A stretch of DNA of 64,000 nt from the NCBI GenBank assembly GCA_041166405.1, contig JBEEFV010000008.1, positions 45,147 to 109,146 of the forward strand, in the 5' to 3' direction. The notes below the pieces were generated by a model, which was not told the origin of the DNA, did no database searches, and worked only from the letters and a program-made list of their open reading frames with translations. This stretch comes from Actinomycetota bacterium (GTDB taxonomy: Bacteria; Actinomycetota; Acidimicrobiia; Acidimicrobiales; JACCXE01). Position 1 is the stretch's first letter. The number at the start of each line of letters is the position of its first letter. Of the stretch, positions 1-64,000 are shown piece by piece. A program made the translations under genes and the position numbers.

Positions 1-2
1 AG

Positions 3-698
3 GAGGCGTTGGCCGCGCTCGCGAAAGAACGCGAATGGGCCGAAGGCGCCGGCGCCCTGAACAGCACGGGGCCCTCGGTGATCGCGTCCTTGCGTTCCCT
101 CATGCGCCAGCAAAAGTGGTCCGACGCCCTCGTCGAGATTGAGGCTGTGCTCGCGCTTCCGAATGTGCACTGGCGGCAAGCGTTCTTTTTGAGTCTGCAG
201 CGCGCCGCGTTGCTGCAACTCCTCAACCGGCCCGAAGAGGCCTTGGCTCTCGACGAGCAGCTGTACGTCGAAGCCCGCACCGAGGTCGACCGCCACCACG
301 CGTTGTGTGACCGCGGGATCGCGAAACTGGACGTCGGTGATCTCGACGGCGCCGAGCGCGACCTCCACGAGGCGATGCAATATCTCTTGGACGGCCGCAA
401 CCCGGTCGGTGGTTGGGGCGTCGCTCCGACGCCCCCGCTCGTCGGTTGGTTGCTCCTCGCGATGGCGGCCCTTCGGTTCGCGCGCGGCGATGACGACACC
501 GCGACACTCGCGCGCATCGTGGGCGTGGGCTACGGGCTGACCGGCATGTACAACTTCGACATCAGCTTCGAGATGGCGCGCGTCGCGCACGCCTTCGGAG
601 ACCACATTCCCGAGGGCGACGCGACAGCCGCCACCTTCGCAACCACGGCATCCCTCGCCGATGCGGTGGCATACGCGTTGGGCACCACCGATGGCTGA
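3..698 (+). CDS. hypothetical helical-repeat (TPR-like) protein; 5' end probably outside the window
   Basis: ORF 9..698 stays open in the same frame to the window edge. Codons are GC3-rich and the sequence is Leu/Ala-rich helical repeat. Its stop overlaps the next gene start (ATGGCTGA, 691-698). No family recognised. Confidence 0.4.
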   Translation, partial: EALAALAKEREWAEGAGALNSTGPSVIASLRSLMRQQKWSDALVEIEAVLALPNVHWRQAFFLSLQRAALLQLLNRPEEALALDEQLYVEARTEVDRHHALCDRGIAKLDVGDLDGAERDLHEAMQYLLDGRNPVGGWGVAPTPPLVGWLLLAMAALRFARGDDDTATLARIVGVGYGLTGMYNFDISFEMARVAHAFGDHIPEGDATAATFATTASLADAVAYALGTTDG

Positions 699-1743
699 CC
701 CGAAGGCGACGCGGGCGTTCGCGCTCAAGGTGTGGCTCATCCGCCAGGGCGAGTTGGTGTCGCAGATGATCTACCTCGGCGACCGGCTCGGGCTGTTCCG
801 CGCCATGGCCGGCCGCGGCGCGATGACGTCGCCCGAACTGGCGGCGGCGACGGAACTCAACGAGCGCTACGTGCGCGAGTGGCTCGCGAGCATGGCGGGC
901 GCGGGACTCGTCGAGCTGCACGCGCCCGACCGCTTCGAACTGTCAGCCGAGGCCGCCGTCGTCCTGACCGACGAGGACGACCCGCTGTGCGCCATTGGCG
1001 CCTTCGCCGGACCGGTCGGGCCGGACTACCTCGCCCGCGTCGAGGAAGCCTTCCGCACCGGCGTCGGGCCGAGCTACGACGAGATGGGGCCGTCGATCGC
1101 GCACCGCACCGACCGGATGCTCGGCCCGTGGATCCGGCACGCGCTCGTGCCGACGATCCTTCCCGCTCTCGACGGTGTCGTCGGCAAACTCGAAGCCGGC
1201 TGTCGCGTCGCCGACGTCGGGTGCGGCAGCGGCGTCGCGCTGGCGGCGATGGCCGCCGCGTTCCCGCGCTCCGAGTTCCACGGCTACGACCCGTCGACGG
1301 TCGCGCTCGAACGGGCGCGCGTCCGCCTCGCCGAACTACCGAACGCCGCGGTTGAACCCGACCGCGCCGAGAACCTCGCGGCGCACGGCACCTTCGATTT
1401 CGTCGTCGCCTTCGATTGCCTGCACGACATGACGCGTCCCGACCTGGCGATCGCCGCCGTGCGCGGCGCGCTGGCGCCCGACGGCACGTGGCTGATCAAG
1501 GACATCCGCAGCACCGGCGACCTCGCCGCCAACATGAAGAACCCGGTCATCGCGTTGCAGTACGCCACGTCGGTCGAGTTCTGCATGTCGTCCGCGTTGT
1601 CGGAGCCCGACGGGCTGGGCCTCGGCACCTGCGGGCTGCATCCCGACCTGCTCGAAGCGATGTGCCGCGACGCCGGCTTCACCCGCTTCGCGGTGCACGA
1701 CTTCGGCGAGCCCGCCAACCTCTATTACGAGGTGCGTCCGTAG
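691..1743 (+). CDS. class I SAM-dependent methyltransferase
   Basis: Lies inside ORF 661..1743; the ATG at 691 (MADPKAT) was chosen. Carries SAM-binding motif [16 protein letters not shown], then [13 protein letters not shown]. Confidence 0.8.
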
Positions 1744-3338
1744 AAGAACGCCGCGGCCGCGGTGCGCGTGGTCACGTCGATCTTCGTGAAGATGTTCGAC
1801 AGGTGCCGGGCGACGGTGCGTTCACTGAGGAACAGCAGCGCCGCGATCTCCTTGTTGGTCTTGCCGTCGGCCACGAGCCGCAGCACTTCGCTCTCGCGCT
1901 CGGTGAGGCCGCCGGGGAGCGGCGTGCCTGACGTGAGGTCGCGGACGTGGCGCGCGTCGAGGGCGGCACCAAGATGTTCGAAGATCGACGCCGCGGCTTC
2001 GAACGACTTCGTCGCGGCGTCGTCGTCGCCGCACTCACGGCACGATTGGCCGAGCAGCAAACGCACCGTCGCCACTTCGTAGGGAACGTCGAGCGCTTGC
2101 CACTCGCGCAACGCCTCGCGCAGCGTCGCGCACGCGCTTTCGCCGTCGCCCTGCGCCAGTTGCAGACGGCCGCGCGCCGTAAGCGCGGACGCCGCCAAAA
2201 GCCCGCTGTCGAAGTCCGCCGCGATCTGCGCCAGTTCGCTCGCCGCCGACGCCGCCGTGTCGAGGTCACCAGCGGCCACCGCGATCTGGACACGCGCAGG
2301 GAGCAACTTGCCGCGCTCGAGGCGGTTCCATGTCTGCTCGCTCAATAACCGCTGGATGATCGCGGTGGCCGCGTCGGTGCGGCGCTGCGCGAGGCGCAGC
2401 AACGCCAACCCCGCGCTGTGCGCGCCGGTCAGCGCTTCGACGCGCGCGAACGCTTCCTCGGCAGCCTCGAAGTCGCCGAGGCGACGCCGGATGTCGCCGA
2501 TCTCTGCAAAGCCAATGGCGGCGTTGCCCACGTGAAAGTCGCCGAGGTCTTCGCAGGCGCGCTTCGCTTCGCGTTCGGCCGCGTCCCACTGCCCGCGCAG
2601 CGTGAGCAGCGCCGCGTGATGCACGCGGCAAATGCCGGGCCACATCGCGAGCGGATGCTTCTCGGACCAACGCAGCGTGGCGTCGGTCCACTCGCCGGCG
2701 CGGCGCACGTCGCCGAGTTGCTCACACGCGCTGATGAGCGAGCAGTACACCTTGCCCGTGGCGTACGGCGTCAGGCGCCCTTCGACGGCGCCCAGCATCG
2801 CCTCGTCGAGGTGCCCCATCCCGTCGGCCACGAACCCCTGGTCGATGAGTGCCCGCCCGATCGTCTGCAACGCCTCGGCTTCGATCGACACCGACTTGAG
2901 TCGCCGCGCCAGCGCCAAGCCTTCGCGGCCGAGTTCCAACGCGGCGACGAGATCACCGGCGCCGTGCGCGGTCTCGGCCTCGCGCAGCACCAAGTTGCCG
3001 TATTCCGCGGTTTCGCCGTGGCCCGCGAGGTGGCGGCGGGCGCGTCGAAGCCATCCTCCGGCGATCGACGGGCGCGCCTTGAGCATGTTGTCCTGCCACA
3101 ACCACACGGCGCACTGGCCGGCGCGAAGTGCGTCACCGCACTCTTCGAACACGAGATAGGCGCGCTCCCGCGCGTCGATCGAGTCGTCCATGCGACCGAG
3201 CCACCACGACGCCGTCGCGACGATGTCGAGCCGCTCGCCCTCGTCGACACCGCCGACGGCGACCGCCTTCGCGGCATCGAGCGCGTCCGCCCACGCCCAC
3301 CGCTCGAGGTGAGCCCGGGCGGAGTCGAGCTCAGTCAC
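1725..3338 (-). CDS. LuxR-family transcriptional regulator with long TPR-like N-terminal region
   Basis: 537-aa ORF. The C-terminal HTH reads [43 protein letters not shown]. The helical-repeat N-terminus has no P-loop. Confidence 0.85.
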
Positions 3339-3354
3339 GCCGACGTTTCTAGCC

Positions 3355-3720
3355 TCAGGGAACCAGCTGCTTCGAAAGGTGTTCGAGGACGGGCATGATC
3401 TGGCTCGTCGGGCTGAACTCGATGAAGGTCACGCCGGTGTCGGTCCACCCGGTGTGGCCACCAGGCCAGACGAACGCGTCGCCAGCGTTGTTGGTCTCCT
3501 CGTGGCCGTCGGCGTAGCGCAGCGTGATGCTGCCGTCGACGACGTAACCCCAGTGCGGGCACTGGCACAGGTCGTTCTCGAGGCCCTTGAACAGCGGCGT
3601 GAAGTCGGTGCCGGCAGGCAGGTTGATGTGACGGGTGTACACCGCGTCGTGCTCGAAGGCGCGGGTCTTGATCTCCCCCACCTCCAGCTCGACGGGCATC
3701 TCGTTGAGTTGGTATCGCAT
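3355..3720 (-). CDS. cupin-domain protein
   Basis: Lies inside ORF 3355..3771; start taken at MRYQLNEM. Beta-rich small protein with the cupin-like segment [20 protein letters not shown]...[10 protein letters not shown]. Confidence 0.6.
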
Positions 3721-3837
3721 GCCGGCATCGTGCGGGCACCGGCTGCGGGCGGCATCGGCCGATCGTGCCAACTCGTGTCGTGCGGGATGGCGTGAATTGC
3801 CGATGCCGGCGTTTCGCCCTCAGCGCACGCTGCACCC

Positions 3838-4475
3838 ATGACACCGGAACACATCAGTGACCTGATCGCCATCGGCAGAGATCGCGAGGCGGTCGCCGTA
3901 GCGCTCGGAGGGCCCATCGACGGAGTGCAGCAACTCGAACAGGTCGCTCCGATGCTCGGCGCCATCGTCGGCAACATCGGTGACTCCGACCTGGCACGCC
4001 CGACGCCGTGCGCCCAGTTCGCGGTGGCCGACATCCTCGAGCACATGATCGGAGGCGCCAGCGCGTTCGCGCCCGGCTTCCGCGGCGACGGCTCGGCGCC
4101 CAACCCGCCGACGGAGGCAGCGTTTTCGACCGCTGGAACGCCGCGATGGGTGCGCTCATGGAGTCCGTCCACACCGACGGCGCGCAGGACAACAAGATCA
4201 GCTCGCCGTTCGGTGAAGTGACCGGCGGCTTCTTTGCTCGTTACGTCGCCCTCGACGGCATCACGCACGCGTGGGATCTCGCGGTCGCCACCGGGCAGGC
4301 CTTCGATCCGCCGGCGGAACTCGTCGCCGAGATCGACGCGTTCGCCCGCGAGCTGCTCGGCCCCGACCTGCGCGACGGCGACACGTTCGCCGCCGCGACC
4401 GAACCGCCGGCCGACGCCACGCCGATCGAGCGCCTCGTCGCCTTCACCGGACGGACCGTCACGCCGAAGCGTTGA
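3838..4475 (+). pseudogene. DinB/TIGR03086-like (mycothiol maleylpyruvate isomerase N-terminal-like) protein, frameshifted
   Basis: The N-terminal half sits in ORF 3838..4221 (LARPTPCAQFAVADILEHMIGG). The C-terminal half sits in ORF 4008..4475 (ITHAWDLAVATGQAFDPP...RLVAFTGR) in a different frame. The switch lies between about 4090 and 4135. Confidence 0.6.
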
Positions 4476-5136
4476 GCGCGGCGATGGCCGCGTCGGCCGC
4501 GTTGTTGGTCGCCAGGCGGCCGTGCTGCATCAGCTTCATCATCGCCGGCACCTTGTAGGGCTTCGTCAGGAAGAACTTGGCGACGTTGCTCCAGTTGGGC
4601 GAGCCGTCCTGGTGCGCCAGCTTGAACACCTCGTCGGTGATGTCGCTGTCGGGGCGATCGCTGACGGTGCGGAACACCGACCACGGCACGCCGCGTTCCT
4701 CACAGCACTTGGCGATCGCCGCGGTTTCCATGTCGAGCGACACGACACCCTGCGCGAGCAGCGGCGGCAACTCGTGCGGGGGCGTGATCACGTTGGTCGT
4801 CCACATGATCCCCTTCGGCGTGTGGCCGTAGGAGTCGTGCGGCGTGAAGTCCTCTCCCGTCTCGCTGTTGCGAACTTTCTCCGGCACGACGAGCGAACCG
4901 ATTTCGGTGTCGTTGTCGACGCCACCGGTGATGCCGAACACGATGACGCGCTCGATGTTCGGGAAGTCGGCGAACAGCGCCTCAGTTGACTTGGTCGCGA
5001 GGTCCGTTCCCATGCCCGTGTAGAGCGCGACGACGCGCTCGCCCGCGGCGCGCTGTTTGCTCACGCGCTTGAGGCCGAGCTTCTTCACGAGCGGAGCCAG
5101 CTCCATCGGCATGGCACAGATCAGTGCAGTCGTCAT
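4459..5136 (-). CDS. nucleoside phosphorylase-family protein (MTA/SAH nucleosidase-like, PNP_UDP_1)
   Basis: 225-aa ORF with the family-like segments [17 protein letters not shown] and [19 protein letters not shown] overlap with the upstream amine oxidase fragment at 5133-5136. Confidence 0.7.
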
Positions 5137-6989
5137 TCGTGCTCGCAGTGGTCAGGCGCCGGCAGGTCCAGCGCGGGGTTTTTCTCGAAGAAGCCGACGG
5201 GAATCAGTTGGAAGCCGCAGTACTCGACCGGCATCACCGGCCAGTCTTCCGGCCGCGGGATGTGCGTCACCCCGAAGCTGTGCCACACCACGATGTCGCG
5301 GTTGGTGAGCGACCGGTCGGCTGCGGTCCAGCGCGGCAAGCCGTCGCCGCCGGCGTGCTGGTTGGGTTAGTCGCCGGCGCCGCGCCGCTCGTCGGGCGCG
5401 TAGGGCGTGACCCACAAGTTTCTCGTGGCGAACGTGGCGCGGCGCGCGATCGACGAGTCGGGTTGCGCGAGCAGCGTCGGCGTCGACCCGGGCACGAGCT
5501 TGTAGCCGACCGGCGCGCCCGTCGCCGCGTTGATGACGTTCGGGTTGACGATCTTCCACACGCGGCTGCGCGCCGGGTCGACGTCGCGCTGCGCCGCCGA
5601 CTCGTTCGCCAGCAACGTCGCCGTCGGTGCGAACGCGTTTCCGAGCGGGTTGTCGAGCGACGTGGGTTGCTGCTCCACGTTGAGCTCGTAGACCTCGTTG
5701 GCGACGCCGTCGATGTCGAAGTCGAGACGCGCGCAGAACAAGTGCTGGTGGACGGGCGCCGCGAGACCGGGCGCGATGCGGGGCGCGTGCACCGACTCCT
5801 CGTCGGTGTCGAGGGCGCGCGTCGACATGATCCCGGTGAGCTTCACCTCGAGCTCCAGCGAACCGTCGAGATAGAAGTACCAGTAGAAGCCGTACTCGTA
5901 GTTGCCGACGGTCGCGATGAACGACACGACGAGGCGGCGCTGGCGGCGCACCTCGGTGCGGCCGCCCAGCAGGTCGACGTGCTTCCACGCGATGCCGTAG
6001 TCCTCTTCGTGGATGCAGATCGCGTTCTCGGTGACTTGCGGGTTCCCGTGCTCGTCGGCGTGCACGAAGTCGAGGTAGCGGATCTCGCCGAGGCAGTCGC
6101 AGCCGAGCTTGAGCGAGTTCGCCATGCGGCCGAGGCCCCACTCGCCGGCGTCGAAGGCGTTCTTCCAGTTGTGCATCGGCGACGGGTCGCCGTAAGGCAC
6201 GACCATTTCCGAAATCGACATGCGGTGCGCGATCGACCGCCCCGCGTACTTGAGCTGATGAATCACGAGGCCTTCGAGGGGATCCATCGACGCCCGCAGC
6301 GACCACTTCTGCCAGTCGATGCGCGACCCGTCGATGGTGAAGCCGGGCCCGTCGGGCTGCGTGATCTCGAGCGGCTTGACGTCGTCGCGCAGCGGGCCGT
6401 TGTGCTCGGGGTAGTAGCTGCCGGTGTCAGTCGGGATCGGATACACCCCGAAGTCCTGCACTTCGAGCACCTCGCGCGCGCCACCGTCGACGAACGCCAG
6501 CAGTCCTTCGATCGGCCGGGCGTAGCCATTGTCGCTCGGGTCGTCGCGTACGTAGGAGATGCAGCGAAAGACGCGCCGACCTTCCTCGATGGCGACGCCG
6601 AAGTTGCCGGTCGGCCACGGGTCGATCTGCACCTTGGCGAGGTCGGTGATGCCGCGCTTCGCCAGCGCCGCCTTGTATCCGTCGTGCTCGTGGAGCGTGG
6701 CGATGGCGTAGATGGCGTCCTCCATCCCGAGCGCCGGCCGCATGCCGGGATGCTCCGCCCATGACGCGATCTCGCCGGTGTCGAGACGCACGCTCGCGTC
6801 GATCACCGACGCACCCGGGCCCGGCACGATCACCAGCCGCGCCATCCGGACGCGATCCATCAGGTCCTTCGGCGGCTCGTCGAGGGCGACGATGCTGAAG
6901 CGCGCCGCATCGGTGAGGCGCGGCTTCACCGCGTTCGTGGCGAACGCGATCTCCTCCCGTGTCAGCGGTTCCAGCGGATGGACGGGCAC
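5133..6989 (-). pseudogene. copper-containing primary amine oxidase (topaquinone type) interrupted by one in-frame TAA
   Basis: ORFs 5367..6989 and 5133..5339 are in the same frame (6989-5339=1650). They are separated only by a TAA at 5367-5369. The TPQ consensus TVGNYEYGFYWYFY is present, as is the His-rich copper site region ([24 protein letters not shown]). Confidence 0.85.
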
Positions 6990-7030
6990 GCGCTCTTCTT
7001 AGCCCGCGAACGACGGGTACGACATCCTCC

Positions 7031-7531
7031 GTGGACCTGTCATCAGCCGAGTTCGTTGCCGGTCGCGTCGTCGCGACGTTCGCCCTCGAACGCCTCATCC
7101 GCGCCCGGACTGCCTTCGCACTGTGGACCGCCGTCGTAATCACGGCGATTCTCGTCGTCGGAGCCGTCGTGAGCGACGGCGTCGGTGCGGTCGTCATAGG
7201 GCTCGTTGCGCTCGTCGCGGCTGCCATCACCGCGACGCTGTGGTTCGTGCGCGCCGGTGTCCTCCGGGCGCTGCGCCGCGTCGGCGGCGGCCCCGACTAC
7301 GCCCGACTCCGTCCGATCGTCGAGCGACGGATGAGCGCGGTGAACAAGTCGCGCGAAGTGATCACGCTCAACCCGCAAGGAGCGCTGCGACTGGCGTGGA
7401 TGGCGCGCCGCCCCGCCGCGCTCCAAGACCATCTGCGCGACACCGCGCAAACCGTCGCCCACACGATCCCCGAGGTCGTCGCCGACGTCCGCGCCGAACT
7501 CGCCGCGGGCCCTCAGCGCTTCAACGTTTGA
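7031..7531 (+). CDS. hypothetical membrane protein
   Basis: Lies inside ORF 6959..7531. The GTG at 7031 was chosen to avoid overlap with the amine oxidase start. Two hydrophobic helices are present (ALWTAVVITAILVVGAVV, VVIGLVALVAAAITATLWFV). No family recognised. Confidence 0.4.
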   Translation: MDLSSAEFVAGRVVATFALERLIRARTAFALWTAVVITAILVVGAVVSDGVGAVVIGLVALVAAAITATLWFVRAGVLRALRRVGGGPDYARLRPIVERRMSAVNKSREVITLNPQGALRLAWMARRPAALQDHLRDTAQTVAHTIPEVVADVRAELAAGPQRFNV

Positions 7532-7532
7532 C

Positions 7533-8309
7533 CTAGCTCGCCGGCTCGGTGCGGCGTTCGTAGCTGAGAATCCCCCGCCGCATGACTCGTCCGACGAGCG
7601 GGAGGCCGTACATCGCGCCGACGGCGCCGTAGCGGCGCGGCACGGTCATGTGGGCGATGCCTTTGTCGATCATCGTCGCGATCGCACGCGCCACCAGCTC
7701 GGGCGGATACTTGCGGCCGCGGTAATCGGTATCCCATATCGGCGTGTCGATCGGTCCCGGACTCAGCACGCCGACGTGGACACCGGCTCCGTGCAGGTCG
7801 ATGGCGAGCCCGTGGGACCAACGGCTCAACGCCGCCTTACTGGCGCCGTACGCAGACTCACGCGGATTGGGCAGATAGCCGGCGACGGACGTGACATTCA
7901 CGACGGAGCCGCGGCGACGCTCCACCATCCCCGGGAGCGCGGCCATCGTGGTGCGGACAGCCGACAAGAAGTTCACTTGCATGAGCTGCTCGACCTCGGC
8001 CGCGGTTGTGTCGAGGCCGCTGCGGTGCAAGCTGACACCGGCGTTGTTCACCACGATGTCGACGCGCCCGAAAGCGGCGATGGCGTGAGACACGACGCGC
8101 TCGGCTTCGCCGGGCACTGCGAGATCGGCGGCGACGGCCAACGACGACGACGCGAACGCCCGGCAAGCCTCCGCCGTTCGTTCGAGTTCGTCGACACGTC
8201 GCGCCGTCACCACGACGGTCGCGCCGCGCCGAGACAGCTCGAGAGCCGTCGCGGCGCCGATGCCCGAGGACGCGCCGGTGACGACGGCGATGGCTCCTTC
8301 GATTTTCAT
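7533..8309 (-). CDS. short-chain dehydrogenase/reductase (SDR)
   Basis: Real start is MKIEGAIAVVTGASSGIGAA, inside ORF 7533..8594. Motifs NNAG and YGASKAA are present. Confidence 0.85.
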   Translation of the reverse strand: MKIEGAIAVVTGASSGIGAATALELSRRGATVVVTARRVDELERTAEACRAFASSSLAVAADLAVPGEAERVVSHAIAAFGRVDIVVNNAGVSLHRSGLDTTAAEVEQLMQVNFLSAVRTTMAALPGMVERRRGSVVNVTSVAGYLPNPRESAYGASKAALSRWSHGLAIDLHGAGVHVGVLSPGPIDTPIWDTDYRGRKYPPELVARAIATMIDKGIAHMTVPRRYGAVGAMYGLPLVGRVMRRGILSYERRTEPAS

Positions 8310-8319
8310 CTGCGGCGAC

Positions 8320-9570
8320 TCACCGCGACGGGTCGATGGCGACCTTGATGGCGCCGGTGCGTTCCTGGTCGGCGATGGTGAAGAAGGCGTCCTGCCACTG
8401 CGACAGCCCGAAGGTGTGGGTGAGCAGCCCGGTGAGGTCGATGCGGCCGTTGGTCGCCATGTCGACGTAGTGCTCGATGCCGTGCTTGCGCACGCCTTCC
8501 ACTTCTTCGATGCCGAACGCGTTCGAGCCGACCCAGCTGATCTCCTTGAAGTAGAGCGGACTCCACTCCCAGCGCCCGGCAGCGTGGACGCCACTCTTCA
8601 CGAGCGTGCCGCGCGCTTTGAGCACGCGCACTTCGACCTCGAAGGTTTGTGGCTTGCCGATCGTGTCGTAGGCGACGTCGATGAAGCCGGGGTGACACAT
8701 CGGGATACCGGGGAGGCCTTCCATCGGCGGGACGAGCACGCCGCCTGACCAGCGCGCCAGTTCTTCAACCAGCTCGGTTTGCGACTGGCCGTCGAGCTTG
8801 ACGACGTGGTGCGCGCCGAACTTCCGCACGAGGTCGGCCTGCGCGTCGAAACGAGCCACGACGGCGACTTCGACCGACGGGTACAGCGCGCGCAGGATGG
8901 CGACCGCGCACGAACCGAGCGAGCCCGCGCCCCACACGAGCGCTTTGCCGCCTTCGGGCGGTGGGTGCCGCGTGATCGAGTGCAACGACACGGAAAACGG
9001 GTCGGCGAAGATCGCGTGCTCGTCGTCGACGTCGTCGGGAACCGCGAACAGCATCGAGCTGTGCGCCGGCATCAGCTCGGCGTAGCCACCGGTCGCATCC
9101 GACGACACGCCGGTGTGAATGCCGTTGCTGATCTCGCCGCGGCTGAAGCTCCAGCACAGCGAGTAGTCGCCGGCTTCGCAGCTCGGGCACACGGGCGAGA
9201 TGCCGCGCGGCGCGCACGACAGCCAGGGGTTGAGGATCACGCGCTGGCCGGGCTCGAAGCCGCGGGCGTCGGGGCCGCCGCGCACGACTACGCCGACGAC
9301 CTCGTGACCCATCACTTGCGGGAACGAACACAGCCCGCTCATGGCGTTGTCGCTCTCGTCCTCGCCGAAGTCCATGAGGATCTGCTTGCTGTCGCTGCCG
9401 CAGATGCCCGTGAGCAACGGCCGCACGACGTACCAGTCGGGGCGCAGCGGTTCGGCGTCGGGGATGTCCTTGAGGGCGCACGGCGTGGTCGCCAACGCCT
9501 GCACGAGCGGACCCGCGCCTGGCGGGGGCGTGTAGGGCTGCGTGCGCGTTCCGAACACGAGCGCCTTCAT
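8320..9570 (-). CDS. zinc-dependent alcohol dehydrogenase family (MDR) oxidoreductase
   Basis: Start is MKALVFG, inside ORF 8320..9804. Motifs are GICGSDSK, GHEVVGVV, and GAGSLG in the Rossmann region. ATGA overlap with the upstream SDR at 9567-9570. Confidence 0.8.
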   Translation of the reverse strand: MKALVFGTRTQPYTPPPGAGPLVQALATTPCALKDIPDAEPLRPDWYVVRPLLTGICGSDSKQILMDFGEDESDNAMSGLCSFPQVMGHEVVGVVVRGGPDARGFEPGQRVILNPWLSCAPRGISPVCPSCEAGDYSLCWSFSRGEISNGIHTGVSSDATGGYAELMPAHSSMLFAVPDDVDDEHAIFADPFSVSLHSITRHPPPEGGKALVWGAGSLGSCAVAILRALYPSVEVAVVARFDAQADLVRKFGAHHVVKLDGQSQTELVEELARWSGGVLVPPMEGLPGIPMCHPGFIDVAYDTIGKPQTFEVEVRVLKARGTLVKSGVHAAGRWEWSPLYFKEISWVGSNAFGIEEVEGVRKHGIEHYVDMATNGRIDLTGLLTHTFGLSQWQDAFFTIADQERTGAIKVAIDPSR

Positions 9571-10448
9571 CGACCGAAGCCCATCGTCGGAATGCCCTTG
9601 CGATCGTCGCCGAACAATTCGTCGGCGCGCGCCGCCAATTCGTCGACGGACCACGAGTGGTCCTGTTCGATTTCGCCGACCATGTCCCACCCCTTCATCC
9701 GGTGCACGCGGCCCCCGAACACGACGAACACCTGGCCGCTGATCGGGGCCGACTTGTCCGACGCCAGCCACGCCACGACGGGGCCGACGTTGTCGGGGTT
9801 CCATTCGTCGAACTCGCCTTCTTTGGCGGCCGCGAAGTCACCGAGCAACTCCTCGGTCATACGCGTCCGCGCCCGCGGCGCGATGGCGTTGACGCGCACG
9901 TTGCTGCGCTTCATCTCGCGCGCCAGGCCGATCGTCATGCCGGCGATGCCCGCCTTCGCGGCGACGTAGTTCGCCTGACCCGTCCCGCCGTAGAGGCCGG
10001 CCTCGCTCACGGTGTTCACGATGGCGCCGCCCGACTCGTTGCCCTCCTTGAAGCGGTCACGCCAGTACTCGCACGCGAAGCGCGCCGGCGCGAAGTGGCC
10101 CTTGAGATGGACGCGCACGACGTCGTCGAAGTTCTCCTCGGTCATCTTGAAGCTGATCTGGTCGCGGATGAACCCGGCGTTGTTCACGAGCACGTCGAGA
10201 CCGCCGAGTTCGTCGACGGCTTGGCGGATCATCGTCTCGGCACCGGCCCACGACGCCACGTCGCTGCCGTTCGTAACGGCTGTGCCGCCGCGCGCCGCGA
10301 TCTCGTCGACAACTTCTTTCGCCAGCGACTCCTCGAAGTCGTTGACGACGACCTTCGCGCCCTCCGCGGCCAGCGCCAGCGCTTCGCCGCGCCCGATGCC
10401 GCGTCCCGCGCCGGTGACGATGGCGACCTTGCCCTGCAATGCGTTCAC
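9567..10448 (-). CDS. short-chain dehydrogenase/reductase (SDR)
   Basis: GTG start. Motifs are VAIVTGAGRGIGRG, NNAG and YVAAKAGIAG. GTGA overlap with the upstream P450 stop at 10445-10448. Confidence 0.85.
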   Translation of the reverse strand: MNALQGKVAIVTGAGRGIGRGEALALAAEGAKVVVNDFEESLAKEVVDEIAARGGTAVTNGSDVASWAGAETMIRQAVDELGGLDVLVNNAGFIRDQISFKMTEENFDDVVRVHLKGHFAPARFACEYWRDRFKEGNESGGAIVNTVSEAGLYGGTGQANYVAAKAGIAGMTIGLAREMKRSNVRVNAIAPRARTRMTEELLGDFAAAKEGEFDEWNPDNVGPVVAWLASDKSAPISGQVFVVFGGRVHRMKGWDMVGEIEQDHSWSVDELAARADELFGDDRKGIPTMGFGR

Positions 10449-11593
10449 TTCAGGATCACTTTCATTTCTTTCGCTCCGCGCACCAACGTCGAGTGCGTCA
10501 TGACGGGTTCGTCGACTTCATAGTTCGGAAAGTGCCGCAGCAGGTGGTCGAACGCCAGACGCGCTTCGAGGCGAGCGAGCGACGCGCCGAGGCAGTTGTG
10601 CTCGCCGAAGCCGAACGCCAGATGCGTCGGCGACGTGGCGCGCCTCACGTCGAGCACACCCGCGGTCGGCCCGAACACCGACGCGTCGCGGTTCGCCGAC
10701 GCGTACAGCATCACGGCGAAGTCGCCCTTCGGGATCGTGGTCGCGCCGACCTCGACGTCAGACGTGGCCGTGCGGCCGAACGCTTGGATCGGCGTCACCC
10801 AGCGCAGCAGCTCCTCGACGGTCGCGTGCATGTCCGTGTCGACAGCAGCGGCGCGTTGCTCGGGATGCGTCGCCAGCGCGTGCGCGCCCATGGCGAGGAG
10901 ATGACGCGTCGTCTCGTTGCCGGCGACGAGCAGCGCCATGCAGAACATGAGCACTTCGTTTGTCGACAGGTCGGTGGCGGCGAGCATGGAGATGATGTCG
11001 TCGCCGGGCGTGGCGCGGCGTTCTTCGATCCGCGCGTGGATGAACCCGTAGAACTCGGTCGCGGACGCGACGTTGTCGGGCGTCGGCGCGTCTGACACGT
11101 CGATCATGGCGTCCGACCAGCGGTGGAAGTCGGCGAGTTCGGTGTCGCTGACGCCGAGAAGGTCGGCGATCACGAGCACAGGGATCGGCATGGCGACGTG
11201 CTCGACGAAGTCGATGTCCTCGCCGGCGGGCGCGCGGTCGAAAACGTCCTTGACGATTGTCGCGACTTTGTCTTCCATCGCACCCGTCGAGCGCGGCGTG
11301 AACTCGCGGCTCACGACCCGCCGGTATTCGGCGTGTTCGGGCGGGTCCATGTGCAGGATCGAACCTTCGGGCGCGCGGTGGCGACGCGCCGGGTCGTTGA
11401 TGAGGACGCCGCGGTTCGAGCTCCAGTGCGCGGTGTCGCGGCTGATGGTGCGGACGTCGTCGTAACGCGACACCAGCCAAGTATTCGGTTCGCTGTTGTA
11501 CACAGGAGCTTCCGCCCGCAGCCGGGCTAACACGTCGTAGTAGTCCGGCTGGTTGAAGAACCCCGCTTCGGTGATGCGGATGATGGCCGACAT
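10445..11593 (-). CDS. cytochrome P450
   Basis: Corresponds to the last 382 codons of ORF 10445..13099, starting MSAIIRITEAG. Heme-thiolate loop FGFGEHNCLGASLAR, I-helix LLVAGNETT, and EELLRW (ExxR). Confidence 0.9.
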   Translation of the reverse strand: MSAIIRITEAGFFNQPDYYDVLARLRAEAPVYNSEPNTWLVSRYDDVRTISRDTAHWSSNRGVLINDPARRHRAPEGSILHMDPPEHAEYRRVVSREFTPRSTGAMEDKVATIVKDVFDRAPAGEDIDFVEHVAMPIPVLVIADLLGVSDTELADFHRWSDAMIDVSDAPTPDNVASATEFYGFIHARIEERRATPGDDIISMLAATDLSTNEVLMFCMALLVAGNETTRHLLAMGAHALATHPEQRAAAVDTDMHATVEELLRWVTPIQAFGRTATSDVEVGATTIPKGDFAVMLYASANRDASVFGPTAGVLDVRRATSPTHLAFGFGEHNCLGASLARLEARLAFDHLLRHFPNYEVDEPVMTHSTLVRGAKEMKVILK

Positions 11594-11602
11594 ACTACGG
11601 AG

Positions 11603-12937
11603 ATGGCGCAGGTCACGGTCGGGCTCGACATCGGCACGACTTCGGTGAAGGCGGTGGCGGTCGACGAAGACGGAAACGTCGTCGCGCGCGCACGCGTCGT
11701 CCATGGCGTGCGCACTCCGAGCGCGGGGTACTTCGAGCACGACATCAACCACGCGTGGCGCGACAACGTCGTCGAGGCGTACGCGCAGGTGGCGCGCGAC
11801 CACGAGGTCGCGGCGCTGAACGTGGCCGCGATGGTGCCGTCGCTCGGCGCGGTCGACGCGGAGGGCCGCGGCCTCGGGCCGGGCCTGCTCTACGGCGACG
11901 TGCGCGGCGAACGCGTCGGCAACGACACGACGCAACCGGGCGACAGCGGCGAACTCCTCGCCTTCCTGGCGTGGCACGCGGCGCGCACGCCCGAGGCCGC
12001 CGGCTTCTGGCCGGCGCAGGCCACGGCCAACCACGCGCTGTGCGGCGTCGGCGCCATCGACTCGTCGACGGCGATGACCGCGCATCCACTCTTTGACTAC
12101 ACCGCGTGGGACGAGGCAAAGGCAAAGGAAGCGGGCGCACGGGTCGACCAATTGCCGCAGATCACGCCTGGCTACGCGCCGATCGGCGCCACGAGCGACG
12201 GCGCGCTCGTCGGCGCCGGAACGATCGACGCCTTCGGTGAGCAACTCGTCGCCGGCGCCGACGACACCGGCGACGTGCTCGTGCTGTGCGGCACGACGCT
12301 CATCACGTGGGGCGTGCTCGAACAAGAGGGCTACGTCGAGGGGCTCTGGACGATCCCGCACACAGCGCGGGGCAAGATGCTCATCGGCGGCCCCTCGAAC
12401 GCCGGCGGATTGTTCCTCGAACGCGTCAAGCGCTGGCTGCCCGGTGCCGACGCGTCGGCCGCCGATCCGTCGGACCTGCCGGTGTGGTTGCCCTACATCC
12501 GCGGCGAGCGCACTCCCCTGCACCGGCGCGACGTGCGCGCCTCGCTCCACGATGTCGCGCTGCACCACGGACCCGAGCATCTGTTGCGCGCCGCGTACGA
12601 AGCGAGCGCGTTCGTCGTGCGCCATCACGTCGATCTCGGCCGCGCCGCCGGCCTCGCTCCGACGCGCATCGTCGCCACCGGCGGGGGCACGCGCGACGCC
12701 ATGTGGATGCGCGCGCTCGCGGATTGCACGGGCTTGCCCGTCGACGTCGCTGCCAACGCCGAAGGCGGCGCCATCGGCGCGGCGTTCATGGCGCGCTGCG
12801 TCGCCGGCCTCGAGAAGTCGACGACGACCGCCGGCCGCTGGGCCCGCACCTCGCACACCGTGGAACCCGACGCGGCCGCCCACGAGGCGGCGGCGGCGCG
12901 CTACGAACGCTTCCGCGCGCTCACGTCTGCGCTGTAA
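11603..12937 (+). CDS. FGGY-family carbohydrate kinase (xylulokinase-like)
   Basis: N-terminal motif is VGLDIGTTSVKAVAVD. C-terminal FGGY segment is IVATGGGTRDAMWMRALADCTGLPV. Confidence 0.8.
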   Translation: MAQVTVGLDIGTTSVKAVAVDEDGNVVARARVVHGVRTPSAGYFEHDINHAWRDNVVEAYAQVARDHEVAALNVAAMVPSLGAVDAEGRGLGPGLLYGDVRGERVGNDTTQPGDSGELLAFLAWHAARTPEAAGFWPAQATANHALCGVGAIDSSTAMTAHPLFDYTAWDEAKAKEAGARVDQLPQITPGYAPIGATSDGALVGAGTIDAFGEQLVAGADDTGDVLVLCGTTLITWGVLEQEGYVEGLWTIPHTARGKMLIGGPSNAGGLFLERVKRWLPGADASAADPSDLPVWLPYIRGERTPLHRRDVRASLHDVALHHGPEHLLRAAYEASAFVVRHHVDLGRAAGLAPTRIVATGGGTRDAMWMRALADCTGLPVDVAANAEGGAIGAAFMARCVAGLEKSTTTAGRWARTSHTVEPDAAAHEAAAARYERFRALTSAL

Positions 12938-13682
12938 CGGCGCGCACTTGCGCGAGCCGCATGGCGGCGTATTCATCGGCGCCGGTTGGGTCCCAACACA
13001 CCGCCGCTTCCCATGCCGCGGTCGCCTGCCACGCAACGTCGTAAGCCTGGTCGTCCAGGCCCGCGGGATTCCCGGGCAGCGCGAGGTCGAGGTCCGCAAC
13101 GTCGACGTGCGACTCGTCCCAGTCGATCAGCGCGACGCGGTCCGCGGTCATGCGCACGTTGCCCGGATTCGGGTCACCGTGGACGACGCACGTGTCGCGT
13201 CCGACCAGCCGCGCCCACGCAGCGCGGCAGCGCGCCACCGCTTCGTCCGGCATTTCGCGGAGGTCGATCTTCGTGCCGGTTTCGGCGTGCAGGAGTTCCG
13301 TGGACGACCGCCAGCCCGGGCGTTGCGGCCAGCCGTGCGTCAAGCGATGGAGTTCGCCGAGCGTGTCGGCGACGCGGCGCCAGTCGGCCGCGTTCTCGGG
13401 CGGTCCACCGTCGACGTACTTCATCACCACGACGCCGTCGGCGAAGAGCCGGCCGTCCGTCGTCGGGATCGGCGCCGGGACGGTCAAGCCTGCGCTGTCG
13501 AGGTGGTGAAGCAGTGCGGTCTCCCACGCCAGATCGGCGTCGCTGCGCGCCCCTCGCCGGGCGACGGCAACTTGCCCGTGCACGCGGACGCTCCACACGT
13601 CATTGGCGACTCCACCGGCAAGCCGCTCGACCAGCGCCGCGTCGTCACCCCAATGCGCGAGCGCGTCCCATTCGCCAGTCAT
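12921..13682 (-). CDS. aminoglycoside/choline-kinase-like phosphotransferase (APH family)
   Basis: Catalytic loop VVHGDPNPGNVRM and metal-binding segment ALIDWDES. Confidence 0.7.
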   Translation of the reverse strand: MTGEWDALAHWGDDAALVERLAGGVANDVWSVRVHGQVAVARRGARSDADLAWETALLHHLDSAGLTVPAPIPTTDGRLFADGVVVMKYVDGGPPENAADWRRVADTLGELHRLTHGWPQRPGWRSSTELLHAETGTKIDLREMPDEAVARCRAAWARLVGRDTCVVHGDPNPGNVRMTADRVALIDWDESHVDVADLDLALPGNPAGLDDQAYDVAWQATAAWEAAVCWDPTGADEYAAMRLAQVRAVTAQT

Positions 13683-14506
13683 CGATAGGCGGCGATCCGG
13701 CGAGTCGCGGCGGCGAGCGTGGGGTCTTCGCCCGGCGCGAACATCGGTTTGGGCGACAGCAACGCGATCTTGGTCGAGATGGCGCTGGCGCGCACCAACG
13801 CGAAGATTTCGTACCAGTCGAATCCCTCGGCGCTACAGCCGAACCGAGCCAACGCCTCGGCGCGGGTACCGAATCCGGGCACCGAGAGTCCGGTGAGATC
13901 CTGGCCGACCTGGTCGAGCGCCGTCACCCACGCGATGTCCATCTCGCGGGGGCCGGCGCTGACCATGTCCCAGTCGAGAACGGCCTTCGGCGTGAGCGTG
14001 TCTTCGTCGTAGACGATGTTGCCGAAGCGCACGTCGCCCCACAGCAACACCGGTTCGGGCTCGGTGGCCAGCGGTGCGTGGGCGCGGCACCACGCGAGCG
14101 CGTCGCGGAGGGCGGCGGGCGCGTCGCCCATCCAGTCGACGTAGTCGGCCCAGTAGTCGAGTTCGGCTGCGAGCCCGATCCGCACGCCGTCCACGATCGG
14201 CTCGCGGTGGATCGCGGCGATCACGTCGATGGTCGACTCCCACACGCGCCGACGCGCTGCGTCGTCCGGCAGCGACTTCAGCCACGGGTCGAGCGGGGTG
14301 AAGTCGTTGGGGATCGCGCCGGCGACAAAGGGCATACGCATCGCGCCGTCTTCGAATGTCGCCGGCCGCGGCGTTGGAACGTCGCGCAACGCGTTGATCA
14401 CGCGGGTCTGTAGCTCGAGGTCGTAGACGGGAAAGATTCCCCCGTCGCGGCGCGGCCGGCGCAGGACGGTGTCGCCGTCGATCTCGATCTCGCAGGAGTG
14501 GCTCAC
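13679..14506 (-). CDS. phosphotransferase-family (APH-like) protein
   Basis: The GTG at 14506 forms a GTGA overlap with the upstream stop. Motifs are LLWGDVRFGNIVY and AVLDWDM. ATGA overlap with the next gene at 13679-13682. The N-lobe looks short, so the start is uncertain. Confidence 0.6.
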   Translation of the reverse strand: MSHSCEIEIDGDTVLRRPRRDGGIFPVYDLELQTRVINALRDVPTPRPATFEDGAMRMPFVAGAIPNDFTPLDPWLKSLPDDAARRRVWESTIDVIAAIHREPIVDGVRIGLAAELDYWADYVDWMGDAPAALRDALAWCRAHAPLATEPEPVLLWGDVRFGNIVYDEDTLTPKAVLDWDMVSAGPREMDIAWVTALDQVGQDLTGLSVPGFGTRAEALARFGCSAEGFDWYEIFALVRASAISTKIALLSPKPMFAPGEDPTLAAATRRIAAYR

Positions 14507-15573
14507 ATGAAGCTCGCGTCTTCGGTGAGGCCGGCGTCGGGATGCGGGCCCGAGAAGATGGTCTGCATGTTGCCGACACCTACGGCGCCGCCGACTGGGT
14601 CCTCGACGCGCACGAGGTTGTCGCGAATCTGGTGGATGCGGCGCGCCGTCGCCGGGTCGGTGCAATCCGCGATGTGCTCGCCGTCGACGTGCAACTCGCC
14701 GCGGTCCTCACCGTGCCAGTGGCCGTCGAAGCCGAAGTAGAGGCCCGTGCCGAGGTGGAACCCGGTGTCACCGAGTGCGGTAACGGTGAGCGGCCGCGCC
14801 GACCCGTCGGTCATCGTCGCGTGCAGAACCGCTCCGCGGAGCCGGCGCGTTGGGTCGTCGACCTCGTAGGTCGGCACCAGCGAGGCGAACGCCTCGCGCG
14901 TGCCGTCGCCGTGTTCGATGCCACCCATCAGCTCGGCGCGATCGAAGTCACCCATCGCGTGGCGTTGGTAGAAGACGTGGATGCCGTAACCCTGCATCAG
15001 GATCGGCGACCAGATCACCGTGCTCGTCACATTCGCCATATGAGGCGTCTCGTTTTCGGGCTTGCCCACCATCCGGCGGTTGCCCCACGAGTGGTCCCGC
15101 GTCGACACCGAGTTGGCGCCGGTCAACTCGTGGCGCACGCCGTCGACGGCGATCCACCCTTCGGCCGTGCCGATGTGGTGGTAGCGCGTCAAGCCCTTCT
15201 CGAAGCTCGACGCGTCTTCGCGCGCGGCGGGCACCGCGCCACGAAAGATCCATTCGAAACTGATCGGCACCACGTCGTTCTCGGCGAGCGCGAACCGCAC
15301 CGTGTGTAACGGGTCCAGCACTTCGTACGTGATCGGACCGACCGACAACCGATCGTCACCCGACAGTCGCCGCGACGCGCGCACCGTCCACTGTTCCTTG
15401 CCGCGCGACACGCCGGCGTACGCGTCGAGCACGTTGCGGTTGGCGTACTTGCCCATCCCGAACGCCGCCTGAATCGAGCCGTCCGCCAGCGCCGCCATCG
15501 CGCACACCTTCTCGGTCCACGACGGGTCGTCCGTGCTCGGGTGGTCGAACGCCTCGTCGGCAGGAAGCAACAC
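14503..15573 (-). CDS. conserved hypothetical protein, possibly CrtC/AttH-like lipocalin fold
   Basis: Corresponds to the last 356 codons of ORF 14503..16041; GTG at 15573. The DHSWGNRR segment resembles the DHxWG motif of CrtC/AttH-like proteins, recalled from memory. The upstream part of the ORF is translated DNA repeat. Confidence 0.45.
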   Translation of the reverse strand: MLLPADEAFDHPSTDDPSWTEKVCAMAALADGSIQAAFGMGKYANRNVLDAYAGVSRGKEQWTVRASRRLSGDDRLSVGPITYEVLDPLHTVRFALAENDVVPISFEWIFRGAVPAAREDASSFEKGLTRYHHIGTAEGWIAVDGVRHELTGANSVSTRDHSWGNRRMVGKPENETPHMANVTSTVIWSPILMQGYGIHVFYQRHAMGDFDRAELMGGIEHGDGTREAFASLVPTYEVDDPTRRLRGAVLHATMTDGSARPLTVTALGDTGFHLGTGLYFGFDGHWHGEDRGELHVDGEHIADCTDPATARRIHQIRDNLVRVEDPVGGAVGVGNMQTIFSGPHPDAGLTEDASFM

Positions 15574-15611
15574 GACGGCCGAGCCTACGGTCGGCGCGTT
15601 GGCGCCGCCGT

Positions 15612-15995
15612 CGCCGTCGGCGTCAGAGCGAAAACGCGACGGGCGCCCGCGTCGGCGCGCCATCGCCGTGGCGGCGTCCGTCGGCGTCAGAGCGAACCCG
15701 CGACGGGGCGCCCGCACTCGGCGCGGCGCCGCCGTGTCCGTCGGCGTCAGAGCGAAAACGGGGCGCGTGCCCGCGCTCGGCGCGCCCATCGCGGTGGCGC
15801 CGCACTGTCCGTCGGCGTCAGAGCGAAAACGCCGCGAGCGTTTGCGGGCGCCGGCACGCCTGCGAGAGCAATTCGCTCTGACGCCGACTGGGAGTGACCG
15901 GCCGATGTTTTTGGAGCCGAGGACGAGCGCCGTCAATCGGGTCGAAATTGGCGCGGGGCGCGGCGCCCGAATCCCCAATTCGCTCTGACGCCGAC
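15612..15995. repeat. array of a 17-nt core GTCGGCGTCAGAGCGAA: 4 direct and 2 inverted copies embedded in roughly 60-70-bp related units
   Basis: Exact core copies lie at 15616-15632, 15680-15696, 15740-15756 and 15811-15827 (direct), and at 15872-15888 and 15979-15995 (inverted). The flanking unit sequence is similar between copies. The array sits in the largest non-coding gap of the window (15574-16037). Confidence 0.85.
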
Positions 15996-16037
15996 GGGCA
16001 GCGACTTGCCAACCGTTGGAGCGGACGAGCGGCGCCG

Positions 16038-16382
16038 TCATTCGAGGTCGTCGTTGGCGCCCGCCGCAGCGTCACTGCGTTGCTGGCGGCGTGGGACGGT
16101 GTCGCCGGCGGCGTACGCGGCGACACGCTCGCGCATGTAGATCAACGTCGTGCGCGGCACGCGGCCCGCCTTGTATTTCCCGCGACCAGCTCGATGGACG
16201 CGGCCTTTGCGAACCTCCCAGCGCAGCGCGTCCGACAACGTCTTGTGGGGCGCACGGCCGAGCGGGATCCCCATCGCGGCGAGGGCCGCCGCCAGTTCCG
16301 TCAGCGTCAGCGGGGCGCCGTCGGCCACGGCAAGCGCAACCACCGCCGCAGCCCGCACGCGATAACCGAGGAACTTGTTCAC
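16038..16382 (-). CDS. hypothetical small basic protein, possibly winged-helix DNA binding
   Basis: 114-aa ORF with GC3-rich codons and the segment LTLTELAAALAAMGIPLGRAPHKTLSDALRWEVRKGRV. No family recognised. Confidence 0.4.
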   Translation of the reverse strand: MNKFLGYRVRAAAVVALAVADGAPLTLTELAAALAAMGIPLGRAPHKTLSDALRWEVRKGRVHRAGRGKYKAGRVPRTTLIYMRERVAAYAAGDTVPRRQQRSDAAAGANDDLE

Positions 16383-16412
16383 CCGCCGCAGTATGGCGAC
16401 GGGGTGTTGCGC

Positions 16413-16862
16413 TCAGAACAAGTACTCGAAGTGCTGCACTTCGAACAGCAACGGGAGCCGGTAGCCGACGTAGAACGAGTGCAAGTTGAGCGCGCCCACG
16501 TACTCCTCGACCTTCGACTCGATCAGGTGCACGGCGTCGGGCTCCTTCTGCTTCCACGCACGCGCGCGTTCGAGGACCGCATTGAAATCGTCGACGGACG
16601 ACACCGACATGCCCACGTGGTCGAGGCGCGGCGCCCGCATCGGATCGTCTTCGGCGATGAGGAACACGAACTGCTCGTGGTGGTGGGCGCGCAGCACAAG
16701 CTGCTTGCGATCCTTCGTGAGGTCTTCGTACTCCTCGAAGCCGAACACGTCGCCGTAGAACTCCTTGATGGCGTCGCGTCCTTCGGCGTCGAGACTGTCG
16801 GCGGGCACCGACATCGCGATGTGGTTGAAGCGCGGCGGCTTCGTGAACGCAGGACCGGTCAT
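16413..16862 (-). CDS. VOC (glyoxalase/bleomycin resistance/dioxygenase) family protein
   Basis: Start is MTGPAFTKPPRFNHIAMSV, inside ORF 16413..17579, with a second half-site LDHVGMSV. ATGA overlap with the upstream ADH at 16859-16862. Confidence 0.75.
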   Translation of the reverse strand: MTGPAFTKPPRFNHIAMSVPADSLDAEGRDAIKEFYGDVFGFEEYEDLTKDRKQLVLRAHHHEQFVFLIAEDDPMRAPRLDHVGMSVSSVDDFNAVLERARAWKQKEPDAVHLIESKVEEYVGALNLHSFYVGYRLPLLFEVQHFEYLF

Positions 16863-17881
16863 GGCTTTACCAACACCTTTCCGGCGATGCGGCCTTCGGC
16901 GAGGCCCTTCATCGCGTCGAGTAGTTCGTCGAGGCTGACGTGCCCCGGTTCGAGGAGCGCGTCGATCGGCATTTGCCCCGACGCCAGCAACTGGAGCGCC
17001 CGTTCGAAGCCGTCGCGGTCGTAGGTGAACGCTCCCGTGATGTTGACCTCGTTCAGCAGGATGCGGTTGGGATCGAACTTCGGCTGTGCCATCCCGGCGC
17101 CCACGAGCACGAGCCACCCGGCGCGCTTGAGTTGCGCCAACCCGGCCTCCATGGCCCGCCCGTGACCTGAGCACTCGAGCACGACGTCGACCGCTCCGTC
17201 GACGACCAGTCCGGGCTCGGCGATCGACGGAACGACCAACTCGTCGGGTGTGACCACGCGCGTGGCGCCGACCGCCGCCGCGATCTCGCGCCGGATGGGC
17301 GACGGCTCGCTGCACGTGACGTCGTCGACGCCCTGCGCCCGCAACGCGGCGATCGTCAAGGCGCCGATCGGACCCGCACCCATCACCATCACGGACGCGC
17401 CCGGCGTCACCTTGCCCTGGGTGATGCCGTGCAGCGCGACCGCCAGCGGTTCCGCGAGAGCAGCGGCACGCGGATCGAGCCCGTCGGGCATCGGCAGGAC
17501 TTCGGTCGCCCGCGTCTTCTTGTAGGTGGCGAATCCGCCCTGCTCGGGGACGGTCCCCGGCGTGTCGCGCGCGGCGCACAGCGACGGCCGCCCGGCGCGG
17601 CAGGCGTCACACTCGCCACAGCGCACCGTCGGCCCGCCGACCACGACGTCGCCGACCTTCCATTGCGTCACCGCGCTGCCGACCGCCGCGATCGTGCCGA
17701 CCCACTCGTGGCCTTCCCACGTCCCTTTGCGGCCCCAGCCGTCGAGCACCATGTGCAGATCGCTGCCGCACACTCCGCACAAGTCGACTGCGACAAGAAC
17801 GTCGTCGTCGCCCACCTCGGGCGTCGGTACTTCTTCGACGGACAACTTGCCCGGGCCTCCACCGAGAACTGCGGCTTTCAT
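16859..17881 (-). CDS. zinc-dependent alcohol dehydrogenase (MDR family)
   Basis: Start is MKAAVLGG. Motifs are GVCGSDLH, GHEWVGTI, the structural zinc segment CGECDACRAGRPSLC, and GAGPIG. ATGA overlap at 17878-17881. Confidence 0.85.
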   Translation of the reverse strand: MKAAVLGGGPGKLSVEEVPTPEVGDDDVLVAVDLCGVCGSDLHMVLDGWGRKGTWEGHEWVGTIAAVGSAVTQWKVGDVVVGGPTVRCGECDACRAGRPSLCAARDTPGTVPEQGGFATYKKTRATEVLPMPDGLDPRAAALAEPLAVALHGITQGKVTPGASVMVMGAGPIGALTIAALRAQGVDDVTCSEPSPIRREIAAAVGATRVVTPDELVVPSIAEPGLVVDGAVDVVLECSGHGRAMEAGLAQLKRAGWLVLVGAGMAQPKFDPNRILLNEVNITGAFTYDRDGFERALQLLASGQMPIDALLEPGHVSLDELLDAMKGLAEGRIAGKVLVKP

Positions 17882-19497
17882 GACACCAACTTTGTCGCGG
17901 CGCGGTGGGCCAGCGCGGCAAGAGTGAGCGTCGGGTTGTAACCGGCCGAGGTCACGAACACCGACGAGTCGCAGACGTACACGTTGTCGACGTCCCACAG
18001 ATGCTGGTCGGGCGACACCACCGAAACCCGCGGATCGGTACCCATGCGCGCCGTACCCATGACGTGACGCGACTCCGGCGGCTCGTCACCGCGCGGCGAG
18101 GTCGCCGAGAACGCCGCCGTCGCGCCCGCGTCTTTCATCACGCGCTCGTGCAATTCGGCCGCGTATGCCGACGCGACGAGTTCGTGCTGATGCGGCACGT
18201 ACGTCACGCGGCCCGCCGGGAATCCCCACGCGTCGCGCACACTCGAGTCGAGTTCGACGCGATTCGTCGCCTGCGGCAAATCCTCGCCCTGCATCGTGAA
18301 CGCCCACAGCCGACGGCGCAGCGCGCTGTCCTGCATCGACGGGAGATGATGTTCGCCGCGGCCGTAGTTCAACGCCTCGCTGATCGGGTGCTGACCCGCT
18401 CCGTGCTCAGTGGTGCCGCCGCGCACCCACGCCAGACCGGCGTCGGCGGCGACCTTGCGCAGTTCCGGTGTGTCGATCATCAGGTCGTCGTGCAGATGCG
18501 TGACGGAGCGGCCGCGCTCGCCGCCGGTGTCGACGTCGAAGATGCCGACGGTGAACGTCTGGTAGTGGTACGTGAGATAGCGGCCGACGTTGTCGCCGCC
18601 GAGGCCGTTGCGCAGCAGCAGACGCGGCGTCTCGAACGCGCCGCCGGCGACGACGACGACGCGCGCCGTCACCTCCACCACCGCCGGATCGGGGTACTCC
18701 GTCAAATCCAGGTACCGCACGCCCGTCGCCTTCTTGCCGCTCCCGTCGCGCACGATCTCGGTGACGTAGGCGTCGCTGCGCAGATCGAGCCGTCCCGTCT
18801 GCAGCGAGCGCTGCAACGCAGAGATCGGATCGCCCTTGGCGTGGATCGGACAGCCGTAACCGCCGCAGTAGCCGCAGTCGACGCACGGCGGCCGCCCGTC
18901 GTAGTCGACGGAGTTCACGCCGGTCGGTGCGCGATACGGGTGCAGTCCGAGACGCGACGCCGCGGCGCCCGACACGAGCGCGAACGGCATGTCGTCGCCC
19001 GGTGGCATCGGGAACGGATCACGGCGCGGCGCCGCGAACGGGTTCGTCGCTTCCCCGGCGACGCCCAACGACTTCTCGACGGCCGCGTAGTGCGGTTCGA
19101 GCTCGTCGTATCCGAACGGCCAGTCCTCGACCAACGCGCCGTCGATGGCGCCCCGCGCCGAACGCAGCGCGAAGTCCTCTTCACGAAAGCGCGGCAGCTT
19201 GGCGTCGGCGTGCACGCCACCGCCGCCAACGGTCGACGGCAGGTTGTTCACCTCGCCGACCGTGTCGCGGTACACACGTGGTTCGAGCATGGGGTCCGGG
19301 CCCAACAGGAAACGACGCGTCTGCGCGATCTCGTCGTTGGTGAAGTGGCGACGGAACTCGTACGGCGCGGCGGTGTCGATCAGGTGATTGCGCCCCTTCT
19401 CGAGCATCACCACCGACCACCCCGCCGCGGTCAACACTTCCGCGGTCGTGGCGCCGCCGGGGCCCGAGCCGATGACGACGGCGTCGCAATCAGTCAT
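17878..19497 (-). CDS. GMC-family FAD-dependent oxidoreductase
   Basis: Start is MTDCDAVVIGSGPGGA (FAD GxGxxG), inside ORF 17878..19542. C-terminal GMC segment is HVMGTARMG...VCDSSVFVTSAGYNPTLT. Confidence 0.85.
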   Translation of the reverse strand: MTDCDAVVIGSGPGGATTAEVLTAAGWSVVMLEKGRNHLIDTAAPYEFRRHFTNDEIAQTRRFLLGPDPMLEPRVYRDTVGEVNNLPSTVGGGGVHADAKLPRFREEDFALRSARGAIDGALVEDWPFGYDELEPHYAAVEKSLGVAGEATNPFAAPRRDPFPMPPGDDMPFALVSGAAASRLGLHPYRAPTGVNSVDYDGRPPCVDCGYCGGYGCPIHAKGDPISALQRSLQTGRLDLRSDAYVTEIVRDGSGKKATGVRYLDLTEYPDPAVVEVTARVVVVAGGAFETPRLLLRNGLGGDNVGRYLTYHYQTFTVGIFDVDTGGERGRSVTHLHDDLMIDTPELRKVAADAGLAWVRGGTTEHGAGQHPISEALNYGRGEHHLPSMQDSALRRRLWAFTMQGEDLPQATNRVELDSSVRDAWGFPAGRVTYVPHQHELVASAYAAELHERVMKDAGATAAFSATSPRGDEPPESRHVMGTARMGTDPRVSVVSPDQHLWDVDNVYVCDSSVFVTSAGYNPTLTLAALAHRAATKLVS

Positions 19498-19906
19498 GGG
19501 GCGGAAACATCGGTGCGGGAAAGTTGATCCGCTGCCAACCACCTTGATCGTGGTTGCCGCCGTAGACGGGATCGCCGTAGGTCGCCTCGCACGCGTGCGC
19601 GAACAGCACCCGTCCGTCGCCCGGCGCGTGCTCGCGCCGAGTCACCCGGTCGTAGACCTCTCGCCACGCCGCGATGCGCTCGCGCCACGCGTGCTCCTCC
19701 CACGGACCCAGTTCCAACCACCCGGACGGGCCCGCCCAGATGCGCGGCGGGTCGTAGGTGAACGCAGTCAGCAACCCTTCGACGTAGTCCACAGCACCCA
19801 ATTCGGACGCACCGGGCACAAGGTCGTCGAGCGCGGCAGCAACCGCGTTACGTTCATCGGAGTTCCACAAGCCCGCCAAGTTCCCTAGATTTCCCGCAGC
19901 TAACAT
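19490..19906 (-). CDS. gluconate 2-dehydrogenase subunit 3-like small subunit
   Basis: Lies directly upstream of the GMC gene and overlaps it by 8 nt. Family-like segment is TYGDPVYGGNHDQGGW. The ATG at 19906 was chosen; a TTG at 19915 is also possible. No twin-arginine signal is visible. Confidence 0.6.
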   Translation of the reverse strand: MLAAGNLGNLAGLWNSDERNAVAAALDDLVPGASELGAVDYVEGLLTAFTYDPPRIWAGPSGWLELGPWEEHAWRERIAAWREVYDRVTRREHAPGDGRVLFAHACEATYGDPVYGGNHDQGGWQRINFPAPMFPPHD

Positions 19907-19934
19907 TGGCGTCAACTTTCAGGGAGGGGGATTT

Positions 19935-21392
19935 GTGGCTGGAAGTGTCCGGCGCTCAGCGCGCCGAGTGTTTTTGGCGCTCGCGGGAACAAGCCTCCTC
20001 CTCGCGTTCGTCGCGCCATCGGTCGGCGCGCAGACCGGCGACGACGACGTACCGCCGCCCGAAGTGTGGGGCGCCAACGCGTCGGCCCGAGCCGTGTCGG
20101 TCAACCTCGACCGGGCCGGCCTGCTCCCGGTTCCCGACGTGTTCAACTTCATCGCGCTCGACGGCGCCGGCGAGTACGGCTCGAGCGGACAGCAGACGCG
20201 CGCGTCGCTGCTGTTTCCTGGCAACGGCGTCCTCCTCGGACCGAGCCTGGCGTGCGGCACCTTCGGCGGATCGTTCCCGTCGCAGTTCAAGCCGATCCTC
20301 GACACGTGCCTCAAGTACAACTATCCGCTGACGGTTTTCGCCGACTCGTTTACGCCCGACGCGTCGACCAACGGCGGCCTCGCTCTCGGCACGCCCGGCA
20401 ACGACGTCCAAGCCGACGCCACCGTCGCCCGCGCCCATGCGAGCGTGGAGAGCGCCAAGACCGACGCGGTGCTTTCGGACCTGCGCGTGCTCGGGATCCC
20501 GCCGTTCGGCCCCGTCGCCATCCCGGGCAGCAGCCAGCTGAAGCTCGACACGTCGATCGTCGACGTCGACCACGGCACGAGCCGCACCGACCAGCACACG
20601 GTCAAAGGCGGCCTGCTGACCGATTCGAAGGTGACGCTGTCGGGCATCAAGCTCGTCGGCGGCCTCATTCAGATCAAGTCGCTGACGTCGGAGTCGAAGG
20701 TGACCGACGACGCCAACGGCAAGCGCACCGCCAATGCGACGTTCCAGGCATCGGGTGTCACGGTCGCCGGTGTCCCGGCGACGATCACGAACAAAGGCCT
20801 GGAGCTGAGCCAGCCGAACGCCGCGATCAACAGCGTCCTGAAGGCGCTGAGCATCACGGTTACCGCGATGCCGACCGAAGAAACCATCGGCAAGGCAGAC
20901 GGCGCGGCGAGGGCAAACGTCGGCGGCATCATCGTGTCGATGGCCCGCGACGTCGAGGGTCTACCGGCCGTAAAGGTTCCCGACCCGAGCGGTCAGATCC
21001 CGGTCAACAACGTCGACCTGAACGGCGTGTACACGCTCACCGTGCAGCTCGGGTTGACGGGCGTGCTGGGCTCGGCCGCGAACTACGGCAGCGACGAAGA
21101 CCTGACCGGCGGCGTCGACGACGCGCTCGGCACCGACGTCAGCGGCGACTTCTCCGACAGCGGCGGGGGCTTCGACAACTCGGGATCGTTCAGTGGCGAC
21201 AATCAGGCGCTCGGTCTAGCCCCGTCGTCGCATGGCACGCCGTCGCAAAATCCAACGCTCGTCCGCAGCGTCGCCGACACGTTCGGCGGCCGGCTCGGCT
21301 TCCTGTACCTCGCTTTGATGTTCACCGTGCTGGCGTTGTGCATCGCGCCGCGCCTCGCCGTCTCCGCCCGCCTTCCCGGACCAAAGGAATGA
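19935..21392 (+). CDS. secreted hypothetical protein with C-terminal membrane anchor
   Basis: GTG start 4 nt after the GGGAGGGGG Shine-Dalgarno sequence. Signal peptide is RRVFLALAGTSLLLAFVAPSVGAQ. An acidic/Gly/Ser-rich stalk is followed by the C-terminal helix LGFLYLALMFTVLALCIAP. No family recognised. Confidence 0.6.
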   Translation: MAGSVRRSARRVFLALAGTSLLLAFVAPSVGAQTGDDDVPPPEVWGANASARAVSVNLDRAGLLPVPDVFNFIALDGAGEYGSSGQQTRASLLFPGNGVLLGPSLACGTFGGSFPSQFKPILDTCLKYNYPLTVFADSFTPDASTNGGLALGTPGNDVQADATVARAHASVESAKTDAVLSDLRVLGIPPFGPVAIPGSSQLKLDTSIVDVDHGTSRTDQHTVKGGLLTDSKVTLSGIKLVGGLIQIKSLTSESKVTDDANGKRTANATFQASGVTVAGVPATITNKGLELSQPNAAINSVLKALSITVTAMPTEETIGKADGAARANVGGIIVSMARDVEGLPAVKVPDPSGQIPVNNVDLNGVYTLTVQLGLTGVLGSAANYGSDEDLTGGVDDALGTDVSGDFSDSGGGFDNSGSFSGDNQALGLAPSSHGTPSQNPTLVRSVADTFGGRLGFLYLALMFTVLALCIAPRLAVSARLPGPKE

Positions 21393-21398
21393 TCGCCA

Positions 21399-21929
21399 AT
21401 GCCGGCTGACGAACTGAACGACGATCCGGATCCGCGCGTGTTGTGGGGCTGGATCGGCAAGGCGCTGCGGCCCTACGTCGGCTGGATCCTGATCGGCGTG
21501 GGAGCGATCCTCATGCTCGCCGGCTACATGGGCGTGTCGCGCGAAGCGCTGCCCGCCAAACAGATTCCGTATCTCGTCAGCGGCGGCATCGGCGGCATCT
21601 TCTTCGCCGTCCTCGGCGCGTACTTCCTCGGCACGCAGGAGATGCGCAACGACAGCGGTCGCCTCGATCGTCTCGAGCACATGGTCGAAGAGCTGCACAG
21701 CGCGCTGCTGACCCGCGCCGACGCACCGCAGCTCACAAACGGCTCACGCGCGGCGGCCGCCGAAGAGAAGACGGCGCCGGCGCGGAAGGTGGTGGTCGTG
21801 CCCGGTGGGCAGTTGTTTCACCGAACCGACTGCGCAGTCGCCGAAGGCAAGTCGGCGACGGAGCTGACGCCGGCCGCAGCGCGCAAGCGAGGCATGCGTC
21901 CGTGCCCCACCTGCGTGCCTGCTGTCTAA
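21399..21929 (+). CDS. two-TM membrane protein with C-terminal Ada-like Cys/His metal-binding tail
   Basis: The ATG lies 6 nt after the upstream stop. Two helices are present (WILIGVGAILMLAGYMGV, VSGGIGGIFFAVLGAYFLG). The tail LFHRTDCAVAEGKSATELTPAAARKRGMRPCPTCVP resembles the Ada N-terminal zinc motif. Confidence 0.55.
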   Translation: MPADELNDDPDPRVLWGWIGKALRPYVGWILIGVGAILMLAGYMGVSREALPAKQIPYLVSGGIGGIFFAVLGAYFLGTQEMRNDSGRLDRLEHMVEELHSALLTRADAPQLTNGSRAAAAEEKTAPARKVVVVPGGQLFHRTDCAVAEGKSATELTPAAARKRGMRPCPTCVPAV

Positions 21930-21932
21930 CGC

Positions 21933-23927
21933 GTGTACTACGTCCAGGTTTCGCTGCTCGGCATCATCTTCGGCAGCTACTACGCGCTTTCGGCGACGGG
22001 CATCGTCGTCACTTATCAGGCGACGGGCGTGTTCAACATCGCCCACTTCGCGATCGCACTCCTCGCGGGGTATCTCGGCTGGGAGTTGAGCGGCGTCATG
22101 GGACTGCCGCTCGTGCTCGTCGTGCCGATCGTGTTGTTGATCTGTGGCCCGGGCCTCGGCCTGGTCCTCGAGCGCGTCGTGTTCCGCCCGCTACAACGCC
22201 GTAAGGCGTCGAGTTCCGAGAAACTGGTCGCGGCGCTCGGCATCACCGTCGTGTTGCTCGCCGTGATCAACCAGACGTGGGGGCCCGGCGTGCAGGGCAG
22301 CAACAAAGAGCCCGTGCCGCGGCTGTTCGCGCTCCATCCCTTCACGTTCGCGTCGCTGACCTTCGACACCGAACAAGTCGGATTCCTGGTGACGACGTTC
22401 ATCGTCGCGGGATTGCTGTACCTGTTGTTCCGCCGCACGTTCCTCGGCACGTCGATCCGTGCGGTGGTCGACCGGCGTGAGCTCGCGGAGCTCGCCGCCA
22501 TCGACGCCAACCGCGTGTCGCAGGCGGCGTGGACCATCGGCTGCACGCTGGCAGCCATCACCGGGCTGATCATCACGCAGGGAACCCTCGAGCCGGTGAA
22601 GATCATCTTCTTCGGGATCGAGACGTTTTCCGTCGCCGTCGTGGCGCGGCTCACCAGCGTCCCGAAGGCGATCCTCTACGGCCTCGGTCTCGGCCTGCTG
22701 CAAGCGCTGCTGCGCGCGTTCCACCCCTTCGGTGCCGACAACAACTGGGCCGAGACCTACACCGCCATCGTCATCAACCTGTCGAGCATCCTGCTGTTCG
22801 GCGCGCTCGTCGTGTTCCGCCGCCTCGACGAAGTCGGTGCGTCCGAAGCCGCGGGCCCCGGTCTCGTGCAAGGAAATCTCGGAGGTCGCCGCCTGACTCC
22901 GGCCGGCGCGACCGTCGGCGTCTTGCTCAGCGCCGGCGCGTTGGTGTCGCCGTTCTTCCTCGGTTCGGCCGATCTACGCCTGGCGCAGATCGCGCTCGCA
23001 CTCGTCGTGATCTTCACGTCGATCGTCTGCATCACCGGTTTCTCGGGACACCTCACGCTCGGCCAGGCGTCGATCGCCGGCGTGGGGGCGTTCTTCACCG
23101 CCCGCGCCGCCAACGGGCTGCACTTGCCCGTGCTGCTGGCGATGCTGTTCGGCGGACTGATCGCTTTGCTCGCCGGCTTGCTCGCCGGGTATCCGGCGCT
23201 GCGCCGCAAGGGTCTGTTCCTCGGGCTCACCACGCTCGGCCTGGCGCTGATCATCGACCGCTTCGTCTTCAACGCCCGGATGTTCAAGGGCGGCCCCGGT
23301 GGACTGACCGTCGAGCGCCCGACGTTGTTCGGCTTGAACCTGACGGGCGACCGCGCCTTCTTCTTCTTCGAAGCCGCCGTCGTCGCGCTTTGCCTGTTGC
23401 TGGCGCGCAACCTGCGCAGCGGGCGCCTGGGACGCGTTCTGGCGGCGATGCGCGACTCGGAAACCGCGGCGCAGTCGATCGGCATCAACCTGCGCCGAGC
23501 GAAGCTGTTCGTGTTCGGCGTGTCGTCCTTCATGGCCGGTATCGGCGGCGCGCTGATGGCGCAGTCGGGGAACAACTGGGACAACAACGCGTTCAACCCC
23601 GTGCTGGGGCTGTTCTGGTTCGTGGCCGTCGTCGTGTGCGGCGTCTCGAGCCTGGGCGGAGGCGTGCTGGCGGCGGTGCTGTACATCCTGATTCCGCACA
23701 TCCTCGGCCGCGACATCCAAAGCGCCATCGGCCTGTTCGGTATCGGCGCCGTCTTCCTCGGTCAACTTCCCGGCGGACTCATCGCGCAACCGATACGTAT
23801 CGCGCAGTGGTTCCGCAGCCGAGTCGGCGAAGAGTTCCGCACGGCGCGGGTACCCGCGCCCGAACCCGAACCGCTGCCCGAACCGTCGCCGTTCGCCGAG
23901 AAAGTGCTGCACGAGGTCGCGCAATGA
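21933..23927 (+). CDS. branched-chain amino acid-type ABC transporter permease, fused LivH-LivM
   Basis: 664 aa. The LivH-like N-terminal half begins [29 protein letters not shown]. The LivM-like C-terminal half contains [17 protein letters not shown] and [36 protein letters not shown]. Confidence 0.85.
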
Positions 23928-24709
23928 CCCCGTCGACAGAGTGCGTGCTTCGGGCAGAGGAGATCACCGTCCGCTTCGGCGGGCTCACGGCGGTGTTGGA
24001 CGTGTCGCTCGAAGTCGAGTCGGGCGCGGTGACGTCGCTGATCGGACCGAACGGCGCCGGCAAGACGACGACGTTCAACGCGCTCACCGGTCTCAACACC
24101 CCCGACAGCGGGCGTGTGTTCCTCGGCGAGCGCGACGTGACGCGCATGGCGACACACGAGCGCGCGTCGCACGGCATGGCGCGCACGTTCCAGCGCCTCG
24201 AGATCTTCACCGGCATGAGCGTGCGGGAGAACCTGCAAGTCGCTGCCGAGGCGACGACGCCGGGGCGGACGTTCACGGGCATCTTCCGCTTCCGTGAACT
24301 TCCCGAACCCGGCGTGCGCGCCACGGTCGACGAGGTCGTCGAACTCGTCGGGCTCGGCGACATGCAACACCGCGTCGCCGGTTCCTTGTCGACGGGCGCA
24401 CTGCGTCTCGTCGAGTTGGGACGCGCGTTGTGCACCGCGCCAACGGTGCTGCTGCTCGACGAGCCGTCGAGCGGTCTCGACGAAGAGGAGACCGACGCGT
24501 TGCAGCGCGTGCTCAAGGACGTCGCCGACAGCGGCGTTGGCATCCTGCTCGTCGAGCACGACGTCGACCTGGTGATGGCGTTGTCGCAGCACATCTACGC
24601 GCTCGACTTCGGTCAGGTGATCGCCACCGGCACGCCCGCGGAGATCGCCAAGAACCAAGCGGTGCGCGAGGCCTACCTGGGCACGCTCGACGAGGAGGCC
24701 GCCTCGTGA
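23924..24709 (+). CDS. ABC transporter ATP-binding protein (LivG-like)
   Basis: ATGA overlap with the permease at 23924-23927. Walker [10 protein letters not shown], signature [15 protein letters not shown], Walker [11 protein letters not shown]. Confidence 0.9.
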
Positions 24710-25410
24710 CCCACGCGCTGGAACTGCGCGACGTGCGCGCCGGCTACGGACGCATCGAGGTGCTGCACGGCGTGTCGATCGACGTGCCCCACGGCGCAGT
24801 CGTCGCCCTGCTGGGCCGCAACGGCATGGGCAAGACGACGACGCTGCGGGCCATCTCCGGCACGATCCCGTGCACGTCGGGCTCGATCCGCCTGGAAGGC
24901 CGCCGCATCGACGGGCGGCGCGCGTCGACGATCGCCGCGCGTGGTCTCGTGCTTGTACCCGAAGGCCGCGGCGTGTTCCCCGGGCTGACCGTGCGCGACA
25001 ACCTCGCCATCGCCCACCGCAGCGGCGGCAAGAGCGCCGGCGAGTGGGACGCCTTCCTCACGGCCGTACAAGGCGCCTTCCCGGTCTTATGCGAGCGCCT
25101 CGACCAGAACGCCGGCCTGCTCTCAGGCGGCGAGCAACAGATGCTCGCCATCTCGCGCGCGCTGGCGGGCGACCCGTCGCTGCTGATGTTCGACGAGTTG
25201 TCGATGGGCCTGGCGCCGATCATCGTGGACCAACTGATGGACCGCGTCGCCAAGCTGCGCGACGAGGGCCGCACGATCGTGCTCGTCGAGCAGTACCTCA
25301 CCCACGCGCTGAAACTCGCCGACCTCTGCTACGTGCTCGCCAAAGGTCGCGTCGAATGGGTCGGCGAACCCGGCGAGCTCAAGAACACCCGCATCGACGC
25401 ACTTCTGTAA
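24706..25410 (+). CDS. ABC transporter ATP-binding protein (LivF-like)
   Basis: GTGA overlap at 24706-24709. Walker [10 protein letters not shown], signature [15 protein letters not shown], Walker [11 protein letters not shown]. Confidence 0.9.
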
Positions 25411-25420
25411 AGGAAGCCGG

Positions 25421-26893
25421 TTAGTTGCCTTGCTCGAGGGCGGGCGTCAGGAACTGGTAGGCGTCGGGAACGCAGTAGGGGAAGCCTGACGTCGCTTCGG
25501 TCCAGCCGCCCTTGGCGTCGAGCCAGCGCGAGATGGTGAAGCAGTCCTCGATGCGCGTGGCCGACGGATCCTTCTTGCCCCAGTCGAGGCCGACGTCGAT
25601 GCCGTCGCCTTTCCAGTTCTTCAGCCCGTTGAGGTAAGCGACGAACCCCTTGCGCGTCGGCGCCGCCGTGTCGGCGTAGCTCTTGAAGAGGTTGCCCATC
25701 ATCCACGCCTCGAGCGCCCACTGGTGCAGCGGGAGGTTCGGCTGATAGCGGGCGTAGGCGTCGCGGAACTTCGCGATCTCCGGCACCGACGTCTGTTGGT
25801 AGTTGAGCGTCTGGCCGGGGATGAACACGATGTTGCGGCACGTGTCGTTGTAGTCGGTGCCGACGCGGCCACCCATCGACACGATCGTCGACACCTTGGC
25901 CTTCGGCTTGAAGTTGCGCCGCGCCATGGCGTCGCACAGCTTGCGGTTGGCGCCGTCGTCCATAGCGTCGAACACGATCTCGGTGCCCTTGCGCTGCATG
26001 TCGGCGACGGCCTCGTCGAAGCTCGGCGCGGCGAACGACACGATGTGGATGTCGGCCTCCGAATAGCCCTCCATCTGGAGACCCTTCTGCATGAAGCCGC
26101 CGGCCTGCTTCGACTCGTCGATGTCGTAGGCGAACACCGCCGCCTTCGTCAGGCCCATGTTCTGCTTGAACCAGCGGTAGATGCCCGACGTGTTCACGAG
26201 CTGGCCCTTGTAGCCGACGTTCTTGCCGTCGCGTGCGTAGCCGTTCTGGTACACGCTGAACATCGTGGGGTAGCGAGCGAAGCTGTTGGTGATCGGCTCG
26301 CCGATGACGGGGATCTCGTGGTCGGCGAGGTACTGCGCCGAGCCGCCGAAGGAGCGGCTGTTCGTGCCGATGAGCGCGAACACCTTGTCCTTCTCGACGA
26401 GTTGTTGCGCGCACGCGAGATCCCGGTTGCGGTCCTCACGGTCGTCGCAGGTCTTGAGCACGACTTGCCGGCCGCGGATGCCGCCGTGGGCGTTGATGTA
26501 CGCCGTCCACGCGCGCATGCCACGAGCCGTCGGCGCGAACGCGTCGCCGAGCACGCCGTTCTCGGCGACGATCGTGCCGATAGCGATCGTCTTCTCGGTG
26601 ACGCCGACGTCCGACGCCTTGTTCGGGCCCTCGTCCTTCGATCCCGTCGACGTATTGCCACCGCCCCCACCGCTGCCGATGGCGACGTTGCCGTTGCTGC
26701 CCGACACTTCCGTGCCGGTTGTGGTGTCGGTGGTGTCGCCCTCGGTGCCGGTGATGTCGCCGGTGTTGCCGTTGCCGCGCGCGGCGACGCGTTGCGTCGC
26801 CGAATTCTGGAACGCCGAATCAGGCAACCGCGTACCGCACGCCGCGAGCAGCGTGAGCGCGCCGAAGACAACCAAAACATTCTTCAATTTCAT
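25421..26893 (-). CDS. ABC transporter substrate-binding lipoprotein (LivK/type I periplasmic binding fold)
   Basis: Start is MKLKNVLVVFGALTLLAACG (lipobox), inside ORF 25421..27055. A Gly/Thr/Ser-rich linker precedes the binding-protein body. ATGA overlap with the upstream aldolase at 26890-26893. Confidence 0.85.
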   Translation of the reverse strand: MKLKNVLVVFGALTLLAACGTRLPDSAFQNSATQRVAARGNGNTGDITGTEGDTTDTTTGTEVSGSNGNVAIGSGGGGGNTSTGSKDEGPNKASDVGVTEKTIAIGTIVAENGVLGDAFAPTARGMRAWTAYINAHGGIRGRQVVLKTCDDREDRNRDLACAQQLVEKDKVFALIGTNSRSFGGSAQYLADHEIPVIGEPITNSFARYPTMFSVYQNGYARDGKNVGYKGQLVNTSGIYRWFKQNMGLTKAAVFAYDIDESKQAGGFMQKGLQMEGYSEADIHIVSFAAPSFDEAVADMQRKGTEIVFDAMDDGANRKLCDAMARRNFKPKAKVSTIVSMGGRVGTDYNDTCRNIVFIPGQTLNYQQTSVPEIAKFRDAYARYQPNLPLHQWALEAWMMGNLFKSYADTAAPTRKGFVAYLNGLKNWKGDGIDVGLDWGKKDPSATRIEDCFTISRWLDAKGGWTEATSGFPYCVPDAYQFLTPALEQGN

Positions 26894-27573
26894 GGATTCT
26901 CCCGAATGAACTTGTAGACCCCAGCCATGTTCTTGTTGACCTTCTCCGGCAGCGGATTGACCGTCGCCCCCATCGCGCGTGTTCCCCACACGATCTTGGC
27001 GGTGCGCTCCGCCAGTGCGGCGTTGTGCAGAGCTTTGTCGGGCGTCGCACCACACGTCACCAATCCGTGATTGGCGACGAGCGCCGCGCCGCGGTCGGCG
27101 AGCTTCGACGCGACCTCGTCACCGAGTTCGGCGCTGCCGGTGAGCTTGTACTCACAGCACGGCACGTCGCCGCCGAGATACACGACGACCTCCTCGATCA
27201 CCGCGGGGATCGGCTCGTGCGCCAGCGCGAACATCGTGCAGTACACGGCGTGCGTGTGGATGACGCATCCCAGCTCGGGATACAGCCGCAGCGCCGAGAG
27301 GTGCAGGTCCTTCTCCGTCGTCGGCGAGCGGTGGCCCTCGACGACGTTGCCGTCCATGTCGACGACGACGAGGTCCTCCAGCGTCATCGTGTCGTACGGG
27401 ATCGACGACGGCGACATCACCACGAGGCCGCCGTCGAGGCGCCCGGAGATGTTGCCGCTCGTGCCTTCGACAAGGCCGTCGGCGAGCATCTTCTTGGCGG
27501 CCGCCAGGATGGCTTCCTTGGTCGTGGTGGGCGACGTCTTGGCCTGACTGGTTTCATTTCCTATGGCAGTCAT
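26890..27573 (-). CDS. class II aldolase/adducin-family protein (L-fuculose-phosphate aldolase-like)
   Basis: Motifs are EGTSGNISGR, HLSALRLYPELGCVIHTHAVY and ALVANHGLVTCG. Confidence 0.8.
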   Translation of the reverse strand: MTAIGNETSQAKTSPTTTKEAILAAAKKMLADGLVEGTSGNISGRLDGGLVVMSPSSIPYDTMTLEDLVVVDMDGNVVEGHRSPTTEKDLHLSALRLYPELGCVIHTHAVYCTMFALAHEPIPAVIEEVVVYLGGDVPCCEYKLTGSAELGDEVASKLADRGAALVANHGLVTCGATPDKALHNAALAERTAKIVWGTRAMGATVNPLPEKVNKNMAGVYKFIRENP

Positions 27574-28544
27574 CGGGACAGAACCTCCGGGTTCACAATG
27601 TTGGCCGGTTGTTCGCCGCGAAACAGCGCGGCCAGCCCGTCGGCCATGAGGGTGGTGTGATTGGTCTCGGTGTCGTAGGTGGCGCCGCCGATGTGCGGGG
27701 CCACGACGACGCCGGGCAGGGACAGCAGCGGGTGGTCAACGGCGATGTTCTCGCCCTCGAAATGGTCCAACCCAGCGCCGATGACGTTGCCCTTCTGGAG
27801 CGCGGCCACGAGCCCGTCGAGGTCGTGGAGGCCGGCGCGGGCCGAGTTGATGAAGATCGACCCGTCCTTCATCGCCGCGAACCGCTCTTTCGACATCAGC
27901 CCTGCGGAATCGGGGGTGACGGCGGCGTGCATCGAGACGACGTCGGCCTCGGCGACAAGGTCGTCGACGCTGTGCGTGGCGTCGGGCGCGAACGGATCGG
28001 CGGCGATGACCTTCATGCCAAGACCTTCGAGGCGCCACTTGGTGGCGCGACCCACAGCGCCAAGACCGATCAGGCCCGCGGTGCGGCCGGCGAGTTGCCA
28101 CGCCCGGAACCGCTGGTACGGGATCGTGCCGTCGCGGTACGTCTGACCTTCGCGCACGTCGATGTCGGCCTGGCGCAAGTGACGGTTGACCGCGAACAGG
28201 AGCGCGACGGTCATCTCGGCGACGGCGTCGGCGTTGCGACCGGGCGCGCGCAGCACCGGGATGCCAGCGGCGGTGGCGCCGGCGACGTCGACGTTGGTGG
28301 GATCACCGCGCGTCGAGCCCACGGCGCGCAGCGGCAACTCGAACACCGGGCCTTTGCACGAGTCGGCCTCGCAGATGAGCACGGTCGCGCCGACCTCCTT
28401 CGCCTTCTCGGCGAGCTTCTCGGAGTTGAAGAGGCGCAGCGGGTTGTGGTCGATCCAAGGATCGACGATGAGTTTGCCGAGCGATTCGAGCGTGGCGACG
28501 CCCGGTCCGCGCAACGGAGCGGTCGAGTAGATGACCTCGCTCAT
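27570..28544 (-). CDS. D-isomer-specific 2-hydroxyacid dehydrogenase family (NAD-binding)
   Basis: Start is MSEVIYST, inside ORF 27570..29891. Motifs are GLIGLGAVGRA, FINSARAGL and APHIGGAT. ATGA overlaps at both ends. Confidence 0.85.
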   Translation of the reverse strand: MSEVIYSTAPLRGPGVATLESLGKLIVDPWIDHNPLRLFNSEKLAEKAKEVGATVLICEADSCKGPVFELPLRAVGSTRGDPTNVDVAGATAAGIPVLRAPGRNADAVAEMTVALLFAVNRHLRQADIDVREGQTYRDGTIPYQRFRAWQLAGRTAGLIGLGAVGRATKWRLEGLGMKVIAADPFAPDATHSVDDLVAEADVVSMHAAVTPDSAGLMSKERFAAMKDGSIFINSARAGLHDLDGLVAALQKGNVIGAGLDHFEGENIAVDHPLLSLPGVVVAPHIGGATYDTETNHTTLMADGLAALFRGEQPANIVNPEVLSR

Positions 28545-29851
28545 CGAGACTGGGCCCTCGCCCGCGCGGCGACGGCCGCAAGGTCCGCCGGGTAGGTCTT
28601 GGCTGCGAACAGCATGACGATGCCTCCTATGGCAAAGGTGGGGGTGAAGGCCGCCAAAGATTTCGTGAGGCCGTAGCGATCGGCGACGACGCCGACGAAG
28701 AAGGGCGCGGTCGCCGAGAGCGCGCGCACGATCGAGCGAATGGCGGCGGCGCGACCGCGCAGCTCGCCGGGCACGACGTCGGACGTGAGCGCTTCGCTCG
28801 GCGCGACCGGAGCCGTCAGGCAGAAGCTGCCGAAGAACATCAACAAGGCCGCCACCTTGAGCGAGTGGCTCAACAGACCGGGCAGCATGAACACGCTTGC
28901 GAGGATCGACGACACCGCGGTCACGTAGACCCGCGCGTTGAGGACGCCGCGGCGCAGCAACCAGTCGGCGATCTCGCCGCCGAGCACGAGGCCGAGCGCC
29001 GCACCCGCGCCGATCGCCGCCGCGGCGCCGCCCGCCGCGGTGGCGGACAGCTTGAAGTGCTGCTTGAAATATTCGATGCCCCACACGCCGAGCGCGGAAA
29101 GGAGGAAGCCCGAGATCGTCAACGACATCAAGCCGAACCACATCGACTTGATCTTCACCAGCTGGCGCATCACGTCCATCCACGACGCGTCGTCGTAGGA
29201 GTGGTCGACAGGATGCTCTTCGTCGAAGAACGTCTCCTCGTAGTGAAACGCACGGTCCTGCGCGCCGCGTTCGGGTTCGGGCAGGCGCGTCAGCAGCAGG
29301 ATCGAGACGATGCCGAACGGGATCCACATCCAGAACGCGCTGCGCCAGCCGAAGTTGTCGACGAGCACACCGGAGAGTCCGAGGCCGAGGAGTCCTCCGA
29401 GCGCACCACCGAGTTGGTACCGGCCCATCATGCGGGCGCGTTTCTCGACGGCGTAGAAGTCCGACATCAGCGAGAAGCTCGCGGGGCCATTGGCTTCCAC
29501 CGCGCCGACGCCCAGTCGCGTGAGGAACAACAACGCAAAGCTGGGCGCGATCGCACCGAGGCCCATGCAGCTCGTCCAGATGATCATTGCGATCACGAGC
29601 AACGCGCCGCGCTTCCAACGGTCGGCGAGCGCGCCAATCGGCATGCCGCCCACCACTCCCACCAACACCATCGCGGCGGCGAGGCCACCGAGCATCGTGT
29701 CGCTCACGCCGAAGTGGCCCTTGATGCCGTGCAACGCTTGCGCCAGCGACTGCTTTTCGCCCTGCTCGAGCGTGAGCGTGGACGCGAGCGCGATGACGGG
29801 GTACGCCCCGTACTTCTTGACTGCTCGCGATGCCCCCGCCTCGATGGTCAT
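28541..29851 (-). CDS. MFS transporter
   Basis: 436 aa with about 12 hydrophobic helices and the MFS loop signature GALADRWKRG. Confidence 0.8.
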   Translation of the reverse strand: MTIEAGASRAVKKYGAYPVIALASTLTLEQGEKQSLAQALHGIKGHFGVSDTMLGGLAAAMVLVGVVGGMPIGALADRWKRGALLVIAMIIWTSCMGLGAIAPSFALLFLTRLGVGAVEANGPASFSLMSDFYAVEKRARMMGRYQLGGALGGLLGLGLSGVLVDNFGWRSAFWMWIPFGIVSILLLTRLPEPERGAQDRAFHYEETFFDEEHPVDHSYDDASWMDVMRQLVKIKSMWFGLMSLTISGFLLSALGVWGIEYFKQHFKLSATAAGGAAAAIGAGAALGLVLGGEIADWLLRRGVLNARVYVTAVSSILASVFMLPGLLSHSLKVAALLMFFGSFCLTAPVAPSEALTSDVVPGELRGRAAAIRSIVRALSATAPFFVGVVADRYGLTKSLAAFTPTFAIGGIVMLFAAKTYPADLAAVAARARAQSR

Positions 29852-31021
29852 CTATTCGTTCGGCAATTCGACTTCGGCAGTGGCTTTGCACATGACGGCG
29901 TCGTCCTGGTTGCGCATCTCGAGCTTGATCTTCACGAGGTGGCGGTGCCGGCGCGCCGTGTACTTGTCGACGACTTCGCCCGTGATGAACGTGGCGTCAC
30001 CGGTGAAGGCGGGGTTGCGGTACTGCGCGGAGCTCTCGGTCACGAAGCCCCACTCGCCGGCCCACGCCGCGACGTAGTCGATGACCCACGCCCCCATCGA
30101 CGCGCCGTACCCGTAGCCCCGCGGCATGCCCACGTGTTCGGCCCAGCGCGGCTGGAGGTGGCCGCGCGACGGGCCGTAATACGCGCCGTCGGTGAGCTCG
30201 GGATTCACCCGCTCCATTTTCTTGTCGCCCTCGAAGCCGGCCATCTCTTTCGTGTAGCCGAGCTCCTCGGCGCGCACCGTCGTCGGGCCCTTGGCCATGC
30301 CACCCCAGGTCGTCATCGGGTAGGCGCGCCACTCCGTGGTGAAGCTGGCGAGGCTATGCGGGCCCAGCACGTTCTCAGCCAGCTGGTCGCCGACGTTGAC
30401 CGAGTCCCACAACCGCTTTTCGTGGCGCAGAGACTGGATCTGGTCGATGAACTTGAGCTTGCGCTCTTCGAGTTCGGCGAGTTGCTCGTCGGACCACTCC
30501 GGATCCTTGGCCTCGTTGAACATCTTCTTCTCTTTGGCCTCACGCACCTGGTACCGGATCGCAGTGCTGCGCTGCATCGCGACGCGTTCGCCCTTCTGGT
30601 TGATGTAGAGCGTGTCGCCGCGCTGGAAGCACGTCGGCCCGGCGAAGCCCGTGTTCGTGACCTTGTAGTCGTACGGCATGCGATGGCACACGAGGTGATC
30701 GCCGGGGTAAATGCGCGGGCCGAAGAACCACCAGTCGTCTCCACCAAAGATGAGATGGCTGTTCGGGATCTTGCCGACCTGCGCCGGTGAGCACCCGTGG
30801 CTCGTATCGCACGCCACTGTGAAACTCTGCGGCGCGACGATCGTGCCGAAACGCGACTCGGCGGCCCACTCCGCGCTGTAGTGCAGGGGGTTCGGGTAGT
30901 GCATGCCCTGCACCCACCGGCGAATGTCGTTGACGGCGACGGGCTCGGTCAGCTCTCCCGGCTCCATGGGCACGCCCATCCAGCGGTCGAGGTCCGAGCA
31001 GTCCAAGGTTTCTTCGGTCAC
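29852..31021 (-). CDS. MaoC-like/FAS1-type double hotdog (de)hydratase
   Basis: 389 aa with a GTG start in a GTGA overlap at 31018-31021. Two hotdog-like halves are joined by a Lys/Glu-rich linker. The call is by overall resemblance only. Confidence 0.55.
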   Translation of the reverse strand: MTEETLDCSDLDRWMGVPMEPGELTEPVAVNDIRRWVQGMHYPNPLHYSAEWAAESRFGTIVAPQSFTVACDTSHGCSPAQVGKIPNSHLIFGGDDWWFFGPRIYPGDHLVCHRMPYDYKVTNTGFAGPTCFQRGDTLYINQKGERVAMQRSTAIRYQVREAKEKKMFNEAKDPEWSDEQLAELEERKLKFIDQIQSLRHEKRLWDSVNVGDQLAENVLGPHSLASFTTEWRAYPMTTWGGMAKGPTTVRAEELGYTKEMAGFEGDKKMERVNPELTDGAYYGPSRGHLQPRWAEHVGMPRGYGYGASMGAWVIDYVAAWAGEWGFVTESSAQYRNPAFTGDATFITGEVVDKYTARRHRHLVKIKLEMRNQDDAVMCKATAEVELPNE

Positions 31022-32451
31022 AGTCTCTCCATCACGAGCGCGATGAGTTCGTCATCGCGCACTTTGGTCTCGCTCTTCGTCATCGGGATCTCGCCGTCTT
31101 CGAAGAACAGCACTTGCTTGGGCACCTTGTAAGACGCGACGCGTTCCTTGAGGAAGTTCTGGATGTCGGCTTCCGTCGCCTCGCCCTTGAGGACGATGCA
31201 GGCGACGACGCGTTCGCCGAGGCGGTCGTCGGGCACGCCGACGATGCGGGCGAGCTTCACGGCGTCGTTGGCGCGCAGCGCCACTTCGAGTTCGGCGGGG
31301 CTGACGTTGGCGCCGCCCGTCTTGATCATCTCGGTCTTGCGGCCTTCGAACACGAGGTTGCCGGCGTCGTCGACGCGACCGACGTCGCCGGTGTGGAAGA
31401 ACCCGTCGTCGTCGAGGCACTCCGCTGGCGTCTTGCCGACGTAGTGCTTCATCAGCGTCGGCCCTTTGACGAGCAACTCGCCGTCCTCGGCGATGCGCAA
31501 CTCGTTGCCAGGGAGGAGCGCGCCGATCGACTGCTTCATCACGTCGCGCGGGGTGTCCGCGCTGTGCGCGGCGAAGAACGCGCACGTCTCACTAAGTCCG
31601 TAACCCGTGGGGTTCTGCCAGTGCGTGTCGCCCTCGACCTTCGGGTGGCGCGCGAACGCCGACTTGCCGAACACCTTCGTCATCGCGCTGAGGTCGGTCG
31701 TCGCCCAGTCCGGGTGCTCGGCCAGCGCCTGGGTTTGATGCGGCAGGCAATACGGCTCCGTCACGCGCTCGCGCGCCATCAGCGCCAGCGCGTCGCCGGG
31801 GTCGAACGTCTCTTGCAGGACGAGGCAGCCTCCGGCGGCGAGCGTGGCGCCCATCGCGGAGTCGAAGCCCGCGGTCCAGAACAAGGGGAACGCCGTCCAC
31901 ACGCGCGACGTTTCATCGCGGCCGAAGATGCGCGCTTGGTTCTCGAACGCGGTGACGTGCGCCGCGTGCGAATGCACCATCCCCTTCGGCGTCGACGTCG
32001 TGCCGCTGCTGTAGATGATCACGCCGTCGTCGTCAGGTGACGGGTCAGCCGAGGTCTGGCTGCCGCCGAGGAACACCCCGAACGTCGCGACTTGCGGGTG
32101 GATCATGCGGAGTTCTTCGGTCAGGGCTCGCCCGAGCAGCCGGTCCTGCGTGACGACGAGGTCCGCCTTGCAATCGTCGAGCATGAACTTGAGCTCGGCC
32201 TTCGTGGCGAACGTCGACAGCGGCACGGCGACACCGCCGGCGAGCGCCACCCCGAAGATGGTGAAGATCGCTTCCGGACGGTTCCCCATCACGATGGCGA
32301 CGCGCTCGCCCGGTTCGATGTCGGCGGCGACAGCCTCGGCGTACGTCAGTACCTGCGCGTACGTGTACCGGCGGTCTTCGAAGACGAGCGCTTCGTTGTC
32401 GGCGAAGCGCCGCGCGCGTTCGCGCAGGAACGCGCCGAGCGTCGTGCTCAC
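31018..32451 (-). CDS. acyl-CoA synthetase (AMP-forming, ANL superfamily)
   Basis: The GTG at 32451 forms a GTGA overlap. Motifs are IIYSSGTTSTPKG, GYGLSE, TGDVGRVD and KTGGANVSPAELE. Confidence 0.8.
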   Translation of the reverse strand: MSTTLGAFLRERARRFADNEALVFEDRRYTYAQVLTYAEAVAADIEPGERVAIVMGNRPEAIFTIFGVALAGGVAVPLSTFATKAELKFMLDDCKADLVVTQDRLLGRALTEELRMIHPQVATFGVFLGGSQTSADPSPDDDGVIIYSSGTTSTPKGMVHSHAAHVTAFENQARIFGRDETSRVWTAFPLFWTAGFDSAMGATLAAGGCLVLQETFDPGDALALMARERVTEPYCLPHQTQALAEHPDWATTDLSAMTKVFGKSAFARHPKVEGDTHWQNPTGYGLSETCAFFAAHSADTPRDVMKQSIGALLPGNELRIAEDGELLVKGPTLMKHYVGKTPAECLDDDGFFHTGDVGRVDDAGNLVFEGRKTEMIKTGGANVSPAELEVALRANDAVKLARIVGVPDDRLGERVVACIVLKGEATEADIQNFLKERVASYKVPKQVLFFEDGEIPMTKSETKVRDDELIALVMERL

Positions 32452-33413
32452 TGCGCGCCGCCGTGCGGAAAGAGTCCGTCGAACCCGGTCGCCTCGATGG
32501 CGTCGGCGAGCAGGGCGGCGGTGCGTTCGGCTCCACAGGGGAGGCGCAACGCCGGCTGGATGTGGCGCGTCAGCACGGAGATGTCGTACTCGTCGCACAC
32601 GCCCGCGGCGCCGTGCAATTGCTGGCACGTGCGCAGCACGGCGCGCGCGACGTCGATGGCGTGCACGCGCAACGCGAGCGCGTCAGCGCCGGCCTCTTCG
32701 GGCACCGTCGCGACGCGCCACGTCGTGAACTGCGCCAGTTCTCGGAGGCCGGCGACGGCCACCGCGGCGTCGGCGAGCATGAACTGCACGGCCTGGAAGG
32801 TGGCGATCGGTTTGCCGAACTGGATCCGGTTGCTGACGTGATCGGCGGCGAGCTCGACGGCGCGATCCGCCGTGCCGAGGATCTGCCACGCGTTGAGCGT
32901 CAACCAGTAGCGCACGTCGATCCCCGACTCGTGCGTCACCGGCGCCGCCTCGCCCTCGACGGCCAGATCGACGACGAACGGACCCAACCTCCCGAACTCC
33001 CGGTTCTGGGCGCGTGAGCTGACGTTTTCCGGGACCTGACGCGCCCAGAACGAGCCGTCGACGCGCGCGACGTTCCATTCGGCGAAGAGGTCGCCGTGGT
33101 CGACGCGGGCGTGGTCGTCGGGGACGACGGCGAACGGGACGCCATCGCGCTGCAACAGCTTGCCGACGACGGGATACGGCAGCGCGACCCGGCCCGCGGC
33201 CTCGCACAATGCGGCGGCAGCGCTGAAGGTGTCGAGGTCGGCGCGCGGGTCGATGTCGTCGACGCCGAGCGCGTCGAGCGTCTTGACGACGTCAGAGCGA
33301 AAGCTGCGGTCTTCCTCGGCGCGACGCGCGGCGTCGACGCCGCCGAGCGCGTCGAACGCCTTGCGCGCGGTCTCGCCGAACTCGAGGGCGTCGTCGGGCA
33401 GGACCGGGTTCAT
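32448..33413 (-). CDS. acyl-CoA dehydrogenase-like protein (probable beta-type partner subunit)
   Basis: Start is MNPVLPDD, inside ORF 32448..33731, with an ATGA overlap at 33410-33413. The middle and C-terminal ACAD-like helices are present (QFGKPIATFQAVQFMLAD), but it is short at 321 aa. Confidence 0.65.
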   Translation of the reverse strand: MNPVLPDDALEFGETARKAFDALGGVDAARRAEEDRSFRSDVVKTLDALGVDDIDPRADLDTFSAAAALCEAAGRVALPYPVVGKLLQRDGVPFAVVPDDHARVDHGDLFAEWNVARVDGSFWARQVPENVSSRAQNREFGRLGPFVVDLAVEGEAAPVTHESGIDVRYWLTLNAWQILGTADRAVELAADHVSNRIQFGKPIATFQAVQFMLADAAVAVAGLRELAQFTTWRVATVPEEAGADALALRVHAIDVARAVLRTCQQLHGAAGVCDEYDISVLTRHIQPALRLPCGAERTAALLADAIEATGFDGLFPHGGAQ

Positions 33414-34543
33414 CCCTTCGCCGCCGATCCCAACAGGTCCCGCGACACGATCATGCGCTGCACTTCGATGGTGCCCGACGCGACGGTTGCCGCTTGTGCG
33501 TACCGCCAGTGGTCTTCGATCGCCCCGTGGAGCGGAGCGCTGAACCCGCTCTCCAACGACTCGTCTTCGACCGCCTGGAACAGCACTTCGGCGACCGCTT
33601 GGTCGCACTGCGTCACCGCGATGCGCGCTGCGGAAGCGAGCACGTCGGCTGTCTCGCCCGTCTCCTGCGCGCGCACGGTCCGGTACGCCAGCAGCCGCGC
33701 CACGCGCGTTTGGATGAGCGCGCGCGCCCATTGCGTGCGCAAGCCGTCGGGGACGTGATCGCGGGCTTCACTCAACAACCGCTCGCAGCGGGCGTAGCGC
33801 GCGATGCCGACGCGCTCGTGCGCCAGCGCGCGGCGAATCACTGCCCAGCCCTCACCGATGCCCCCGAGTACCGATTCGGGACCGGCCCACACGTCGTCGA
33901 AGAACACTTCGTTGAGGTGATGCGGGCCCAGCATCGACTTGATCGGCCGCACCGTGATGCCCGGCGTGTCCATCGGCACGAGGAACATCGTGATGCCTTC
34001 GTGCTTCGCGCCTTCGCCGACGCGTGCCGCCAGCACGCACCACTGCGCCATGCCCGCGTACGACGTCCAGATCTTTTGACCGTTGATGCGGTAGCCGTCG
34101 CCGTCCTCGGTGGCGCGCGTCTTCAGGGACGCGAGGTCGGAACCGGCGTCGGGTTCGCTGAACCCCTGGCACCAGATCACGTCGCCGGCGGCGATGGCGG
34201 AGAGGTGCTGCGCCTTCTGCTCGTCCGTGCCGTACGCCATGATCGCCGGGCCGACCCAGTTCAGCCCCATGTACTGCGCGCCGCGCGGTTCGTGGTGCGC
34301 CCACATCTCCTCGCGTACGACGGTTTGCGCCCAATGCGAACCGCCGCCGCCACCGAACTCCGTCGGCCACGTGATGGTGAGGAGACCCTCGTCGGCGAGC
34401 GTCTTGCAGAAGGCCTGCGCGACGTCGAGATCCTTCGGATCGTTCGTGAACGCACCGAGGTAACCCTCCGGGATGTGCTCGGCGATCAGGGCGCGCAGAC
34501 GCGTGCGTAACGCCTCTGCTTCTTCACCGAGATCGAAGTCCAC
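33410..34543 (-). CDS. acyl-CoA dehydrogenase
   Basis: The GTG at 34543 (VDFDLGEEAEAL) is preceded by GGGGGA. Motifs are QGFSEPDAGSDLASL, INGQKIWTS and SGTIEVQRMIVSRDLLG. Confidence 0.85.
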   Translation of the reverse strand: MDFDLGEEAEALRTRLRALIAEHIPEGYLGAFTNDPKDLDVAQAFCKTLADEGLLTITWPTEFGGGGGSHWAQTVVREEMWAHHEPRGAQYMGLNWVGPAIMAYGTDEQKAQHLSAIAAGDVIWCQGFSEPDAGSDLASLKTRATEDGDGYRINGQKIWTSYAGMAQWCVLAARVGEGAKHEGITMFLVPMDTPGITVRPIKSMLGPHHLNEVFFDDVWAGPESVLGGIGEGWAVIRRALAHERVGIARYARCERLLSEARDHVPDGLRTQWARALIQTRVARLLAYRTVRAQETGETADVLASAARIAVTQCDQAVAEVLFQAVEDESLESGFSAPLHGAIEDHWRYAQAATVASGTIEVQRMIVSRDLLGSAAKG

Positions 34544-34594
34544 CTGGAGGGTCCCCCTAAAAGTGACACGGATGTTAGTTAAGGTTTGCCCGCC

Positions 34595-35995
34595 ATGCCC
34601 CAGCGGATTGCCGACGTTTTCGCCGACTGCGATCCTTCGGCGGAGGCGCTCGTCACGCGGTCGCAGCACTTGACGTATGGCGAACTCGACACACTCTGCG
34701 CGAAGGCCGCGGGCGCCCTGGCGGCGATGGGAATCACGGCCGGCGACCGGGTCGCGGCGTGCCTGCCGAACGAAGTCGCGGTGGTCGCGGCTTTCCACGC
34801 CACGATGCGGTTGGGCGCGATTTGGGTCGGCGTGAACAAGGCGCTGGCGCCGCCCGAGAAGCAGTTCATCCTCGACGACTCCGGCGCGTCCGTCTTCTTG
34901 GAAGACGAGACCGCACTGCTCGAAGCGATCACGGCCGCCGAGCCCCGCGACGCGGTCACTGTCGATCCGTTCGCCCCCGCCGGCATCGCCTACACGTCGG
35001 GCACGACCGGCCACCCGAAGGGCGCGGTGCACAGCCAGCACAACCTGCTGATGCCGGGGCGCATGCTCGTGGAGTCGCGCGGCTACGACGCGTCGCTGCG
35101 CAAGGGCGACTGCTTCGCCCTCACCATCCTCAACCTCCAGGTGCTGACGACGCTGCTCGTTGCGCAGTGCGGCGGCACGTCGATCGTGATGGACCGCATC
35201 GACGCCGAAGGCGTCGCCGAGTGGATCCGCGACGAACGCATCACGACCTGGAACGGTCCGCCGGCGTTGCTGCACTCGCTGGCGCACAACGACGCGGTCG
35301 CGGCGTCGGACCTCGCGTCACTCAACGAAGTGTGGACGGGCGGCGCCGACTGTCCCGAAGCAATCCGCTCCGCCTTCGAAGCGAAGTTCGGCCTGCCCGT
35401 CCTGGCGACGTACGGCCTGACCGAAGCGCCGACCGTGGTCGCCATCGACCCGCGCGACGGCCAACACGTCGCCCACGCCAGCGGCAAACCGCTCCCCCAT
35501 CTCAACGTGCGCATCGCCGACGCCAATGAGGACGGAACCGGCGAGATCTGCATCTCGGGTAAGGACGACCGCTACCGATTGATGCTCGGCTACTGGAACC
35601 GCGACGACGTGTCCGCGGAGACGCTGCGCGGCGGCGAGCTGCACACCGGCGACGTCGGGTTCGTCGACGACGACGGGTTCCTCCACGTGCGCGACCGCAA
35701 GTCGCTCGTCATCATCCGCGGCGGCGCCAACGTCTACCCCGCCGAAGTCGAGCGCGTGCTCCAAGAATTCGACGGCGTCGTCGCCAGCGCCGCGATCGGC
35801 GTCGCCGACGAACGCCTCGGCGAACGCGTCGTCGCACTGATCGAAGGCGACGTCGACGAGGACAAGTTGCGCGAGCACTGCTTGGCCAACCTGGCGAAGT
35901 ACAAGGTCCCCGAGCGCTTCGTCTTCGTCGACTCGTTCCCGCGCAACGCCATGAACAAGATCATCCGCAAGGACTTGCCGGCCCTCCTCCTATGA
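34595..35995 (+). CDS. acyl-CoA synthetase (AMP-forming, ANL superfamily)
   Basis: ATG at 34595, 10 nt after AAGG; an upstream TTG at 34586 is also possible. Motifs are IAYTSGTTGHPKG, TYGLTE, TGDVGFVD and RGGANVYPAEVE. Confidence 0.8.
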   Translation: MPQRIADVFADCDPSAEALVTRSQHLTYGELDTLCAKAAGALAAMGITAGDRVAACLPNEVAVVAAFHATMRLGAIWVGVNKALAPPEKQFILDDSGASVFLEDETALLEAITAAEPRDAVTVDPFAPAGIAYTSGTTGHPKGAVHSQHNLLMPGRMLVESRGYDASLRKGDCFALTILNLQVLTTLLVAQCGGTSIVMDRIDAEGVAEWIRDERITTWNGPPALLHSLAHNDAVAASDLASLNEVWTGGADCPEAIRSAFEAKFGLPVLATYGLTEAPTVVAIDPRDGQHVAHASGKPLPHLNVRIADANEDGTGEICISGKDDRYRLMLGYWNRDDVSAETLRGGELHTGDVGFVDDDGFLHVRDRKSLVIIRGGANVYPAEVERVLQEFDGVVASAAIGVADERLGERVVALIEGDVDEDKLREHCLANLAKYKVPERFVFVDSFPRNAMNKIIRKDLPALLL

Positions 35996-36044
35996 CTTTC
36001 TGAATCTGAAGGCTCACGTGGTGGCACTCAAATTCAGAAAGTCA
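35993..36044. terminator. perfect 13-bp inverted repeat between convergent genes (putative bidirectional terminator)
   Basis: TGACTTTCTGAAT (35993-36005) pairs with ATTCAGAAAGTCA (36032-36044) around a 26-nt loop. Each arm contains the TGA stop of one converging gene. The element is AT-rich in a GC-rich genome. No U-tract is present. Confidence 0.45.
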
Positions 36045-36824
36045 GGTGTTCTTCAGCGTGCCGCCGTCGACGACGACCGCGGCGCCCGTGATGAAGCTCG
36101 CCGCTTCACTGGCGAGGAACACGATGACGTTGGCGACTTCTTCGACGGACGCGATCCGGCCGACGTCGGGGTTCTGTTTGGCGAGAATTCGGTCCATCAC
36201 GTCGGCTTCGCTGACGTTGAGCCGCTCGGCCGAGCTGCGCGCCTGCTCGCGCACCGACTCGGTCAGCGTGATGCCCGGCACGACGCAGTTGCTCAACACG
36301 CCGTCGCGCGCGTACTGCGACGACAGCGTCTTGGAGAAGTTGATCATCGCCGCTTTCGCCGCCGAGTACGCCGGAAACAACTTGTCGGGTGCGACGCCGT
36401 CGATCGACGAGTTGTGCACGATGCGTCCCCACCCGGCGCCGCGCATGGCGTTCGCCGCAGCGACGGCGAGGCGCGCCGCCGAGAAGAAGTTGTTGTTGAA
36501 GTCTTCCTGCCACTGCTCTTCCGTGAGCGCCGGCACCTTGCGCACCGTCGCAATGCCGGCGTTGTTGACGAGGACGTCGACGCGCCCAAACGTGCGCTGG
36601 CACTCGGCGACGATGGCGTCGGCCGCAGACGGCACGAGGATGTCAACCGTCATCGGCGCCGCGTCGTGACCGAGGTCCTTCGCCACCGCGGCGAGGGCGT
36701 CGGTGTCGCGCCCACACAGCAACACGCGCGCGCCTTCTCGCACCAGCGCCTCGGCGACGCCGCGCCCGATACCGCGCGACGCGCCCGTCACAATGGCAGC
36801 GCGTCCACGCAGGCCTAAGTCCAT
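36042..36824 (-). CDS. short-chain dehydrogenase/reductase (SDR)
   Basis: Motifs are AAIVTGASRGIGRG, NNAG and YSAAKAA. Confidence 0.85.
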   Translation of the reverse strand: MDLGLRGRAAIVTGASRGIGRGVAEALVREGARVLLCGRDTDALAAVAKDLGHDAAPMTVDILVPSAADAIVAECQRTFGRVDVLVNNAGIATVRKVPALTEEQWQEDFNNNFFSAARLAVAAANAMRGAGWGRIVHNSSIDGVAPDKLFPAYSAAKAAMINFSKTLSSQYARDGVLSNCVVPGITLTESVREQARSSAERLNVSEADVMDRILAKQNPDVGRIASVEEVANVIVFLASEAASFITGAAVVVDGGTLKNT

Positions 36825-36844
36825 CCGCGCAATCTAAGCGGTAG

Positions 36845-38140
36845 TCAGGCGGCGTCGAAGTGGACGACGAGGTCGGCACTTCGTTGCGTCGCTCGTTCTT
36901 CCAAGCGCGCGAGGGCATGTATCAGTGCGAGGTGTTCGGCCAGCGGCGAATGACGTTGTTCTGGCGAGTTGGGCCCCCGAATCGGCAACTGCGGTTGGGC
37001 GAGGCGCGGCTTCGTCGTCCACTTCGGCCCGCGCGGCGGCGTGACGGTGAACGTTCCGTCGGGCTCCATTTCCGCGTGATAACCCGGCTTGTGTAGTTCC
37101 GTGTGGTGATGGTCGCACTCCATCACCAACCTCGCCAGGTTGGTTTCGCCGCCAGCGCTCCATCCATCGAGGTGGTGCACATCGCACCAATTTGGAGGCC
37201 GATCACAGCCCTTCCACCGGCATCCCTGATCGCGGAGCAGGATCGCGTTGTACAGCGCGGTCGGGATGCTGCGCGTCGCCCGGCCGTAGTCGAGGATCTC
37301 GCCATTGGCGTGCAGCAGACGATGGAGGTCGCAGTCGCACATCAAGCGTTCGATCGTGCTCGGCGACGCCGTCATGCCCGTCGACGCGAAGTAACCCTCC
37401 AAGGCGTCTGTGCCCAACGTCTCGGCGTTGATGACGAGATTGAGGTGCGGACGGTTGCGGCGGCCGAGTTTGTCGTCCTGATGATCGAGATAGAAGCGGA
37501 ACACGTGCTTGAGCGCTTCGCCGCGGCGAACCGCGGCCGACTCGTCGCGATCTTCGGAGTCGGCGGTGTCGAGCGCGGCCTTCGCCAACGCGTACCCCTC
37601 GGGGTCGAGGTTGGCCGACAACAGTCCGCGGTCGTCGAGCGTTGACGACAGATGCGCCGTCGACCGGTCATCGGGCTCGGGACCGTCGTTGAGGGCGTCG
37701 GCGCGTTCGCGCCACAGTCGCATCGCTGCCAGCGTGTCGTCGATCGGCAGACCCGCCAGCATCGACACGATGTCGGCTTCGTGCTGCGCGAACAAGTCAA
37801 GATGCCGGTCGATCACTTGCGAGCAAATGATCCGCACCTGTCCCGTCGACAGCTCACCCTTCACCCACGCCTCCGCCGTCACCGGCAACGCCCGAAGCTT
37901 CTTGGCTTCCTGCGTCATCCGATACGCGTCCTGCCCTGTCATCCCGCGCTCGACCTTCAGCCATTGCACGGGGTTCGCGTAGCCCGCGAGTTCCCACTCC
38001 CCGTAGGCGACGAACTCACCGAACGCGATCGTCAACTGAGCCTCGGCCCGGTCATCGACACGCATCGCCGCGGCCAGCCCAGGGCCGTCTGTGGGCGTCT
38101 CAGGCGCAAGCCGTGCTGCGAGCGAGGGACCAAATGACAT
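36845..38140 (-). CDS. DUF222-domain HNH endonuclease (REP13E12-like family)
   Basis: Start is MSFGPSLAAR, inside ORF 36845..38353. C-terminal HNH segment is LRDQGCRWKGCDRPPNWCDVHHLDGWSAGGETNLARLVMECDHHHTELH. Confidence 0.8.
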   Translation of the reverse strand: MSFGPSLAARLAPETPTDGPGLAAAMRVDDRAEAQLTIAFGEFVAYGEWELAGYANPVQWLKVERGMTGQDAYRMTQEAKKLRALPVTAEAWVKGELSTGQVRIICSQVIDRHLDLFAQHEADIVSMLAGLPIDDTLAAMRLWRERADALNDGPEPDDRSTAHLSSTLDDRGLLSANLDPEGYALAKAALDTADSEDRDESAAVRRGEALKHVFRFYLDHQDDKLGRRNRPHLNLVINAETLGTDALEGYFASTGMTASPSTIERLMCDCDLHRLLHANGEILDYGRATRSIPTALYNAILLRDQGCRWKGCDRPPNWCDVHHLDGWSAGGETNLARLVMECDHHHTELHKPGYHAEMEPDGTFTVTPPRGPKWTTKPRLAQPQLPIRGPNSPEQRHSPLAEHLALIHALARLEERATQRSADLVVHFDAA

Positions 38141-38219
38141 TGATGTAATTCTACCCGAGGGGTGTAACGCGCACCAGAGGAAATCCGTACATACGTTCGG
38201 GCCGGTAAAGTCGTTCGTC

Positions 38220-38624
38220 ATGGCAACGCTGGGAGATGTCGCAAAGATCGCGCTGGCGCTTCCCGAGGTCACCGAGCAACGGGGTGGGCACGGCAACCGC
38301 CTGCACTGGCGCGTCGCCGACAAGACGTTCGCCTGGGAGCGGCCGCTCACCAAGGCCGACGTGAAGCGCTTCGGCGACGCCTACATCCCGACCGGCGACA
38401 TCTTCGCCTTCAGCACCGAGGATCTCCACGAGAAGGAGGCGCTGCTCGCCGCCGGCATTCCCGGCGTGTTCACCATGGAGCACTTCGACGGCTACCCGTC
38501 GCTGCTCGTCGAGCTGCGATTGATCACCAAGCCGGCGTTGAAAGAACTGATCGTCGATGCATGGCTGACGAAAGCGCCGGAGACGCTCGCCGAGTCCTAT
38601 CTGAAGCGACGCAAAAAGCGTTAG
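38220..38624 (+). CDS. MmcQ/YjbR-family protein
   Basis: Start is MATLGDVAKIALALPEVTE, inside ORF 38091..38624. Size and N-terminal pattern are typical of the YjbR fold. The call is by resemblance only. Confidence 0.55.
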   Translation: MATLGDVAKIALALPEVTEQRGGHGNRLHWRVADKTFAWERPLTKADVKRFGDAYIPTGDIFAFSTEDLHEKEALLAAGIPGVFTMEHFDGYPSLLVELRLITKPALKELIVDAWLTKAPETLAESYLKRRKKR

Positions 38625-39460
38625 AGGCCGTACACCCGTTCGGCCGTCGCGGCGAAGACCGCGTCGTGATCGCTGTCCGGGATCATTTTACTCATCACCG
38701 TGAGCAGCTGGTCGAGCGAGCCGTGCATCCCGTCGACGGGAAAGTTGCTGGCGAACATGCACCGGTCGGCGCCGAACGCGCCGAGCGCGTGCTCGACCCA
38801 CGGACCAAACGCGTCGGCAGTCATGGCGCCGAGCGGCATGGCGAGACCCGACAGCTTGCACACGACGTTGTCGCCGACCGCCGCGAGGGCGTCGATGCCG
38901 ACCTTCCAGTCGTCGAAGTCGGCGACGGAAATCGGCCAGCCGGTGTGTTCGACGACGACCGTGAGATCGTCGTGACCATCGAGGCCGCGCGCCGCCTCGA
39001 CGAGTTGGTCGGTGTGCGTCATCACTTCGAACACGAGGTTGCGCTCGGCGAGCGCGCGCAGCACCTCCGGCGCCGGTAGTGGCTCCTTGAACTGCCCCAT
39101 CGGCCGCACGCCGCGGAACTTCGCGGCCTTCATCTGCGTGTCGAGCAATGCGATGGCGTCGGCGACGGAGTCCGTCGGAGGGAGGCCGCCGACGATGGCG
39201 GCGACGCCGTCACGCGCGTCCATGGCGAGCGTCTCGTCGACCGAGTGCATGCCGGTGGCGGCGGCGACGTTGACCAGCGCCACGACGTTCCACCCCGCGG
39301 CCTCGCGCCGGTACGTCGGCGCGTCGAACAGGCGCTGCATGCCCGTGGTGTCGCCCATGTTGAGCTGCTGGCGGCCCGATAGGTACGGATACCACTCGGT
39401 GTTGGCGGGGTCCCACAGATGCACGTGCGCGTCGACGATGCGCGCCGGCCGCGCACTCAC
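38621..39460 (-). CDS. amidohydrolase-family metal-dependent hydrolase
   Basis: The GTG at 39460 forms a GTGA overlap. N-terminal metal motif is IVDAHVHLWD, with later VVVEHTGWP and FASNFPVD. Confidence 0.75.
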   Translation of the reverse strand: MSARPARIVDAHVHLWDPANTEWYPYLSGRQQLNMGDTTGMQRLFDAPTYRREAAGWNVVALVNVAAATGMHSVDETLAMDARDGVAAIVGGLPPTDSVADAIALLDTQMKAAKFRGVRPMGQFKEPLPAPEVLRALAERNLVFEVMTHTDQLVEAARGLDGHDDLTVVVEHTGWPISVADFDDWKVGIDALAAVGDNVVCKLSGLAMPLGAMTADAFGPWVEHALGAFGADRCMFASNFPVDGMHGSLDQLLTVMSKMIPDSDHDAVFAATAERVYGL

Positions 39461-40941
39461 CGGATCACGTCCTGCAGCGCGCCGTTGAACCAATCGGGCA
39501 CGACGGCGCCGCCGAGCACGATGCTGGTACCCGCGCGGGGGTGACTGCGTACGCCGTACCACCCTGGGCCGGCGACAAGCTCCGCGCCCGACAGTTCGAC
39601 AGTGCCCGGCGCGCACAGCAGCCACGAGGCAAACGCTCCAAGTTGTTCGGGCAATGCGCCCTCGTCGCTGACGGCGAACGCGGCGACGCGATCCTGCGTC
39701 GTCTTGCGCGCGGGACGCCCGTGCTGCGCTGCGGCTTGCGCGCGGCTGAACCCACCCGACGTGACGGCGTCGGTGATCGTCACGACGCGCATCGGCCGCG
39801 CCGCGTCGGCAGCGGCGCGCGCCCACATCGCGTCGGTGAACAACGCGTCCGCCAGGCCGTCGTGTTCGGCGAGAACGCCGTCCCACGTCGCCGACGCCGA
39901 CGGCGCGGGACCGGCGAGCGCGACCACCAGCGCGTCGACGTCGCCGAGTTCGTCGCGCGACGCGACCGGCACGCAGGCGACGCCGCGCTCCTGCATCGCC
40001 GCGGCAATGGCGTCACCGACGCCCGGGCGGTCGCACACGACGGCGCACGACGCGACCTCCGATGAGGCGTCGCCAACGGCGTCGAACGCGCGCGGGTTGC
40101 TGCCGCCACCGCTGAGCTGTGAGGCCTCGGCCTTGATCAGCGCGGCGCCCGCCATCGCCAGTGCGTCCGCAGGGATGACTTCGAGCAGTCGCGGTGCCTC
40201 GACCACGGCCGCCTCGGAGCCCCCGGCGAAAATGATCTCACCGGTGCACCAGTCGAACTCGTCGCTCACCAAGAAGGCGCCGAGCGGACCGATCTCCTCG
40301 GGCTGCGGCATCGTGCCGAAGAGCGGACCGGCGTTGGCGCCTTGCGCACCCCCCCGCCCGGCGCGCTCGAGCGCGGCGGTCACCATGCGCGTCACCGCGA
40401 TCGGCGACATGGCGTTCACGACCACGCCGTCGGGAGCGCACGCGCCGAGCTGCCACGTCAGCGCGGCGACCGCGCGCTTGGCGCATCCGTACGCGCCGGC
40501 GTCGCCGAAGCGCCAACCGGACCCCGACGTGACACCGAGGATGCGACCGTGGCCGGCGGCTTCCATCAACGGCAGCGCCGCCGCCAGCACGCTGCAGTAA
40601 CCGTTGAGGTGCACGTCGAGCACGGCGCGCCAGTCGACTTCGCTGCCGGCAGTGAACGACGTCGGCCGGCTGATTCCGGCGACGTTGATGACCGCGTCCA
40701 AGGCGCCGAGCTCCTCGGCCAGCGAGGCGAACAACGCCTGCACGCCTGCGGCGTCGGTGACCGACAGATCGAAGGCGCGATCACCGCTCGTTGCCGCCGG
40801 CGCCGTCTCCTTCGACGAGCCGTCGAGCGACAGCATCGGGTCGACGGTAACGACGTACCAACCCTGCCGCTTCAGTTCCGTGGCGACGGCGGCGCCGATG
40901 CCGTTACCGCCGCCCGTCACGACGACGACGCGTTGGTTCAC
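39457..40941 (-). CDS. two-domain SDR-family oxidoreductase (N-terminal SDR plus degenerate second domain)
   Basis: The GTG at 40941 forms a GTGA overlap with the BVMO stop. The N-terminal half has VVVVTGGGNGIGAA, NVAG and YGCAKRA. The C-terminal roughly 240 aa lack a Gly-rich dinucleotide motif. Confidence 0.7.
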   Translation of the reverse strand: MNQRVVVVTGGGNGIGAAVATELKRQGWYVVTVDPMLSLDGSSKETAPAATSGDRAFDLSVTDAAGVQALFASLAEELGALDAVINVAGISRPTSFTAGSEVDWRAVLDVHLNGYCSVLAAALPLMEAAGHGRILGVTSGSGWRFGDAGAYGCAKRAVAALTWQLGACAPDGVVVNAMSPIAVTRMVTAALERAGRGGAQGANAGPLFGTMPQPEEIGPLGAFLVSDEFDWCTGEIIFAGGSEAAVVEAPRLLEVIPADALAMAGAALIKAEASQLSGGGSNPRAFDAVGDASSEVASCAVVCDRPGVGDAIAAAMQERGVACVPVASRDELGDVDALVVALAGPAPSASATWDGVLAEHDGLADALFTDAMWARAAADAARPMRVVTITDAVTSGGFSRAQAAAQHGRPARKTTQDRVAAFAVSDEGALPEQLGAFASWLLCAPGTVELSGAELVAGPGWYGVRSHPRAGTSIVLGGAVVPDWFNGALQDVIR

Positions 40942-42725
40942 GACACCTCGAGGCCGTCGCACTCGCCGCTCTCGACCCACTGCTCGAGGAGGTCGCGATA
41001 GCCGAAGAAGTCGCCGAAGCCGCGACCCCAGTTGCCGTTGCGCGGGTTGATCGAGGCGGGGTCGCCCTCATTGTTGAGGCGCGACGGCGTACACGCCGCC
41101 ATCACGTGGCTCGGGTCGATGAACGACTCGATCACCTTGTTCGTCCATGCCTCTTCGGCGTCGGCGGCGACGTCGAACACCTTGGCGCCGCGCTCGTCGA
41201 GCACGCGCACGGCGCCGGCGACGAAGTCAGCGCCGACGACCGCGAGGTGCGTGTAGTTGACGGTCACGACCGACTGCTGCGCGGGCGTCGGCATGATGAA
41301 CATGTTCGGGAACCCGCGGGTCAACATGCCGAGGTACGTCGCCGAACCGTCGACGAACTTGTCGGCGAGCGTGACGCCGTCGCGGCCGACGAGTTCGTGA
41401 CCGATCCGGCGCACCAGCGGCGTCAGCTCGGCTTCGAAACCCGTCCCGTAGACGATGCAGTCGACCTCGTACTGCGTGCCGTCGACCACGGGCCCCTTGG
41501 CGGTCACCTCATCGAAACCGGCGGGGCAATCGACGAGCGTGACGTTGTCGTTGTTGTACGCCAACAAGTACTCGTCGTGGAAGCACGGCCGCTTGCACAA
41601 GTAGCGGTAGTACGGCTTGAGGATCTCGGCGGTCGCGGGGTCGCGCACGAGTTCGTCGACGCGGCGCCGGTGTTCCTCCATGATGCCGAAGTCGATCTCC
41701 TCGGCGTTGCGCATGTACTCCTCGTACGTCATCCCCTTCCACCGCGGCGCGTTCTGCACCTTGGCGTAGTGATGCGTCCAACCGTCATCCGTGAGGTCGG
41801 CGTCGACGGCTTTGCCGAGCATCTGGGCCTGGAAGTTGTCCATGCGCCGCTTCTGCCAACCAGGCGTGCACGTGTCGACGAACGAGGGATCGGTCTCGCG
41901 ATTGCCGCGCACGCCGATCGCCGACGGTGTGCGCTGGAACACGTACACGTGCTTCGCGGCGTCGGCGAGCGGCGGCAACACTTGAATGCCGGACGCGCCG
42001 GTGCCGACGAGTGCGACGACTTTGTCGCCGAGGTTCGTGAGCGGCTCGTGCGGGCCGCCACCGGTGTAGTCGTAGTCCCACCGCGCCGTGTGGAACGCGT
42101 GGCCTTCGAAGTTCTCCATGCCCGGGATGTCGGGCAGCTTCATGAGGTTGAGGATTCCCGTGGCGATCACGTAGTACCGCGCCGTAAACGCGTCACCGCG
42201 GTCGGTCTCGACGCGCCAGCGCGCCGCCGTGTCATCCCACGCCGCGCGGGTCACGCCCGTGTGGAACAGCGCATCGTCGACGAGGTCGAACCGCTGTGCC
42301 AGCGACTCCAGGTACAGCCGGATCTCTTCGCCGTAGGCGTAGCGGCGCGTCGGGATGTACCCCGTCTCCTCGAGCATCGGCAGGTAGATGTAGGACTCGA
42401 CGTCGCACATCACGCCGGGGTAACGATTCCAGTACCACGTGCCGCCGATGCCACCGGCCTGGTCGAGGATGCGGATCTTGGCGACGCCGGCCTTGCGCAG
42501 TTGCGCGCCGGCGACCACACCGGCGATGCCGCCGCCGATGATGCACACGTCCACGTCGTCGGTGAGCGGCGCGCGCTCGACGCGCGGCGTGAACGGATCC
42601 TCCCGGAACTTGGCGAAGTACGCGTCGCTCTTGAGGTCGCGGATCGCGGTGCGACGCGGGACGAGTCGCTTGTCGCGCTCCGCCAGATATTTCTCTTTGA
42701 CCGCTTCCTGATCGAAGGATGACAC
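40938..42725 (-). CDS. Baeyer-Villiger (flavin-containing) monooxygenase
   Basis: FAD motif VCIIGGGIAGV, the GGTWYWNRYPG segment, BVMO fingerprint FEGHAFHTARWD, and second Rossmann motif VALVGTGASG. Confidence 0.9.
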   Translation of the reverse strand: MSSFDQEAVKEKYLAERDKRLVPRRTAIRDLKSDAYFAKFREDPFTPRVERAPLTDDVDVCIIGGGIAGVVAGAQLRKAGVAKIRILDQAGGIGGTWYWNRYPGVMCDVESYIYLPMLEETGYIPTRRYAYGEEIRLYLESLAQRFDLVDDALFHTGVTRAAWDDTAARWRVETDRGDAFTARYYVIATGILNLMKLPDIPGMENFEGHAFHTARWDYDYTGGGPHEPLTNLGDKVVALVGTGASGIQVLPPLADAAKHVYVFQRTPSAIGVRGNRETDPSFVDTCTPGWQKRRMDNFQAQMLGKAVDADLTDDGWTHHYAKVQNAPRWKGMTYEEYMRNAEEIDFGIMEEHRRRVDELVRDPATAEILKPYYRYLCKRPCFHDEYLLAYNNDNVTLVDCPAGFDEVTAKGPVVDGTQYEVDCIVYGTGFEAELTPLVRRIGHELVGRDGVTLADKFVDGSATYLGMLTRGFPNMFIMPTPAQQSVVTVNYTHLAVVGADFVAGAVRVLDERGAKVFDVAADAEEAWTNKVIESFIDPSHVMAACTPSRLNNEGDPASINPRNGNWGRGFGDFFGYRDLLEQWVESGECDGLEVS

Positions 42726-42753
42726 CGTTGTTAGAACCTATAGCCTCCGCGGC

Positions 42754-43269
42754 ATGAAACAGACCGACTCTGTCGCGTTTGCGCTGCTGCTGCTTCGCTG
42801 CGGTATCGGCGCCGTCATGCTGGCGCACGGGATCCGCCACATCTTCGGCGGCGGCAAGATCGCCGGCACCGCGGGATGGTTTGCCAGCCTCGGGATGAAG
42901 CCCGGCATCGTCCACGCGTGGCTGGCGTCGCTGACCGAAGTCGGCGCTGGCGTCTCGCTCATCCTCGGTTTTCTGACGCCCCTTGGTGCCGCCGGCGTCG
43001 TCGGGACGATGCTCGTCGCGCTCGTCACGAATCACTTCCGCAACGGCTTCTTCATCTTCAACAAGGGCGAGGGCTACGAGTACGTCATGACGCTGACGCT
43101 CGCCGGGCTCGCGCTCAGCGCACTCGGGGGTGGCAAGTGGTCGGTCGACAACGCCATCGACCTCGGGTGGAGCCACAAGACGGGTTTGGAAATCGGATTG
43201 CTCGGTGTCGCCGGCGCCGTCGCGCTGCTGGTGGTGTTCTGGCGCCGCCCACCGCAGACCGCCGCGTAG
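42754..43269 (+). CDS. DoxX-family membrane protein
   Basis: 171 aa with four hydrophobic helices and the N-terminal pattern LLLLRCGIGAVMLAHG, typical of DoxX. Confidence 0.75.
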   Translation: MKQTDSVAFALLLLRCGIGAVMLAHGIRHIFGGGKIAGTAGWFASLGMKPGIVHAWLASLTEVGAGVSLILGFLTPLGAAGVVGTMLVALVTNHFRNGFFIFNKGEGYEYVMTLTLAGLALSALGGGKWSVDNAIDLGWSHKTGLEIGLLGVAGAVALLVVFWRRPPQTAA

Positions 43270-43736
43270 TGCAACTCGCGCACACCGCGATCTGCGTCCG
43301 GGACGTCGACGCTGCGGTCGCGTGGTACGAGTCGGTGCTCGGGCTCACCGTGTTGTCGCCGCCGTATCTCATGGAGGGCGACGCCATCACTGACGACATG
43401 GGCGAGCTACTCCCGTCCCGTCCGGTCGCGGTGAAGGCGGCGATCATCGGCGACGGCGGCGACCACGTCATCGAAGTGATCGGCTACCCGAACGACGCGG
43501 CGACGACGAACGAACCGCGCCGGATAACCGACACTGGCATCTCGCACGTCGGCATCGTGTGCGACGACATCGACGAGGCCCGGGCGCGCATCGAAGCCGC
43601 GGGCGGCACGTTCATCGTGAAAGGCGTCGCCGACGTGGCGCGGCTGCGCACGACGTGGTTCCGCGACCCGTGGGGCGTCGTGTTCATCCTCATGCAGAAG
43701 CGCGACCCGACACGCGCGTACTGGCGTCAGTTCTGA
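43269..43736 (+). CDS. VOC (glyoxalase/dioxygenase) family protein
   Basis: GTG at 43269 (a TAGTG junction with the DoxX stop), inside ORF 42876..43736. Half-sites are LAHTAICVRD and ISHVGIVCDD. Confidence 0.7.
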   Translation: MQLAHTAICVRDVDAAVAWYESVLGLTVLSPPYLMEGDAITDDMGELLPSRPVAVKAAIIGDGGDHVIEVIGYPNDAATTNEPRRITDTGISHVGIVCDDIDEARARIEAAGGTFIVKGVADVARLRTTWFRDPWGVVFILMQKRDPTRAYWRQF

Positions 43737-43751
43737 CGCCGCGGCGTCGGC

Positions 43752-44783
43752 TTAGTTCCCGTTGACGCTCCAGTGCCACGCTTCGCTCGGGAGGTTGTAG
43801 AACCCGTAACGGGATGCGTGGCCACGCAACCACTGATAACCAGCATTGCTGTGGCTGTTGATGACGCTGCCGTTGTACGTGAAGTCGATGGCGAGGCCCT
43901 GCTCGTGCATCGACTGCCCGGGCTTGGCCGTCGGCGGGTGGCACTGCCCTGACGGCTTGTCGTACACGTCGTAGGAACTCGACCCGCAGTTGCGCCGGCG
44001 CGCCGCCACCTGGCCTTCGGGACTGCGATAGCCGGTGCCGCCGAAGTGGTACCCCTCGCTCTCGGCGGCGTTGAGCATGAACTCGAGGTTGTCGGCGATC
44101 GACGAGGCGACGGTGATGCCGTGGACGGTTGTGAGCGAGATACGCGACCCTGGGACGCGCCGACTACGCCCCGCGAGCGCAGCCTCGCTCAGCGACGCCT
44201 GATAGCGCGCTTCGGCGGCGCTCACGAGCCGCAGCTGCTGATTGAACGTCGCCTTGAGCGCCGCGACCGCGCTGCGCGCCGCGCGATCGCGATCCGCCGC
44301 GATGCGCGCCGCGCCTTCGGCGACCTTGCGCTTCACCTCGAGGTCTTGGCGCGTCGCCGCGAGTTGGTCGGCGACGTCGGATTGCAGCCCTAGCGCGGAC
44401 GAACGCAAGTAGTCGGCGCGCGCCGCGGCGTTGGGGTCGAGGTTGCTGATGTTCGCGAGCCCAGCGTTGCTCACGCCCGCCATGTAGACCCGCAGAGCGG
44501 CGCCCTTCGCCGACGCGCGCACTTCAGTGAGACGACGTTCGACCGCGGCTTCCTGCACGCGCGCCGCGGCCAGTCGCGACCGCGCCGCGGAGGCTGCCTG
44601 CGCGGCCGCCGCGCTGCGGCCTTGTTGCGCTTGGAGCTGTGCTGTGACCTGCGCGAGCTTGGCTTTCACGGCCTTGGCGGTCTCGCGCGCGGCGTCCACC
44701 TTGCTCTTGGCTGCGAACGCCGGCGACATCGCGGACACTTGCAGGAGCGCGACGAACAGCACGGCGATAAGGGTCCGGCGCAC
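43752..44783 (-). CDS. secreted coiled-coil protein with C-terminal VanY/M15B D-Ala-D-Ala carboxypeptidase domain
   Basis: Signal peptide is MRRTLIAVLFVALLQVSAMSPAFA, followed by a long Ala/Gln/Arg-rich coiled coil. Peptidase motifs are SMHEQGLAIDF and EAWHW. Confidence 0.75.
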   Translation of the reverse strand: MRRTLIAVLFVALLQVSAMSPAFAAKSKVDAARETAKAVKAKLAQVTAQLQAQQGRSAAAAQAASAARSRLAAARVQEAAVERRLTEVRASAKGAALRVYMAGVSNAGLANISNLDPNAAARADYLRSSALGLQSDVADQLAATRQDLEVKRKVAEGAARIAADRDRAARSAVAALKATFNQQLRLVSAAEARYQASLSEAALAGRSRRVPGSRISLTTVHGITVASSIADNLEFMLNAAESEGYHFGGTGYRSPEGQVAARRRNCGSSSYDVYDKPSGQCHPPTAKPGQSMHEQGLAIDFTYNGSVINSHSNAGYQWLRGHASRYGFYNLPSEAWHWSVNGN

Positions 44784-44805
44784 ACGAACACGCTAACCGG
44801 CACGC

Positions 44806-45534
44806 TCAGGAGATTTGGGTTCGTCCGAGCTTCTTGGCTGCTTCCGGGACGAAGGCTTCGGGCGCGAACGGGCCGCTCTGCACGGAGTCCACGGCCACTT
44901 CCAGCAATGCCACGTTCGGTGGCAACGAGTCGAGCCACACCACTGTGCGCGCGACGTCGTCGGGGTTCAGGGCGATCATCGGGAAGTGCACGTCGTCGAG
45001 CATCGGCGTGGCGACGGGACCCGTCGTCACGATGTGCACGCTGATGCCGTCGCGCTCGACTTCTTTCGCCATCGCAGCGGCGAACGCGTTGAGTCCCGCC
45101 TTCGACGCGCTGTACGCGGCGCGGCCGGGCTGGGGCGCGTGCGACGACGACGACGACAGGAAGACGATCCGGCCGCCCTCCGGCATCACGGGCAGCACGG
45201 TCGACGACACCACGAACGCCGAGCGCAGGTTGGCGCGGATAACCGCGTCGAACGTGTCGACGGATTCCTTGCGCACGAACGTGCCGTCGAGCACGCCGGC
45301 GGCGTGGATCAACAAGTCGACGCGCGGGGTTTGCGCGACGACGTTGGCGAAGCTGGTGACGTCGCTGCTGTCGCCGGCGACGTAGCGCGCCCCGATGGCG
45401 TCGGCCGCTTCCTGCAGCGGCTGCTCGCGCCGCGCCGTCAACACGACGTCGTAGCCGGCGTCGACGAGCATGCGCCCGCACGCGAGTCCGATGCCGCTGC
45501 TGCCGCCCGTCACCACCGCGACCCGTGCACTCAT
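44806..45534 (-). CDS. short-chain dehydrogenase/reductase (SDR)
   Basis: Motifs are VAVVTGGSSGIG and YSASKAG. Confidence 0.85.
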   Translation of the reverse strand: MSARVAVVTGGSSGIGLACGRMLVDAGYDVVLTARREQPLQEAADAIGARYVAGDSSDVTSFANVVAQTPRVDLLIHAAGVLDGTFVRKESVDTFDAVIRANLRSAFVVSSTVLPVMPEGGRIVFLSSSSSHAPQPGRAAYSASKAGLNAFAAAMAKEVERDGISVHIVTTGPVATPMLDDVHFPMIALNPDDVARTVVWLDSLPPNVALLEVAVDSVQSGPFAPEAFVPEAAKKLGRTQIS

Positions 45535-45551
45535 GGCATACGTTCTAATTC

Positions 45552-46319
45552 GTGTACGGACTCGCGGGAATCGACGTCGCCGCTGACGGGCCGGTGCGCG
45601 TCGTCACGTTGAACGACCCGGACGCGCTCAACGCGTTCTCGGAGCAACTGCACGAGTCGTTCACGGAACTGTGGTCGCGGATCGCGCAGGACGAGGACGC
45701 GCGGGCCGTCGTGCTCACGGGCGCCGGGCGCGCCTTCAGCGCCGGCGGGAACTACGCCGACTTCGAGCGGCGACGCGTCGACCTCGACTTTCGCAAGCGC
45801 GAGATGCAGCACGCGCGCGACATAGTGATGTCGATGATCGACTGCGCGTTGCCGGTGGTGGCCGCGGTCAACGGACCGGCGGTCGGCCTCGGGTGCACCG
45901 TCGCCACGCTGTGCGACATCGTGTTCATGGCCGACACCGCCTTCGTCGCCGACCCGCACGTGTCGGTCGCGCTCGTAGCTGGCGACGGCAGCGCGGTGAC
46001 GTGGCCGGCGCACATGTCGTTGCTCAAGGCGAAGCAGTACATCCTCACCGGCGACCGCATCCCGGCCGAGGAGGCCGTCGCCCTCGGTCTCGCCAACTTC
46101 GTCGTCCCGCGCGAGGAGTTGCTCGACGCTGCGTTGGCGTTCGCCCATCGGCTGGCTGCGCAACCGCCGCAAGCGCTGCGCGAAACCAAGCGCATCCTCA
46201 ACGAGGTCCTTCGCCGCAACGCCCACCGCGCCCTGCAAGCAGGTCTCGACGCCGAACACGCGTCCCACGACACCCCCGAGTACCAAGCCGCCGCGGAGGC
46301 GATGCAGCCCAAACCCTGA
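45552..46319 (+). CDS. enoyl-CoA hydratase/isomerase (crotonase) family
   Basis: GTG start. Motifs are VVLTGAGRAFSAGGN and AAVNGPAVGLG. Confidence 0.85.
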   Translation: MYGLAGIDVAADGPVRVVTLNDPDALNAFSEQLHESFTELWSRIAQDEDARAVVLTGAGRAFSAGGNYADFERRRVDLDFRKREMQHARDIVMSMIDCALPVVAAVNGPAVGLGCTVATLCDIVFMADTAFVADPHVSVALVAGDGSAVTWPAHMSLLKAKQYILTGDRIPAEEAVALGLANFVVPREELLDAALAFAHRLAAQPPQALRETKRILNEVLRRNAHRALQAGLDAEHASHDTPEYQAAAEAMQPKP

Positions 46320-46370
46320 TTCTTGTGATGTTTTGACAAGGTCTTCTTGACGGAACATCACAAGAATTCA
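46317..46370. terminator. 14-bp inverted repeat between convergent genes (putative bidirectional terminator)
   Basis: ATTCTTGTGATGTT (46319-46332) pairs with AACATCACAAGAAT (46354-46367) around a 21-nt loop. The stop codons of both converging genes (46317-46319 and 46368-70) abut or overlap the arms. AT-rich, with no U-tract. Confidence 0.45.
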
Positions 46371-47426
46371 GGTGGACTCCTTCGGCAGGCCGAGGACGCG
46401 CTCGCCGATGATGTTCTTGTTGACCTCGGTGGTGCCGCCGGCGATCGACAGCGACCGCGCCGAGAGCAGCGACGTGCCCCACGACCCGTCGACGTCGCCG
46501 GTGAGGTCGACGGCGGAATTCGTCAGGCGCTGCGCGCACTGCGACCACGCCAGCTTCACAACGCTGCCTTCGGCGCCGGGCGGGCGCCCGGCGAGCGCGG
46601 CGCCGATCATCCGCTTGGCGAGGAACTCGAGCAACCGCACTTCGATGTAGCGACGCATCAACTCGTCGCGCCCGGGTCCCGTTACGGGACTGACGGCTTC
46701 GCGCAGCCGGTCGAACGTGCGGCGCTGCGTGAGGTACAGGTTCGCGACACCGGCGCGTTCGTTCGACAGCGTGCGCGTCGCCACCGACCATCCCTCGTCG
46801 ACGTTGCCGAGCACAGCGTCGACCGGCACGCGCACGTCCGTGAAGAACAGCTCCGCGAACGAGTGGTCGCCCGCCATCGTCGTGATCGGCCGCGCGTCGA
46901 TCCCGGCTAGACGCATGTCGACGAGCAAGCACGTAATGCCCTTGTGCTTCGGCACGTCGGTGTTCGTGCGCACGTACAGCTGGCACCAGTCGGCGAAGTG
47001 ACCGTTCGAGTTCCACGTCTTCTGACCGTTGACGACGAACACGTCGCCGTCGCGCACCGCGGCGCAGCGCAACGACGCGAGGTCACTTCCCGCTTCGGGC
47101 TCGCTCATCCCCTGCGACCAAATGTCGTCGCCTCGCAGCATGGGACGAAGGAACCGTTGCTTCTGCGCATCGGTGCCGTAGGTCATGATCGCCGGCGCGA
47201 TGTTGGCGACGCCGATGGCGTTCACCGGACCGGGAACGCCCGCCATCGCTTCGTTGTACGCCAGCTGTTCCTCGAGCGACGCGTCACGCCCGCCGAACTC
47301 TGCAGGCCACGCCGGCGCCGCCCACCCGGCGTCGAACAACTCGGCGTTCCAGGCGCGCAACTCCTCGAACGCCGCATCGTGCGACGGGATCGGCTGCGCG
47401 TCGAGCCACGCGCGCAGGTCGGTCAA
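46368..47426 (-). CDS. acyl-CoA dehydrogenase
   Basis: Motifs are QGMSEPEAGSDLASL, VNGQKTWNS and AGGTTEVNKNIIGERVLGLP. Confidence 0.85.
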   Translation of the reverse strand: MTDLRAWLDAQPIPSHDAAFEELRAWNAELFDAGWAAPAWPAEFGGRDASLEEQLAYNEAMAGVPGPVNAIGVANIAPAIMTYGTDAQKQRFLRPMLRGDDIWSQGMSEPEAGSDLASLRCAAVRDGDVFVVNGQKTWNSNGHFADWCQLYVRTNTDVPKHKGITCLLVDMRLAGIDARPITTMAGDHSFAELFFTDVRVPVDAVLGNVDEGWSVATRTLSNERAGVANLYLTQRRTFDRLREAVSPVTGPGRDELMRRYIEVRLLEFLAKRMIGAALAGRPPGAEGSVVKLAWSQCAQRLTNSAVDLTGDVDGSWGTSLLSARSLSIAGGTTEVNKNIIGERVLGLPKEST

Positions 47427-48596
47427 CTACGTGTGCTTGACGAGCGGGATGCCGTACAGCCGCGACCAGTTGTCGCCGCAGATCTTCACCTTCGACGAGT
47501 CCGGGTACGGCATCTTGTCGAAGGTCTCGACGGCGTGCGGATACATCGAGTCGCCGTGCGGGTAGTCGGTCGAGAACACGAGGTTGTCGTCGCCGAACGT
47601 GTCGAGATACGGCTGCGCCGTTTCCTCTTCGGCTTCGATGCCGAGGAAGCACTGGCGTCGGAAGTAGTCGCTCGGCTTCATCGTCAGCTCAGGCGCGTCG
47701 CTGGCCCCGACCCACTCGTAGTGCTCGTCGAGGCGGTGCAGCAGCCACGGCGCCCACGAGCAGTTTCCTTCGAGCAAACCGACGCGCAGGCGCGGGAAGC
47801 GCTCGAGCACGCCACCGCCCGTCATGCACACCGTCACGAACTGGATCGCCAGCGGCTGGTTGAACGTGTGCCACAGCATCAAGCTGTCGAGCGGCGCCAA
47901 CGAGAAGTCAGGTTTGAGGTACGTCTGGCCGCCGCCGTGGAACGTGATGGGCACGTCGAGACGCTCGATCTCGGCCCACAGCGGGTCGTACGCCGGGTGG
48001 TGCCACGGCCGGTTGTTCACGCAGCCGGGCGCGAGGAACACCGCTTTGAACCCGAGCTCTTCCACGCAGCGACGGGCCTCGAGTACCGCGCCGGCGACGT
48101 CGTGCGGCGCGACCATCGCCGCCCCGAACATCCGGTCGGGTGCGTGGTCGCACATGTCCTTGATGTAGTTGTTGTACGCGCGCGCGATCGCTGACGCGAA
48201 CGGCGGCTCGAGGCCGTCCTGGCCGATCGCCTCCGACGAATCAAGACCCAACACGAACAAGCCGCGCGACGGGAACAACACCGACAGGTCGAGGCCCTCC
48301 ATGTCCATCGCCGCGACCTGCGACGCCGCATCCCATCCCGCAGCTTCGGGCGCGGCGTACACGTTCTCGTGTTCAGGGCGCCATCCGCGCCGCGGCGCGT
48401 TGATGTCTTGCGGCTTCACCGCGCCGAGACGCAGCAGCGTGTGGTTCTTCACGCGCACGCGCATGTCGCGGGTGATTTCCGTCAACCCTTTCGGCGCGGC
48501 GTGCAAGTACTCCGGCTCGATGTAGCGCTCCCACAAGTCCGGCGGCTCCATCACGTGGAGGTCGCTGTCGCAGATGACGTGGTCGCGCAGAGCCAT
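47427..48596 (-). CDS. amidohydrolase-2 (ACMSD-like) family metal-dependent hydrolase
   Basis: N-terminal segment VICDSDLHVMEP, and C-terminal FSTDYPHGD. Abuts the downstream ACAD gene (47426/47427). Confidence 0.75.
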   Translation of the reverse strand: MALRDHVICDSDLHVMEPPDLWERYIEPEYLHAAPKGLTEITRDMRVRVKNHTLLRLGAVKPQDINAPRRGWRPEHENVYAAPEAAGWDAASQVAAMDMEGLDLSVLFPSRGLFVLGLDSSEAIGQDGLEPPFASAIARAYNNYIKDMCDHAPDRMFGAAMVAPHDVAGAVLEARRCVEELGFKAVFLAPGCVNNRPWHHPAYDPLWAEIERLDVPITFHGGGQTYLKPDFSLAPLDSLMLWHTFNQPLAIQFVTVCMTGGGVLERFPRLRVGLLEGNCSWAPWLLHRLDEHYEWVGASDAPELTMKPSDYFRRQCFLGIEAEEETAQPYLDTFGDDNLVFSTDYPHGDSMYPHAVETFDKMPYPDSSKVKICGDNWSRLYGIPLVKHT

Positions 48597-48617
48597 GCGC
48601 GGAATCTAACGCTCGTG

Positions 48618-49091
48618 TCACCTTTGCGCGTTCGGAGCGGCCTCGTCGATCTCGATCAGTCCGTGACCCCAGACGCCGCCGTTCGCAGCGACGAGGTCGG
48701 CGACGGCCTGCGGCAGCACACGCTTGCCGGCCAGCTCGTCGAGCGGCACCCACACCGCTTCGTACGTGCCTTTGCTCGCCGGATTCAGCAGTTCCGGGCC
48801 GGCCACGACGATGTCGTCGCTGTCGACGGAGGCGTCGAAGTACCACTGCTGCTGGAACGTGCCGTCCTCCTCCCGGTGGTTGATCGAGACACGCAGCTCG
48901 CCCAGCACGACGGCCACGCCCAGCTCCTCTTCGGCCTCGCGATGCGCCGCGTGCGCGACCGTCTCGCCTTTCTCGACGCTGCCGCCGGGCACCGCGAAGT
49001 AGTGCTGATCCGCGCGCCGGCGCTCGATCAACGCCAGCCGTCCGTGACGCACGATCACGACTCCGGCGCGCTCCGCGTGTTGCTTGCTCAT
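48618..49091 (-). CDS. NUDIX hydrolase
   Basis: Nudix box GGSVEKGETVAHAAHREAEEELG. Confidence 0.85.
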   Translation of the reverse strand: MSKQHAERAGVVIVRHGRLALIERRRADQHYFAVPGGSVEKGETVAHAAHREAEEELGVAVVLGELRVSINHREEDGTFQQQWYFDASVDSDDIVVAGPELLNPASKGTYEAVWVPLDELAGKRVLPQAVADLVAANGGVWGHGLIEIDEAAPNAQR

Positions 49092-49114
49092 CGGAGGGGC
49101 AAACTAGGACGGCC

Positions 49115-50176
49115 GTGACCAATCGCACCGCCGAGTTGCTGTGGGCCGCCTGCCGGCCTTCCCCGTCGCTCGACGGTGTCGCGGCGGCCATCGCCCACGG
49201 CGCGGACCTCGACGTGGCCGCTGATCTGTCGATCGTGCAGCGCGTGTCGCCGTTGCTGTGGCGTGCGCTGTGTCAGGCGGGCATCACGCCCACCGACGAA
49301 CCTTGGTCGCAGCGGTTGGCCGACGACACGCAGCGCTGCCGCGCCCAAAGCAAGATGCTGCTGCCCCAGATCGGCCGGCTGGCGCTGGCGCCGCTCGCGG
49401 AGGTGGGGATCGAGCCGCTCGTCATCAAAGGCGCGGCCATCGCGCCGCGCTACCCCGACACGGGCCTGCGACCGATGGACGACGTCGACGTGATCATCTC
49501 GCACCATCAGGCCGACGCCGCGCTCCGGACGCTCAACGACTGCGGGTGGGTGACGCACACTCCGCCGAATCGGCGCCGGTTCGAAGTCGACGTGACGCAC
49601 AAATCGTTGCCGGGACTTCACATCGACCTGCACCGCGGCCTCGACTCGTGGCGTACGCGCGCCAACCGACTGACCAGCGAAGCCCTGTGGTCGTCGCGCA
49701 CTCCGGCGACGTTGTACGGCGCCCCGGCGTACGTGCTGCCACGCGAAATCGAATTGATCAGCTTGGCGGCGCACGCCGCGAAGCCGTACCACGGCTTCGA
49801 CCGCCTGATCTGGATCGTCGACATCACCGTGGCGACCCAGGCGAACCTCGACTGGGATCGCGTTGCGTTTCTGGCGCACGACACCCATTGCCGCACCGCG
49901 CTCGCGGTCGCCCTCACGCTCGCAGCACGCATGGGCGCGGAATCGCCCGCCGAACTGCGCCACATCGACGGCGCGAGGACGAGCGCGCTGTCCGACGTGT
50001 TGTCTGCGGACTGGCCGACGATCAGTCGCGACGGGCACGTGCGAGCCGCGCTGCGCTACGGGTTGGTCGACGACCGACGCACGCGCGCCACGTTGCTCGT
50101 CAGCGAGTTGTTCGACAAGAACGTGTGGGAAGTCCCGCGACGCGCCGCTCGCGTCATGCGGCGCCGCCTCAAGTAG
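49115..50176 (+). CDS. nucleotidyltransferase-family protein (NTP_transf_5/PF14907-like), RiPP-cluster associated
   Basis: GTG start. Motifs are RPMDDVDVII and LHIDLHRGL, characteristic of the uncharacterised nucleotidyltransferase family often encoded next to PqqD and HprK-like genes. Confidence 0.7.
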   Translation: MTNRTAELLWAACRPSPSLDGVAAAIAHGADLDVAADLSIVQRVSPLLWRALCQAGITPTDEPWSQRLADDTQRCRAQSKMLLPQIGRLALAPLAEVGIEPLVIKGAAIAPRYPDTGLRPMDDVDVIISHHQADAALRTLNDCGWVTHTPPNRRRFEVDVTHKSLPGLHIDLHRGLDSWRTRANRLTSEALWSSRTPATLYGAPAYVLPREIELISLAAHAAKPYHGFDRLIWIVDITVATQANLDWDRVAFLAHDTHCRTALAVALTLAARMGAESPAELRHIDGARTSALSDVLSADWPTISRDGHVRAALRYGLVDDRRTRATLLVSELFDKNVWEVPRRAARVMRRRLK

Positions 50177-51071
50177 AGAACGTTCCCGCCGTCACCAGCT
50201 CCGGCACCGAGTCGCGCCACTCGTCGCGACGCGGCAACCGCAACCGGACCGCCGGCGCCTTCGTCAGGAGCTTGGCGACGCGTCCGAACAGTTCGCGCCC
50301 GCGATCGTCGGGGTCTTGCAACCACACCGCGTGACGGGCGAGTGCGCGCAGCGCGTCGGCGCGACTCATGGCGTCGAGCGCAGGCGCGTCGCCGCCCGGC
50401 GCTTCCAGCAAGACGACGCGCGCCAAGTCAACGGGTCCCGTCGCTTGGACCGCCGACACGTCCCACGCCGTCTTGTCGGCCGAGTCGAATGCGCGCGCCA
50501 TGTCGCGGGGACCGGGCTCGCCGTGGGCCACGCGCACCCACGGGGGTCCGGGCCACACCTGGGCCGTGTCGCCGCGCAGATCGATCGTGACGACGTCCTC
50601 GCTGAGCGACGACCAGCCCTCGTCGACCAAACGCACGAGCACGCTCGACTTGCCGGAACCGGAGTCGGCGCACACGACGATGGCCTTGCCATCGCGGGCG
50701 CACGACGATCCGTGCACCAGCAACACGTCGAGTCCGTGCAGTAGCAACGGCAACCCGAACGACGCCACGAGCTGGCGTTGGACCGCGTCGTCACCCGGCG
50801 CAATCGTGACGCTGGCGTCGCGGGGATCGACTTCCAGCGCCGCGGCCTTCGGGCCCGCGAGCACGAGGCGCCCGTCGGGGCGACGGAACATCGCCGCGGC
50901 CTCACCGTTCTGCGACCACAGTTGCTGACCATTGGGCGGCTCGACCTCGCCGAAGCGGACCGTCGCGAAAGCTAATGGAATGCCTTGAGATGCGCCGATT
51001 GCGATCGTGGCGCCCTCGACGCGAACGCCGTGGCAGCCGGGCCAGGCGTCGTCGCTACGTGCCGGGCTCAT
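50169..51071 (-). CDS. HPr-kinase-like (HprK-related) P-loop kinase
   Basis: Lies inside ORF 50169..51182. The ATG at 51071 was chosen; a GTG at 51026 is also possible. P-loop segment is LLVHGSSCARDGKAIVVCADSGSGKSSVLVRLVDEGW...SEDVV, as in the HprK C-terminal domain. Confidence 0.7.
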   Translation of the reverse strand: MSPARSDDAWPGCHGVRVEGATIAIGASQGIPLAFATVRFGEVEPPNGQQLWSQNGEAAAMFRRPDGRLVLAGPKAAALEVDPRDASVTIAPGDDAVQRQLVASFGLPLLLHGLDVLLVHGSSCARDGKAIVVCADSGSGKSSVLVRLVDEGWSSLSEDVVTIDLRGDTAQVWPGPPWVRVAHGEPGPRDMARAFDSADKTAWDVSAVQATGPVDLARVVLLEAPGGDAPALDAMSRADALRALARHAVWLQDPDDRGRELFGRVAKLLTKAPAVRLRLPRRDEWRDSVPELVTAGTFST

Positions 51072-51330
51072 CGGCAGTCTCGCTGATGAGCCCTGCGTCC
51101 AGAAGTTGGCGCAGCAACGTGTCGGCATCGGCGCGCAACGCGTCGGCCGGCCGGTCCGGCCACGTGGCCCTGAGCTGGGCAAACGGGTCGGATCCGTCCA
51201 TTAACGCGTGCCACACCACGAGCCCCGACCGGTTCAGTCCGTAGTACCGCCCGGTGGCGACGTGAAGCAGGAATGCCTCGCCTTCCTCTTCGTGCAGGAT
51301 GACGTCTTCGGCTACACTCATCACCGGCAT
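51055..51330 (-). CDS. PqqD-family protein (RiPP recognition element, lasso B1-type)
   Basis: Lies inside ORF 51055..51438. The ATG at 51330 was chosen, with an alternative at 51321. The 91-aa product has the PqqD-like pattern EGEAFLLHVATGRYYGLNRSGLVVWHAL...LLRQLLDAGLI. Confidence 0.75.
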   Translation of the reverse strand: MPVMSVAEDVILHEEEGEAFLLHVATGRYYGLNRSGLVVWHALMDGSDPFAQLRATWPDRPADALRADADTLLRQLLDAGLISETADEPGT

Positions 51331-51405
51331 AAAAGAGAAGCTTGCTGGGTCACAAGAACTTTCGCAAGATACCGACAGTCGGTGCGTTCTCTGCACAACG
51401 CCTAT

Positions 51406-51413
51406 AGGAGGGG
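51406..51413 (+). promoter_or_regulatory. Shine-Dalgarno sequence AGGAGGGG for the precursor peptide gene
   Basis: AGGAGGGG lies 9 nt upstream of the ATG at 51423, in an unusually AT-rich 92-bp divergent intergenic region. Confidence 0.55.
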
Positions 51414-51422
51414 ACTGTCTCC

Positions 51423-51551
51423 ATGGACGAAGCAACAAACCTGTCCAATGACGGGTATGAGGCGCCGGCTCTCACCGAGTACGGCTCCATTGAGGAGTGG
51501 ACGAAGGGCGCGTACGCCGAGGTTATTAACCTCAGCGTCGTTCTTCCTTAG
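51423..51551 (+). CDS. lasso-peptide-type RiPP precursor, 42 aa (too short to appear in the ORF track)
   Basis: Hand translation gives MDEATNLSNDGYEAPALTEYGSIEEWTKGAYAEVINLSVVLP. It has a strong SD and sits between the B1 and B2 genes. The leader matches YxxPxLx3Gx5Tx exactly, with Gly following the Tx pair. Confidence 0.7.
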   Translation: MDEATNLSNDGYEAPALTEYGSIEEWTKGAYAEVINLSVVLP

Positions 51552-51552
51552 T

Positions 51553-51960
51553 TCAAACCCGCCCGATCGGCGCCGGAACCCATTGGGTACCGGCGCTGAT
51601 CGACGCGAGCGCTTGGTGCTCGCCACTCGGTAGAGGGTCGTAGACGCGCGCGTCGAGGATGATCCAGGCGTGCGCCCCCCATTTTCCGTCGCCGTAGCGA
51701 CGGCACCCCAGGATCAGCTCCGGGTCGTTGCCGGCGCGCGTGCACGCGATGGTCAGTGCGACCGACTGGGAGAGGCAGTTCGCCGCCATCAGACGTGAGG
51801 CGCGACGAACGGCGCGCAGGCCTTCGTCCGCGTCGAACGAAGGCCACGGCGCGCCGTGCGTGAGATGCCGCAACGTGGCGGTGGTGTCGCGGCGGCGAAG
51901 CGAACGCCTCGTCGCCGCGAGCAGCGCCGTGATGCGGAGTTGAAGCAGCACCGACCTCAT
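51553..51960 (-). CDS. lasso peptide biosynthesis B2-type protease (transglutaminase-like Cys protease)
   Basis: Start is MRSVLLQLRI, inside ORF 51553..52035. The 135-aa product has Cys in AANCLSQSVAL, His in GAHAWIILD and a following Asp, the pattern typical of B2/Transglut_core3. Confidence 0.75.
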   Translation of the reverse strand: MRSVLLQLRITALLAATRRSLRRRDTTATLRHLTHGAPWPSFDADEGLRAVRRASRLMAANCLSQSVALTIACTRAGNDPELILGCRRYGDGKWGAHAWIILDARVYDPLPSGEHQALASISAGTQWVPAPIGRV

Positions 51961-51982
51961 CGAGGTCGGTGATTCTTGCGTA

Positions 51983-52162
51983 TTAGACGTGCAGGCAGAC
52001 CCCGGCGTCAGCTGAATGCACAATGACGCAGACACGCAGCAGGCCGGTATTCGTCAATGGCACCTGCGTGACATCGGCCTTCGCCGGTGCGGCGAGCGGC
52101 GATGCCGACAGGCCGAGCAGTGCGCCGCAGGCAGCGGCGATCACGATAAGGCGACGAAGCAT
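51983..52162 (-). CDS. 59-aa hypothetical secreted Cys-containing peptide (just under the apparent length cutoff of the ORF track)
   Basis: Hand translation gives MLRRLIVIAAACGALLGLSASPLAAPAKADVTQVPLTNTGLLRVCVIVHSADAGVCLHV. A GGGAGG SD (52171-52176) lies 8 nt upstream of the ATG. The N-terminus is signal-peptide-like. The gene lies 22 nt upstream of B2 on the same strand. Confidence 0.45.
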   Translation of the reverse strand: MLRRLIVIAAACGALLGLSASPLAAPAKADVTQVPLTNTGLLRVCVIVHSADAGVCLHV

Positions 52163-52240
52163 GGATTGAACCTCCCAGTTGACTACTTCTGGTAACTGCC
52201 CGAACGGCGCGTTCTTACGCGACTGACACCGGGTGATTCG

Positions 52241-52609
52241 TCAGACAGTGATGCCAAATGCCTCAGCGGCGACCGTAAGCGCCTCATTCGCCGCGGGCAC
52301 ACCGGCGTACACGGCCACTTGCATCAACACCTCGACGAGCTCCTCCTGGGAGATCCCCAGGTTGCGCGCGCCCGCGAGGTGGGCGCGCAGCTCGGTGGTC
52401 TTGCCGAGAGCAGCCAGCATCGCGACCGTGATGAGGCTGCGATCGCGGACGGGCAGCGCCTCACGCGACCAGATCTTGCCGAACGCCGTTTCGGCGACCC
52501 AAGCAAAGAAATCGGGCGCCAACTTCGCCGACGGCCGAGGGGTGCCGCCGGTCGCCATCTGCGGCCACAGCTGCGTCTGAATCTCGCGGCCCGTCTCCAG
52601 GTCTCCCAT
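52241..52609 (-). CDS. carboxymuconolactone decarboxylase-family (AhpD-like) protein
   Basis: 122 aa with the CMD-like segment RSLITVAMLAALGKTTELRAHLAGARNLGISQEELVEVLMQVAVYAGVP. Confidence 0.8.
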   Translation of the reverse strand: MGDLETGREIQTQLWPQMATGGTPRPSAKLAPDFFAWVAETAFGKIWSREALPVRDRSLITVAMLAALGKTTELRAHLAGARNLGISQEELVEVLMQVAVYAGVPAANEALTVAAEAFGITV

Positions 52610-53785
52610 TTAGTCCACTCCTTCGAAGAGGTTCACCGTGCACACGCTGCCGCCGCCGACGCAGTGCGCGAGGCCGATGCGTGCGCCGTCGACTTGCCGG
52701 TCCGGACCGGCCTCGCGCCGCAACTGCAGCACGATCTCGTGCACCATCGCCGCCCCGGTCGGCCCGCCGGGGTGGCCACGCGCGATCAGGCCGCCGTCGG
52801 TGTTGAACGGGATGCGGCCGCCGAGACTGGTCTCGCCGGCGTCGACCAACTTGTCGCCCTCGCCGGGCTCGCAGAACCCGAGCAACTCGTAGTACTCGAG
52901 CTCCTCGTTGGCGAACGCGTCGTGGCACATCGCCAGCGACACGTCCGCAGGACCCACGCCCGCCTTCTCGTACGCCTCGCGCGCTGTGGTCTCGGTCATC
53001 GTCGCCGGACCGACGACCGGCCCGAGAAACGCGTGCCCCGGTGAGTACGCCTCGCTCTGCGCCGCGCTCGACAGCGGCCGCACGATGCGGCGGTTCGGCT
53101 GGTGGGCGCGCACCCACTCCTCGCTGGCGACGATCACCGCGGCGGCGCCGTCGTCGGCGGGGCAACTCATCATCGCGGTGAGCGGTTCGGCGATTTTGCG
53201 CGACGCCAACACCTCTTCGGCGGTGACGATGTGGTCGGGTTGGCGATGCGAGAGCGGATTGCGCGCGCCGTGGTTCCAGTTCTTGGCGGCGATCTTGGCG
53301 AACGTCTCGGGCTTCGTCCCGTACTCGTGCATGCGGCGCTGCGCCCACAGCGCGAAGAACGCGGCGGGCAGGATCGACGCGTCGAGCTGGTCGCGTCCCG
53401 CGCCGCGTGACTTATTGCCGCCGGCGACGCGCGCCGCGGTCATCTCGGTCATCTTGTCGAAGCACAACGCCATGGCGATCTCGGCGCGGCCCGACGACAC
53501 CGCCCACGCCGCCTCGCGGAACGCGAACAGGCCGGTCGCCGATGCGTTCTCGATGTGGGTGACCGGCAACCCGGTCAGCCCGAACTCCTTCACCGCCTTC
53601 ACGCCGACCTGATGCTGCAGGCCGAGGTAGCCCACGAACACCTCGTCGATGTCGGCGAGCGTCACGCCGGCGTCGTGCATGGCGAGCAGGCCAGCGTCGC
53701 GTGCCAACTCGACCTGGGGCACGTCGTTGTACATGTCGAACCGGAGCTGGCCGACGCCCGCCACTGCGATGCCGTCGAACTTCAC
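52610..53785 (-). CDS. thiolase-like lipid-transfer (SCP-x/Ltp-type) protein
   Basis: 391 aa with a thiolase fold (NASATGLFAFREA, CHDAFANEELEYYELLG, GGLIARGHPGGPTG). ATGA overlap with the upstream DUF35 gene at 53782-53785. Confidence 0.8.
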   Translation of the reverse strand: MKFDGIAVAGVGQLRFDMYNDVPQVELARDAGLLAMHDAGVTLADIDEVFVGYLGLQHQVGVKAVKEFGLTGLPVTHIENASATGLFAFREAAWAVSSGRAEIAMALCFDKMTEMTAARVAGGNKSRGAGRDQLDASILPAAFFALWAQRRMHEYGTKPETFAKIAAKNWNHGARNPLSHRQPDHIVTAEEVLASRKIAEPLTAMMSCPADDGAAAVIVASEEWVRAHQPNRRIVRPLSSAAQSEAYSPGHAFLGPVVGPATMTETTAREAYEKAGVGPADVSLAMCHDAFANEELEYYELLGFCEPGEGDKLVDAGETSLGGRIPFNTDGGLIARGHPGGPTGAAMVHEIVLQLRREAGPDRQVDGARIGLAHCVGGGSVCTVNLFEGVD

Positions 53786-54165
53786 GGGCGGAACCGGTAG
53801 ATCACGACGTCGTTGCCGTCTTCGTCTTGCCGCAGCGTCTCGACGTCGAGCTGCAGTTGCATGCCGATCGAGAAGTCACCCGGTTCGCCTTGCAAAATGG
53901 CCTGGATCCGCGGCCCTTCGGGCAGGTCGACCTGGCCCACGCCGTACGAGCTCACCGTCGAGTCGGTCTTGGCGAACAGCGGCAGGTGCACCCACGTCCA
54001 CGTGTACAGCGTGCCGGTGGTGCTCAACACGACGTCGTCGGTGCCTTCGTGCAGGCACTTCGCGCACACGATGCGACGCGGGTAGAAGACCTCGCCGCAC
54101 GCCTGGCACTGCGAACCCTTGAGGCGAACCCCGTCAGCGTCGACGTCGAAGTAGTCCGGCGCCAT
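53782..54165 (-). CDS. DUF35 OB-fold/zinc-ribbon protein (thiolase partner)
   Basis: Start is MAPDYFDVDADG, inside ORF 53782..54849. Zinc ribbon is CQACGEVFYPRRIVCAKC, followed by an OB-fold-like C-terminus. Confidence 0.8.
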   Translation of the reverse strand: MAPDYFDVDADGVRLKGSQCQACGEVFYPRRIVCAKCLHEGTDDVVLSTTGTLYTWTWVHLPLFAKTDSTVSSYGVGQVDLPEGPRIQAILQGEPGDFSIGMQLQLDVETLRQDEDGNDVVIYRFRP

Positions 54166-54179
54166 CGAAACCTGCGGCA

Positions 54180-55073
54180 CTACTTCTCCTCCGGTTTGGG
54201 CGAAATAGTCAGCTCGACGTTGCCGCGCGCTTCGGCGGCGAGCACGAGATCGCTCCAGTCGCAGTCGCCGAAGCCGCGAGCGACGGCGTCCGAGAGGAAC
54301 TCGAGCACCGCGGCACCCGCAGGCGTGGGCACGCCGTAGGCCTGGCCGATCTCGCCAATGAGGCCGGCGTCCTTGGCAGCGAGGCGAAGGGCGAACTCGG
54401 TCGGCTTGCCCCGCGTGTTGATGCCTTCGAGGGCTCGGTCGAGGAAGTAGTTCGACGGCCCGGCGAGCTTCACGATGTCTGACGCCGTGCGCACGTCGAT
54501 GCCGGCCTTGGTCGTCAGCGACAGCGCCTCGAACGCCGCCACGGCGCCGCTGAACGCCATCAGGCTCGTCGCCAGCTTCATCGTCGTGCCGGCGCCCACA
54601 GGGCCGAGGTGGAACGTGGCGCGGCCGAGGGCGTCGAGGATCGGCTTGAGTCGTTCGACCGCCGCGTCCTCCCCGCCGACCATGAACACGAGACCGCGGT
54701 TCTTGGCACCGATGGCGCCGCCGCTCAGCGGTGCCTCGACGAACTGGTGACCCGTCGACTCGAGCTGCCGGGCGATGGCCTGGTTGCTGGCGGGCAGCGT
54801 GGTGGACAGGTCGCACAGGATCGCGCCGGCCGGCGCAGCCGTCGCCCACTCCTTGGCCACGGCGGTGACCGCGTTGGGATCAGGCAGCGACGTGAGCGTG
54901 ACCTCGGCGACGCGCGCCAGATCGGCGACAGAGCCCGCGGGCGTCGCGCCGTCGATGGCCTTGACTCGCTCGGCATCAAGGTCGAAGACCGTCACGCTGT
55001 GGCCGTCGGCCACGAGGTTCTGCGCGAGGTTCCCGCCGATGTTGCCGAGCCCGATTACGCCAACTTCTAACAT
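54180..55073 (-). CDS. NAD(P)-dependent 3-hydroxyisobutyrate/6-phosphogluconate dehydrogenase-like oxidoreductase
   Basis: Start is MLEVGVIGLGNIGGNLA, inside ORF 54180..55652. Also carries GAGTTMKLATS. Confidence 0.85.
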   Translation of the reverse strand: MLEVGVIGLGNIGGNLAQNLVADGHSVTVFDLDAERVKAIDGATPAGSVADLARVAEVTLTSLPDPNAVTAVAKEWATAAPAGAILCDLSTTLPASNQAIARQLESTGHQFVEAPLSGGAIGAKNRGLVFMVGGEDAAVERLKPILDALGRATFHLGPVGAGTTMKLATSLMAFSGAVAAFEALSLTTKAGIDVRTASDIVKLAGPSNYFLDRALEGINTRGKPTEFALRLAAKDAGLIGEIGQAYGVPTPAGAAVLEFLSDAVARGFGDCDWSDLVLAAEARGNVELTISPKPEEK

Positions 55074-55097
55074 TGGCGTCACATTAGGTTGAGAGTC

Positions 55098-56633
55098 ATG
55101 GACCCTGCGGGCGAACACCTCCTCGCACACGCGGCGACGACGCCCGACAAGCCCGCTGTCGTGATGAACGCGACGGGTGCGACGCGGACGTACGCGCAGA
55201 TCGCGGCGCGCAGTGGCGCGCTGGCGCGCGTCTTGCACGACCGCGGCATGCGGCGCGGCGACCACGTGGCCGTGCTGCTCGACAACCAGCCCGAGTTCTA
55301 CGACGTCGTGTGGGCGGCGATGCGCGTCGGCGCGTACGTGACGCCGATCAACTGGCATCTCGTCGCCGCCGAGGCGGGCTACATCGTCGACAACTGCGAC
55401 GCCTCGGCGTTCTTCGCGACCGCTCGGCTGCGCGAGGTCGTCGCCGAGATGGAACCCCACATGGCGAATGTGAAGACGCGTATCTCGATCGACGGCCCGA
55501 TCGACGGCTTCGAAGTGCTCGACGACGTGATCGCCGGCGGCGCGACCGACGGTTTGGGCGACGACGAGTCCGAAGGCGGGTGGATGTTCTACTCGTCCGG
55601 CACGACGGGCCAGCCGAAGGGCATCCTGCCGCCGCTGGCGCCAATAGGACAAGGCGTGGGCGACATCGGCGCCAAGTCATTCCTGACGATGATGCTGACG
55701 GGCATGTTCGGCTTCGACGCCGACACCGTGTACCTGTCGCCGGGCGCGCCGCTGTACCACGCGGCGCCCGCAGGCTGGACGTACGGAACCCAGCGTCTCG
55801 GCGGCACCGCCGTCGTGATGGAAAAGTTCGAGCCGCTCGACGTGCTGGCGGCGATCGAACGTCACCGGGTCACCCACGTGCAGTTCGTGCCGACCCACAT
55901 GATCCGCCTCCTGAAGCTCAGCGACGAAGAACGCGCGCGCTACGACCTGTCGTCGTTGCAAGTGGTCGTGCACGCGGCCGCGCCCTGCCCCGTCGAGACG
56001 AAGCAGCGCTTCATCGAGTGGGTCGGGCCGATCGTCCACGAGTTCTACAGCGGCAGTGAAGGCGCAGGCCTCACGTACGTGAACTCGGTCGACTGGCTCG
56101 CGCATCCCGGCACCGTCGGCAAGTCGATGACCGGCCAGATCCACATCGTCGGTGACGACGGCGAGGAGTTGCCCGTCGGCGAAGAGGGCGAAGTGTGGTT
56201 CTCGACGAACCGCACCTTCGAGTACTACCAAGAGCCCGAGAAGACCAAGCAGGCGTGGGACGCGCGCGGGTGGAGCTGGATGGGCGACGTCGGCAAAGTC
56301 GACGAGGACGGCTACCTGTATCTCACCGACCGCGCGTCGAACATGATCATCAGCGGCGGGGTCAACATCTACCCGCGTGAAATCGAGGACGTGCTCGTCG
56401 TGCACCCGTCGATCGACGACGTCGCCGTCCTCGGCACGCCCGAGCCCGAGATGGGTGAACAAGTCACGGCGTTCGTCCAGCTGGCCCCGGGCGCATCGGC
56501 GACCGCCGACGAACTCATCGCGTGGTGCCGCGACCGCCTCTCGCACTTCAAGTGCCCGCGCGAGGTGCGCTTCGTCGACGAACTCCCCCGCCTGCCGACG
56601 GGGAAATTGCTCAAGCGTCGGTTGTTGTCGTAA
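55098..56633 (+). CDS. acyl-CoA synthetase (AMP-forming, ANL superfamily)
   Basis: ATG at 55098, inside ORF 55089..56633. Motifs are MFYSSGTTGQPKG, YSGSEG, MGDVGKVD, SGGVNIYPREIE and PTGKLLKR. Confidence 0.85.
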   Translation: MDPAGEHLLAHAATTPDKPAVVMNATGATRTYAQIAARSGALARVLHDRGMRRGDHVAVLLDNQPEFYDVVWAAMRVGAYVTPINWHLVAAEAGYIVDNCDASAFFATARLREVVAEMEPHMANVKTRISIDGPIDGFEVLDDVIAGGATDGLGDDESEGGWMFYSSGTTGQPKGILPPLAPIGQGVGDIGAKSFLTMMLTGMFGFDADTVYLSPGAPLYHAAPAGWTYGTQRLGGTAVVMEKFEPLDVLAAIERHRVTHVQFVPTHMIRLLKLSDEERARYDLSSLQVVVHAAAPCPVETKQRFIEWVGPIVHEFYSGSEGAGLTYVNSVDWLAHPGTVGKSMTGQIHIVGDDGEELPVGEEGEVWFSTNRTFEYYQEPEKTKQAWDARGWSWMGDVGKVDEDGYLYLTDRASNMIISGGVNIYPREIEDVLVVHPSIDDVAVLGTPEPEMGEQVTAFVQLAPGASATADELIAWCRDRLSHFKCPREVRFVDELPRLPTGKLLKRRLLS

Positions 56634-57822
56634 CCAGTCCCGCCTCGTAGGCGAGCACGACGAGTTGTACGCGGTCGCGGGCGTCGAGCTTCTGCAGGAG
56701 GTTGCGCACGTGCGTTTTCACCGTGGCCTCGGAGATGAACAGGGTCGCCGCGAGTTCGCCGTTCGTCAGTCCGCGGGCGATGTGAGTGAGGACCTCGATC
56801 TCGCGATCGCTGAGCCCGTCGATCGGCTTGTGATCCGCGCGCGACGGCTTGTTGCCGCGCGTGAACTCGCCGATGAGTTTGCGCGTGATCGACGGCGCCA
56901 GGAGTGACTCGCCTGCCGCGACGACTTGGATGGCGCGCACGACGTCGGCCGGTGGCGCGTCCTTCAGCATGAACCCGCTCGCGCCGGCGCGCAGTGCGTC
57001 GTAGACGTACTCGTCGAGGTCGAACGTCGTCAGGATCACCACGCGTGGCCCGCCGCCGGACGCGGTGATCTGCTGCGTGGCCTCGATGCCGTTCATCACG
57101 GGCATGCGGATGTCCATGAGCACGACGTCGGGCTGCGCGTCGGCGATCACCTCGAGCGCTTCCACGCCGTTGCGCGCCTCGCCGACGACCTGCAGCCCGT
57201 CGGTGGCGCCGAGGATGAGGCGGAAGCCGGTGCGCACCATTTCTTGGTCGTCGACGATGACGACCCGGATGACGCCCGACGCGTGTTCCTTGGTCGTCCC
57301 GACATTCGGCGGCGGAAATGTGTCGGGAAGTTGGCCGTCGAGCACTTGGTACAGGTCGACGGGCGCGCTCACGCCGCGCAGCGCGAACGCGCCGAGGTGA
57401 CGGCACTCGACGTTGGCGGCGTCGTGGGTCTCGCCGCTGAGCAAGATCTGGCCGCCGTGGGCCGCCGCGCACACGCGCGCCGCTTCGTGCACGGCGAAGC
57501 CGACGAGCTCGCCACCGTCGACTTCGACTTCGCCGGTGTGCAGTCCCATGCGCACTTGCAGTTCGAGCCCGACGGGCCATGCGTTGGCGCGCAGCGCGAT
57601 CTGCGCGGCGACGGCGGCGGCAACGGCGTTCTCGGCGTTGGCGAACTCTGCGAAGTAGCCGTCGCCCGTCGTGCGCACCTCGTCGCCGTCGTGCTGCGCG
57701 CACACGCGTCGCATGATGCGGCGGTGGTCGGCCAGCGCGTCGCCCCACTTGTCGCCGTGCGCTTCCACCAGGCTGGTCGAGCCCTCGATGTCGGTGAACA
57801 GAAACGTCGCCGTGCGTGTCAT
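56611..57822 (-). CDS. response regulator with N-terminal class III adenylate/guanylate cyclase domain: CHD-REC-LuxR(HTH)
   Basis: Start is MTRTATFLFTDIEGST, inside ORF 56611..58095, with an ATGA overlap with the kinase at 57819-57822. CHD motifs are FTDIEGS, TTGDGYFAEF and AVHEAARV. REC motifs are VIVDDQ, VVLMDIRMP, ILTTF and FMLKD. HTH is LSDREIEVLTHIARGLTNGELAATLFISEATVKTHVRNLLQKL. Confidence 0.8.
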   Translation of the reverse strand: MTRTATFLFTDIEGSTSLVEAHGDKWGDALADHRRIMRRVCAQHDGDEVRTTGDGYFAEFANAENAVAAAVAAQIALRANAWPVGLELQVRMGLHTGEVEVDGGELVGFAVHEAARVCAAAHGGQILLSGETHDAANVECRHLGAFALRGVSAPVDLYQVLDGQLPDTFPPPNVGTTKEHASGVIRVVIVDDQEMVRTGFRLILGATDGLQVVGEARNGVEALEVIADAQPDVVLMDIRMPVMNGIEATQQITASGGGPRVVILTTFDLDEYVYDALRAGASGFMLKDAPPADVVRAIQVVAAGESLLAPSITRKLIGEFTRGNKPSRADHKPIDGLSDREIEVLTHIARGLTNGELAATLFISEATVKTHVRNLLQKLDARDRVQLVVLAYEAGLVTTTTDA

Positions 57823-59150
57823 GACTCGATCGGGAGTCGGGCCACGACTTCGAAACCGGTGGCGTCGGACCGCGGCCCGGCGGTGAGTTCGCCGTCGAGC
57901 AGCGACACGCGCTCGCGCATGCCGATGAGCCCGAGGCCGGCGCTGCGCACCCTGGGAGTGGCGAGCGGACGCCCGTTGTCGCGGATCTCCACGGTCACCA
58001 TGTCTGGGTTGTAGCTCAACACAACGTCGACCTTCGTGGCGTCGCCGTGCTTGGTCGCGTTCGTGAGCGCCTCCTGCACGAGCCGGTAGATGCACAGCTC
58101 GACGCCGCCGGGGAGGTCGCGGACTTCGCCGCGCTTTTCGACGTGCACGGCCAGGCCCGCCGTCGTGCGTTCGGCGAGCCGGTCGAGTTCGGCGAGACCC
58201 GGCTGCGGTTCGAGCGTGACGTCGCCGGTTTCGCCGCTCGGCCGTCGCAGCACTCCGAGCATGCGCCGCAGTTCGGTCAGGGCGTCACGTCCCGCGGAGG
58301 CGACCGACGCCAGCGCGGCCCGGTCACCGGTCATCGACGCCGCTTCGGCTTGCAACGTCATGGCGGTGACGTGATGCGACACGACGTCGTGCAGTTCACG
58401 GGCGATGCGCGCCCGCTCGTCGTCGACTGCGAGGTCGCGTGCGGCTTCGAGTTTCATGGCGCGCTCGTTCATCCGATTGAGATCGCTCCGGGCGACCTGC
58501 ATCAGTCCTGCGAGAAACATGAATGCCGCCACGCGCAGAGCTTCTTCCCCGAAGCGGTGCGACGTGAAGGGCTGACCGCTCAACAACATCTGCGGCGCGT
58601 GATGCGGGACCTCGATCCCGAAGACTTGAACGACGGTTCCGCCCACGGCGTAGCCGGTGGCGAGTCCGTAGACGAACGGGTTGTCCATGGCGAGCGAGAT
58701 CGCGGCGGCCAAGAACGAACCGATCATGACTATGGATGTTCCGCCGCTGCCGGCGCGTGTGACGACAACCGCCAACACCAGGATCACGGCGGCGCGAATC
58801 GTTTTCTTCAGCTTCTGCTGGTGGAACCGCGCCGTCGCGGCGACGCCGGCTGCGAGGGTGATCGCGATGTCCGCGGGCTTGCCCCAGGGCAGCAACGGCA
58901 CGCCGGGATACGCCAGCAGAAACCCGAACAGCAGCACCCGACTGACGCCGATGGAAAGCACGGCTATGCGGTCGCCGGGAGCCGTGCTTTCGAGCAGCTG
59001 ATTCGGGTTCTTGTCCACCTCTGCCTGCGCGACGCTCACGCCGCGGCGGAAGTCGGCGTAGCTCTCCTCGACGTATGAGCGGATCCCCATGCCCGCAGTG
59101 TGGCGAATTCGCCCCGCGACCGCATCGACTCCCGGGACGATTCGGCTCAT
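57819..59150 (-). CDS. sensor histidine kinase (HisKA_3/NarX-DesK type), multi-pass membrane
   Basis: H-box ARIARELHDVVSHHVTAM. HATPase segments are VQEALTNATKHG, RDNGRP and GLGLIGMRERV. About 5 N-terminal helices. The start is uncertain (59150 or the ATG at 59090). Confidence 0.8.
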   Translation of the reverse strand: MSRIVPGVDAVAGRIRHTAGMGIRSYVEESYADFRRGVSVAQAEVDKNPNQLLESTAPGDRIAVLSIGVSRVLLFGFLLAYPGVPLLPWGKPADIAITLAAGVAATARFHQQKLKKTIRAAVILVLAVVVTRAGSGGTSIVMIGSFLAAAISLAMDNPFVYGLATGYAVGGTVVQVFGIEVPHHAPQMLLSGQPFTSHRFGEEALRVAAFMFLAGLMQVARSDLNRMNERAMKLEAARDLAVDDERARIARELHDVVSHHVTAMTLQAEAASMTGDRAALASVASAGRDALTELRRMLGVLRRPSGETGDVTLEPQPGLAELDRLAERTTAGLAVHVEKRGEVRDLPGGVELCIYRLVQEALTNATKHGDATKVDVVLSYNPDMVTVEIRDNGRPLATPRVRSAGLGLIGMRERVSLLDGELTAGPRSDATGFEVVARLPIES

Positions 59151-59177
59151 CCCGTGGGATGACGCTGCGCTAGCGCG

Positions 59178-59948
59178 TCACGCCTGCTGCTGGGACTCCG
59201 CGAACTCGACGTTGCCTTGCAGGAACACGTCGATGTTGCTCATCTTGAATTCGGCGATCGACTTCATGTCGGGCACGTAGAGCTCGAAGGCGTCGCCTTC
59301 GATGCAGTCGATGATCCCCTGCGCGACGGTCTCGGGCGGCTCTTTGTCGCCGTGGAAGAACGGCTCGTCGTTGCCGGGCAGATCCCAGATCTCGGTGTCG
59401 ATCGCACCCGGGATGATCAAGCGCACGTCGACGCCGGTGCGCCAGAGATCCATCGCCATCGACTCGCTCCAGCCGCACAGCGCGAACTTCGACGCGCAGT
59501 ACGCGGCCTCGTGGACGATGCCCGCGCGGCCACCGAACGACGACACGTTCACGACCATCCCGTGGTCGCGCGCCAGCCATTTCGGCAGCAGCGCTTGGGT
59601 CATGCGGACGGGCGACTCGAAGTTGACGCGCATCGTTTCCGCGATCTCGTCCAGGGTCAGGTCCTGCACGGACCGGCGCTTCGGAATTGCGGCGTTGTTG
59701 ACGAGGATGTCGACGCCGCCCATGTCGTCCCACGCCTGCAAGATCATCGCCTCAGCGGCGCCGGGGTCGTCCATGTCGCACACGTAGTGCCGAGCCGCGC
59801 CACCGGCCTTGACCATGTCGGTGAGGCGCTCCTGGCGGCGGGCCACGACGGCGACGGTTGCGCCCGCGGCCGTCATCATCGGGGCGAGGGCGGCGCCGAT
59901 CCCGGCCGACGCCCCCGTCACCACGACGTTGCTGCCGGCGACCTTCAC
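59178..59948 (-). CDS. short-chain dehydrogenase/reductase (SDR)
   Basis: The GTG at 59948 forms a GTGA overlap with the thiolase stop. Motifs are VVVTGASAGIGAA, NNAA and YCASKFA. Confidence 0.85.
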   Translation of the reverse strand: MKVAGSNVVVTGASAGIGAALAPMMTAAGATVAVVARRQERLTDMVKAGGAARHYVCDMDDPGAAEAMILQAWDDMGGVDILVNNAAIPKRRSVQDLTLDEIAETMRVNFESPVRMTQALLPKWLARDHGMVVNVSSFGGRAGIVHEAAYCASKFALCGWSESMAMDLWRTGVDVRLIIPGAIDTEIWDLPGNDEPFFHGDKEPPETVAQGIIDCIEGDAFELYVPDMKSIAEFKMSNIDVFLQGNVEFAESQQQA

Positions 59949-61132
59949 CGCACGACCTCGATCACGGTGCAGTTGGCCTGACCGCCGCCTTCGCACATCG
60001 TCTGCATGCCGAGCGTGCCACCCGATTGCTCGAGGTGGTTGAGCAACGTCGCCGTCATGCGGACGCCCGTCGCACCGAGGGGATGCCCGATGGCGATCGC
60101 GCCACCGCGGGGGTTGTACTTCTCGGGTTCGGGCTTGAACTCGCGCGCCCACATCAACGCGATCGCCGCGAACGCTTCGTTGCATTCGACGGCATCGAAG
60201 TCCGCCGTCGTGAGACCACTGCGCTCGTAGAGCTTGCGCGTCGCCGGATTGGGCGCGCTCAGCACGAGCACCGGATCTTCGGCCGCTACCGAGAAGTGGC
60301 GCAGCACCGCGCGGTACGGCAGGCCGAGGGCGTCAGCGGTGTCGCGCGACGCGATCAGCATCGCGGCGGCGCCGTCGTTCATCTGCGACGCGTTGCCGGC
60401 GGTGATGTCCTTCGCCGTCTCGGGCTCCCACGACTGGGCGGGTGGCAGTTGCGAGATCTTCTCGTACGACGCGTCGGCGCGAATGCCTTCGTCGCGGTCG
60501 AGCACCGCGCCGGTGAGGTTTCCTTCCTCGTCCTTGATCGGCACCGGCAGGATCTCCCGCGCGAAGTGCCCCGACTCGGTGGCCGCCGCGGCGCGCTGGT
60601 GCGACTGCACCGCGAACTCGTCCATCTCCTGGCGCGTGATCCCCCACTTGTCGGCCAGCTCCTGCGCGACGCGGAACTGCGCGTACAGCTTGCCGTCGAC
60701 CTCGGCGAGGAACTGTTGCGAGAACGGGCCCGTGCCGCCCCGGGCGTTGCTCGCCATCGGCGCGCGCGACATCGATTCGACGCCGCAGGCGATGGCGATG
60801 TCGTACATGCCTGACATGACCGACGCCGCCACGAAGTGCATCGCCTGTTGCGACGAACCGCATTGCCGGTCGACCGATGTTGCCGGCAGCGTCCACGGCA
60901 GTCCCCCGGCGACGACGGCGTTGCGGCCGACGTTGCACCCCTGCTCGCCTGACTGCGTGATGCACCCCGTGACGACGTCGTCGAGACGCTCCGGATCGAC
61001 ACCGGTCCGCTCGACGAGGTGCTTGAGGGTGAATCCGAGCAGGTCGGTCGGATGCCAGCCGCTCAGCGCACCTTTGCGTTTGCCGATCGCGGTGCGCACG
61101 ACGTCGACGATGACTGCTTCACGAACTTCCAT
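59945..61132 (-). CDS. acetyl-CoA C-acyltransferase (degradative thiolase)
   Basis: Active-site Cys region VDRQCGSSQQA, C-terminal NEAFAAIAL and the final GGGQANCTVIE. Confidence 0.9.
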   Translation of the reverse strand: MEVREAVIVDVVRTAIGKRKGALSGWHPTDLLGFTLKHLVERTGVDPERLDDVVTGCITQSGEQGCNVGRNAVVAGGLPWTLPATSVDRQCGSSQQAMHFVAASVMSGMYDIAIACGVESMSRAPMASNARGGTGPFSQQFLAEVDGKLYAQFRVAQELADKWGITRQEMDEFAVQSHQRAAAATESGHFAREILPVPIKDEEGNLTGAVLDRDEGIRADASYEKISQLPPAQSWEPETAKDITAGNASQMNDGAAAMLIASRDTADALGLPYRAVLRHFSVAAEDPVLVLSAPNPATRKLYERSGLTTADFDAVECNEAFAAIALMWAREFKPEPEKYNPRGGAIAIGHPLGATGVRMTATLLNHLEQSGGTLGMQTMCEGGGQANCTVIEVVR

Positions 61133-61144
61133 GGCCTACGTCCT

Positions 61145-62638
61145 TCACTGAGCCTTCACGAGATTCACGCCGCCGTCGGCGGGCACCAATTCGACGGTTG
61201 CGCCGACGAATTCGCGTTCTTCCATTTCCGCCAACAACGCCGGGTCGTCGACTTTGCCGTAGGCGCGCGAGCCGTCGCCGACGTCACCGATGACGAGGCC
61301 CCACTCCGGCGCGCCGTCGCGTCCATGGGCGACCGTGTAGCTGGCGACGGTGACTGGGCCCGCGTGCACATCGGTGATCGGCACGGGCTCACGCACGTCG
61401 AGGGAGGACTGCACGCCCTTTTGATCCGGCACGATCACGTCGCCCGGTGTCGTCGAGTACACGCCGTAGCAGTGCTTCGTCATGTGCATGCCGACGCCCG
61501 ATACGAGACCGGTCGAGCCAGGATCGGCGCGCAGGGTGTCGACCATCGCAGCAATCGAGTGCAGCATGTAGTTGCTGCCCGCTCCGCCTGCGAAGGGCAG
61601 TCCGCCGGTGACGGTGAGGCCGCGCGCGTCCTCGGTCTTGATGCCGAGGGCGTCGCACGCGAGATGCACCGACGACGCGAAGCACGAGTACAGATCGATG
61701 TGGGCGACGTTGTCGATTGCGGTACCTGCGCAGCGGAACGCCTCGGCGGAGCCGGCCACCATCGCCGGCGAGCGGAACAGATCGCGGTGCTCGGCGACGT
61801 AGACGGGATCGGTGGCGTAGCACCACCCGCGGAGGTACACGCGGCGATCCTGTGGGACGCCGAGCTCGTCGGCCTTGGCGTGCGACGCCACGATGACGGT
61901 CGCCGCCATGTCGACGTCCATCACCGAGATCTCGTACTTCGTGTAGGGGTAGCCGACCATGCGGTTGTCGGGCGTGGCGTCGCGCAACTCGGCGACGCTG
62001 CGCGCCTTCGGGAACCACGCGTACGGATTCGTCGCTGCCACCCGCGACATCGGCGCCAGCAGCTGCGCCACCCGCTGGCGGTAGTCGTCGGGCGCGATGC
62101 CGAGGCGGGCGCGGCGCGCCACGTCGAACAGCGGGAACGTCAGCCATGCTTGGAAGACGTTGTGCGCGGTCTCGGCGGGATGGAACGGTGCCTCGAACGG
62201 GAACGGCGGCGACTGCTCGGCCTTGAACGACCACTGCACGCGCTCGCCCGCCTTCTTCGCTTGGCGCTTCGTCTCGAGTGCCTCCGCGCCGGTGATAACG
62301 GCGAGGTCCATCTCCCCGCGGATGATGGCCTCCGCGGCGTCGTCCACGAGCACCTGCGGGGTCGTGCCGCCGATGCCCGAATAGAAGCGGTGCTTCGGCT
62401 CGATGCCAAGCGATTCTGCGAGCCGGTCGACCGGTGAGTCGTATGCCCACGCCATGCAGTACACGATCTGCAGCGAGTCGGCCGCCGCGAGCACATCGCT
62501 GTTGGCCTGCGCGTCCTGCGCGGCGCGCCGGCACACGTCGTCCCACAACGCGAGCGGTTCGGGCGACGGGCCTTGCCCAGGGTGCACCGTGCGCTGGGCG
62601 ACGCCGATCACGCACGGCGTGCGCGGATCGATCGGCAT
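61145..62638 (-). CDS. thiolase-like (acetyl-CoA acetyltransferase family) protein, about 500 aa with C-terminal extension
   Basis: Start is MPIDPRTPCVIGVAQ, inside ORF 61145..62842. The middle has a thiolase-like fold (DLYSCFASSVHLACDALG, GGLPFAGGAGSNY). The start overlaps the upstream stop by 1 nt (TGATG). Confidence 0.65.
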   Translation of the reverse strand: MPIDPRTPCVIGVAQRTVHPGQGPSPEPLALWDDVCRRAAQDAQANSDVLAAADSLQIVYCMAWAYDSPVDRLAESLGIEPKHRFYSGIGGTTPQVLVDDAAEAIIRGEMDLAVITGAEALETKRQAKKAGERVQWSFKAEQSPPFPFEAPFHPAETAHNVFQAWLTFPLFDVARRARLGIAPDDYRQRVAQLLAPMSRVAATNPYAWFPKARSVAELRDATPDNRMVGYPYTKYEISVMDVDMAATVIVASHAKADELGVPQDRRVYLRGWCYATDPVYVAEHRDLFRSPAMVAGSAEAFRCAGTAIDNVAHIDLYSCFASSVHLACDALGIKTEDARGLTVTGGLPFAGGAGSNYMLHSIAAMVDTLRADPGSTGLVSGVGMHMTKHCYGVYSTTPGDVIVPDQKGVQSSLDVREPVPITDVHAGPVTVASYTVAHGRDGAPEWGLVIGDVGDGSRAYGKVDDPALLAEMEEREFVGATVELVPADGGVNLVKAQ

Positions 62639-63450
62639 CAGGTACCTGACCAGTTGGGCTCGCGCTTTTCGGCGAACGCCTTCGGCCCTTCCTTGGCGTC
62701 GTTGCTCGAGAAGATCTTGCCGGCGAGCTCGCTTTCGATCTTGAACGCTTCTTTCTGCGACCCCGCAGCCATACCGCGCAGCACGCTCTCCTTCGTTGCC
62801 TGCACGGCCAGGGGTGCGTTGGCGTTGATGCGCCGGGCCCACTCGACGGCGCAGTCCTGCAACTGGTCAGCGGGCACGATCTCGTTGAGCAAGCCGAGTT
62901 CGAGGCACCGCGACGCCGGAAACGCCTCGGCGGTGAGGAGGAACTCCATCGCCGCCGGGAACGGGATCTGCGCCGGCAGCCGAACCGTGGTGCCGCCGCC
63001 GGCGAACAAGCCACGCTTCGGTTCCATCACTCCGAACACCGCGCGCTCCGTCGCGATGCGAATGTCGACGCCGCCCAACATCTCCATGCCGCCGGCGACG
63101 CACGGTCCGTCGACCGCGGCGATGATCGGCTTGTAGATCTTGAGCGAGCGCAGCACGGCGTCGGTTCCGTCGCGCAATTTGCAGCCGTCGATCTCGTCGA
63201 CGCCGCCCTTCTGGATCTCCGCCTGCAGCTCCGTGATCTGCGGGATGTACGTCTTCAGGTCGGCGCCCGACATGAAGTGGCCCTCGACGCCGGTGACGAT
63301 CGCCACCCAATCGTCAGGGTCGTCGCGGAAGCGTCGCCACGCGTTGGCGAGATCGCGGAAGTGGTACAGGTCCATCGAGTTGCGCGCCTCAGGGCGATCG
63401 ATGGTGATGCGGGCGACGTGGCCCCCGATCTGTTCATAGTGAATCGGCAT
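62638..63450 (-). CDS. enoyl-CoA hydratase/isomerase (crotonase) family
   Basis: Start is MPIHYEQIGGHVARITIDRPEARNS, inside ORF 62638..63753. Also carries AAVDGPCVAGGMEM. Confidence 0.85.
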   Translation of the reverse strand: MPIHYEQIGGHVARITIDRPEARNSMDLYHFRDLANAWRRFRDDPDDWVAIVTGVEGHFMSGADLKTYIPQITELQAEIQKGGVDEIDGCKLRDGTDAVLRSLKIYKPIIAAVDGPCVAGGMEMLGGVDIRIATERAVFGVMEPKRGLFAGGGTTVRLPAQIPFPAAMEFLLTAEAFPASRCLELGLLNEIVPADQLQDCAVEWARRINANAPLAVQATKESVLRGMAAGSQKEAFKIESELAGKIFSSNDAKEGPKAFAEKREPNWSGT

Positions 63451-63475
63451 CGCGTCTGAGCGTAACGTGACACGC

Positions 63476-64000
63476 GTGTTAGAAGCTTCGTCGATCGCCA
63501 TCGGCGACGACCATGTCGCGCTCGCCGAAACGGTTCGGAAATTCGCCGCGGCGAACATCGGCCCCGCAGTCATGCGCACGTACGAAGCGCCGTTCTGGGA
63601 CGAGCTGGCGAACCTCGGCTTTCTCGGCGGCGACGGGTTCGGATTCCTCGAGTCGGCGATCGTGCTCGAAGAATTGGGTCGCGTCTGCGCGCCCGGGCCG
63701 ATCCTGCCGACGATGTGGGCGGCGGCGCTGCTGCGCGCCGCGGGCGCCGACACCGACGGGTTGTACGACGGATCGCGTCGCGCCTCGGTCGCCTACGCCG
63801 ACGGGCTGGCGCTGTGCGGCGCCGACGCGGACGTGATCGTCATGCCGCACGGCGACGGATGGGCGGCGGTCACCGCGTTCGACGCGGAACCCGTCGAATC
63901 GCTCGACCCCACGCGGCCCGTCGCTCGCATCAGCGGTGGCGAAGCGACACCGCTTGAGTTGCAACGCGGGTGGATCAAGGCGATCACCGCGGCGTTGTTC
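63476..64000 (+). CDS. acyl-CoA dehydrogenase-family protein, N-terminal part (runs off the window)
   Basis: Not in the ORF track because it has no stop. Hand translation from the GTG at 63476 (alternative 63467) is open to 64000. The sequence VLEASSIAIGDDHVALAETVRKFAAANIG...WDELANLGFLG...ESAIVLEELGRVCAPGP is an ACAD N-terminal-like pattern. Confidence 0.55.
   Translation, partial: MLEASSIAIGDDHVALAETVRKFAAANIGPAVMRTYEAPFWDELANLGFLGGDGFGFLESAIVLEELGRVCAPGPILPTMWAAALLRAAGADTDGLYDGSRRASVAYADGLALCGADADVIVMPHGDGWAAVTAFDAEPVESLDPTRPVARISGGEATPLELQRGWIKAITAALF

Follow-up and report, generated by a model that had tools for sequence, protein, structure and literature searches.

Lasso peptides are defined by a macrolactam ring of 7–9 residues, and it has been established for PadeB1/B2 that B1 binds a leader with a Y/WxxP motif and delivers the precursor to B2 (PMC5067487). 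In the paeninodin and pseudomycoidin clusters a Ser of the linear precursor receives, from homologues of HPr kinase, a phosphate to which PsmN adds a hexose (PMC9266682, PMC8498205); the characterized lasso kinases require that this Ser be C-terminal (PMC8498205). Evolutionarily tied to the phosphorylated lasso peptides are the cyclase-less RiPP clusters of the Bacillota that specify linear polyphosphorylated peptides (LPP), in which LppK polyphosphorylates an internal Ser, and LppN displayed no activity in a heterologous host (Popov et al., Nat Commun 2026, PMC13381572). These LPP clusters are the nearest precedent for the system described below.

The stretch of DNA analyzed here (64 kb in full, hereafter the window) encodes a precursor peptide, A, together with a leader-binding protein, B1, a leader peptidase, B2, a kinase-like protein, K, and a nucleotidyltransferase-like protein, N. 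Since the leader-binding and leader-cutting proteins are kept while the ring-forming enzyme is absent, a linear serine-modified peptide is the most likely product. We put at roughly two in three the probability of the model as a whole, namely a cassette derived from lasso machinery, without the macrolactam synthetase, in which B1/B2 would release a linear peptide that is phosphorylated on Ser10 and possibly decorated further.

The precursor gene A (51423..51551, plus strand) was delineated by its translation, its match to NF033521, its homologues and its synonymous codons. It opens with an ATG at 51423 and extends over 42 codons to a TAG at 51549-51551, encoding MDEATNLSNDGYEAPALTEYGSIEEWTKGAYAEVINLSVVLP; these boundaries and this translation agree exactly with those obtained by hand in an earlier sequence-only reading, and the ORF is also present in a mechanical ORF list at a 30-aa threshold. 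The peptide comprises a leader of 28 aa (51423-51506, plus strand; MDEATNLSNDGYEAPALTEYGSIEEWTK) and a core of 14 residues (51507-51548, plus strand; GAYAEVINLSVVLP), which has Glu5 as its only acidic residue and a single Ser, at position 10, specified by the codon AGC at 51534-51536 on the plus strand. The strong Shine-Dalgarno sequence proposed in the earlier reading is indeed found as AGGAGGGG (51406..51413, plus strand), 9 nt before the ATG, and in the relatives purine-rich GGAGG-like blocks occupy the same place.

Counted from the predicted cut site, the leader has Tyr at -17, Pro at -14, Leu at -12, Gly at -8 and Thr at -2, followed by Gly1, and the segment YEAPALTEYGSIEEWTK carries the lasso leader motif YxxPxLx3Gx5Tx with its Thr at -2. 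The claim that this is a textbook lasso leader preceding Gly1 was upheld by profile comparisons, in that the peptide scores 23.8 bits against the NCBIfam model NF033521 lasso_leader_L3 (cutoff 19) and the best PDB match of the peptide profile is the TbiA-alpha leader EYRSPELKEYGRVEDRTAG, solved bound to TbiB1, whose counterpart in A is YEAPALTEYGSIEEWTKG. The pattern Y..P.L...G.....T.G occurs once in the six frames of the 64-kb window, against an expectation of 0.015 from 200 shuffles of the sequence, and each of 16 related loci likewise has a single occurrence, located where the window has it; hence the leader motif in A is not a chance match.

A search with the single A peptide recovered 15 peptides of 62–98% identity, a profile built from diverse members recovered 223 homologues at E<=1, and 80 were retrieved at E<=1e-3 when 1.84 billion representatives were searched exhaustively with an HMM; a scan of metagenome contigs with the peptide profile added three short loci only. 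The top profile matches P0213, P0230 and P0250 were rejected as repetitive, unrelated proteins. The family derives mostly from Acidimicrobiales and other Actinomycetota, in all cases from uncultured metagenome genomes, and two of its members, from Acidimicrobiales metagenome genomes, bear the NCBI name "lasso RiPP family leader peptide-containing protein". The search for the leader motif in relatives and the alignment of their cores, which the sequence-only reading had suggested, drew on more than 220 homologues. In the 15 loci for which DNA was available, 2–3 synonymous codons specify each of the invariant residues Tyr, Pro, Leu, Gly, Ile, Thr and Gly1, and the constant Ser is specified by both AGC and TCG; as the invariant residues are encoded by several synonymous codons, selection acts on the reading frame of A. 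It is a real, conserved peptide-precursor gene under selection, and we regard it as highly probable that it is a genuine precursor of a non-lasso RiPP.

As had been anticipated, A is flanked by genes for an RRE and a protease, namely PqqD/B1 (PF05402) and B2 (PF13471, NF033537). B1 (51055..51330, minus strand) is a PqqD-family RiPP recognition element (E=6e-10 to PF05402) that is conserved in an alignment of 8 loci; it does not reach the cutoffs of the NCBIfam lasso_PqqD models (44.5 against 70), though it passes that of Pfam PqqD. The best PDB match of its family profile is TbiB1 (5v1u, E=1.3e-9), followed by PbaB1 (9x90, paeninodin-like) and TfuB1 (6jx3). With TbiB1 as the best match of the B1 profile and the TbiA-alpha leader as that of the peptide profile, leader recognition is, as judged from these profiles, of the ordinary lasso type. 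B2 (51553..51960, minus strand) is a transglutaminase-like cysteine leader peptidase (Transglut_core3; 49 bits to PF13471 and 47.6 bits to NF033537, cutoff 33), and the two leader-handling components of the lasso systems, the RRE and the transglutaminase-like peptidase, are accordingly both present. The ATG at 51960 agrees with the starts of the homologues of B2, an extension to a GTG at 52035 being possible. In the B2 alignment the Cys of NCLSQS and the His of GAHAW are invariant, and the third position of the triad is occupied by Asp or Glu.

K (50169..51071, minus strand), which shares 17 nt with the 3' end of B1, was recognized as an HPr-kinase/ScmC-like P-loop kinase from weak TIGR04352 and ScmC matches, the assignment of its homologues to PF27840, its Walker A motif and an AlphaFold2 model. 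Its scores lie far under the respective cutoffs (TIGR04352, 32 bits against 200; TIGR04355, 17 against 200; ScmC TIGR04249, 21 against 125); its homologues number 92, with the precomputed Pfam assignment PF27840 "ScmC", and in the K family alignment the GxGKS Walker A is invariant and a WPGPPWVR block is kept. When K, B2 and N were compared by sequence with the PDB, no useful match resulted (those of K had E ~0.8), and a fold comparison was therefore used for K. The AlphaFold model (pLDDT 86, pTM 0.87) retrieved in Foldseek the ATP-dependent PEP carboxykinases and the HPrK/P catalytic domain, with E of 1e-6 to 1e-5 and a TM score of up to 0.64 on HPrK/P, and the predicted structure thus matches the HPrK/PEPCK fold. 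N (49115..50176, plus strand), convergent with K, is an NTP_transf_5 protein of the nucleotidyltransferase fold (PF14907, E=3e-39) with an invariant nucleotidyltransferase signature, KG...RYP...LRPMDDxD. With their catalytic motifs intact, B2, K and N look like functional enzymes.

To place the window among its relatives we used 16 loci (L001-L016), drawn from context look-ups of nine kinase homologues or their peptides and from three genome loci; five of them (L001, L004-L006 and L010) consist of contigs that are short or nearly duplicate another. One gene order and orientation, namely B2, antisense A, PqqD, kinase and convergent NTP_transf_5, is common to nine loci of sufficient length (L002, L003, L007-L009, L011-L013 and L016); in L016 the B2 gene is uncalled by the annotation, its ORF being intact. 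In the Cys-containing subfamily (L014 and L015) the position of N differs: in L014 a GH5 glycosidase gene, rather than N, adjoins K, which indicates that N may not be universal in these cassettes, and the corresponding gene of L015, at the end of its contig, is unannotated. The flanks are mostly unrelated and comprise, among others, leuS, beta-lactamase, luciferase-like and fatty-acid genes; only in L007 and L016 are they the CMD/thiolase and amidohydrolase/acyl-CoA-dehydrogenase flanks of the window, which indicates a long vertical retention of the cassette. These comparisons establish the composition and conservation of a self-contained cassette.

The constant feature of the cores is a Ser within a tail of the form [ILV]-S-[ILV]-[ILVF]-[ILF], exemplified by NLSVVL, NISIII and DISIII and present in nearly all of them. 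Statistics on this tail come from a first count of 115 unique cores, of which the 113 with the Ser-tail motif were scored: the Ser is at core position 10 in 86 (range 8–11) and is followed by 3–5 residues. Among the cassette peptides whose alignments were inspected, it is the only core residue that never changes, which strengthens the earlier suggestion that the single Ser10 is a plausible kinase target and is consistent with a modification site. The residue two positions ahead of the Ser (Ser-2) is N in 42, D in 24, C in 10, E in 9, T in 7 and Q in 6 of the scored cores. An N-x-S glycosylation sequon was considered and rejected, N being at Ser-2 in only 42/113.

By analogy with the described systems, the pathway that we favor would begin with the binding of the YEAPAL segment of the A leader by B1, and K would phosphorylate Ser10 while the precursor is held on B1. 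The Thr-Lys|Gly junction would then be presented by B1 to B2, which would free the 14-residue core GAYAEVINLSVVLP; N might add a further group, either a sugar or a nucleotide-derived moiety, to the phosphoserine, and a linear, very hydrophobic, Ser-modified 14-mer would leave the cell. The order of these steps, the action of N, export and the biological role are all inferred from such parallels. That phosphorylation falls on Ser10 specifically is, on the same grounds, something we judge slightly better than an even bet.

The alternative that survives best, though we consider it unlikely, grants that B1/B2 process A and has K and N acting elsewhere (on another residue, the C-terminus, the two-Cys protein described below or an envelope polymer), or else has the Ser modified by a chemistry that is not phosphate-based. 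K is barely similar to characterized kinases, with 32 bits against 200 for TIGR04352 and E ~0.8 in the PDB, and the known lasso kinases need a C-terminal Ser (PMC8498205), in contrast to the Ser of the A family, which has 3–5 hydrophobic residues after it. LppN was inactive when assayed (PMC13381572), and glycoside-hydrolase genes adjoin the cassette in L008 and L014. Yet K translationally overlaps B1 and is always in the cassette, and an internal Ser can be a target, as LppK demonstrates (PMC13381572). Moreover, the one constant core residue is a Ser, and the nearly fixed spacing between its hydroxyl and the RRE-binding motif is what an RRE-tethered enzyme, such as a kinase, would need in its target. 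We retain phosphorylation of the core Ser by K as the preferred reading.

Two further alternatives concern the ring, and both appear improbable. One of them holds that A specifies a true lasso peptide, with its cyclase elsewhere in the genome and an unusual ring between Gly1 and Glu5, or between Gly1 and Asp/Glu8 in the relatives. The leader, B1 and B2 are bona fide lasso-type components, and remote tailoring genes are known, for instance that of the citrulassin PAD (PMC9266682). The SGGxDS PP-loop motif, though, is absent from all frames of the window and of L001-L003; Pfam found no Asn_synthase (PF00733) match among the 30 window ORFs of >=443 aa, and the Pfam annotation of the related loci shows no such gene out to 10 kb from the cassette. 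A macrolactam synthetase (C) is thus missing from the 64-kb window and, to a distance of 10 kb, from the surroundings of the annotated related cassettes. The sequence-only reading had also held that the core could not close a ring of 7–9 residues, and this extends from the window, where Glu5 is the only acid, to the family. Its 139 unique cores have 10–17 residues, Asp and Glu are missing altogether from 41, and an acid is found at positions 7–9 in just 32, a count which by itself would favor a lasso; residue 1 is Gly in 124 and Gln, Ala, Ser or Asp in the others. Neither the window core nor the family as a whole therefore combines Gly/Ala/Ser/Cys1 with an acid at 7, 8 or 9 and a threading tail. 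Among the 113 scored cores an acid at positions 7–9, where present, falls on the Ser-2 site, which is merely polar (N, D, C, E, T or Q), and a Gly1-Asp8 ring would leave only ~5 residues for loop and tail. Rings of the Gly1-Glu5 or Gly1-Asp8 type were rejected, as neither acid is conserved. Because two defining features of the class, a cyclase in the DNA covered and a core with a conserved ring acceptor, are both lacking, the A family should not be classed as lasso peptides.

The other has K and N replacing the cyclase: Ser10 or a carboxylate, activated by phosphorylation or nucleotidylation, would undergo elimination or cross-linking, e.g. a dehydroalanine-derived link to the N-terminal amine or to a Cys, to give a non-lasso macrocycle. 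Phosphorylation of Ser/Thr followed by elimination is established chemistry in the class III/IV lanthipeptides. Such a role would account for the retention of Gly1 in 124/139 cores in the absence of a cyclase requiring it, and one subfamily has two Cys around the motif (GPCxxLxCISIILP). The cassette is nevertheless devoid of a lyase or cyclase domain, residue 1 is variable in distant members, and we know of no analogous activity of HPrK-like or NTP_transf_5 proteins. Finally, the absence of a cyclase, together with the change of the leader Trp to Arg and of a Cys in B2 to Ser in L016, might denote a decaying remnant of a lasso cluster whose product is no longer made, but this is very hard to reconcile with a six-part arrangement kept across lineages whose kinases are only 40–50% identical, intact catalytic motifs, strongly synonymous substitution in the peptide and the long vertical retention seen in the synteny of L007 and L016.

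A linear, Ser-modified peptide thus remains the preferred product, and the surroundings of the cassette bear on where it might act. Directly upstream of B2 is a gene for a small secreted protein of 59 aa (51983..52162, minus strand) with a signal peptide and two Cys, the mature form being ...TGLLRVCVIVHSADAGVCLHV. No Pfam or NCBIfam family matched it above cutoff, and the common pattern of the protein is a signal peptide followed, at the C-terminus, by ...h-C-[VIL]-[TIS]-[VIL]...C-x-x-h. Of the 17 sequences scanned (the window and L001-L016), 12 have a homologue of the same architecture close to the cassette, most of the others being short contigs; its gene may be upstream of B2, beside N or past the transporter, and is duplicated in L013. 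This protein is probably the sixth component of the system. An ABC-2 transporter pair (ABC_tran + ABC2_membrane) stands beside the cassette in L002, L008, L011, L013, L014 and L015, and none is adjacent to the window cassette. An ABC-2 transporter that recurs, and a partner protein secreted by the Sec route, suggest a role at the envelope or in the extracellular space, and by this reasoning the product would probably exert its effect at the cell envelope or beyond it, along with the two-Cys protein.

The arrangement of the genes also points to a form of regulation. The minus strand carries B1 as well as B2, and A is antisense to both, diverging from B1 across 92 nt and converging on B2 with a gap of 1 nt in the window and an overlap of 4 nt in the relatives. 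A terminator scan found none between the convergent A and B2, so that their transcripts should overlap, and this layout suggests antisense control of A/B2 by way of the overlapping transcripts; a literature search found no precedent for such an antisense placement of a precursor gene. In the divergent A/B1 intergenic region an alignment of seven loci brought out a conserved block, GAACTTTCGCAAGATAC (51356..51372, no strand assigned), which reads TTGCGCAA..ATAAA in the relatives and contains CAAGAT (51365-51370) in the window copy. Block 51356-51372 is a candidate -10 element or operator. The promoter proposed earlier paired this CAAGAT with TTGCTG at 51342-51347; the former hexamer lies inside the best-conserved intergenic block, whereas TTGCTG is not conserved, and a consensus promoter scan of the locus reported no promoter and did not recognize the block, leaving the proposal a weak one. 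An Rfam scan of the locus was empty.

At its widest, the evidence would accommodate an undescribed RiPP class in Acidimicrobiales and other Actinomycetota, in which lasso B1/B2 are reused without a cyclase to make linear peptides of 10–17 residues that bear a phosphate-based (phospho-glycosyl or nucleotidyl) group on a constant Ser and act with a Sec-secreted two-Cys hairpin protein, expression being controlled by the conserved antisense A inside a B2-B1-K transcription unit. We advance this full combination tentatively, at somewhat less than even odds. A literature search of incomplete coverage found no description of a B2-dependent, cyclase-less cassette in Actinomycetota. On the preferred model, the cyclase would have been lost from lasso-type machinery at least twice, once in Bacillota with a signal peptidase and once in the A cassette with the original B2 kept, and the second case would account for a large and conserved peptide family, with over 220 members, in soil Actinomycetota. 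Genome-mining methods that demand a cyclase should overlook it or give it no label beyond "lasso leader peptide-containing protein". A natural B1/B2 pair that frees linear peptides would be useful in RiPP engineering, and the cassette offers a compact test bed for the action of an HPrK-like kinase and an NTP_transf_5 protein on an internal Ser, with the addition of an unexplained partner protein. If the product is truly a phospho-glycosylated hydrophobic peptide, it would widen the RiPP chemistry of uncultured Acidimicrobiia.

Set against known systems, the A cassette has in common with the LPP clusters an RRE, an HprK-like kinase, a presumably comparable NTP-transferase (N and LppN), the absence of any cyclase and a product that is linear and phosphorylated (as predicted for the A cassette). 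The leader peptidase of the LPP clusters is a SipW-like signal peptidase I (LppS), in contrast to B2 (PF13471) in the A cassette, and no signal-peptidase domain was found in any of the cassette neighborhoods examined. Their leaders follow YxxPxVLxHQxIxFETxxS, as against the full lasso YxxPxLx3Gx5Tx of A, and their exporters are MsbA-like, whereas the A cassettes have ABC-2 type exporters or none. LPP precursors span 35–200 aa, the example that was studied having a core of 45 aa, while the A cores are hydrophobic peptides of 10–17 aa with a Ser-[ILV]3 tail. LPP and paeninodins are, according to the authors, restricted to Bacillota (PMC13381572), unlike the A family of Acidimicrobiales and other Actinomycetota. 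The PDB matches of B1 do not include LppB (9x8z), and neither an antisense position of the precursor gene nor a secreted two-Cys protein, both of them features of the A cassette, is reported for LPP.

The paeninodin/pseudomycoidin clusters (A, K, B1, B2, N, C and D) resemble the A cassette in the split B1/B2, the HPr-kinase homologue and the nucleotidyltransferase-like protein, and, unlike it, they have the cyclase C, the McjD-like exporter D, a threaded lasso and a kinase needing a C-terminal Ser. The pairing of an HprK-like P-loop protein with PqqD, with presumed peptide modification, recurs in the HPr-rel-A system and the SynChlorMet cassette, both computational families of TIGRFAM/NCBIfam; K is far below their equivalog cutoffs, B1 matches the lasso PqqD models instead, and the radical-SAM partners are absent from the A cassette. 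A literature search on ScmC returned unrelated acronyms only. The Tbi system of Thermobaculum terrenum, a canonical lasso pathway that includes a cyclase and whose cores bear a ring acceptor, provides the closest solved relative both of the leader (EYRSPELKEYGRVEDRTAG against YEAPALTEYGSIEEWTKG) and of B1 (5v1u, 5v1v), and the TbiA leader with TbiB1 is, on the strength of these profile matches, the best structural template for the predicted binding of the A leader.

The precursor gene, in the window region 51423-51555, is placed antisense within the B2-B1-K gene string without exception, an arrangement common to the window and to the related loci L002, L003, L007-L009 and L011-L016. Its stop codon and that of the cysteine protease gene B2 abut or overlap, with a gap of 1 nt in the window and an overlap of 4 nt in L002 and L007. 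No terminator was predicted between these two convergent genes, and hence their transcripts should overlap. On its other side, the precursor gene is separated from the divergent PqqD gene B1 by an intergenic region of 92 nt containing two conserved blocks, which may constitute a candidate promoter or operator: the first, GAACTTTCGCAAGATAC (window 51356-51372), appears in the relatives as the partial palindrome TTGCGCAA, and the second is GCGTTC (window 51384-51389).

Within the core peptide, the family alignment revealed co-variation of positions 5 and 8: 34 unique cores have the combination Glu5/Asn8 and 10 have Gln5/Asp8, and the acidic group seems to switch between the two positions. An i/i+3 contact might underlie this pattern, or phylogeny alone may account for it. 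A distinct precursor subfamily possesses two core cysteines in the pattern GPCxxLxCISIILP, or alternatively QxCDxLICISIILP, and includes the precursors of L014 (5339-5461) and L015 (2577-2699), along with the proteins P0160, P0166, P0173, P0175, P0179, P0186, P0188, P0194, P0200 and P0208 from the peptide-profile searches. The presence of these cysteines suggests a disulfide loop immediately ahead of the Ser tail. In L014 the kinase gene is adjoined by a GH5 glycosidase gene in place of NTP_transf_5. Four longer proteins (P0226, P0251, P0264 and P0267) contain 2-5 tandem lasso-leader-like YxxPxLxxxGxxxxxT units separated by Ser/Asp-rich spacers; judging from its sequence, the C-terminal end of P0226 looks like a putative intramolecular-chaperone-like tail. 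These four proteins are not related to the cassette.

Among the other genes around the cassette, a NUDIX hydrolase gene (window 48618-49091, (-) strand) lies between N and an amidohydrolase gene. The syntenic loci L007 and L016 have no such gene at the equivalent position, and the window gene may represent a lineage-specific insertion or may be tied to nucleotide-sugar or phosphate chemistry. Further away, a response regulator adjoins a HisKA_3 histidine kinase (window 56611-58095 and 57819-59150, both on the (-) strand), and L007 and L016 have a two-component pair at the same place relative to the cassette. The window response regulator combines an N-terminal adenylate/guanylate-cyclase domain with receiver and GerE domains, and that of L016 is devoid of the cyclase domain. 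L016 also displays an Arg for the elsewhere near-invariant Trp of the leader motif EEWT (10001-10129), and GSRRY for GCRRY in B2 (10126-10602), changes which may mark the onset of decay in that genome.

Of the 17 sequences scanned (the window and L001-L016), 12 carry a small Sec-secreted protein of 59-76 aa with two cysteines in the vicinity of the cassette, and most of the others are short contigs. The location of this protein relative to the cassette differs between loci: window 51983-52162 ((-) strand), L002 10756-10977, L003 12150-12383, L007 8886-9065, L008 7315-7524, L009 12021-12230, L011 7480-7659, L012 12057-12251, L013 6879-7106 and 7091-7321 (two copies), L015 4686-4895 and L016 10554-10757. 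No family assignment above cutoff was found for this protein; conceivable roles are those of an immunity factor, a carrier or a partner. The strand motif that it carries, x-h-C-h-h-h, is similar to the x-h-S-h-h-h tail of the precursor peptide.
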